DNA of 37,520 nt from an uncultured virus (IMG/VR IMGVR_UViG_3300033463_000052) (Duplodnaviria > Heunggongvirae > Uroviricota > Caudoviricetes): IMG/VR virus record IMGVR_UViG_3300033463_000052. The stretch is one strand, 5' to 3'. The notes under the pieces are model-generated. The model did not search any database, was not told the DNA's origin, and saw nothing but the letters and a program-made list of their open reading frames with translations. A program made the translations under genes and the position numbers. Shown in pieces: positions 1 through 37,520 of this stretch (positions are counted from its first letter, which is position 1; every line of letters starts with the position of its first letter).

Positions 1-2
1 AT

Positions 3-854
3 CCTGTTGTTCGTTGGGCTTATTTCGCCATTATAAATGCGGCTGTTAATGTGGTTCTTCCTGCTTATGTGTCTGCCACATTTGCCCCATTTGTGGATTT
101 TCGCACTATCGGTTATGCTGATGTTGTGAATCTTAAAATCCCTCCCAAAACCCTGTATACTGTTTCTCGTGGTGCTCGTGGTGAGCGTACTTCTTTCCGT
201 CAGAAGAAATATGCTGGTAACATTCAAGTTGCTCCTATTGAGCATATTGTGACCACTTATGTGGACATGGCTCGTGTTTTAGCTGGTAAAGACGATTTAG
301 CCGAAGCTGTTCGTGCTATTGTTATTTCCATTGAATTAGATATGAACGCTGAAATCATCGGCGCTCTTACTGCTGGTTTAGGTTCATTATCTTATCCTTC
401 ACAGTTTGTTGAAAGTGGTGCTTTTGATGCTAAGAAATTAGTGCAACTTGCCCAGCGTGTGCAAGCCTATAATGGCATGGCGAAACCTATTATTATGGGT
501 ACTGCTTCTGCCCTTATGAATGTTCTTCCAGATTCTACACAGGGTTATCGTATGGTGGTTGATGGCAAAGAGGGAACTGTTTCTTACATTAAGAACTTCT
601 ATGGCTTTGACCTCTTTGAACTTCCACAAGCCCCTACTGGCGTGAATTATGGCATGGCTTTAAGCGACAATATTCTTTATGTTATTAGTCCTGCTGTTGC
701 CAAGGCTATTGTTGGTGTTATGTCTACTACATTAACTAATAGCAATGAATTTTATGATAATGCTGACATTTCCCAGAACTTTACTATGCGTAAAGGCTAC
801 AACTTCCAGTTTGTTGGAGCGGCTTGGGCTGGTCAGTATACTGTTTCTGAATAA
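3..854 (+). CDS. Major capsid protein, C-terminal part (starts before the window)
   Basis: Frame open from position 3 (PVVRWAYFAIIN...). Codon style of a highly expressed gene. Followed by a terminator and neck/tail genes. Call is largely positional. Confidence 0.7.
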   Translation, partial: PVVRWAYFAIINAAVNVVLPAYVSATFAPFVDFRTIGYADVVNLKIPPKTLYTVSRGARGERTSFRQKKYAGNIQVAPIEHIVTTYVDMARVLAGKDDLAEAVRAIVISIELDMNAEIIGALTAGLGSLSYPSQFVESGAFDAKKLVQLAQRVQAYNGMAKPIIMGTASALMNVLPDSTQGYRMVVDGKEGTVSYIKNFYGFDLFELPQAPTGVNYGMALSDNILYVISPAVAKAIVGVMSTTLTNSNEFYDNADISQNFTMRKGYNFQFVGAAWAGQYTVSE

Positions 855-868
855 TTTATAATTATTAG

Positions 869-896
869 GGGGGCTATTTATTTAGCCCCCAATTTT
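869..896 (+). terminator. Intrinsic terminator after capsid gene
   Basis: GGGGGCTA (869-876) pairs with TAGCCCCC (883-890), then AATTTT. Confidence 0.75.
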
Positions 897-927
897 AAAA
901 ATAGAAAATAAGGAGAAAAAGGATAAA

Positions 928-1584
928 ATGGGTATTGAAAAAAATAAAGAAGTAGAAACAACTGAAAAACAAGTTAAATCTAAAACACCAAAAGTCGATA
1001 AAGAAAAAGAAGAATTAAAAAATATAATTGAGAAACAAGAACAAAGAATTAAAGAGCAAGATAATCAGTTGTTAGAAATTAAACAACAATTAGATTTACT
1101 TTTAAAAGGTTCTTTAATAAATTCATATAAAGAAGATAAGAAAACAAAAAGAACCATTAAATTTGTTAATATGACTTCTGGTGGGTTTACTATTCGTGGA
1201 AATCGTCTTTATCATTTAGATAAGCAATTTGATTCAATTTCTTTTTCTGAAAGTGAAGCTAAGACGATTATTGCTAATATGCCACAGTCGATTGCGAATG
1301 GATTTTTATATATAGCAGATAAAGATTTTGTGGAAGAATGTGAACTTGATGGGGTATATGAAACCCTTATTGATGAAAAGACATTAAGGAATTTATTAAA
1401 TAACGATTCTTCAGAAGTTTGTAATATATATAAAAATGCTTCAGATGAACAAAAGAAAATCATTGTTGATATGATAATTAATAAAAAGATAAATAAAGAA
1501 CCAGTTGATGCCAATATTTTAGTTGAACTCGGTAATTTATGTGGACAAAAACTTATAGATATTGAACCTCTTGATGAGGAGTGA
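928..1584 (+). CDS. Hypothetical virion-module protein with N-terminal coiled coil
   Basis: 218-aa ORF with AAGGA SD; K/E/Q-rich N-terminus; directly after capsid gene. Confidence 0.6.
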   Translation: MGIEKNKEVETTEKQVKSKTPKVDKEKEELKNIIEKQEQRIKEQDNQLLEIKQQLDLLLKGSLINSYKEDKKTKRTIKFVNMTSGGFTIRGNRLYHLDKQFDSISFSESEAKTIIANMPQSIANGFLYIADKDFVEECELDGVYETLIDEKTLRNLLNNDSSEVCNIYKNASDEQKKIIVDMIINKKINKEPVDANILVELGNLCGQKLIDIEPLDEE

Positions 1585-1588
1585 TAGA

Positions 1589-2023
1589 ATGACTTCATTC
1601 GATGATATTATTGATTTAGCTTTAATAACTGTCAATGATTATCGTTTAACGAAATTATTTAATAAAGATGAAAATTCTTTTAGAACATATTGTGATGGGT
1701 TTTTAATTTCTGCTATACCAGATTTCCCAGAGTGTAGGCAATCTTTAGATTATAATTTAGAACAAAGGAAATTTAGTTCTGATTTAACTTCAATAGAAAA
1801 ATCTATTCTTGCAAATTTGTGGATAATTAAATGGTATTTAAGAGATAATCAAACATATGCTTTGTATAGGCAACATTTACAAGCCGCAAGTTCTTTTAAG
1901 AATCATAGTGAATCACAAAATCTTAAAGAAAATTCAGCTTATTTAGATAAGCTTAGAGAAGAATTAGATAGGCAAAAAGTTTCGTATCAATTAAGTGCTT
2001 TTTTTTCTGATAATGTTTTATAA
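1589..2023 (+). CDS. Putative head-tail adaptor
   Basis: ATG at 1589 behind GAGGAG, a better start than 1562 (MTSFDDIIDL...). Helical ~144-aa protein in the neck position. Confidence 0.5.
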   Translation: MTSFDDIIDLALITVNDYRLTKLFNKDENSFRTYCDGFLISAIPDFPECRQSLDYNLEQRKFSSDLTSIEKSILANLWIIKWYLRDNQTYALYRQHLQAASSFKNHSESQNLKENSAYLDKLREELDRQKVSYQLSAFFSDNVL

Positions 2024-2038
2024 ATAGGGGGTATTAAA

Positions 2039-2287
2039 ATGAAAGAAAAAGAAATATCTTCTATTTATAAAATTTTAGTTCTCTATGAAAAAATTAACGA
2101 TTCTGAAGAAAATGCTAACAGTTATTTAAATTATATAGATAGATTATATGTTTATTGGGTTGGTGCTGATGAAAAAGAAATATATGAAATATTAAAGGGC
2201 TTATGGAAACTCGGAAAAGAAGCTGGACATAAAAGGGTTAAAGCTATGGTATTTCATATGATTGATATTATTAAAAAAAGAGGATAA
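2039..2287 (+). CDS. Hypothetical protein
   Basis: 82-aa ORF with GGGGG SD, inside the operon. Confidence 0.6.
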   Translation: MKEKEISSIYKILVLYEKINDSEENANSYLNYIDRLYVYWVGADEKEIYEILKGLWKLGKEAGHKRVKAMVFHMIDIIKKRG

Positions 2288-2293
2288 ATAAAA

Positions 2294-3565
2294 ATGTTAA
2301 GATTTTTTAATAATATAATAAATAATGAAATAGACACTAATCCAGATGGGATGTATAGGGATTTACAACAAGAATTTATAAATATGCAATGGGATAATAC
2401 TACTGCACTTTATACTGTTCAAGAACAAGAAGATATAGGAACTAATAAATATAATGATTTAGATGTATGGTTAGTACCAACTGTTGCTGATACATCAACT
2501 GGTATGAAAGATGTTAGAGACTTTAATAAACTTATATTCAAAGACATTAATCATAAAGTAAAAAGAGGATTAATGTATAAATTTGACAATTGTTACTGGA
2601 TTGTTCATAGTTATAGTGAATATGATGGTGTTGTTCAAGATTGTGGTATAAGAAGGTGCAATAATACACTTAAAATTGTTGACCCTTTAAATGGTTCAAT
2701 ATTTTCTATCCCTTGTGTAGTCGATTATGACATGGCGGCATCAACTGTAAAAGTAACAAAGTATATTTTAACACCAAATAACCATGCGGTCATAATGGTT
2801 CAAGGAAATGAAGATACATTAAGACTTTTTAAAACAAATTCAAGATTTATTCTTTCTGGTAGACCATTTAAATTATATGGTTATCAAAATGCAGTAGAGT
2901 TTGATTTAGATGCACCATCTACTTTATTATATTTAGATTTATATTTAGATGAAATAATGGATGGTGATAATTTAGAAATTGGTTTAGCAGACAATGGGGT
3001 TTATGATTATTCTATTTCTATAAATTCACAAGATTTAACTTTATTGAATAATGCAATAGGAACTTTATCTGCTAATGTTTTATTAAATGGTATAGAAGTT
3101 AATAGAGATATTATCTGGTCTTCAAATAATAAAGATATTGTTGAAATAGATGAAAGTGGGAATTATACAGTTCATGGTGAAATTGGTGATTCTACTACAA
3201 TTAAAGCTACACTTAATGGAAATTTGAATGTTTTTAGTTTAATAAATATTTCAATAGGCGATACTTTACAAGCTATAGATATTATATTAGAACCAGAATT
3301 TAATATTATTCGTCAATATGAATCTATTAAATTTAAAGTTAATGTTTATTATAATGGTGAATTATTAGAAGATGATTTAATACATACATCAGTTACACAT
3401 GATGGTATTTTAAACATAACATCTTTAACAGATAATTATTATATAGTAACTTCTACAGGAATTTCTAATGAAGAACAGATATTGTTGATTAACGCATCAA
3501 GTCAAGATTTATATTTTGATAAAAGTGTGGCTATAAATGTTAATGCAGTAAGTATGTTAGGATAA
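2294..3565 (+). CDS. Putative head-closure/neck protein with C-terminal Ig-like domains
   Basis: Ig-like (Big_2-type) segment 'IIWSSNNKDIVEIDESG..TV..G.STTIKAT'; neck position. Confidence 0.5.
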   Translation: MLRFFNNIINNEIDTNPDGMYRDLQQEFINMQWDNTTALYTVQEQEDIGTNKYNDLDVWLVPTVADTSTGMKDVRDFNKLIFKDINHKVKRGLMYKFDNCYWIVHSYSEYDGVVQDCGIRRCNNTLKIVDPLNGSIFSIPCVVDYDMAASTVKVTKYILTPNNHAVIMVQGNEDTLRLFKTNSRFILSGRPFKLYGYQNAVEFDLDAPSTLLYLDLYLDEIMDGDNLEIGLADNGVYDYSISINSQDLTLLNNAIGTLSANVLLNGIEVNRDIIWSSNNKDIVEIDESGNYTVHGEIGDSTTIKATLNGNLNVFSLINISIGDTLQAIDIILEPEFNIIRQYESIKFKVNVYYNGELLEDDLIHTSVTHDGILNITSLTDNYYIVTSTGISNEEQILLINASSQDLYFDKSVAINVNAVSMLG

Positions 3566-3577
3566 AAGGTGTAAAAT

Positions 3578-4144
3578 ATGTTTAATTCATTATCTCGTTT
3601 GCCAACAGCCCCTTATAAAATACTTGAATTTTTAGCATTAAAAAATGAAAATATATGGAAGATGATTAAATATAATAGTTATGATGCTCTTTCACATGAA
3701 AATCTTACTATGTCGGAAAAATTATCATATATTTGGAAGACAGGAAAACAAGAAGATTATAGTGTCTTTTTAACAAATATAATTGGGGATGCAATTTGTG
3801 AAGAAAAATGCGTGTTAAAATGCTATGACTATTATATAAATGCTGATAATTTATATATTGCCACTCCTGTATTTGCGTTTGACTTTTTATATGGCGTAAC
3901 AATGGCATTAGTTGAAAAAGATGGTGTGCCTGTCAATCGTGGGGATTTATTTATACATGAAATATTATCAACACTTAATGGCGTTGAAATAGATGGTATT
4001 GGAAAATTAATGTTTAACAAAAATCAAACACGATATGATTTTGCCAGAAGTGTTATTGCAGACAGCAAAAAATTTACAGGAGTACAAATATATATGAGTA
4101 CAAATATGGGGGATTCTGGGAGTGGCATAAGTTGTGTCGATTGA
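3578..4144 (+). CDS. Putative tail terminator/completion protein
   Basis: 188-aa ORF two genes before the tail tube gene; positional inference only. Confidence 0.4.
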   Translation: MFNSLSRLPTAPYKILEFLALKNENIWKMIKYNSYDALSHENLTMSEKLSYIWKTGKQEDYSVFLTNIIGDAICEEKCVLKCYDYYINADNLYIATPVFAFDFLYGVTMALVEKDGVPVNRGDLFIHEILSTLNGVEIDGIGKLMFNKNQTRYDFARSVIADSKKFTGVQIYMSTNMGDSGSGISCVD

Positions 4145-4964
4145 TATTGATTTTTATAAAAATACTTATTTTACTTTTGATGAATGTGTGCCATATAATT
4201 TAAAATGTGGCGAAACAATTTATTTATCGCCTGTATTTTTAAAAGATTATATGCTTTTTATTACAAGTTATGGTATATTAGATATTGATAAAAATTCTGT
4301 GAATGATGCTGAAATCATATCAATGCCATACTTAAAATTTTTAGTAAAAAAAGTTTTTCCATATTCAAAAGAATCAATACAACAATTTGTAAATATTTGT
4401 ATTTTATGTATGGGACTTGTTAAGCCACAAATAAAAATGAATGATTTAAATAAATTTATTCTTTATGATGCTGAAGATGGTAAAAATATAAGTATTACAC
4501 AAAAAGAATTTGAAGAAATAAAAAAAATAATTTTATATCAAAATCTTTTGAATTATGATGATGATTATATTAACCCAGAACTTAAAGAAAGTATGGAAGA
4601 ACTTGATAGATTAAGAAACAAGAATTTAGAACCACCATCATTAGAAAGAAGAATGGCGATAATAACTTCTCATTGTGGACTAAATAAAAAAGAACAATTA
4701 AAAATGACAATTAGAAGTCATTCTTTATTATTCCAAGAAGTAAGCAAGGAAGTTGAATATATGTGTTCCAAACCTATTGCTATTTATGGTGGTAAATCTG
4801 AAGTTATTAATTGGATATTTGATAAGAAAAAAGGAAAATTTGATGATTATATTACTTCTAAAGAATCATACAATATAAGTATGGGTGGGGATGGTAATGT
4901 AATTAAGACAAATAATATAAATAAAGATTTAATTTCTCAATATGAAAAATTTCAAGGAGGATAA
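4134..4964 (+). CDS. Hypothetical tail-module protein (possibly an assembly chaperone)
   Basis: 276-aa ORF with GTG start overlapping the previous gene. Confidence 0.45.
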   Translation: MSIDIDFYKNTYFTFDECVPYNLKCGETIYLSPVFLKDYMLFITSYGILDIDKNSVNDAEIISMPYLKFLVKKVFPYSKESIQQFVNICILCMGLVKPQIKMNDLNKFILYDAEDGKNISITQKEFEEIKKIILYQNLLNYDDDYINPELKESMEELDRLRNKNLEPPSLERRMAIITSHCGLNKKEQLKMTIRSHSLLFQEVSKEVEYMCSKPIAIYGGKSEVINWIFDKKKGKFDDYITSKESYNISMGGDGNVIKTNNINKDLISQYEKFQGG

Positions 4965-4970
4965 GAAATT

Positions 4971-6050
4971 ATGGCTCAAAATCAATTTTTAGCTGGCGTT
5001 GGTCGTGCTTTATTATTTGATGGGGATAATTTAATTGGTGTTGCTAAGACCTTAACAGAATCAACTTTTAACTTTAGTATTTCAAGCGAAGAAATTCGTG
5101 GTGGTCAAGGTAATGCTTTATTTGGTAAGTATTTCCATGATAGTAATTTAGCTATTACTTTAACCGATGCTATGTTTAAACTTGAATATCTTGCCGCTAA
5201 TCTTGGTGTAGATATTTCTATGGGTGGTCTTGCTGTTTATGAATCTCCTGCGGCTGGTGAAGTTGCTGGTGCTGGCGGTGCTATTACTTTAACTACTGTT
5301 CCTGTGGCTGTTAATGGTTCGCTTTTAGCTTGGTATAAGAAACCATCCGAAACTTATTGGAATGTTGGCACAATCAATAAATCTGGGGAGACTTATACGA
5401 TTGTACCAGATGGTGGTTCACAAAATGATGTTTATTGTGTGAAATATTTCTATCAGAATGAAAATGCTCGTAGTATTCTTATTAATACACAATATGTTCC
5501 TAAGACTTTACATTTAGTCATTATGAACGATTTATTTTCTGGTGATACTGCCGATATTGGTTCTGCTACTCGTTATGGTCGTATTATTACCGATATTCCA
5601 AGTTTCCAGCTTGAGGGTAATCAAGACCTTAACTTAACTGCTACTTCTGCCGCTACTATTTCACTTACTGGTAATGCCCTTGGTGTTGAATCTGGTATTT
5701 CTTGTGAAGAATCACCATATTATGGCACAATGACAGAAGAAATTTTTGGTACTTCATGGAAAGATGATGTTATTGCTCTTGCTATTGAAAATAGTGATTT
5801 AGAATTAGAAGCCGCTGAAACTGAAAAGCTTATTGTTCGTGTTGTGTATGGTGGCTCTGTTGCTTCACAACGTAAAGATAATAGCAACTTTACTTTTGCT
5901 GTTGAAAGTGGTGCTTCTGCTACAGTTAGTAATGCTTCTGGTTCTGAGGGCATTGTTACTGCTTCTTCTAATGGCACTACAATTATTTCCGCTACCCTTA
6001 AAAATAGAACAGATATTGTTGCTTATGCAACAGTTGTCGTTGGTTCTTAA
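4971..6050 (+). CDS. Major tail tube protein with C-terminal Ig-like domain
   Basis: Strong GGAGG SD; high-expression codon style; 'EEIRGGQGN' tube-like N-terminus; beta-rich C-terminus; terminator follows. Confidence 0.7.
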   Translation: MAQNQFLAGVGRALLFDGDNLIGVAKTLTESTFNFSISSEEIRGGQGNALFGKYFHDSNLAITLTDAMFKLEYLAANLGVDISMGGLAVYESPAAGEVAGAGGAITLTTVPVAVNGSLLAWYKKPSETYWNVGTINKSGETYTIVPDGGSQNDVYCVKYFYQNENARSILINTQYVPKTLHLVIMNDLFSGDTADIGSATRYGRIITDIPSFQLEGNQDLNLTATSAATISLTGNALGVESGISCEESPYYGTMTEEIFGTSWKDDVIALAIENSDLELEAAETEKLIVRVVYGGSVASQRKDNSNFTFAVESGASATVSNASGSEGIVTASSNGTTIISATLKNRTDIVAYATVVVGS

Positions 6051-6062
6051 TTAGTTAGGATA

Positions 6063-6109
6063 AAGGGAAGGTAAGGCATATTTTTATACCTTCCTTCCCT
6101 TATTTTTTA
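6063..6109 (+). terminator. Intrinsic terminator after tail tube gene
   Basis: AAGGGAAGG...CCTTCCCTT stem followed by ATTTTTT. Confidence 0.75.
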
Positions 6110-6114
6110 TTGAA

Positions 6115-6414
6115 ATGTGTAAATATAGACAAGAAAATCATTGTAAAAAAACAGGGGATATATGCCCTTGGGTACAATGGTGTGGTAAAATAAATGCCTA
6201 TAAAGAAAGACCGGGTATGATAGAATATTGCAAATTTTTAAAAGAAGATTTAGAACCAGTCCCAGATGGATATTATAAAGTCGAATTTGAAAGACATGGG
6301 TATTTATATATCATTTTTAAAAATGATGTTATTAAAGTAAAAAATCCATTTGATGATATTCCAAAATTTGTAAAAGTTAAATGTAATAAATCGGTCTATA
6401 AATTAAGTAAGTAG
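6115..6414 (+). CDS. Hypothetical Cys-rich protein
   Basis: 99 aa with several Cys in the N-terminal half. Confidence 0.55.
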   Translation: MCKYRQENHCKKTGDICPWVQWCGKINAYKERPGMIEYCKFLKEDLEPVPDGYYKVEFERHGYLYIIFKNDVIKVKNPFDDIPKFVKVKCNKSVYKLSK

Positions 6415-6428
6415 AGGAAGTGTGAATA

Positions 6429-6782
6429 ATGCCAGATTTAGAGGAAAGGGTAAGTGGTATGGAAACAAGACTTACACGAATCGAAACAGAGATTCCTCAC
6501 CTTAAAGAAAGTTTAGATAGGAATACACGCAGTAATGAAAAAATGACAGAAGTTTTAAATAGTTTAGAAAAAACTATGGAGAACATTAATTTTACTACAA
6601 AAACACAAGAAAAAGAAATAAAAGAAAATAAAGAAGAAATTGAAACTGTTAAATCTAAGGTTGAGGTATTGGAAGAAAAGACCAAGTTTGATATTTCTGA
6701 ATGGATAAAGAAAAATTGGCCTTGGATTTTAATAACTGCTACTTTAGGTATAGGATGGGCAACTAATTATTTAAAGGTTTAA
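6429..6782 (+). CDS. Coiled-coil protein with C-terminal TM helix (XhlA/holin-like)
   Basis: 'LEERVSGMETRL' heptads and hydrophobic 'WPWILITATLGIGWA'. Confidence 0.5.
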   Translation: MPDLEERVSGMETRLTRIETEIPHLKESLDRNTRSNEKMTEVLNSLEKTMENINFTTKTQEKEIKENKEEIETVKSKVEVLEEKTKFDISEWIKKNWPWILITATLGIGWATNYLKV

Positions 6783-6801
6783 TTTATGAGGGGGAAAAAT
6801 A

Positions 6802-7056
6802 ATGTCTAATAAAATGTCTTGTGGTGGTTTCCAAATAGATGGGACTACTTTGGTTGAACAAAATGGTATTCTTAAAGCTACTGCAACTGGATTGCCAGAT
6901 GCTTCAAAAGCTAATAATGGACAAGGTTTAATTGTTGATGATGGTGAATTTGTGATTGGTAATTTACCACAAGGTTTGCCGACAGTTACAATTGATGATG
7001 CTGGAAGCACCCTTTATGTTGATGCTGAAGGTAAATGGGCAGTTAAAGCCCCATAA
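6802..7056 (+). CDS. Small hypothetical protein, possibly virion-associated
   Basis: 84 aa; GAGGGGG SD; Gly-rich beta-type sequence. Confidence 0.55.
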   Translation: MSNKMSCGGFQIDGTTLVEQNGILKATATGLPDASKANNGQGLIVDDGEFVIGNLPQGLPTVTIDDAGSTLYVDAEGKWAVKAP

Positions 7057-7094
7057 AATAAAGTTAGTTAAATTAAATAAAAGAGGATAAATAA

Positions 7095-7475
7095 ATGAAG
7101 GAATTAAAAGGATTAAAAGATAAATATTCTGAAAATTTTGATATAGAAATTAAACAATATTTAACATTATCGCAAATTCAAGAAATAATAAATGCAGTTT
7201 TACAAGTAGAAACTTTTGAAGAAAGAGAAAATATTATTGATTATTTCTTATTAGTTTTTATGACTAATATAGAAAAAGAAGAAATTGATGAATTAGGCCC
7301 AGATATTTTTATTGAAAGTGGATTAATAGATGAAGTGAAAAATTCTATTAAAAATATAGATAAATTATTTGAGGGAATCGTTTATCACGAATCTACAGGA
7401 AAAGCGTTAAGGGCTATTTCAAAAGCTTTGCCTACTTATTTTGAAGAGATGAAGAAGAATGGCGTTTTTAACTGA
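7095..7475 (+). CDS. Hypothetical acidic protein (possible tail chaperone)
   Basis: 126 aa; GAGGA SD; upstream of TMP. Confidence 0.5.
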   Translation: MKELKGLKDKYSENFDIEIKQYLTLSQIQEIINAVLQVETFEERENIIDYFLLVFMTNIEKEEIDELGPDIFIESGLIDEVKNSIKNIDKLFEGIVYHESTGKALRAISKALPTYFEEMKKNGVFN

Positions 7476-7941
7476 TGCTGAATTAAGAAATGCAATAGAG
7501 GGTGGATTGACTGTAGCTATTAAAAGTACAGTTGATGCTATTCATAGTAAAAATGAAGAAGAAATTGAACAAATAGTATATAACTATCCCCCAACTTGGT
7601 ATGGAAGAACAGGAAATTTTAAAGATGCTTGGGAAACACAAGTTGGTGGATTAGAGGGCGAAATGTACTTTGATGAAGGAGAAATTTCTACTGGAAGTAA
7701 GGACGATGGTGTTCACGTTTCTGTTATTACTGGCGCTTCTATGGCGGCTGTTATGCCAGAAGTTATTTATCAATGGGGGCAAGGATGTATACTAAGACCA
7801 ACAGGAAGAGATGCTTGGTCTGCATTAGATAGTTATTTAACCAATACACAAATGCGTTCTTTATTTGAAGCTGGTCTTAACGCATCTGGTCTTCCTTGGA
7901 AAAGAAGTACAGGGGCAATTACTGTTACTAAAACGAAATAA
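7459..7941 (+). CDS. Putative tail-completion (HK97 gp10-like) protein
   Basis: 'P.WYGRTGNFKDAW' resembles the RTG motif of this family. Confidence 0.4.
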   Translation: MAFLTDAELRNAIEGGLTVAIKSTVDAIHSKNEEEIEQIVYNYPPTWYGRTGNFKDAWETQVGGLEGEMYFDEGEISTGSKDDGVHVSVITGASMAAVMPEVIYQWGQGCILRPTGRDAWSALDSYLTNTQMRSLFEAGLNASGLPWKRSTGAITVTKTK

Positions 7942-7972
7942 AATAATTTAAATGGATTGAAAGCGAAATAAA

Positions 7973-8488
7973 ATGAAAAAAAATGATGTTATATTAGGAT
8001 TAGATGCTTCTTCGGCATCTACTGGATTTAGCATTTTTGATAATAAGGGGCTTGCGGCATATGGTCTTATTAAACCAGATGGAATAGATTGGAGAGAAAG
8101 ATTAGTGCATCAAGCCCCAAAATTAAAAGAAATAATAGAAAAATATCATCCAACAAAAATTGTGATGGAAGATGTTCCTTTAAATGGAAAAGGTGGCTTA
8201 AAAATTTTAGTTGTTCTTGGGGCGGTGCAAGGAATGATTTTGGGGCTTGCTTCATCTTATGGTATACCCATACAATTTGTTACTCCTAATGAATGGAGAA
8301 GTAAAGTTGGTCTTTTTACTGGGAAAAGGGATGAAACAAAAAGGGACGAAATGAAAAAGAAATCTGTTGAATTTGTTAATCAAGAATTTGGGTTAAATTT
8401 AAAATGGATTTCTAAATCAAGTAAATTTAATGAGGATGATATTTCTGATTCTATTTTAATAGCGTATAGCCAAATTTTAAACACATAG
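7973..8488 (+). CDS. ruvC: RuvC-like Holliday junction resolvase
   Basis: ILGLD-A-SS-ASTGFSI, VMED, P.EWR and DDISDS catalytic motifs. Confidence 0.85.
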   Translation: MKKNDVILGLDASSASTGFSIFDNKGLAAYGLIKPDGIDWRERLVHQAPKLKEIIEKYHPTKIVMEDVPLNGKGGLKILVVLGAVQGMILGLASSYGIPIQFVTPNEWRSKVGLFTGKRDETKRDEMKKKSVEFVNQEFGLNLKWISKSSKFNEDDISDSILIAYSQILNT

Positions 8489-8530
8489 AGGGTGTTTAAG
8501 CCATAATCTCAAAATAAAGGAGTGTGAGAA

Positions 8531-8953
8531 ATGGCAAGTAGCGCATGGAAAATTAAAGTTGGTGTAGAACTTGATACAAGTGATATACAAAGTCAATTAA
8601 ATAGTTTTAATGGGAAAATAGATTTAAGTGATTCAACAAGAGGCGTACAGGGATTAACTTTTGCTGGACAACAAATGATGTTAACATATCAAGCCGCCCA
8701 TGCTATATTTTCTAAATCAATTGGTGCAATTTCAAGTATGGCAAATCAAGTTAAGGAATTAGATAGTGCAGTAACAGAATTTAAAAAGGTGTCTGATTTA
8801 TCTGGTTCTTCACTTGATAATTATGTTAATAGTCTTGCAAATGCTGGGTCGATTGTTGCAAGAACTGGTTCTGAAATGGTAGAAGCCGCAACGCAATTTA
8901 GAAAATCTGGGTTTACAGATTCAGAATCAGCACAATTAGCTACTATAGCGGCT
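8531..8953 (+). CDS. Tape measure protein, exon 1
   Basis: 'ELDSAVTEFKKVSDL..ARTGSEMVEAATQF' TMP motif; 141 full codons ending at a U that forms the P1 U-G pair. Confidence 0.9.
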
Positions 8954-9101
8954 TGAGATACAGGCCGAATATATAGTAATATATATAAAGAATAGGGTGA
9001 ACTGCTGGAAACCTAAGTCGAAAGATATGGCAATCAGCAACCAAGATTATGTTGAAATACATAATAAGGCTCAACGACTATCGAAAGCAATCAAGTTTTA
9101 C

Positions 9102-9130
9102 TTGATAAATGTAACTAATTATATTATAAT
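9102..9130 (+). promoter_or_regulatory. Intron-internal sigmaA-type promoter for endonuclease 1
   Basis: TTGATA(9102-07), 17 nt, TATAAT(9125-30). Confidence 0.7.
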
Positions 9131-9264
9131 TAGAATAAGGCGTTTTAACGGATGAAGCAAGTAGAGTAGGAGGAAGTGTCTGCCTCCGAAGCGCCCTACA
9201 TCTTTTTATTTAAGAAGATGATGATATAGTCTTAACTTATAAGAAATTTATAAGGATATTTAAT

Positions 9265-10014
9265 TTGTATAAATTTATGTGGAAAACTAAAAATAATATT
9301 CCTATGAAAGAGGAAATAGCATTTTTAAAATTTGAAGAATATGGCTATACACCTTTAGAACATTATAAAAATAATATGACAAAAATATGTTGTCTTGATA
9401 AAGATGGATATAAAGTAATGATTGCCAGAACATCATTGGGAAAAGTAAAAGAATATCAAAGATTTTCTGTTACTTCAAATCCAGAGAATTATATAAACAA
9501 TATGAATATATTTGGTGAAAGAAATAAATATCCATCTATAGTTTTAGATTATTTACCTTCTACAATAAAGAATCATGTAAATTTAAAATGTAAATGCGAA
9601 TGTGGTAATATTTTTATATGTGATGCAAATTCTTGGAAAAGGAATGAAAAAACAAGATGTAATTATTGCAGTTCAAAGATTTCTAATATAGAAAGAGAAG
9701 TAATGTTATTTTTAAAAGAAAATAATATTACTTATATTCATCAAAAGAAATTTAAAGAATGTAAAAATAAAAGAGAATTACCATTTGATTTTTATTTACC
9801 TTATTATAATATATGTATTGAGGTAGATGGAGAACAGCATTTTTATAATACTCTTTATAGAAACGAAAAAGCTTTTGAACAAAGAAAAATAAATGATAAC
9901 ATAAAAGATAATTATTGTTTATCTAATAATATACAATTAATAAGACTAAGATACAATATTATAAGAAATAATAAATATAAGGAGATATTAAAAGACAAAT
10001 TAAATATCCGTTAA
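9265..10014 (+). CDS. Intron-encoded homing endonuclease (Cys/Zn domains + Vsr/DUF559-like nuclease)
   Basis: CxCxC and CxxC motifs; 'S.IE..V...L...LPFDFYLP.YN.CIEVDGEQH'. TTG start behind AAGGA; ATG at 9277 is an alternative. Confidence 0.85.
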   Translation: MYKFMWKTKNNIPMKEEIAFLKFEEYGYTPLEHYKNNMTKICCLDKDGYKVMIARTSLGKVKEYQRFSVTSNPENYINNMNIFGERNKYPSIVLDYLPSTIKNHVNLKCKCECGNIFICDANSWKRNEKTRCNYCSSKISNIEREVMLFLKENNITYIHQKKFKECKNKRELPFDFYLPYYNICIEVDGEQHFYNTLYRNEKAFEQRKINDNIKDNYCLSNNIQLIRLRYNIIRNNKYKEILKDKLNIR

Positions 10015-10040
10015 ATTGACACTTTAACGTAAAATTTTTG

Positions 10041-10328
10041 ATGTATCAAAATGTAGCTGATACAGCAGTTTCATCACAAGAAGCTGCATCTTCTATTGTT
10101 TCACAAATTCGTGCTTATGGTGAAAGTGCTGAGTTTGCAACACATATTATAGATTCCTATAACGCAGTTGCTAATAACTTTTCTATTGGTACTAATGATA
10201 TATCGAAAGCTATGGAAGTTGCTTCTGCTGGCATGGCAACTTATGGAAATAGCTTTGAACAAACTATTGGTCTTGTAACTGCTGGTACAGAAATTATGGT
10301 TGGACGTAGTTCGCAGGTAGCGAGAGGG
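10041..10328 (+). CDS. Tape measure protein, exon 2
   Basis: MYQNVAD...HIIDSYNAVANNFSIGT.DI..A...GNSFEQTIGL.TAG.EI...SQVARG, a typical TMP core. Confidence 0.88.
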
Positions 10329-10490
10329 AAACAAAAAGCCCCCTGTGTATAGTAATATGCACTAAGAACAATCCTAAACCCAGTAATCCCTAAAGCTCTT
10401 TTACCACAACATAAGGATGAAATAAGCCTCAGTGTGATGGTGCGAAAGTATTAAAAACAAAAGAGATAAGATATGGCAAAAACCTAAGTC

Positions 10491-10519
10491 TTGGCATTTA
10501 TTTAATTTTATAATATAAT
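10491..10519 (+). promoter_or_regulatory. Intron-internal sigmaA-type promoter for endonuclease 2
   Basis: TTGGCA(10491-96), 17 nt, TATAAT(10514-19). Confidence 0.65.
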
Positions 10520-10744
10520 GCAAATGGGTGTTTGGGTGCGAAGTTCCGAATAGGAATGTGTCAAACGACTATCCCTTTGGTGATATAAAATCACAATAGG
10601 AGTAAGGCCGCTATGTCTAAGGCGGTGGGTGAAATTCCCTTAAATTGAAATGGATTGCCCCTTGTTTTATAGGGTGAAGAAATAGTCTGCTCTCATATGA
10701 AAATATGAGGAATAATTGAAGAAGTTTAATTCAAAGGAATTATT

Positions 10745-11665
10745 ATGAAAAAATTAACTATTGAAGAAATGCAAAGTAGAATTAATCAACATAACCCATA
10801 TAATTCCATTATATTGAACGATAATGTTCATCATACTAAAGTTTTATGTGGGAAATGTAATGAAGAATATCAAACAACTTTTCATACTTTATTGAAAAGT
10901 AAATTTACTGTTTGCTCAAATTGTGTTAGACAATTACAAAATACTAAGTTAGCAAATATAGAGGATATTAAACAAGAAATTATATCTTATGGTTTTACAC
11001 CGTTATTTAATGAATACAAAGGTTGTCATAGTTTATTTTGTGTACAAGATATAAATGGATATAAAGGCACATTAAGTTTAGTATCTATGAGACGTGGTGC
11101 TAATATTTCTTATTTTGCTAAATATAATATTTATGCTTTAGATAATTTACGAAAATATTGTATAGACAATGGAATAAATTGCTCTATCCCAAATCAAGAA
11201 TATAAAGGTTGGGATTCGTTAATAAAAATTATTTGTTCTTGCGGGAAGGAATATGAGACTACTGTAACTCATTTTGTGCATGATAATCAGCACCAATGTT
11301 TAGATTGTAGTGGAAGCAAATCTTCTAATGAAAAGATAATAGAAGAATGGTTTAATTTATATAATATCTCATTTATTCCACAATACAAATTTAAAGATTG
11401 TGTATACTATAAAGCATTGCCATTTGATTTTTATTTACCTCAATATAATTGTTGTATAGAAATTGATGGAGAGGGACATGAAAAACCTACAAGATTTAAT
11501 GGTATAGATAAAGATAAAGCACAATTATTATTTAAGCAAACAAAAATTAGAGACAATATTAAAACAAATTATTGTAAAAATCATAATATTAATTTAATAA
11601 GAATTAATTATCATGATATACAAAACAAAAATTATAAAAATATTTTATCTTCAATTATTCATTAA
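10745..11665 (+). CDS. Intron-encoded homing endonuclease (Cys/Zn domains + Vsr/DUF559-like nuclease)
   Basis: Several CxxC/CxC motifs; 'SSNEKII..W..LPFDFYLPQYNCCIEIDGEGH'; paralog of the intron 1 ORF. Confidence 0.85.
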   Translation: MKKLTIEEMQSRINQHNPYNSIILNDNVHHTKVLCGKCNEEYQTTFHTLLKSKFTVCSNCVRQLQNTKLANIEDIKQEIISYGFTPLFNEYKGCHSLFCVQDINGYKGTLSLVSMRRGANISYFAKYNIYALDNLRKYCIDNGINCSIPNQEYKGWDSLIKIICSCGKEYETTVTHFVHDNQHQCLDCSGSKSSNEKIIEEWFNLYNISFIPQYKFKDCVYYKALPFDFYLPQYNCCIEIDGEGHEKPTRFNGIDKDKAQLLFKQTKIRDNIKTNYCKNHNINLIRINYHDIQNKNYKNILSSIIH

Positions 11666-11694
11666 GGTGTGACGAACCTTAGTAAACATTATGG

Positions 11695-14600
11695 CTTAAT
11701 ACTATTGCGGCGAATATAGTTGCCAACCGTGAAGCTTTAAAAAATTTTGGTATAGAAGTTGAAACATCAAGTGGGCAATTGCGTTCTACTTATGATGTTT
11801 TATCAGATTTAAGTAAAATATGGGATAAATTAGATGATACTACCAAGGTTACACTTGGTACAATGTTAGCTGGTAAAAACCAATATAAAGTTTTAGCTTC
11901 AGTTATGTCTAACTTTGCAACAGCTACCAATGCTACTGCAACTGCTTTAGATTCCGCTGGTTCTGCCGCAAAAGAAAATGAAAGATATATGGAATCTATA
12001 GAAGCAAAGGTTACTGCTGTTTCAGCCGCTTTCCAACAAATGGCAACGGCTGTTGTAGATAGTGATGTTGCTAAAGGTGTTTTAGACATAGTTAAAGCAT
12101 TTGCAGAATTTGGTTCTACAGGCGTTGGTTCTGCAATTACACAGATACTTCTTTTAAGTGGTGTTTCTTGGGGTGGATTACAATTATTAGGTCAAAGTAT
12201 TCTTCCCGGAATAATTAATTCTTTTAAACTTCTTTCTGGCGTAAGTTTAAGTGCTTTAGCCGCAGAAACAGGTGTATCTACTTTAGCTATAGCTTTAAGT
12301 GCTTCATTACCTTATATATTGGCTGTGACAGCCGCTATTGTTGGGTTAGTTTCAGCCATTAAAGCGATTAAATCTGCTTATGATGAAGCAAATCCCTCTG
12401 TTGAATCTGCTTATAGTAAAATGGAAGAAGCAAATAATACTCTTCAAGAAGTAGAAGAAAAATATGAAGAAGCTAAAGATAAACTTGAAGAATTAAATAC
12501 GACACCTTATGAAGCAAGAACAGAAGATATACAAGAAGAAATAGAAAAATTACAAGAATTAGTAAGTTATTATGAGCAAATTGCAGAGCTTAGAAAACAA
12601 GATGCACAAGAAGCCGCCGCTAAATATAGTAGAGCGGTTGAAAAAGAGGGTTTAAAAACTGGAAAATATGAAATTTATGGTTCTAATGAAACCCCAGAAG
12701 CAACTGCAAGTAGTTTAGAAGCGGCAGTTTATTATGCATCGAAATTAGCGGCTGGAACTGGTCTTGAAGTTGATTTTTCTAATATGGAAAACGCTGTGAC
12801 CCAATTAGAAAAAGTAGGCGTATATATAAGAGAACAAGTTATAACTATTGAAGATTTTGGTAATCAAGTTTCTTCTCTTTCACAATATTTAAATACAGAA
12901 GATATTGCTGTTTTAAAAAATGCTACTAATCTTGAAATTTTAGGGAAAGAATATAAAAGATTAACTTCTTTAGGTGAAGAATATATTAATTCTCTTAAAT
13001 TACAAGATTTTAATAGTTTAACAGATTCTCAAAAAATATTGTTAACCCAATGGGATTCGATGGTTTTTTCTTATGAATCACTAATAGGAACATTTGCAGA
13101 ATCTAAAGGTGTAACAGTTGAACAGGCAGAAGCATGGTTAGAAGCCGCTGGTGCATTAGGCGAATATGCACAAAATCTTCTTTCCGCTAAAACAGCTTAT
13201 GAACAGTTTAAACAATCAATGGAACAATCTGGGGACTATGATGATAGTTTTAAAGGATTAGTTTCTGTATTTGGCGAATTAAATGGTGAATGGGAAAAAG
13301 GGCAGACTGGTTCAAGGGCGTTTTTAACTGCTTTAGAATTATTAACTGGTCAATCACTTGATTCATCTGAAGCTACAGATTATTTAAATGAACATTTAGA
13401 AATTCTTAATTTGTTATTTGGTGATGCCGAAAGTGGCGGCTCTGGTTTAATTAAAGCTATTCAAGAATTACAAGATGGAACTGATGATTTAGGGGCTTCA
13501 ATAGTTGAAAATGTAGATGGTAGTTTATCTCTTAGTATTACTGATTTTAAAGCATTAGCAGATAATTTAGGAATATCAGAGGGTGCATTATATTCATTAA
13601 CACAAGCACTTAAAGTAATGGGTGTTAATTTTAAATATAATACTTCTGATATGATAGATAGAATAAATGAGCTTGGTGAAGGAATAGTTGAATTTGGTGA
13701 TGGTACAGAGGGGACTACAGTTCATTTTGATAAATTTGTTGCACAAGCAAAAGCCGCTGGTAGGTCAACAGATGAAATTCTTCAAATAGCAGAGGTTTTA
13801 CAAGAAACTTCTGGAATTAATTTAATGGGGCTTGATGATGGATTAGCTTTATTAGGAACTAATTCAGACGATGGTGCTGAAGCCGCTGGAGATTTAGCTG
13901 GGAATTTAGAAAATGTTGCTGGTGCTTCTTCTGGTATTTCTGAAACTTCTTCTGCTGTAAGTGATTTAGCTGGGAATTTAGGAAATGCCGCAAGTTCATC
14001 TACTATTTTATATTCTAATCTTTCTGCTCTTTCTGGTTTAAAATTCCCATCTTTATTTGGTAATGCAAAAGGTACTGATTATGCCCAAGAGGGTGATTCT
14101 TTAGTTAATGAAGAAGGCCCGGAAATTATTCAAAGTGGTGATAAGGCTTATATTGCTGGTGGTGGTATGCCAACAATTACGCACTTACATCGTGGTGATA
14201 AAGTTTTTACAGCGGAAGAAACCAAAGATATATTAAATGGGCAAACTATAGATTCTATTCAAGCCCATGCTAATGGTTCTAAGATTTCAAAATCATCAGT
14301 TGGTATAGTTGGTGCTACCACTACAATTTCTAAAAATACATTAGACAAACTTTCACAGAAATCAGTAACTAAAGGTTCATTATCATCATCTGGTGGTTCT
14401 TCTGCGTCTTCAGCATCTTCTTCCGCTTCTACCGCTAAAGAAGAATTTGACGCATGGCTTAAAGCAAAGAAACACGCTTTAGCTATGGATGAAATTACAG
14501 AAAAAGAATATTATGAAGAATTGGAGAAAATGAATGAAAAATATTTCAAAGATTCTGAAGAATATCAAGATGAATATTGGAAATACCAAGAAGAAGTTTA

Positions 14601-15093
14601 TAAATGGAGAAAAAGTCAGTTAGAAGAAGAAAATAAACTTCTTGAAAAACAAATAGATTTAGAAAAGGCTTTAGGGGAATTAGCTAAAGCTAAAGAACAA
14701 AGAATCCTTGTTTATAAAGATGGAAAATTCCAATATGTTCAAGACTTAGATGCAATTAATGAGGCACAAAGGACTGTTTCTCAATTACAATCAGAACTTG
14801 GGTATGCGTCTGGTACAACAAGTGCTTCTTCTGGTATTCATTTAGTTGGTGAAAATGGGCCAGAATTAAGAGTTCTTAATGGTGGGGACGGAATTATTCC
14901 TGCTGATGCTACAAAAAATCTTTTAAGCTTGGCACAGATGAATACATCCAAATTAGCTGGTAATTTAGGTAAAGCTATGCAAGTTCTTTATTCCTTTAAT
15001 ATAGATAATTTATCTTTGCCAGATGTTAAAGATGCGGCTGGTTTCTTTGAGGGGTTAAAGAATTATGCTTATCAATATAGTTATGCACAATAA
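11695..15093 (+). CDS. Tape measure protein, exon 3
   Basis: Frame open from 11695 (LNTIAANIV...GQLRSTYDVLSDL..W..L; LAGKNQ). Hydrophobic segments, coiled coil and two 'A.GT...LV.E.GPE' motifs. Confidence 0.9.
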   Translation, partial: LNTIAANIVANREALKNFGIEVETSSGQLRSTYDVLSDLSKIWDKLDDTTKVTLGTMLAGKNQYKVLASVMSNFATATNATATALDSAGSAAKENERYMESIEAKVTAVSAAFQQMATAVVDSDVAKGVLDIVKAFAEFGSTGVGSAITQILLLSGVSWGGLQLLGQSILPGIINSFKLLSGVSLSALAAETGVSTLAIALSASLPYILAVTAAIVGLVSAIKAIKSAYDEANPSVESAYSKMEEANNTLQEVEEKYEEAKDKLEELNTTPYEARTEDIQEEIEKLQELVSYYEQIAELRKQDAQEAAAKYSRAVEKEGLKTGKYEIYGSNETPEATASSLEAAVYYASKLAAGTGLEVDFSNMENAVTQLEKVGVYIREQVITIEDFGNQVSSLSQYLNTEDIAVLKNATNLEILGKEYKRLTSLGEEYINSLKLQDFNSLTDSQKILLTQWDSMVFSYESLIGTFAESKGVTVEQAEAWLEAAGALGEYAQNLLSAKTAYEQFKQSMEQSGDYDDSFKGLVSVFGELNGEWEKGQTGSRAFLTALELLTGQSLDSSEATDYLNEHLEILNLLFGDAESGGSGLIKAIQELQDGTDDLGASIVENVDGSLSLSITDFKALADNLGISEGALYSLTQALKVMGVNFKYNTSDMIDRINELGEGIVEFGDGTEGTTVHFDKFVAQAKAAGRSTDEILQIAEVLQETSGINLMGLDDGLALLGTNSDDGAEAAGDLAGNLENVAGASSGISETSSAVSDLAGNLGNAASSSTILYSNLSALSGLKFPSLFGNAKGTDYAQEGDSLVNEEGPEIIQSGDKAYIAGGGMPTITHLHRGDKVFTAEETKDILNGQTIDSIQAHANGSKISKSSVGIVGATTTISKNTLDKLSQKSVTKGSLSSSGGSSASSASSSASTAKEEFDAWLKAKKHALAMDEITEKEYYEELEKMNEKYFKDSEEYQDEYWKYQEEVYKWRKSQLEEENKLLEKQIDLEKALGELAKAKEQRILVYKDGKFQYVQDLDAINEAQRTVSQLQSELGYASGTTSASSGIHLVGENGPELRVLNGGDGIIPADATKNLLSLAQMNTSKLAGNLGKAMQVLYSFNIDNLSLPDVKDAAGFFEGLKNYAYQYSYAQ

Positions 15094-15107
15094 TAGGGGA
15101 AAATAAT

Positions 15108-15344
15108 ATGAATATTTTTGATGAAATTATTGGTGCAATTAATGTTATAGTATCTAAAAGAATGGAAAATATATCTTCTTTTGGATTCTGTAGTGTAACC
15201 GAAGTAAATGATAAAAATTGTAAAGTAATGTATAATGGTAATGAATATATTTTGCCATTTTATGGGAATACGCCTGTGATAAATAATAAATATCCAATAT
15301 TTATACCAAATAGTAATTTATCACAGGCATTTATTATAGGTTAA
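15108..15344 (+). CDS. Small tail/baseplate-region protein
   Basis: 78-aa beta-rich ORF directly after TMP. Confidence 0.5.
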   Translation: MNIFDEIIGAINVIVSKRMENISSFGFCSVTEVNDKNCKVMYNGNEYILPFYGNTPVINNKYPIFIPNSNLSQAFIIG

Positions 15345-15355
15345 GGGGGCATTAT

Positions 15356-16456
15356 ATGGCATTAACAAGACCTATTTTATATTCTACTGTTGCCTTTGAT
15401 GCTTTCAAAGAACATACTTTTAGTTTTAATGTTATTGGTGGCGACCAAGTAGTAAGAAATAAATTAACTATAATAAGACAATCTGATGGTATAGAAATTT
15501 ATAGTGGTATTCAAGAAACATTTTCTTATGTTCATACTTTACCCGCTGGCTCTTTGGCTTTAGACCCAAATGAAAATCCAAATGGAAAAGCCTATAATGC
15601 TTATATACAAACAGAAAATAGTAATGGTGAAAGTTCTGCAAATTCAAATATTATTCAGTTTTATTGTTTTACTACACCATCTTTTGAATTTATTGATTTT
15701 CCAACTATTGTAGAAAATCAAAGTTTCGATTTTACAGTTTTCTATTCCCAATTAGAATCAGAAAGTTTAAATAGTTATAAATTTGATTTATATGATGTAC
15801 AGGGCAACATAGTTGCTACAAGTGGAACATTATATACGGCAAATCCATCTGGTACGGTAAATGTATCATATAGATTTGATGGATTTTCAAATAATACTAC
15901 TTATTATATAAAAGCGACAGGAATAACTACACAAGGTACACAAATTTCTACAAATTTATTATCTTTCTTTGTTCAATATGTTCCACCAACATCTTATTCT
16001 ATTGTAGAATTAAACAATAATTGTGATGGTGGTTATATAACTGTTAAATCAAATTTAGCTTCTATAGAGGGCGAATCTTATCCAGAAACGCCAACTTATG
16101 TTGATGATAATACTGCGATTGATTTAACTGGTAATGGTAATTATGTTTCATGGGATAATCATTTTTCTATTGATGGAGATTTTACTGCTTCTTTATGGGG
16201 GCATGATTTTAATAATAATACTACTATTATTACAATGAAAAATGAAACAGAAGGAAATATTTTAACAGTTAATTATATAGAAGAAGAAAATAATATGTAT
16301 TATGTAGAATTATTAGTAAAAGAAAATAATATTACTTATTATATTTATTCTGATTCCGTTTATGTTTTATCTGGCGATAATTTACAAGTTTGGATAAAAA
16401 GAATTGGGAATTTTTATAAAATAGAATTATTTAATTCTGTTGTAAGAATACCATAA
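15356..16456 (+). CDS. Baseplate/tail protein with fibronectin-like beta domains
   Basis: 'Y.FDGFSNNTTYYIKATG.T' FN3-like pattern; position after TMP. Confidence 0.55.
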   Translation: MALTRPILYSTVAFDAFKEHTFSFNVIGGDQVVRNKLTIIRQSDGIEIYSGIQETFSYVHTLPAGSLALDPNENPNGKAYNAYIQTENSNGESSANSNIIQFYCFTTPSFEFIDFPTIVENQSFDFTVFYSQLESESLNSYKFDLYDVQGNIVATSGTLYTANPSGTVNVSYRFDGFSNNTTYYIKATGITTQGTQISTNLLSFFVQYVPPTSYSIVELNNNCDGGYITVKSNLASIEGESYPETPTYVDDNTAIDLTGNGNYVSWDNHFSIDGDFTASLWGHDFNNNTTIITMKNETEGNILTVNYIEEENNMYYVELLVKENNITYYIYSDSVYVLSGDNLQVWIKRIGNFYKIELFNSVVRIP

Positions 16457-16512
16457 AATTAAATTCTGTAACACAAGGAATATTAAGGTTAAATATTTTA
16501 AGTTAAGAATTT

Positions 16513-16552
16513 ATTTAACGCCTGTATATTTTTTATACAGGCGTTAAATTTA
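16513..16552 (+). terminator. Perfect 16-bp hairpin (terminator or processing site)
   Basis: ATTTAACGCCTGTATA(16513-28)/TATACAGGCGTTAAAT(16534-49). Confidence 0.6.
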
Positions 16553-16568
16553 AAAAGGAGAATGAAAG

Positions 16569-17480
16569 ATGTTTTTTATATGTGGATATGATTTTTACAA
16601 AGATGAAAATACTTTAAATCCTTCTCCATTAAAAGTAGCAAAATATGATTTAGTGCAATTAGAAAATGGTATATTTTCACATTGGTATATAACATCAGAT
16701 GGGAATGTGCCATATAATCCAAATCCACCAACTGGTTGGGATTTTCTAACTATTATGGATGCAAATTTTAATGGTAATATAGAAGCTGGTAATGTTAGTT
16801 ATATTTCTGACCATATTGATGGAATAAAAATTAAAAGAAGAAATATAAATGATTTTAATTGGATAACATTAAAATATGTTCCATTTGAAGAATTATTTGA
16901 AAGTTTAGAATTTGTTTTTAATGATAATTTAGCACAAAATGGTATTGAATATGAATATGGATTTTTCCCAATAATTGATGGGGTAGAGGGTAATTATATA
17001 AGTAATACAGTATTATCACAATTTAAAGGTGTATTTATTTGTGACATGAATACAATTTATAAATTTGATAAAGGTGTAGAATATGGCGACCTTGAACAAG
17101 TACAAAAAATTGGGGTTTTTGAGCCATTTGGAAGAAAATATCCAGTTGTTGTTACTAATGGTTTAATTAACTATGCTAAAAGTTCTCTTAAAGGCAAAAT
17201 ATTAAATGATGATTTTAATGAAACTAAACAAATAAATAGAAAGAAAATAGTAGAAAAAAGAGAAAATATATTAAAATTCTTTAATAATAAAAAAGCAAAG
17301 ATATTAAAAGATTGGAATGGGAATTACTTTTTAATGATGATTGTTGATTCACCTAAAGTTTCGTTTTCTAATAATTATGGAATGGGCATTAATACAATTA
17401 GTGCTTCATGGGTAGAAATTGGTGATGCTGATAGTCAACAAGACTTATATCAAAGTGGTCTTGTCTCGGAGGCAGAATAA
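16569..17480 (+). CDS. Baseplate/distal-tail-like protein
   Basis: 303 aa; AAGGAG SD; 'GRKYPVVV..G..NY', 'KILKDWNG'; positional call. Confidence 0.5.
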   Translation: MFFICGYDFYKDENTLNPSPLKVAKYDLVQLENGIFSHWYITSDGNVPYNPNPPTGWDFLTIMDANFNGNIEAGNVSYISDHIDGIKIKRRNINDFNWITLKYVPFEELFESLEFVFNDNLAQNGIEYEYGFFPIIDGVEGNYISNTVLSQFKGVFICDMNTIYKFDKGVEYGDLEQVQKIGVFEPFGRKYPVVVTNGLINYAKSSLKGKILNDDFNETKQINRKKIVEKRENILKFFNNKKAKILKDWNGNYFLMMIVDSPKVSFSNNYGMGINTISASWVEIGDADSQQDLYQSGLVSEAE

Positions 17481-17482
17481 AG

Positions 17483-18925
17483 ATGAATGAATTAACTGCT
17501 TCACAATACAGAGTTGTTAATCAAAAAATTAGAAATAAATTTATAAAAATAAATTTACTTAATTTTAACTATTCTGTTGTTGATACATTAGAGGGCAATG
17601 CTATTGAGGGGTCAATAAATATAAATGCCAGTAGTGATATGAGAAGAACTTGCAATATTTCTTTAGTTCTTACTGATTCTACTTTTAATGTAGAAACTGG
17701 TGGTAAAATATGGTTAGATAAATATATTCAAATATTTGTAGGGATAGAAGATTTATTAACTTCAGAAATTTCTTGGACTAATATGGGGATATTTTTAATT
17801 AATAAACCTACATATAACTATGATTCTTCTACTAAAAGAATGTCATTTGAGGGTATTGATTTAATGGCTAAAATGACAGGAGTAAGAAATGGTTATATAA
17901 TGGGCATTAATAATGAGGGATTTACTTTAATTCCTGTTGGAAGTAATGTAAGAAATTCTATTATAGCAGTTTTACAAGAATGTGGATTTAATAATTATGT
18001 TGTTTCCGAGTGTTTAAATGTCGATGGGGTTATTCAGAATGTTCCATATGATATGAAATTTGAACAAGGTTCTACATGGTATAATGTATTAACTGCATTA
18101 AGGGATATATTGCCTAATTATCAAATATATTTTGATATAGATGGGGTATTTAGATATGAAAAAATACCTTATACAGTTGAAGACCCAGTAATGATTGATG
18201 AAGAAATTTGGAAAAACAATGTTATTTCAGAAAATACAGAGATTGATTTTGAAAGTGTAAAAAATGTTGTTGAAATATTTGGTAGAGTACATGACGTAGA
18301 AGCTTATAGTGGTTCAGATATTACAAGTGTAATAAGTAGATATGTAGGCGTAACTTGGACTGGTGTAGAAACAATTTCCGAATTTGATATGTTTGCATTT
18401 TCTGTCCCTATTGATATGGATTATGATGATGGAATTGTTATATCATTTACTGGAAGTCATAACTTAGTAAATTATAGTGGGCAACCTATTACTAAATTAG
18501 AAAAAGATAGATATTATGTTATTTCTTATCAATCGGATGGTACATTTTTATTTTTAGGTGGGAATCAAGCTTATGCTATTTGGAAAGACGAAAATCCTGT
18601 AAGTCCATTCTATATAGGGGGAGATATGGGGGAAATAAATATTCCTTTATATGGTGGTGAATATGATAATATTCTTTCTGATGATTTAGCTTTAGAAAGG
18701 GCTAAGTATGAAATATATAAAAGATGTAGATTAAATGATGCAATAACATTAACGACAGTCCCTATTTATTGGGCAGATGTTAATTGGAAAATTTCATATA
18801 CCCCATTTAATTCAGATGATGTTCCACAACAATATATGATACAATCCATATCAACACCTTTATCTGTTGGTGCAACACAAACAATTAAATTAATTAAATT
18901 TTATCCTTTTTATCCAATCGTTTAA
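17483..18925 (+). CDS. Baseplate hub/tail-associated (Tal-like) protein
   Basis: 'GSININASSDMRRTC' and 'YFDIDGVF.Y' hub-like motifs. Confidence 0.6.
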   Translation: MNELTASQYRVVNQKIRNKFIKINLLNFNYSVVDTLEGNAIEGSININASSDMRRTCNISLVLTDSTFNVETGGKIWLDKYIQIFVGIEDLLTSEISWTNMGIFLINKPTYNYDSSTKRMSFEGIDLMAKMTGVRNGYIMGINNEGFTLIPVGSNVRNSIIAVLQECGFNNYVVSECLNVDGVIQNVPYDMKFEQGSTWYNVLTALRDILPNYQIYFDIDGVFRYEKIPYTVEDPVMIDEEIWKNNVISENTEIDFESVKNVVEIFGRVHDVEAYSGSDITSVISRYVGVTWTGVETISEFDMFAFSVPIDMDYDDGIVISFTGSHNLVNYSGQPITKLEKDRYYVISYQSDGTFLFLGGNQAYAIWKDENPVSPFYIGGDMGEINIPLYGGEYDNILSDDLALERAKYEIYKRCRLNDAITLTTVPIYWADVNWKISYTPFNSDDVPQQYMIQSISTPLSVGATQTIKLIKFYPFYPIV

Positions 18926-18940
18926 TTTAGGGGGAATAAA

Positions 18941-19672
18941 ATGAGTAATACATATTCCGATTTAACTTTTACTTCATTCCCAGATGAAATACAAACATTT
19001 GTTACTATGTTAAATATGGTTGTTTCTGATGGTAATGCTGTAACTGGTTATCAAGAAGCTATGCGTAATGGAGATTATGCGTCAGCACAGCAATATTTTA
19101 ATCAAATTACTAATGGTTCACAAAAAATATTAGATGCAGAAAAAATAAATACTTTAATGCAAACTTGTGTTGCTATACAAAGATTTTATTCAACAGATAT
19201 AGAACCTTATTTAAATACAAAACAAACTGAATGGGAAGGAATTATAAATCGTTTTAGCTATTTAGGTGATTATTCCCTTACAGTAAATTATAAAAAGAAT
19301 AATTTTGTTACTTCAAATGTTAATGGTTATCCACAATTATTTTTATGTATAAATGATGCTCCTGCTGGAACAACTGTTACAAATACTAATTATTGGCAAC
19401 CTTTAACTTTAAGAGGGGAACAAGGGGCTTCTGGTGCTACCTTAACATTTAGATATACTTGGGATTCAACACAAACTTATTATGTGCAAGATGTTGTTGT
19501 TTATAATAATATTATTTGGGTAGCTAAAGCCCAAAGCACAAATCAAACACCAAATATTTCTTCTTCTTATTGGGATTTATTATATACTGTTTCACAAGAT
19601 ACTTACCCATTTTCATCTACCACACCTACTGTTACTACAGTTGGCGATTTATGGTTTGAAATTATACAATAA
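18941..19672 (+). CDS. Tail fibre/adhesin with two carbohydrate-binding-like repeats
   Basis: 'WDSTQTYYVQDVVVYNNIIWVA...P...SSYW' repeats; short GxQG linker. Confidence 0.6.
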   Translation: MSNTYSDLTFTSFPDEIQTFVTMLNMVVSDGNAVTGYQEAMRNGDYASAQQYFNQITNGSQKILDAEKINTLMQTCVAIQRFYSTDIEPYLNTKQTEWEGIINRFSYLGDYSLTVNYKKNNFVTSNVNGYPQLFLCINDAPAGTTVTNTNYWQPLTLRGEQGASGATLTFRYTWDSTQTYYVQDVVVYNNIIWVAKAQSTNQTPNISSSYWDLLYTVSQDTYPFSSTTPTVTTVGDLWFEIIQ

Positions 19673-19686
19673 GGTAAAATTATAAA

Positions 19687-20352
19687 ATGGAAAAATTTCA
19701 AGATATAAATACAGAAGATGTCATTTTTAAAAATGACTTTTCTTTCAAATTTAAAAATGGGGATTTAAATGGGGCATTTGATATTTTAGAAGATAATCCA
19801 CAATTAGATTCTAAGTCTTTTGTCGCAGAAGTAATAAATTTTATATCAAATACCTTATATTCTATAGAAGAAGATTATTATTCAAATACAGATGAATATT
19901 TAGATGATTTATCAGACAAGTTTCAATTAGTTATAGATAATTATAGATATATTGGAAGTTGGGATTCTTCTGTTACTTATAGAATTTATAATATCGTTAC
20001 TAATTCTAATAAATATTATATGTATATAAATCCTGTTCCAACTTCTGGCAATTCTTTATCGAATACTTATTATTGGATGGAGTTTAATTTAAAAGGTCAA
20101 AATGGTGCTGATGGGATTGGCATTGATTTTAAAGGTACTTGGGATTCATCTGTTACTTATAATTCATTAGATGGTGTTTATTATAATGGGGGGATTTGGT
20201 GTTCTAAAGCAACAAATACAAATCAAGCCCCATCAATTTCAAGTTCTTATTGGGAAAATGTAGTTACATTTCTTCAAGCCCAAATTATGTCTGGTTCTTC
20301 TGAACCTACTAATAAATACAATGGGCTAATATGGATAGAAATATTATCTTAA
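19687..20352 (+). CDS. Paralogous tail fibre/adhesin with carbohydrate-binding-like repeats
   Basis: Two 'G.WDSSVTY' repeats; same architecture as the preceding gene. Confidence 0.6.
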   Translation: MEKFQDINTEDVIFKNDFSFKFKNGDLNGAFDILEDNPQLDSKSFVAEVINFISNTLYSIEEDYYSNTDEYLDDLSDKFQLVIDNYRYIGSWDSSVTYRIYNIVTNSNKYYMYINPVPTSGNSLSNTYYWMEFNLKGQNGADGIGIDFKGTWDSSVTYNSLDGVYYNGGIWCSKATNTNQAPSISSSYWENVVTFLQAQIMSGSSEPTNKYNGLIWIEILS

Positions 20353-20369
20353 TATGTTAGGAGATAAAT

Positions 20370-20840
20370 ATGGCACAAAATTATAAAATTAGATTAAAAA
20401 GATGGAATGGTGTAGATTTTGACACTTTGAATCTTTCTTCAGAAAATATTTTAATGAACTCTGGTACAAATGTTGAAACTGCCATAAATAATAAACCATC
20501 AATAAATGATAGTTCTTCAACTTCATCTAATGTATGGAGCGCACAGAAAACACAAAATGAAGTTAATGGGGTTAAGCCTATAATTGCTTCTGTTACTTTA
20601 TCTGCTACATGGAGTGGAGCTGGGCCTTATACACAAGTAATAACTATAACAGGACAAACAATTACAAATAAAACAAAAGTTGATATTCAGCCAGATTCTA
20701 CTGTTATTACTGCCATGATGAATAATGGTATATATGGTCTTTATGTTGAAAATAATAATGGGACACTAACTGTTTATTCTGTTGGTGGAAAAACAAATGC
20801 TTCACTTACTATTCAAGTTTCACTTGTTGAGGTACAATAA
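20370..20840 (+). CDS. Tail fibre-associated protein
   Basis: 'KRWNGVDFDTL', 'WSAQK' and 'L.ATWSG.GPYTQ.I.I.G' fibre-type motifs. Confidence 0.55.
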   Translation: MAQNYKIRLKRWNGVDFDTLNLSSENILMNSGTNVETAINNKPSINDSSSTSSNVWSAQKTQNEVNGVKPIIASVTLSATWSGAGPYTQVITITGQTITNKTKVDIQPDSTVITAMMNNGIYGLYVENNNGTLTVYSVGGKTNASLTIQVSLVEVQ

Positions 20841-20842
20841 TT

Positions 20843-21682
20843 ATGAGTATTTTAGGGAATCCAATTATAGTTAGTTTAAATCCTAATAAAATGATTCCTT
20901 CTTTTACTTATTCCGGTAATTATAAATTTAGATATGAAGAATTGCAGGATGGCACTTATAATTGGGAACTTGCACTTTTAAGTGGTAATAATATAAATTT
21001 AAACTTTACACAAGTAACAGATAAAATAGATATATTTATTTGTGGTTCTGGTGCTGATGGCAGTAGGGGTTATTCACCAGAGGGGTATCAACATTATGCT
21101 TATGGTGGTAATGGTGGAAATGGTGGAGAACTTAAAAACCTTTACAATATTTCTATTGCTAAGAATACAAACTATTCAGTTAAAATAGGGAATCATGGAG
21201 AATTAACAAGTATTGGCATTGGTGGGACAACTTATAGTTGTTCTTCTGGTGGTGGTAAAACTGGTGGTGCTGGTGCGGCAGTTTTAGGCAATGCTTATGG
21301 CGGCACAGCTTCAGCAGAAAATGGTAAAAATGGTGTTATAGCTTTTAGTGACGCTACTAATTCTAATAATAGAGATACTAAATTATTAGGATGGAATGGT
21401 TATAAATATGGTGCTTCTGGTGGCGGTGGTGCGGCTAAGAATAGTGGCTATTACATTGTAAGAGGAAATGGTGCTGGTGGTCTTGGTAATGTTTCTGGTA
21501 CTGCTGGTGGTGGTGCTGGTGGTATGTGGGATACATATGGTGAAAATGGTAATGGCAAAAATGGTGTCGGCAACTCCGGTGGTGGAGGTGGCGGTGGTGC
21601 TTTTGACCAAAGCACTTATAGAGACTTTCCGGGTGGTACTGGTGGTTCTGGAATAATTATTATTAGAAACCATCGTTCATAA
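20843..21682 (+). CDS. Glycine-rich domain protein, putative receptor-binding tip
   Basis: GGxGG repeats ending 'GGTGGSGIIIIR'; last gene of the virion arm. Confidence 0.65.
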   Translation: MSILGNPIIVSLNPNKMIPSFTYSGNYKFRYEELQDGTYNWELALLSGNNINLNFTQVTDKIDIFICGSGADGSRGYSPEGYQHYAYGGNGGNGGELKNLYNISIAKNTNYSVKIGNHGELTSIGIGGTTYSCSSGGGKTGGAGAAVLGNAYGGTASAENGKNGVIAFSDATNSNNRDTKLLGWNGYKYGASGGGGAAKNSGYYIVRGNGAGGLGNVSGTAGGGAGGMWDTYGENGNGKNGVGNSGGGGGGGAFDQSTYRDFPGGTGGSGIIIIRNHRS

Positions 21683-21715
21683 AATTTCATTTTTAAAAAT
21701 GAACTTTTTTAAAAA

Positions 21716-21765
21716 AATAAAAAAATAGGGGAACAGTAATTTTACTGTTCCCCTATTTTTTTATT
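21716..21765. terminator. Bidirectional intrinsic terminator between convergent arms
   Basis: AATAAAAAAATAGGGGAACAGTAA-tt-TTACTGTTCCCCTATTTTTTTATT: perfect 24-bp arms with U tracts in both directions. Confidence 0.92.
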
Positions 21766-22336
21766 AAAATTTAATTTCTATATCTTCTTCGTTGTATTTA
21801 TTTTTTAAAAAATTGTTTAGATATTCTTCTATTTCTTCCCAATTATTCATTCTAATGTAAGATGGGAAAAGTGATTTTATATTTTGATTCCAAGGTTGAT
21901 TAAATAAAATATTTAAAGAATCAGTATATAAATTATGAAATCCATCATCAATTCTAATATCACCTTTAATAACGCCTTTGTCATAACACACTATTACATT
22001 ATTTTTATTTAATAAATTTGAATTAAAATTTTCTAATGTTTTTCTTATTTTATATCCTAAATAATCGCTTGGGAAAGAAGCGGTAACAAGATAAACCTTA
22101 TGCCCATTTTTAATAAGATTTTCTATACATTCAACTGCTTTTTTATTAATTTTAACTTCATCCCAAAATGTAAATTCTTCCATTGGTTTCCAAGGATTAT
22201 TAAAATTTTTTGTATACCAATCCCAACTTTTTATATCATCTTTCTTATAATCTGTTTTATGATTATTATTTAAATTTTTAAGAAGAATTTCCCCAAAATT
22301 AGAAATTGTATCATCTATATCTATAATAATAGTCAT
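21764..22336 (-). CDS. 5'(3')-deoxyribonucleotidase (HAD, NT5C family)
   Basis: IDIDDTI, VTA, 'K..IKGDIRIDD', 'FNQPWN'. Confidence 0.85.
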   Translation of the reverse strand: MTIIIDIDDTISNFGEILLKNLNNNHKTDYKKDDIKSWDWYTKNFNNPWKPMEEFTFWDEVKINKKAVECIENLIKNGHKVYLVTASFPSDYLGYKIRKTLENFNSNLLNKNNVIVCYDKGVIKGDIRIDDGFHNLYTDSLNILFNQPWNQNIKSLFPSYIRMNNWEEIEEYLNNFLKNKYNEEDIEIKF

Positions 22337-22824
22337 TAGTTTATCCCTGTACTTCCAAAACCACCCCTACTTTCAGAATCAAGATGGTCTATTGTATTAA
22401 TTTTAATATTATTAGGCATTTTCTTTACAATTCTAAACTGACAAATTCTATCATTAATATGAATATCTGCACTTCTTGTAGCTAAGACAGGCATCATCCA
22501 TATATCATTTTCGCCACAATAAGAATTATCAATAATTCCAATACCATTTGTCTGAATGATTCCCCAATTTTTAAAAGATGAAGAACGAGGAACAATATGT
22601 GCTTCATAACCCTCTGGCAATTTGACAGAAATTCCAAGGTCAATTAAATAGAAACTTCCGCTAAATAATTTATATTCCTTTGCCGCTCGAAGGTCAATCC
22701 AGTCCCCTTTTTCTAATAAATTTATAGGAATTAAATCTTTATTATGATACATTATATCTATCTTTAAAGAATTATCTAACTGATTATTTCTTTCTGTTGA
22801 ATTAAATACTTCACCCATACACAT
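22336..22824 (-). CDS. dut: Trimeric dUTPase
   Basis: WIDL, PRSS, GIIDNSYCG, RICQ, RGGFGSTG motifs. Confidence 0.95.
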   Translation of the reverse strand: MCMGEVFNSTERNNQLDNSLKIDIMYHNKDLIPINLLEKGDWIDLRAAKEYKLFSGSFYLIDLGISVKLPEGYEAHIVPRSSSFKNWGIIQTNGIGIIDNSYCGENDIWMMPVLATRSADIHINDRICQFRIVKKMPNNIKINTIDHLDSESRGGFGSTGIN

Positions 22825-22848
22825 ATATATATCCCTTTCTTTATTGTA

Positions 22849-22886
22849 TATAATTATACCCTATATATGAATAGGGTATAATTATA
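22849..22886. repeat. Perfect 16-bp inverted repeat upstream of dut
   Basis: TATAATTATACCCTAT-atatga-ATAGGGTATAATTATA. Confidence 0.8.
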
Positions 22887-22894
22887 ATAATAAT

Positions 22895-23062
22895 TTAAAG
22901 TTTCATTTTACCAGCTTTGGTATTATATTCTGATACTTCTATTTCTACATCAATATTTCTTTGAAATCTTGATGGGAATTTTTTGTTTTCTTCGTATCTT
23001 TTATAATTTACGACAGGAGTTTTTTTCTTTATATTTGCTTTACCACATTTTGGGTCTGTCAT
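22895..23062 (-). CDS. Small basic hypothetical protein (55 aa, not in ORF track)
   Basis: MTDPKCGKANIKKK...KAGKMKL*; AAGGA SD; fills the intergenic gap. Confidence 0.55.
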   Translation of the reverse strand: MTDPKCGKANIKKKTPVVNYKRYEENKKFPSRFQRNIDVEIEVSEYNTKAGKMKL

Positions 23063-23076
23063 TTTATAATCCTTTT

Positions 23077-23301
23077 TTATTGATAATGGTCATTATCATC
23101 CATAACACGACAATAATTTGTTTCAAATTCATCTCTTTGCATAAAAACTATATTGTTTCTATCTGAATATTTAGAATATTCATAATTAATAATATAAAGT
23201 TCTTCTTCTCTTGAAAGCATTACACAATATTCTTCATCAATAAGAAGTTCTATAATTTTTAATGCAGTTTCTTTATCATGTATAGCAATTGTATTATCCA
23301 T
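23077..23301 (-). CDS. Hypothetical protein
   Basis: 74-aa acidic ORF overlapping the permease stop. Confidence 0.6.
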   Translation of the reverse strand: MDNTIAIHDKETALKIIELLIDEEYCVMLSREEELYIINYEYSKYSDRNNIVFMQRDEFETNYCRVMDDNDHYQ

Positions 23302-24547
23302 CTATTTTCCTATCCTTTAAAATTAAATTAAGAATAACACCAACAATTAAAGCAAGGGCAGTAGCAGAAAAACTAATTGTATCATTTCCAACTACAAGTC
23401 CACTAATTCCAAGTGAAAGGACAGAAGAAACAATAATTAAATTCTTTTGTTCATTAAGATTTGTTTTCTGAAGCATTTTAATACCACTACAAGCAATAAA
23501 TCCATAAAGAATAATCGCCGCACCAGCAAATACACAAGATGGGATTGAAGCTATAAATACTTGAATAGGTTCAATAAATCCAAGAAGACCTAATATTAAA
23601 GCCGCAACTAATGTAACTCTTGTAGAAGCAACTTTACTAAATCCAACGCAAGCTACGCCTTCACCATAACTACAAATCCCAAGACCACCAATTGAAGTAC
23701 CAACAAGATTTGCTAAACCCTCACCAATAAATATCTTAGAAAGACCGGGCGTTTTATATAAGTCTGTTCCAATAATGCCACTTAATGCGGCATGGTCTGA
23801 CAGACATTCCATGATTGCACTAATAGCATAAGCAATAAACATTATAATAATTGGCATTAAAGTTCCAGATTTATATTCCCAATTAGTAAAAGCAAATGTT
23901 GGAATTTTAATAAAGCCAATATTATTAAATAATGAAAAATCAATAATTGGATAAATATTTAATAATGTAAAAACTACAGAAACTAAATATCCAGTCAGAA
24001 TACCAATTAAAAATGGTAAAATTTTAAAGATACCTTTTGCATAATGGCTTAAAAGCGCAATTACTAAAGTTGTAATTAAAGCAATAACAACGCCATACAT
24101 ATTTGTAATACCATTAATTTGAACATAGGTTAAAATAAATGGCATTAAGTTAATACCAATTACAACAGTTACAGCACCTATTAAAGCTGGTGGGAAAATT
24201 TTATAAATTTTTTCATAAAGAATTTTAGAAAATATAATTCCAAAGAAGCAATAAACAAGGCAAGAAGTTAAACCTCCTACTGCTACACCTAAATAACCAC
24301 CAGTTGCCAAGGCAAAAATGATGGGGGCTACAAAAGCGCCGCTATTACTTAAAAACATTGGGGACTTCATTCCAGTAATAATAAGATAAACTATTGTTGA
24401 TAATGAAGCACCAACTAAAGCCCCAGATGTTGGAACACCACAAATATTAGCAATTAATACTGTTGCAACAAAAACAGATAGAACCATTTGAAATGCAAAT
24501 AAAATTGTTTTATTAAAAGGTGGTCTATCTGAAATATTATAAATCAT
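23294..24547 (-). CDS. NCS2-family nucleobase (uracil/xanthine-type) permease
   Basis: Polytopic membrane protein; 'P.FLSNSGAF', 'FPP.LIG.V..VIG', 'ME.LSDH', 'GEGLAN', 'SYGE', 'LYGFIA.SG' match UraA/PyrP-like motifs. Confidence 0.9.
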   Translation of the reverse strand: MIYNISDRPPFNKTILFAFQMVLSVFVATVLIANICGVPTSGALVGASLSTIVYLIITGMKSPMFLSNSGAFVAPIIFALATGGYLGVAVGGLTSCLVYCFFGIIFSKILYEKIYKIFPPALIGAVTVVIGINLMPFILTYVQINGITNMYGVVIALITTLVIALLSHYAKGIFKILPFLIGILTGYLVSVVFTLLNIYPIIDFSLFNNIGFIKIPTFAFTNWEYKSGTLMPIIIMFIAYAISAIMECLSDHAALSGIIGTDLYKTPGLSKIFIGEGLANLVGTSIGGLGICSYGEGVACVGFSKVASTRVTLVAALILGLLGFIEPIQVFIASIPSCVFAGAAIILYGFIACSGIKMLQKTNLNEQKNLIIVSSVLSLGISGLVVGNDTISFSATALALIVGVILNLILKDRKIDG

Positions 24548-26006
24548 TTTTTATGTCTTCCTCTATTTCTTCTTTTTTATTTTTTATAGTTTCCCAATAT
24601 TTTTTATTTATTTCATTATAATTATCAGGAATTTCATCAAATTCTATATAAGACCAAATATATCCACCATAATAATATTTTTGACCTTTACAAGCTTTTA
24701 ATATACCAGAATTATCTAAATTAATTTCTTTTGACGCAATTGTAGCATTAGGATATTTTTTTATAAATTTATGATTATTTTTATCATATTGACACACATT
24801 CTTTTTTGTTTTATATAAACATGAAGAAATAAATTCTTTTCCATGAAAAACACATTTATATCCAAAAACCATTTTGTTATATAAACAAGATTGTGAAATT
24901 GCAGTTACATTACAATTTAAAAATTCAGAAGCTCTTGTCATATTGTCAAAAGTACAAATAAATTTTCCTTCTTGGTCATATAAATCTATCATTTTTCCTC
25001 GTGGATTAGGACAATATGGGTCAATTTTTTCTTCATTCCCATAAGCCCACATTAATCCTTGACATAGATTATTCCTTTCTATTGCTTGTGAAATTGTGTG
25101 TGATGTAACACCAATGCAATTAGCCGCATACATTTTAGATTTGTATGTATCAACCTTACACCCATCAACAGTATAAGAAGAAATAATATCTGGATGTTTG
25201 CCATATTGTCCACCAGCATTTGCAATATTATATCCATTTGGGGCATAAGTTGAATAATTATATACATCATCACACCAATATTTTTCACGGTTATCTAATT
25301 CGTTTTCGTCACATTCTTCAAGAACTGTAAATGTAAAATTTTCAATCCCATATTTATTTATTGCAATATCAACAGCTTGTGCATTTTCTTGTCTTAAAAA
25401 TCTATGAGAATTTAATCTTCTGTATATATCAACAGATTGCCCAATATACTTTTTGTCACTTAATCTGTTTGTAATAAGATAGATACCAGAAATATGATGA
25501 GTATTTATATATTCCATATAAAGTTCATGTATATATTCAAACATTTGTTCAGAACTGCCAACTATTACACCACAAGTTTCAATTACGCCTCTTGTAAAAA
25601 GATTGAAATAATTAAATTGAGAAGCACATTGATGTTGCGTCATATCCTGTACTTTTCTTTGTGTCATTGTTTTATAAGCGTCTCTTGTATCTGTATGTAA
25701 AATTACCATATGTTTGGCAGGATTATTTTTTGCTAATTCTGAAAAAATCCCAATTTCCGTTACTGTGCCAATAGGGGGAACATCATTATCTACACACGCG
25801 ATAAATAAGTCAGTTTCTTTAAGCCTTTCATAATCTCCATTATAAATCATTGTGCTATCTGCGAATGTAGTTTTATCATTTATAGTGGCTTCTTGTGGAA
25901 CATACATATCAATTCCGGGCCATGCTTTTCTAATGCCTTGTGCAAGATAAGCATTATATTTAATATCTTTATCATAAAAAATCGAACCAGCTAAATATGC
26001 TTTTAT
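24537..26006 (-). CDS. Nucleoside 2-deoxyribosyltransferase/N-glycosidase domain fused to a GIY-YIG endonuclease with NUMOD1-like repeats
   Basis: Frame open from ATA at 26006 (IKAYLAGSIF...YVPQE...D.L...DLFIACVD...GTVTEIG...NLF..G), then GIYLITN...YIGQS and repeated '..A......I...C...G..W' units. Confidence 0.8.
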   Translation of the reverse strand: MKAYLAGSIFYDKDIKYNAYLAQGIRKAWPGIDMYVPQEATINDKTTFADSTMIYNGDYERLKETDLFIACVDNDVPPIGTVTEIGIFSELAKNNPAKHMVILHTDTRDAYKTMTQRKVQDMTQHQCASQFNYFNLFTRGVIETCGVIVGSSEQMFEYIHELYMEYINTHHISGIYLITNRLSDKKYIGQSVDIYRRLNSHRFLRQENAQAVDIAINKYGIENFTFTVLEECDENELDNREKYWCDDVYNYSTYAPNGYNIANAGGQYGKHPDIISSYTVDGCKVDTYKSKMYAANCIGVTSHTISQAIERNNLCQGLMWAYGNEEKIDPYCPNPRGKMIDLYDQEGKFICTFDNMTRASEFLNCNVTAISQSCLYNKMVFGYKCVFHGKEFISSCLYKTKKNVCQYDKNNHKFIKKYPNATIASKEINLDNSGILKACKGQKYYYGGYIWSYIEFDEIPDNYNEINKKYWETIKNKKEEIEEDIKNDL

Positions 26007-26041
26007 TTATAACACTTCTTTCTAAAATATTTTTTTAAATA

Positions 26042-26248
26042 TCAACCTTCCCAATCATATTCTTCAACAAAAATATTATATTCATCATTGTCATAATCTT
26101 GAAGAACATCAATTACTGTATAAACTTCACCCTCAAAACAAATCTTTTCTTTCTTTCTTGGAAGACAACAATTTAAATGATTAAGGAAAAATTCTTTCAT
26201 AAAATGTTCTTTACCAAGTTTTCCATTAAAAATCTTAACAATCGGCAT
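26042..26248 (-). CDS. Hypothetical protein
   Basis: 68 aa with GAAAGGA SD. Confidence 0.55.
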   Translation of the reverse strand: MPIVKIFNGKLGKEHFMKEFFLNHLNCCLPRKKEKICFEGEVYTVIDVLQDYDNDEYNIFVEEYDWEG

Positions 26249-26263
26249 TTTTATTTTCCTTTC

Positions 26264-26743
26264 TTAACTAATTTTTTCTGCAAATTGGTTATCACTTGCT
26301 AATTCTACACCTAAAATTTCATCATATATAGAATTTCTATTTGGAATATATCTTCCAAATTTTATAATTATATTTTCAAACATTGAAAGAAATTTTATTT
26401 GCCCGTCAATTTCTTCTGGGTAATAACCAGTATAAATAATAAATGTGTCGCGGCAACATTCATAAAAACGAAAATATGCAATTAAATTAAAAATTTCATC
26501 AAATTGGTCAAAAGGTTCTAAACCACCAATTACAATAGCTTTCGTTATAGAATTATTAATATACCTTTCAAAAATTTTTTCTTCTGTTATATTAATTGTT
26601 TTTTCTTTTATAAGAGGAAGATTTTGGCAAATATCAATTCCTGCTTCTTTGCAACATTTCCAATCACAAGTAGAAGAAATTAAAAACATTGATGGAAGTT
26701 TATAATTGATAAAATCTTCATCCACAATTCCTTTTAGTTTCAT
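26264..26743 (-). CDS. nrdG: Anaerobic RNR activase (radical SAM)
   Basis: CxxxC...C (CDWKCC...CQN), GGLEP, YTGY, ASDNQ; downstream of nrdD. Confidence 0.85.
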   Translation of the reverse strand: MKLKGIVDEDFINYKLPSMFLISSTCDWKCCKEAGIDICQNLPLIKEKTINITEEKIFERYINNSITKAIVIGGLEPFDQFDEIFNLIAYFRFYECCRDTFIIYTGYYPEEIDGQIKFLSMFENIIIKFGRYIPNRNSIYDEILGVELASDNQFAEKIS

Positions 26744-26746
26744 ATA

Positions 26747-26796
26747 ATATCCTCCTTCTTATTATATATTATATCATAAAAAGGAGGATATGTCAA
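26747..26796 (-). promoter_or_regulatory. sigmaA promoter embedded in an inverted repeat with the nrdG SD
   Basis: TTGACA, 17 nt, TATAAT with TG extension; spacer complementary to AAGGAGGATA. Confidence 0.85.
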
Positions 26797-26809
26797 TATA
26801 CTGATTATA

Positions 26810-27478
26810 TTATTTCGTATTCCTAAGAGGATATTTTTCATTTATTTCATAAAATGTCAAACCTTTATTTATATGATAAATTGCCCCTTTAGTTAAATTA
26901 AACATATCAGCTATTTCTTTATAAGATTTGTTTGTATTTTTTAATAAATATTTTATAGTATTTAATTGGTCTATTTTTATTTTTTGTAGACCTTTTTTTA
27001 TTCTAATTGGGTATGTTATTTCTTCTTTACGATGTGTGATTCCATGATTTATGTCTGCCACAATTTTATCTGTAGTTTTGTATTTTTTAGCTATTTCTCT
27101 ATCAGAAAGATTGTTATTTTTTAATTCTTTAATAATATTATTTACTATATCTTCTTTTAATGTATTTTTAGGGTTATCTTCCCCATACATTACATAATTT
27201 TCGCCACCAGAAGAAATATTATAACCATGTGGAACTTTAGAATTATATTTTTTTATTAATTCTTTCTCTTTTTCATTAAAATTATCTGTCCATTCTAACA
27301 CAGAAAAAGAAAAATTTTCTTCACCATATTTTCTTATAGCTTGATGTATTGCATAATTATTATTATTTATTTTTGCGCTTGTTAAATGTTCTTTCCATCT
27401 TTTTTGGGGATTAATAGTTTGCCCAATATAAATTTTATGATTAACAATATTTTCTATTTTATATATTGCTTTTTTCAT
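26810..27478 (-). CDS. Free-standing GIY-YIG homing endonuclease with C-terminal HTH repeats
   Basis: AIYKIEN...IYIGQT..P..RW.EH...E...I...GYN; two HTH-like units; overlaps the nrdD end by 20 nt. Confidence 0.88.
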   Translation of the reverse strand: MKKAIYKIENIVNHKIYIGQTINPQKRWKEHLTSAKINNNNYAIHQAIRKYGEENFSFSVLEWTDNFNEKEKELIKKYNSKVPHGYNISSGGENYVMYGEDNPKNTLKEDIVNNIIKELKNNNLSDREIAKKYKTTDKIVADINHGITHRKEEITYPIRIKKGLQKIKIDQLNTIKYLLKNTNKSYKEIADMFNLTKGAIYHINKGLTFYEINEKYPLRNTK

Positions 27479-29408
27479 AATTATTTATATTTTCCCATCT
27501 TCTTAATTTATATTCTTCTTTACGATTTTCACTCCATGTTTTTATTGGTGTAAAAAATCCAACAATTCTGCTATATTCTGTTGCAACAGGTTCATTACAA
27601 ATTGGACAAATATTACCATAAAAAGCATGATTATTTTTACAAGCTTGTATTTTAGTATTAAAAGCAAAATAAGTGACTCCTGCATCTGCAATATAATTAA
27701 CCATAATCCATGCTTTTTCAAAATTATCAAAAGGAGCATCTATATTTGCATGTAAAATAGAACCACCATTGCAATAACTATCAAATTCTGCGGCAATTCT
27801 AATTCTTTCTTTGAGTGTCGTTTTAATTCCTAAAGGAATAAATTGATTTCCATATAAAGGTAAATCATAAATGTTGGCATTAGGATAAAAGAATTTATCT
27901 TTTTGCATTAATTTTACTGCGGCAGATTCGCCGGGTATTTGTTCTGTATTTATTTGATAATCACAATTATACTTTTTTATAAAATTATCTGCCATTTTTC
28001 TCATAGTTTTAAATATTTTTTCCCCAAAAGAAGAAGCTTCTTTTGTATAATAAATATTGCCAAATTCGTCTGTAATAGTATATCCAAATTTTTTCATTGT
28101 TTCATAAATGCCTAAAAATCCAATAGTATTATATAGATGTTCAAAATCTACAAGACCATTCGTAAAATTAGGTAAAAGATTTTTTTTAACATTTCCTTTA
28201 ATAATATTTCTTATAATATCAAGGGCTTTAAGGCAATATTCTGTTCTATATTCAAGTTCTTTTAAATATTCTTCTTCTGTTTTTGTATCAAGGGCAATAC
28301 GAGCAAGATTAATTGAATTGACTTTTACAGAACCAACTTTAAGCGCACTTCCACCAATTGAATTAAAATATCCAAGGTCGGCAATAGAACTTTTTAATCG
28401 ACAACAATTACTTAAACTATTAACAGAATTATCTACAAATAAATTTGAATCTGACCAAATCATATTATGTTTCACAATATATTTAGCAAATTCTTCATCG
28501 GCAAACTTACCTTCCTGTCTTAATAAACTTATAGAATTTACAGGGAATGTAAACATATTTTCTGAACGGATAGAAGCCATTTCTTCCAGAAACCATTTTT
28601 GAAATTGTATAATTTCTTCTTCATAATCTATCATAAAACTTCCATCTGGGAATATACTTCCACCAAATAATGCTTCAAAATATGGATGGTCAAAAATTGA
28701 AGTATTTGTAAATGCTGATTGACTTCCATCCCTGCAATATGGTTGATTCACAGCATAAATAAATCTTTGTATATTGCTTTTTGCATATTTTTCACCATTT
28801 TCTTTTGTTAACCCCATATAATTATTTTCTATATCTTTTTTCCAAAAATAAAACATATAAGGAATAAGATTTGGGAGTCCTACTGCCCCACTACTACGAT
28901 TTGAAGCATAACTAACAAATTCTTTTACAAAATCTACAAAAGTAATTAAATGTTTTGCTGGCTTTGCATTTCTATCTTCTATAAAATATAAACCTTTTTC
29001 AGCTAAATCTTTTAAATCATAAGCGAAACAATAATGCTTAAATGTACTTGTATTAGCATCATGTAAATATAATGCCCCAATCCATTCCAATTCCAACCAT
29101 TTATTTGCATCATTAAATCCAAATTTTTTTTGCATTTCTTGATATATTTTATTAAATGCAATAAGTTTTTGGTGTGGTTTTGGCATTTCTTTTTCTAATG
29201 TAACAATATCTTTATGAGAAACATTACTATTGCCGTCAATACTTGAATCTGCAACAACTTTTTTATCTACAAAATTATCAATAAAGTCAGTATAAGATAA
29301 CTGCCCATCGTCAAATCCATTTATTTTCGCAATATCCGTTCCATATTCATTTTGTAATCTATTATATTGTGTAGTAAAATTTTTATTTAATTTTATATTT
29401 ATATCCAT
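27459..29408 (-). CDS. nrdD: Class III (anaerobic) ribonucleotide reductase without ATP cone
   Basis: YLHD, YC, FTFPV, SNCCRL, INLARIA, GGSI.H, CPIC and the glycyl-radical loop SRIVGF. Confidence 0.95.
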   Translation of the reverse strand: MDINIKLNKNFTTQYNRLQNEYGTDIAKINGFDDGQLSYTDFIDNFVDKKVVADSSIDGNSNVSHKDIVTLEKEMPKPHQKLIAFNKIYQEMQKKFGFNDANKWLELEWIGALYLHDANTSTFKHYCFAYDLKDLAEKGLYFIEDRNAKPAKHLITFVDFVKEFVSYASNRSSGAVGLPNLIPYMFYFWKKDIENNYMGLTKENGEKYAKSNIQRFIYAVNQPYCRDGSQSAFTNTSIFDHPYFEALFGGSIFPDGSFMIDYEEEIIQFQKWFLEEMASIRSENMFTFPVNSISLLRQEGKFADEEFAKYIVKHNMIWSDSNLFVDNSVNSLSNCCRLKSSIADLGYFNSIGGSALKVGSVKVNSINLARIALDTKTEEEYLKELEYRTEYCLKALDIIRNIIKGNVKKNLLPNFTNGLVDFEHLYNTIGFLGIYETMKKFGYTITDEFGNIYYTKEASSFGEKIFKTMRKMADNFIKKYNCDYQINTEQIPGESAAVKLMQKDKFFYPNANIYDLPLYGNQFIPLGIKTTLKERIRIAAEFDSYCNGGSILHANIDAPFDNFEKAWIMVNYIADAGVTYFAFNTKIQACKNNHAFYGNICPICNEPVATEYSRIVGFFTPIKTWSENRKEEYKLRRWENINNYEKSNI

Positions 29409-29608
29409 TACTGATTATTCACCCATTCTATTGAATTTTTAAAATCTAAAATTTTACCATCTATTTCAAGGCAAGGTGCTGATTTAATTCCTTTTGATAA
29501 CATAAAATCAATATCATTATTTTCTTTATATTGGATATTTTTCTTTTGCATTTTCATTTCTAATACTTTACATTTAGGACATTTTGTACTATAAAAGATT
29601 ACTTCCAT
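29408..29608 (-). CDS. Glutaredoxin/NrdH-like redoxin
   Basis: YST.CPKC.., 'SAP.L.IDG'; TAATG overlap with nrdD. Confidence 0.85.
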   Translation of the reverse strand: MEVIFYSTKCPKCKVLEMKMQKKNIQYKENNDIDFMLSKGIKSAPCLEIDGKILDFKNSIEWVNNQ

Positions 29609-29751
29609 CTTAATCCCCCTTTAAAATTTTATTTATTATTCCCCTAATAAGTTTAGGGGGTTAGCTAAGTAAGAGGATAAACCCCATCCCCTACAATTTT
29701 AATCACTTCCTTAATACATATATAAAAATATGTATGATATTTGTTATTTTG

Positions 29752-31425
29752 TTATTCAATTAACAAATTTTTCAGATATGTTTCACGACTTCTTTCTTGT
29801 TGAATAGAAAGCGCATTATTAATCGTATCAATATCGCCAAGAACAATCAATTTTTCTTGCGCTCTTGACATAGCTACATATTCAATATTTCTATTAAGAA
29901 AGAATCCATGACTTCTATCAATTACAACAATTACACATTTTGCTTGATTACCTTGACTTTTATGAATAGATACTGCATTAGCAAGAAGCATTTTATACAT
30001 ATCATTATTTTCAAGATATACAGTACCATTATCAAATCTTACAGTAGTATTATAACCATCATTATAAATAATTGTACCTATATCCCCATTCATTATAGCC
30101 AATTCATCACCATAATCGCTTAACATATGATAATTATTTTCTGTATTTACAATTCTATCACCAACTTTAAATTCAATATCAGTACCTTGTTTTTTATATG
30201 TTAAGAATGTAGGATTATTATTATATTTATTCTGTATTGCAGAATTAATAGCATAAGTTCCTGCATTTCTTACATTAAATGGTGAAAGAATCATAATGTC
30301 TTCTGGATTATATTTCTTTAAAACATTATCATAAATTACCAAAATGTCATTAATAGGATTGGACGAAATTGGAATAAAAGAATAATCATTGAAATTTGTA
30401 TCTTCTGTAAGATTTTTCCCAAGCCTTACATCAGTTGCAATTGTGGCAATTCCACCAATGCCATATCTAAAAACTTTTGTAAGATTCACTATGGGAACAA
30501 TATTACTATCAATAATATCTTGTACTATATTCCCACAAGAAATAGAAGCTAATTGCGCTTCATCACAGATTAAAATAATTTTCGTATTTTGTGGAATAAA
30601 ACTAAATAAAAGACCAAGAAGATTAACTCCTATCATAGAACATTCATCAATAATAAGAAATTCACCAATTCCTCTATGACAAGCTAAATGCATATGGATA
30701 GTACTTGCATTTTTACCAGTTGCCTGTCTAAGTCTTTTAGCGGCAATTCCAGTAGGGGCAAGTAAAGTATAGGAATAATAATTATCATCAAGCATCTTAA
30801 TTAGTGCTTTAGTAGTTTCTGATTTTCCAGTTCCAGCACTACCATTTAACATAACTATACTTTTTTCATTTATTTCTTTAAGCAAAGATAGCTGTTCGTC
30901 TGTAAGTTTTAAGCCATCTACTTCTGCATACTTTCCCCAATCCATTTTAGAATTAAATGGATTATTTACTTTTTCTTTAATAATTTCAGCAATTCTACAT
31001 TCATTTTCCCAAGTATTTCTTAAAGCTATAAATTTATTTTCTTTATCATAATAAAAAATTGAATTTTCAACAGCCTTTAGAATAAATGGCATTAGTTCGG
31101 CATAAGAAGAATGAAGTGCTTTTGCCAAAGAAGAAGCGTTCATTTTAGTATGTCCCTCAGATTCATGTTTTCTGACAAGTTCTCTACATACCCAAATACA
31201 TCTTTCTTCACTTTCTTTTAGTTCTGGTCTTATCTGAATTGCAATTTCATCTGCCATTTTAAAATTCTTTTCAAGATAGCAAATTAACATAAGATAAGTA
31301 TTTTTATAAACTTCTTCTTCAAAGTCATTTGGGGAAGAAAAACTTCTTTTTATTTGGTTAAATTTTTTTGTAGAATAAATATGATATTTCTTTTTAATGT
31401 CTGTCCATATTGATTTCTGTGCCAA
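29752..31425 (-). CDS. RecD-like (SF1B) helicase
   Basis: GSAGTGKS, LAPTG.AA, TIH, DECSM, SIHKSQG, YVAMSRA. Confidence 0.92.
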   Translation of the reverse strand: MAQKSIWTDIKKKYHIYSTKKFNQIKRSFSSPNDFEEEVYKNTYLMLICYLEKNFKMADEIAIQIRPELKESEERCIWVCRELVRKHESEGHTKMNASSLAKALHSSYAELMPFILKAVENSIFYYDKENKFIALRNTWENECRIAEIIKEKVNNPFNSKMDWGKYAEVDGLKLTDEQLSLLKEINEKSIVMLNGSAGTGKSETTKALIKMLDDNYYSYTLLAPTGIAAKRLRQATGKNASTIHMHLACHRGIGEFLIIDECSMIGVNLLGLLFSFIPQNTKIILICDEAQLASISCGNIVQDIIDSNIVPIVNLTKVFRYGIGGIATIATDVRLGKNLTEDTNFNDYSFIPISSNPINDILVIYDNVLKKYNPEDIMILSPFNVRNAGTYAINSAIQNKYNNNPTFLTYKKQGTDIEFKVGDRIVNTENNYHMLSDYGDELAIMNGDIGTIIYNDGYNTTVRFDNGTVYLENNDMYKMLLANAVSIHKSQGNQAKCVIVVIDRSHGFFLNRNIEYVAMSRAQEKLIVLGDIDTINNALSIQQERSRETYLKNLLIE

Positions 31426-31597
31426 TAGAACAAACCTCCTTAAAATTTATTACTCTGCCATTTATCTTTTTTATCCAATAAATTTTATTTTCATATTCAA
31501 TTAGTTTAATTCTAACAAACTGCCCCTCATTATAAATACTTTCATCTTCTAAAGTATTTCCTTTTCTTTCTATAATAAAAATTTGATTATCTGTCAT
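31394..31597 (-). CDS. Hypothetical protein
   Basis: 67 aa with AAGGA SD. Confidence 0.55.
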   Translation of the reverse strand: MTDNQIFIIERKGNTLEDESIYNEGQFVRIKLIEYENKIYWIKKINGRVINFKEVCSIGTEINMDRH

Positions 31598-31603
31598 TTT
31601 ATT

Positions 31604-31852
31604 TTAATTATCCTTCCATTCAATACATTCAATTAAATAAACACACTTAATTTTATCATTATCTTTATTTTTAAGATATTCATTAGTTACTAAAATGTTT
31701 TCTTCTATTGTATTACATCCACGCATACAAATTCCAAATAATGTTGTACAAAATCCATAATACATTGAAATCTTAAAACACAAATCTTCAACATCTTCTG
31801 CTTCAAATATTAGTATATGATTATCATTAAATTCTACTGCATAATGTTTCAT
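31604..31852 (-). CDS. Hypothetical protein
   Basis: 82 aa with GAAAGG SD; first gene after a promoter. Confidence 0.6.
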   Translation of the reverse strand: MKHYAVEFNDNHILIFEAEDVEDLCFKISMYYGFCTTLFGICMRGCNTIEENILVTNEYLKNKDNDKIKCVYLIECIEWKDN

Positions 31853-31872
31853 AATTTTACCTTTCTATTATA

Positions 31873-31921
31873 ATAACTTGATTTTCAGATATATTATATC
31901 ATAAAAATCAAGTTATGTCAA
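31873..31921 (-). promoter_or_regulatory. sigmaA promoter embedded in an inverted repeat
   Basis: TTGACA, 17 nt, TATAAT; ATAACTTGATTTT/AAAATCAAGTTAT arms. Confidence 0.85.
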
Positions 31922-31924
31922 TAA

Positions 31925-32185
31925 TTAATGTTTTTCTTTTTCTTCTAATTCTTTAAATAAATTATATTGTTCGTTCAATTCTATTCTTTTCTTTAATTCT
32001 GGGAACGCTTCTTTTCCACACATAGGGCAAACATAGTCCCAAGGTCTTGGGTTATCATATATCCCATCACCTACTGTTGCCCCACAATTAGGACATTTAA
32101 TAGGAATCTTCATTCCCTCTTTTCTTAATCTTTTTTCTTTCTTTGTTCTTTTAGATGCTATACTCATACAAAAATATTCTCCCAA
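31925..32185 (-). CDS. Zinc-ribbon protein
   Basis: CPNCG...CPMCG. Confidence 0.65.
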   Translation of the reverse strand: MGEYFCMSIASKRTKKEKRLRKEGMKIPIKCPNCGATVGDGIYDNPRPWDYVCPMCGKEAFPELKKRIELNEQYNLFKELEEKEKH

Positions 32186-33810
32186 TCAAATTCATTTTCT
32201 TTTTCTTCATTTTTCAAAATATTATTTTCTTCAATTTCGTATTCAATAATATTTCCCTGTGGATTTTTATTTCCATTATATTCATTTATATCAATTTCAA
32301 AAATGATATTTACAGATTTGTTATTTAAATTTTCAAATTCTTTTACTGTGTCTTCAGAACAAAAGAATTTAATAAAACTAATTCCATTTTGTGTCAATTT
32401 AAGCGTATTAGTTGATTTTTTAAAAATATCAACGGATGGATTTTCTAAATGAATATAAAATTGTGGCTTTTCTATATTCTTCCCCCATAAAATTTTATGG
32501 TCAACAATATCTTGGGCTAAATCTAAAGTTATATCAAAAATTTCTAATTCACCAGTTATATTAAATTCTGGGTCAATCTTTATATCAAGTGTATCTAAAA
32601 ATTTATTTAATTTATTTAAATTTGCTTTTTTAACTGTTATTCCACAAGCCGCTCCATGTCCCATACATTGAGCAAGTTTACTTTCATTTATAATTTCAAG
32701 TAAATCAAATGGGCTTCTTAAAGAACCAGTCCATGTTGTGCTATTAAGTTCTCTTAAAAGTATAGTTGGTTTTCTATATTTCCCTGTGAATTTATTAGCA
32801 ATTAATCCTATAATTTCTTTGTTTTCTGGTTGAGTGAATCCAATTATAACCTTATGATTTAAGTCTAAATTATCCTTAATTTCTTTAACAGTTTCTTTAA
32901 CAATGGCATCTTGCTTTCTTTTTATCTTTTTCATTTCTTTAACTGCATTTTCATAATCATTCCTTATGCCAGTTAAACATTCAAAAAAGAAAGTTTTATA
33001 ATCTTGTTCATCCATTCTTGCTAAAGCATTGGCTAAAGGCCCAACATCCCATCCTATAGCTTCTGGGCAAACGCCACGATAATTGCATACAGTATTGAAT
33101 AATTCAATTAAAAATGGGTTTTGTGGATTATTAAATCCATAATGTAAAAAAGCTCTATTTTCAAGATTTGTTAAATCACAAACATCTGAAACAATAGAAA
33201 CAGCAACAATATCTTCATAGTTTGGAATTGTAATATCATTTGTAATACAATATGCTTCAATAAATTTATATGTTACACCAGTTCCAGAAAGACATTTATT
33301 AACATTACCTAATTGATTATTTATAACAACAGCATAAGGATTATTTAACAATACTTCATGGTGGTCTAATATTAAAATATCACAATCATTATTAGAATCT
33401 TTTATTTTTTGACAATCTTCTATGTCGTTAGTTCCTGCATCTGGAATAATAATAAAAGGAAGATTATCTTTTATTATATCATCAACTTTATCATGTAGAC
33501 CATGTTGTTTCCCAGAATGAAAATATATTCTTGGATTCATGCCCATATTTTTACAAAACATATAAATAATAGCCGCAGAACAAGTTCCATCCATATCGGA
33601 ATCCATCAATATTCCAACTTCAGCTTTCTTATTTACATGATTTTTAAAAATGGAAATTGCTTTATTTATTTTTAAATAATTAAAAGGACTTTCAAAACAA
33701 TATTTATCTGGGTGCAAATATCTATCTATATCTTCAATTCCACAAGCATTTAAGTATTGTGTAATAAAATTATAAGGACTTATATTTTCTATCTTTTTAT
33801 TTATTTTCAA
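32164..33810 (-). CDS. recJ: RecJ-like ssDNA exonuclease (DHH family)
   Basis: DSDMDG, HGL, DAG, DHH, SDV, GSLR, GH..ACG. Confidence 0.9.
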   Translation of the reverse strand: MKINKKIENISPYNFITQYLNACGIEDIDRYLHPDKYCFESPFNYLKINKAISIFKNHVNKKAEVGILMDSDMDGTCSAAIIYMFCKNMGMNPRIYFHSGKQHGLHDKVDDIIKDNLPFIIIPDAGTNDIEDCQKIKDSNNDCDILILDHHEVLLNNPYAVVINNQLGNVNKCLSGTGVTYKFIEAYCITNDITIPNYEDIVAVSIVSDVCDLTNLENRAFLHYGFNNPQNPFLIELFNTVCNYRGVCPEAIGWDVGPLANALARMDEQDYKTFFFECLTGIRNDYENAVKEMKKIKRKQDAIVKETVKEIKDNLDLNHKVIIGFTQPENKEIIGLIANKFTGKYRKPTILLRELNSTTWTGSLRSPFDLLEIINESKLAQCMGHGAACGITVKKANLNKLNKFLDTLDIKIDPEFNITGELEIFDITLDLAQDIVDHKILWGKNIEKPQFYIHLENPSVDIFKKSTNTLKLTQNGISFIKFFCSEDTVKEFENLNNKSVNIIFEIDINEYNGNKNPQGNIIEYEIEENNILKNEEKENEFDWENIFV

Positions 33811-34862
33811 TTACACTTTATTCTCCTTTTATAAATTTTTTTAAATTCTTCTAAACTATAGTCAGTAGGACTAAATTTATAAGCATCTGCATTTATATTA
33901 TTATAACATAATTCAACTTTAAAATATGGCTTTAATTTTTCAATTAATTTATTCATTTTAGAAACAAACAATTTATATTCTTCATCTTCTTTAGTATGAA
34001 AATCACTATCCATCATTAAAATTACTGTTTCTACGCCAAGTTGAAGAAGTTTATTTATATGTTCTTTTGAAATTTTAGAACCAAATACACCAAGACATTT
34101 ATTACAACCCCAAGTATCAAATTTCAAAACAGTTTTTTCTGCTTCTACAATCCAAACAGTTTTACATTCTTTTATTTTTTCTTTATTTTCGTCCCATCCA
34201 TAAAATACTTGGTTGGTTGGAAATTTATAAATAGTTTTATTTAAATCTTGTAAGGGTCTATATTTTCCTCTTTGAATATCTTTATCATCTAAAGCCCTTA
34301 CTCTAATCCCTATTAAATCTGAATTATAATAAATAGGAATTGTTATTTGATTGCATCTGGCATAAAATCCTATATTAAATTTTTTAAGTGTCGCTGTAGC
34401 GATACCATAATCAATCCATTCTTTATGAAATTTATTTTCAAACAATTTTAAAATTGAAGAATCATAAATTTCTATTTTTTGTTTTTCTTCATAATCTGGA
34501 AGAAATTTTTTTAAATCTTTTTGCCAATTATCAATTTCTATTGTTTTCTTTTGTATAATTGGTTCAAGATTTAATTTTTGCATTACCCAATTTAAAGATT
34601 CTTTAAATTTAAACCCTTTTACTTTTTGGACTAACGCAAAAATATCCCCTGTAAATCCACAAGAATAACAAAGAAAAGATTTATTATTTTTATACCAATA
34701 CAATTTTGGCTTGTGCTTTTCACTATCTTCTGGATGGTGACAGATGGAATAAAAAATAATTTGTTTATTATCATCTTGCACAAAATCAGCACCTAATTCA
34801 TTTAGTAAAAAAATAATATCATCATCTGTTATTAGTTCTTTAAGCTGATTTGTGTCTATCAT
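33807..34862 (-). CDS. DNA primase (Zn finger + Toprim)
   Basis: CHH...CYSCG..GDIF.LV; IVEAEK; MDSD. Confidence 0.88.
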   Translation of the reverse strand: MIDTNQLKELITDDDIIFLLNELGADFVQDDNKQIIFYSICHHPEDSEKHKPKLYWYKNNKSFLCYSCGFTGDIFALVQKVKGFKFKESLNWVMQKLNLEPIIQKKTIEIDNWQKDLKKFLPDYEEKQKIEIYDSSILKLFENKFHKEWIDYGIATATLKKFNIGFYARCNQITIPIYYNSDLIGIRVRALDDKDIQRGKYRPLQDLNKTIYKFPTNQVFYGWDENKEKIKECKTVWIVEAEKTVLKFDTWGCNKCLGVFGSKISKEHINKLLQLGVETVILMMDSDFHTKEDEEYKLFVSKMNKLIEKLKPYFKVELCYNNINADAYKFSPTDYSLEEFKKIYKRRIKCN

Positions 34863-34865
34863 TTT

Positions 34866-35099
34866 TTATTGTTCTTTTATTGGCTTATATTGCATACAAT
34901 CATAATACTGCACACCAATATAATGAAATGGCGGGTTACAAGATTTTCTATCAGATTCTCCCCAAATATTCCAATAACAATTATTACAACAACTTCCCTT
35001 TGGTGCTTGTTTAATTTCTATTTCTTCATTTAAAAAACTTGCAATAATTTGACTAATATATTCTGCATCTTTATTTTTCAAAATGTCAATTCTTCTCAT
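34866..35099 (-). CDS. Hypothetical Cys-rich protein
   Basis: 77 aa; CCNNC; GAAAGGAG SD. Confidence 0.6.
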   Translation of the reverse strand: MRRIDILKNKDAEYISQIIASFLNEEIEIKQAPKGSCCNNCYWNIWGESDRKSCNPPFHYIGVQYYDCMQYKPIKEQ

Positions 35100-35105
35100 A
35101 TATAA

Positions 35106-35167
35106 AAAATCTCCTTTCTGTAGATATAATACATATATATTATATCACAAAAAGAAGATTTTGTCAA
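35106..35167 (-). promoter_or_regulatory. sigmaA promoter embedded in an inverted repeat with the downstream SD
   Basis: TTGACA, 17 nt, TATAAT; spacer pairs with ACAGAAAGGAGATTTT. Confidence 0.85.
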
Positions 35168-35179
35168 TATTAAATTATA

Positions 35180-35344
35180 TTATTCATTTCTATTCATATC
35201 AAAATAAGAAAATATAACAATATCACTTTCAAAATTAGAAAGATATTCAAAAATTTTTTCTTCATTTTTTGTAGACATTTTCCATTCGCAGTCTACAAAT
35301 AAGTCATATACGCCATCACGGGCTTTAAAAAGCGTGACTTTCAT
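35180..35344 (-). CDS. Small hypothetical protein (54 aa, not in ORF track)
   Basis: MKVTLFKARDGVYDLFVDCEW...NRNE*; GAGGA SD. Confidence 0.55.
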   Translation of the reverse strand: MKVTLFKARDGVYDLFVDCEWKMSTKNEEKIFEYLSNFESDIVIFSYFDMNRNE

Positions 35345-35347
35345 TAT

Positions 35348-35623
35348 TCAAATCCTCTTAATACCAAAATTACATCCACGTTTTACAAAAGTAAAATTAC
35401 CAATTATTTCTTTATTTAATAGAATATCTGATAAATCTTTCAAAAACATATAATATTCTTTATTATCTTCTTCATTTTTAAAAATTGCATAAGCGGCACT
35501 TCTCCCACGCTCAAAGCCTATAAATTTCATAATTGCAGAAAATTCATAGTTTTCTTTTCTTTCTTTTGTATAAACATCATCATAACGCAACATTTCGCCA
35601 TTTTTATTAAATGGAATCATCAT
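35348..35623 (-). CDS. Hypothetical protein
   Basis: 91 aa; ATGA overlap with the helicase stop. Confidence 0.6.
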   Translation of the reverse strand: MMIPFNKNGEMLRYDDVYTKERKENYEFSAIMKFIGFERGRSAAYAIFKNEEDNKEYYMFLKDLSDILLNKEIIGNFTFVKRGCNFGIKRI

Positions 35624-37119
35624 ATAATTTTTCTCCCATCATATTCAATTAACATTTTATCTATTTTAATTAAAGCACCATCTTTATCTGTTACACACCA
35701 ATCATAACATCTTGAATTTCCATAATCTACATATTGAAAAATTTTTATATATTTGGGGAACTTAGAAGAACGACCTTTAATAATGTGTGTAATATTATTA
35801 CAAATAGCATCTTCTGGAATTTTTAAAGACCCATTCCCTTTAATCATATCAAAAATTTCTAATTCTGCTTTTTTAGGCGGAAGCATTGCCATAGTTCCAT
35901 CTGTTTTACGCACTTGTGCTTTACTTCCTGCAAGACATGATTCTGTAGGGAAATTCATATTATCTTCTTGCCCATTTGTTTGAACGGCAGAAATTAACCC
36001 TACATTACATTGCCTTTGAATTTGTTTTAATCTATCAGTTAAAGCAAGTAAAACCATATCTTCTCTTTGTGGAACTTTGGTTTCATTTGCAATTTCAGAA
36101 GCAACATATCCATTATTTTGAATATAATCAAAACAAATTGTTTTAACTTGTTTTAATGTAGAATACTCACGAATGGTATTTACTAATGACTTTGTAGTAA
36201 AACAGGGGTCATCAACAATATATAATTCACTTTCTTCAAGAATATGGGCGGCATAATCCACCCTATCTTCTTCTCCAGCAAGATAAAATCCATCAAGAAT
36301 ATGGTCACGTTTTACTCCACTAATCCAAGAAATAATAATAGGGTCAAGTTCTTTTCTCATATCCATTTCAGTATTGATAAAAAGCCCAGCACCTATTCTT
36401 GATTTATTTTTTACAAATTTTTCTTGTTTAAAATCCCAATATTCAGTACAAGTTACTTTACATAAATCCCCAAGAGACATTACAGTTTTACCACCACCAC
36501 TTTTAGCGGCACGAAGAATAAAACCATATATTCCTCTGAATATAGAATTTAAATAAGAGGATTGGAAAGAAGCACCATATTCTGGACTTTCTTTCATTTG
36601 TTCTTTTGTCTTTAAAAAATCAGACCCAGCAACATATTCTTCCCTGTTTTTGTCACGATAAAATTCTTTATTTATTTTAGCCTGTATAGCTTCATAATAA
36701 TCAACAATATCCTTAATCTGATATTTTTCTAATTCATTTTCAAATTTTGAAGTATCAAAACCAAAAGATTTATATGACCTTAATAAGCTACATTTCCTTA
36801 CTGCTTCATAATATAAAGGAAAATTGTCTATATTGACTAATTGTTCTATTGTTTCGATAAAATCTTTTAAATTATTTGCATCAAAAATTTCTTTTACTGA
36901 AGAATTTTTATTTGCAAGCCTATATATATCTATACATTCTATAGATTTTGCCCCATGTTTTGCTAAATTATTTATAGCTTGAAACAATCTTTTATGAAAT
37001 ATAGATGGTTCAAAATCATTTGAATTTAATGGGTATTTATCATCATTTATAATTTGTGGGCTTATTAATAAAGCCCCAAGAAGTAGTCTGGCAGAATTAA
37101 CATCATATATCTTATTCAA
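35620..37119 (-). CDS. DnaB-like replicative helicase
   Basis: Walker A AKSGGGKT, FINTEM, FDYIQ, SAVQTN, KGR. Likely TTG start at 37119 behind GAAAGGG; the track gives 37140. Confidence 0.88.
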   Translation of the reverse strand: MNKIYDVNSARLLLGALLISPQIINDDKYPLNSNDFEPSIFHKRLFQAINNLAKHGAKSIECIDIYRLANKNSSVKEIFDANNLKDFIETIEQLVNIDNFPLYYEAVRKCSLLRSYKSFGFDTSKFENELEKYQIKDIVDYYEAIQAKINKEFYRDKNREEYVAGSDFLKTKEQMKESPEYGASFQSSYLNSIFRGIYGFILRAAKSGGGKTVMSLGDLCKVTCTEYWDFKQEKFVKNKSRIGAGLFINTEMDMRKELDPIIISWISGVKRDHILDGFYLAGEEDRVDYAAHILEESELYIVDDPCFTTKSLVNTIREYSTLKQVKTICFDYIQNNGYVASEIANETKVPQREDMVLLALTDRLKQIQRQCNVGLISAVQTNGQEDNMNFPTESCLAGSKAQVRKTDGTMAMLPPKKAELEIFDMIKGNGSLKIPEDAICNNITHIIKGRSSKFPKYIKIFQYVDYGNSRCYDWCVTDKDGALIKIDKMLIEYDGRKII

Positions 37120-37477
37120 AAATGTCTTCATCCCTTTCAAAACGGATTATTACTTTTTCTTCTTGTGGGACTTCTTCATTATATTCTTTTAAACTTTTTC
37201 TTATATCTTGAATCCAATTATAATAATTTTTTGCTTCTTCATAATAATAAGGAACAATAGCAATACTTTTAATAGGAATTTTTTGGTGTTCATGTATATA
37301 CCATAAACAATATCTTATTCCTGCATAAGTATAATCTTTATATTGTTTTTTAATTTCTTTTAATTGTTTATTATATACTGCATAATTAACATATTCACAG
37401 CATACAGAACTAAAATATTTAAGAAGTTTTTCTTTTTCTATGACTTCTTGTGTTTTATCTTTTTTCTGTGCTGGCAT
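37112..37477 (-). CDS. Hypothetical replication-region protein
   Basis: Likely ATG at 37477 in a TAATG overlap with an upstream frame ending ...KYYCRFPLWF*. Confidence 0.55.
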   Translation of the reverse strand: MPAQKKDKTQEVIEKEKLLKYFSSVCCEYVNYAVYNKQLKEIKKQYKDYTYAGIRYCLWYIHEHQKIPIKSIAIVPYYYEEAKNYYNWIQDIRKSLKEYNEEVPQEEKVIIRFERDEDIFE

Positions 37478-37520
37478 TAAAACCATAGTGGGAATCTACA
37501 ATAATATTTCATTTCGCCAT

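Follow-up and report, generated by a model that had tools for sequence, protein, structure and literature searches.

A mobile group I intron in a phage tape-measure gene with a predicted G-C pair at its 5' splice site

Results

The tape-measure gene and its introns

The window analysed herein is the whole 37,520-nucleotide stretch of DNA of an uncultured Caudoviricetes virus (IMG/VR record IMGVR_UViG_3300033463_000052). To judge from sequence sharing, its DNA comes from bovine gut metagenomes, and the samples that contain its intron 2 span 2019 to 2025. An ORF listing and translation reveal a TP901-type tape-measure gene in three pieces, all on the plus strand. Exon 1 (8531-8953) ends in U8953; in a DNA contig of run X4, position 8953 is followed directly by 10041, which fixes this end. 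Exon 2 (10041-10328) matches PF10145 (E 1.5e-8) and ends in GCG AGA GGG (Ala-Arg-Gly), where its homologues continue as ...QVARG-L.... Exon 3 (11695-15093) starts with CTT AAT ACT ATT (LNTI), directly after ...TATGG, and matches PF10145 below threshold only (18 bits, against a cut-off of 33.2 bits).

Intron 1 (8954-10040, plus strand, 1087 nt) is a group I intron with a canonical U-G 5' splice site, in which U8953 pairs with a G of the guide GGCCG, and with the terminal base G10040. The tape-measure allele in the X4 DNA contig lacks this intron, skipping exactly 1087 nt, and thereby gives exact boundaries; the P1 and P2 hairpins have a fold z of -4.1. A homing endonuclease gene of 249 aa lies within it (9265-10014, plus strand; phrog_559, phrog_9084 and phrog_7140, E 2e-40 to 5e-16). 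Intron 2 (10329-11694, plus strand, 1366 nt), assigned to group I (IA2 type), carries an intact homing endonuclease gene of 306 aa 3' of P9 (10745-11665, plus strand; phrog_559, E 2.9e-45; phrog_9084, E 5.5e-28). The two endonucleases belong to the same homing-endonuclease family and are 33% identical to each other.

The roughly 100 codons around the site of intron 2 are an intron hot spot in relatives (loci L005-L010, L014, L015, L020, L021, L024 and L025; proteins P0124-P0161), with introns after GRS, (V/I/L)(I/L)G, NEV, EIMV, and ARGL or ARGLN. Those after GRS, (V/I/L)(I/L)G and NEV, the three checked, have ordinary U-G sites. The tape-measure gene of one relative, L065, holds at least three group I introns in about 2.3 kb (three sub-threshold hits of the Rfam model RF00028), and the exon that precedes its intron after ARG is only about 60 nt long.

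Boundaries of intron 2

The reading frame at 10317-10328 is GTA GCG AGA GGG. A set of 165 homologues was taken from among the matches listed, 120 through a search with exon 3 and 45 through a search with exon 2. The uninterrupted motif [QK]V[AG]RG-xxx-I occurs in 69 of the 165, and Leu follows ARG in every one of these 69. Only three pairs of cuts in the window yield VARG-LNTI, namely 10328/11694, 10327/11693 and 10326/11692, the last of which leaves a terminal U. Since every solution with a terminal G ends the exon in G, the last exon base would be G, as the original prediction had claimed from the need to restore VARG-LNTI. G10327/G11693 and G10328/G11694 are equivalent on the window sequence alone; the terminal G of the intron is placed at 11694 (plus strand), with the 3' splice site after it, by analogy with two relatives (L065 and L073) that allow a single G-ending solution each.

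Viral loci with relatives of exon 2 number 24, and 13 of them are intron-less at the site of intron 2; the remaining 11 break earlier, at other introns, and leave the site unread. The Gly codon in the 13 intron-less alleles is GGT in seven, GGC in four and GGG in two. Those with GGG, L003 and L011, have the sequence AGAGGG-CTTAAT, which matches the predicted ligation of the window exactly. Because uninterrupted relatives read QVARG-L and intron-less alleles carry the predicted ligated DNA, intron 2 is assigned to 10329-11694. The intact endonuclease ORF, taken together with these two intron-less alleles having the same junction, indicates that intron 2 is a mobile group I intron.

The nearest T upstream of the exon 2 end is T10318. 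A canonical cut after U10318, or elsewhere, would give a protein without Ala-Arg-Gly, and U10318 joined to G11694 would keep the frame. However, U10318 faces no guide G, as had been pointed out at the start together with the loss of ARG; moreover, ARG is present in all 69 uninterrupted homologues and the intron-less alleles match the G-ending join. A cut of this kind is thus hardly credible.

Correctness of the sequence at the site

A sequencing or assembly error could in principle have hidden a true GGT codon and an ordinary U-G site, and GGT does stand at this codon in 7 of the 13 intron-less alleles. Yet a contig from another study (run X22, 2025) shows 0 differences from the window over 10310-10429, with a different exon upstream. 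A second virus record (G001) is 100% identical, although it may share the window's source. Protein P0125 (71% identity in exon 2) terminates in ...SAQVARGKQKAPCV, the read-through tail of the window itself (ARGKQKAPCV), which implies the same first intron bases. In addition, all four intron-bearing relatives known at the DNA level end the exon in GG(G) and have a guide C-run, and a U in the window would face C10339, not G. The X22 contig and the P0125 tail rule out the assembly error that the original prediction had allowed for, and an error of any kind is the least probable of the explanations considered here. The same intron 5' end thus stands in at least three different tape-measure alleles (window, X22 and P0125). 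An X4 contig of 4316 nt spans 10217-12098 with 43 differences and no gaps.

Translation of exon 2 reads into intron 2 at 10329-10352 as KQKAPCV and then meets a stop (8 codons). Proteins P0158 and P0159 stop directly after ARG, as do L065 and L073, whose introns begin with UAA; the first-position U of these two introns could be kept for the stop codon rather than for pairing.

The guide, P1 and P10

A candidate internal guide, AAGCCCCCT at 10336-10344, shows 8/9 complementarity with the ligated junction, the lone mismatch being A10325 opposite C10342. By sequence reading, the 5' strand of P1 is AGAGGG (10323-10328, plus strand), with G10328 as the last exon base. The P1 part of the guide is CCCCCU (10339-10344, plus strand), in which C10339, 14 nt before the end of the P2 5' strand, pairs with G10328; the P10 part is AAG (10336-10338, plus strand), which pairs with the CUU at the start of exon 3. 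P1 accordingly has five pairs and one A-C mismatch, and P10 three pairs. The P1 and P10 guides are contiguous in relatives too (L001, 6 bp; L031, 7 bp; L026, 7 bp; L073, 5 bp). Both the 8-of-9 pairing and the G-C pair at the splice position (G10328/C10339) had been predicted, and all other sequence statements of that prediction check out as well. There is no U within 9 nt upstream of the cut and no U-G pair adjoining the site, so that the usual U-G mark of a group I 5' splice site is absent.

With G-U allowed, shuffling the first 40 intron bases gave an 8/9 guide match in 590 of 20000 cases (3%), and among 5355 forty-base segments of the AT-rich window 788 (15%) reached one. Because such a match is common by chance, it is weak evidence alone, and the case rests on the relatives. 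When the P1 region was folded alone, the lowest-energy register had 4 bp, AGGG with CCCU, in which the last exon G still pairs with a C. An A opposite a C at the fourth pair from the cut (10325/10342) is common to the window, L065 and L073, and is found also in L033 and L037, which have introns at another site; it may be an A-C wobble that is tolerated.

The first intron base is A10329, facing G10338, in the window, and a U forming a U-G pair in L065 and L073. A cut one base on, after A10329 (U in L065) and opposite guide G10338, would make the intron end at C11695 and the protein read ARG-I-NTI. In its favour, GGG is followed in both L065 and L073 by a U able to pair with the guide G, and the product of L073 is unchanged by the shift. 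Against this, the shifted cut would end intron 2 and the L065 intron in C, although a terminal G is universal; the residue after ARG would be Ile in the window and Phe in L065, at a position held by Leu in 69 of 69 homologues; the window has an A opposite the G; and BcISt1, an element of the same layout, splices after G and not after U (PMC4227781). We therefore consider the shifted cut very unlikely, and retain G10328 as the predicted last exon base.

Co-variation of the cleavage pair in relatives

A conserved core motif retrieved 47 viral loci, which represent 31 unique sequences; a guide-specific motif added L073, and the genome collection added four more loci, including L090. Tape-measure genes, interrupted at several sites, house nearly all loci of this intron family. 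The guide base opposite the last exon base keeps a constant spacing from P2, lying 14 nt before the 5' strand of that helix ends. Among 33 unique sequences, the base at this position is C in exactly three (window, L065 and L073) and G in the 30 others. The exon/guide pair is C/G in 21, U/G in seven, G/C in three and ambiguous in two (L030 and L064). C-G is thus the commonest cleavage pair in the family (21/33), occurring at about five insertion sites, and one site is polymorphic, with GGC in L033 and GGU in L037. C-G pairs have reportedly been described for two fungal introns as well, by Hur and Waring in 1995.

Automatic calls of 3' splice sites often fell in the frames of endonuclease genes, and only junctions that matched tape-measure motifs were kept (L026/L050, L029/L056, L031, L044, L062 and L073). 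C-ending junctions were checked in this way through the protein: L029/L056 gives GTAFK-TISMRIRG, with a 6-bp P10, and L031 gives DIQQ-ASVTELIAGKNQ, with a 7-bp P10. LKT-ISMRIRG is uninterrupted in intron-less alleles.

Relatives at the ARG site are L065 (= L074 and L075), L073 and, by its 5' end, L090, which sits one base upstream. Their proteins have diverged (TKVARG-LRTIGNN, SKVARG-LRTIGNN and SKVARG...). L065 and L073 have CGAGGG followed by the intron and a guide with CCCCC, and in each only one G-ending 3' site gives ARG-LRTI. The intron of L065 is about 340 nt long, without an endonuclease gene; that of L073, at the same site, has a related endonuclease. In L090, CGGGG is followed by AAAC and the guide is UCCC, and the contig ends inside the endonuclease gene, before the 3' site. 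A pattern made of guide plus P2 was found at two loci in viral contigs (one being a copy of L065), at one locus in metagenome contigs, itself a copy of L065 with 100% identity, and at 0 loci in genome contigs. A G-ending exon and a C-rich guide vary together, in L065, L073 and L090 as in the window, which is the co-variation that the original prediction had asked to look for.

These comparisons indicate that the intron family keeps a base pair at the cut and does not require the wobble, the G-C members representing a compensatory double change. In intron 2 of the window, the predicted 5' exon almost certainly ends in a G paired with a C of the guide, and not in a U paired with a G.

The ribozyme fold

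The predicted P2 hairpin (10345-10362, plus strand) has compensatory changes at 6 of 7 pairs and appears in the single-sequence fold as well. A ribozyme core at 10369-10710 (plus strand), obtained by alignment-based pair counting, comprises P3 (10369-73/10653-57), P4 (10379-83/10532-36), P5 (10388-90/10526-28), P6 (10543-47/10553-57), P7 (10567-72/10682-87), P8 (10659-62/10671-74) and P9 (10692-98/10703-09), all on the plus strand. Two candidate hairpins of the P7.1/P7.2 type (10581-10593 and 10607-10626, plus strand; the naming is our own assignment) lie between P7 and the 3' strand of P3, and one of them covaries. Sequence reading adds a hairpin just before the 3' splice site (11664-11680, plus strand), and L001 has a hairpin at the same place.

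RNAalifold, applied to 19 diverse members, predicted 61 pairs, 39 of them with compensatory changes. The pair count used a hand-drawn group I topology from P2 to P9, with P3/P7 as a pseudoknot, and 19 relatives. In this topology 96.5% of 797 cells are paired and 27 of 42 pairs change on both sides; 0 of 500 shuffles were as good, and sliding the partners by 1-3 columns left 29-44% paired. P7 covaries (GACUAU/AUAGUC, GAUCAU/AUGAUC and GAGUAC/GUACUC), and in the window row all core helices are intact. In the family alignment, no change in J4/5 or J5/4 specific to the G-C members was seen.

The Rfam group I model RF00028 had no hit in the window, and relaxing E to 10 gave none either. It gave 36 bits on the endonuclease-less relative L065, below the 50-bit cut-off, and it also misses both IStrons of Clostridium phage c-st. 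Because the model misses two published IStrons, its silence on the window says little. Four weak Rfam matches in the window (snoRNA, miRNA and sRNA) were set aside as chance. The covariation argues that intron 2 is a real group I (IA2-type) ribozyme.

RNA and activity

No joint of exon 2 to exon 3 was found in the contigs of four runs, the lone RNA-library run (X24) having thin coverage. A contig of X24 contains intron 2 minus 868 nt of the endonuclease gene (10761-11630), in a slightly different tape-measure allele; it is a natural endonuclease-less derivative, and, because the 5' exon sequence is still present, it represents unspliced RNA or DNA. We infer from sequence both the splicing of intron 2 at the RNA level and the mode of its site choice.

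Alternatively, this copy of the intron may be crippled or helped, that is, the gene may be dead, or a protein cofactor may be needed, e.g., the intron's own endonuclease as a maturase. The lack of a wobble pair at or beside the site, the weak P1 and the failure to find spliced RNA in those contigs would all fit such a state. On the other side, the core helices in the window row and the endonuclease ORF are both intact, and the same 5' end recurs in the three or more alleles named above, in samples from 2019 to 2025, which fits a spreading, tolerated element in an essential gene. A crippled or helped copy is in our view unlikely. Intron 2 is probably active, since its core is intact and covarying and its endonuclease gene is intact.

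Discussion

Relationship to group B IStrons

According to Tourasse, Stabell and Kolsto 2014 (PMC4227781), IStrons fall into two groups. Group B elements are inserted after AGGG, TGGG or GAGG, and CGG forms their 3' end. The exon upstream of them has G as its last base, while that of other group I introns is "virtually always a U (or exceptionally a C)". The U that follows is the first intron base, in a U-G pair shifted by one, after which comes the loop, and a long AU-rich inverted-repeat stem is also described (PMC4227781). RT-PCR of ligated exons and intron circles placed the in vivo splice site of BcISt1, an element from the Bacillus cereus group, after G (PMC4227781).

The window core gave two BLAST matches in Clostridium phage c-st (E 8e-7 and 5e-6), both just upstream of annotated IS transposase genes (OrfA/OrfB), with aligned blocks shared through P3-P9. 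By ORF content, these are CbISt3 and CbISt4 of PMC4227781; the lengths that we obtain, 2048 and 2554 nt, differ by a constant 5 nt from the 2053 and 2559 given in that paper. As we read the c-st record, ...AGAGG precedes CbISt4, whose first base is U, and ...UUGGG precedes CbISt3, which opens with AAAC and has ...AAGCCC UGUGUAU later on. The window resembles CbISt3, having GGG, AAAC and then AAGCCCCC UGUGUAU. The c-st IStron with OrfA/OrfB at 125800-130000 of the record (L089) appears to interrupt a gene whose downstream part is YomI-like (SP-beta), together with a transglycosylase part; the frame is open from ...GUU GGG into the sequence after CGG, and this IStron may also lie in a tail or tape-measure-like gene.

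Intron 2 and the group B IStrons thus have in common an IA2-type ribozyme, a GG(G)-ending exon set against a guide C-run, and a homologous core. They differ in cargo, which is a homing endonuclease in the window and IS607/IS200-605 transposase genes in the 3' part of the IStrons. By the description in the 2014 paper, they differ also at both ends: the window starts with A (A10329/G10338) and ends in ...UAUGG, whereas the IStrons start with a U in a shifted U-G pair and end in CGG. The shifted U-G is absent in the window and apparently also in P0125, L090 and CbISt3.

Other known systems

An ordinary (non-IStron) IA2 intron of Turicibacter, with a GG-ending homing site and related to the group B ribozymes, is described in PMC4227781; like intron 2, it is a non-IStron group I intron with a GG-ending exon, a likeness that concerns its description only. 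Tape-measure introns are known from prophages of the Bacillus cereus group, where TMP-IVS1 to IVS3, of IA1/IA2 type, occupy three sites (Tourasse and Kolsto 2008, PMC2504315). They too have invaded several sites of a tape-measure gene, with P1 adapted to each; in contrast to the window, the paper reports no G-ending site and describes nearly every group I intron as lying after a U (PMC2504315).

IA2 introns of Staphylococcus phage K and Twort-like phages (e.g., in lysK), which lie in other host genes, share 72-77% identity with intron 2 along about 120-150 nt in the 3' half of the core (P3'-P8-P7'-P9). We take these introns to be canonical U-G ones.

A model for splice-site choice

Intron 2 is probably an IA2 mobile intron with an endonuclease gene, of the group B IStron lineage, that is cut after G10328 and joined after G11694. 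The guide CCCCCU (10339-10344) would pair with the exon end AGAGGG, with the A-C mismatch that L065 and L073 have in common, and AAG (10336-10338) would pair with the first exon 3 bases CUU, placing P10 contiguous with P1. Given these pairings, guanosine would attack after G10328, held in a Watson-Crick pair with C10339, and joining of the exons after G11694 would restore ...QVARG-LNTI.... It is apparently the geometry of P1 with respect to P2, and not a U-G wobble, that decides where the cut falls in this lineage.

The original prediction had suggested an active ribozyme variant with a different splice-site recognition. The G-C site is supported by the relatives, but its novelty was overrated, as splicing after G was published in 2014 (PMC4227781). 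Such splicing is therefore not new in kind, being on record for the homologous group B IStrons; what is new is an endonuclease-bearing member in a phage structural gene.

A broader proposal is that the cleavage pair of the family can be U-G, C-G or a flipped G-C at one fixed position, that window-type copies (also P0125, L090 and, in our reading, CbISt3) do so without even the neighbouring U-G proposed in PMC4227781 to be the signal, and that, if they splice well, the 5' site is chosen by helix geometry relative to P2. We put this forward tentatively, our own estimate falling slightly short of an even balance. Either the shifted U-G is dispensable or window-type copies splice less well; if the shifted U-G matters, the window copy could be impaired.

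Implications

If window-type copies splice well, they would be a natural counter-example to the wobble-receptor rule derived from the Tetrahymena, Azoarcus and Twort ribozymes. In annotation pipelines and covariance models, every group I intron is assumed to follow a U; introns of this sort are therefore missed or mis-bounded, with the tape-measure gene called as three fragments. Within a single homologous family, cleavage pairs of three kinds (U-G, C-G and G-C) occur naturally, some beside an adjacent U-G and some not. This panel would suit asking how much the wobble contributes to splice-site choice, a question left open by PMC4227781.
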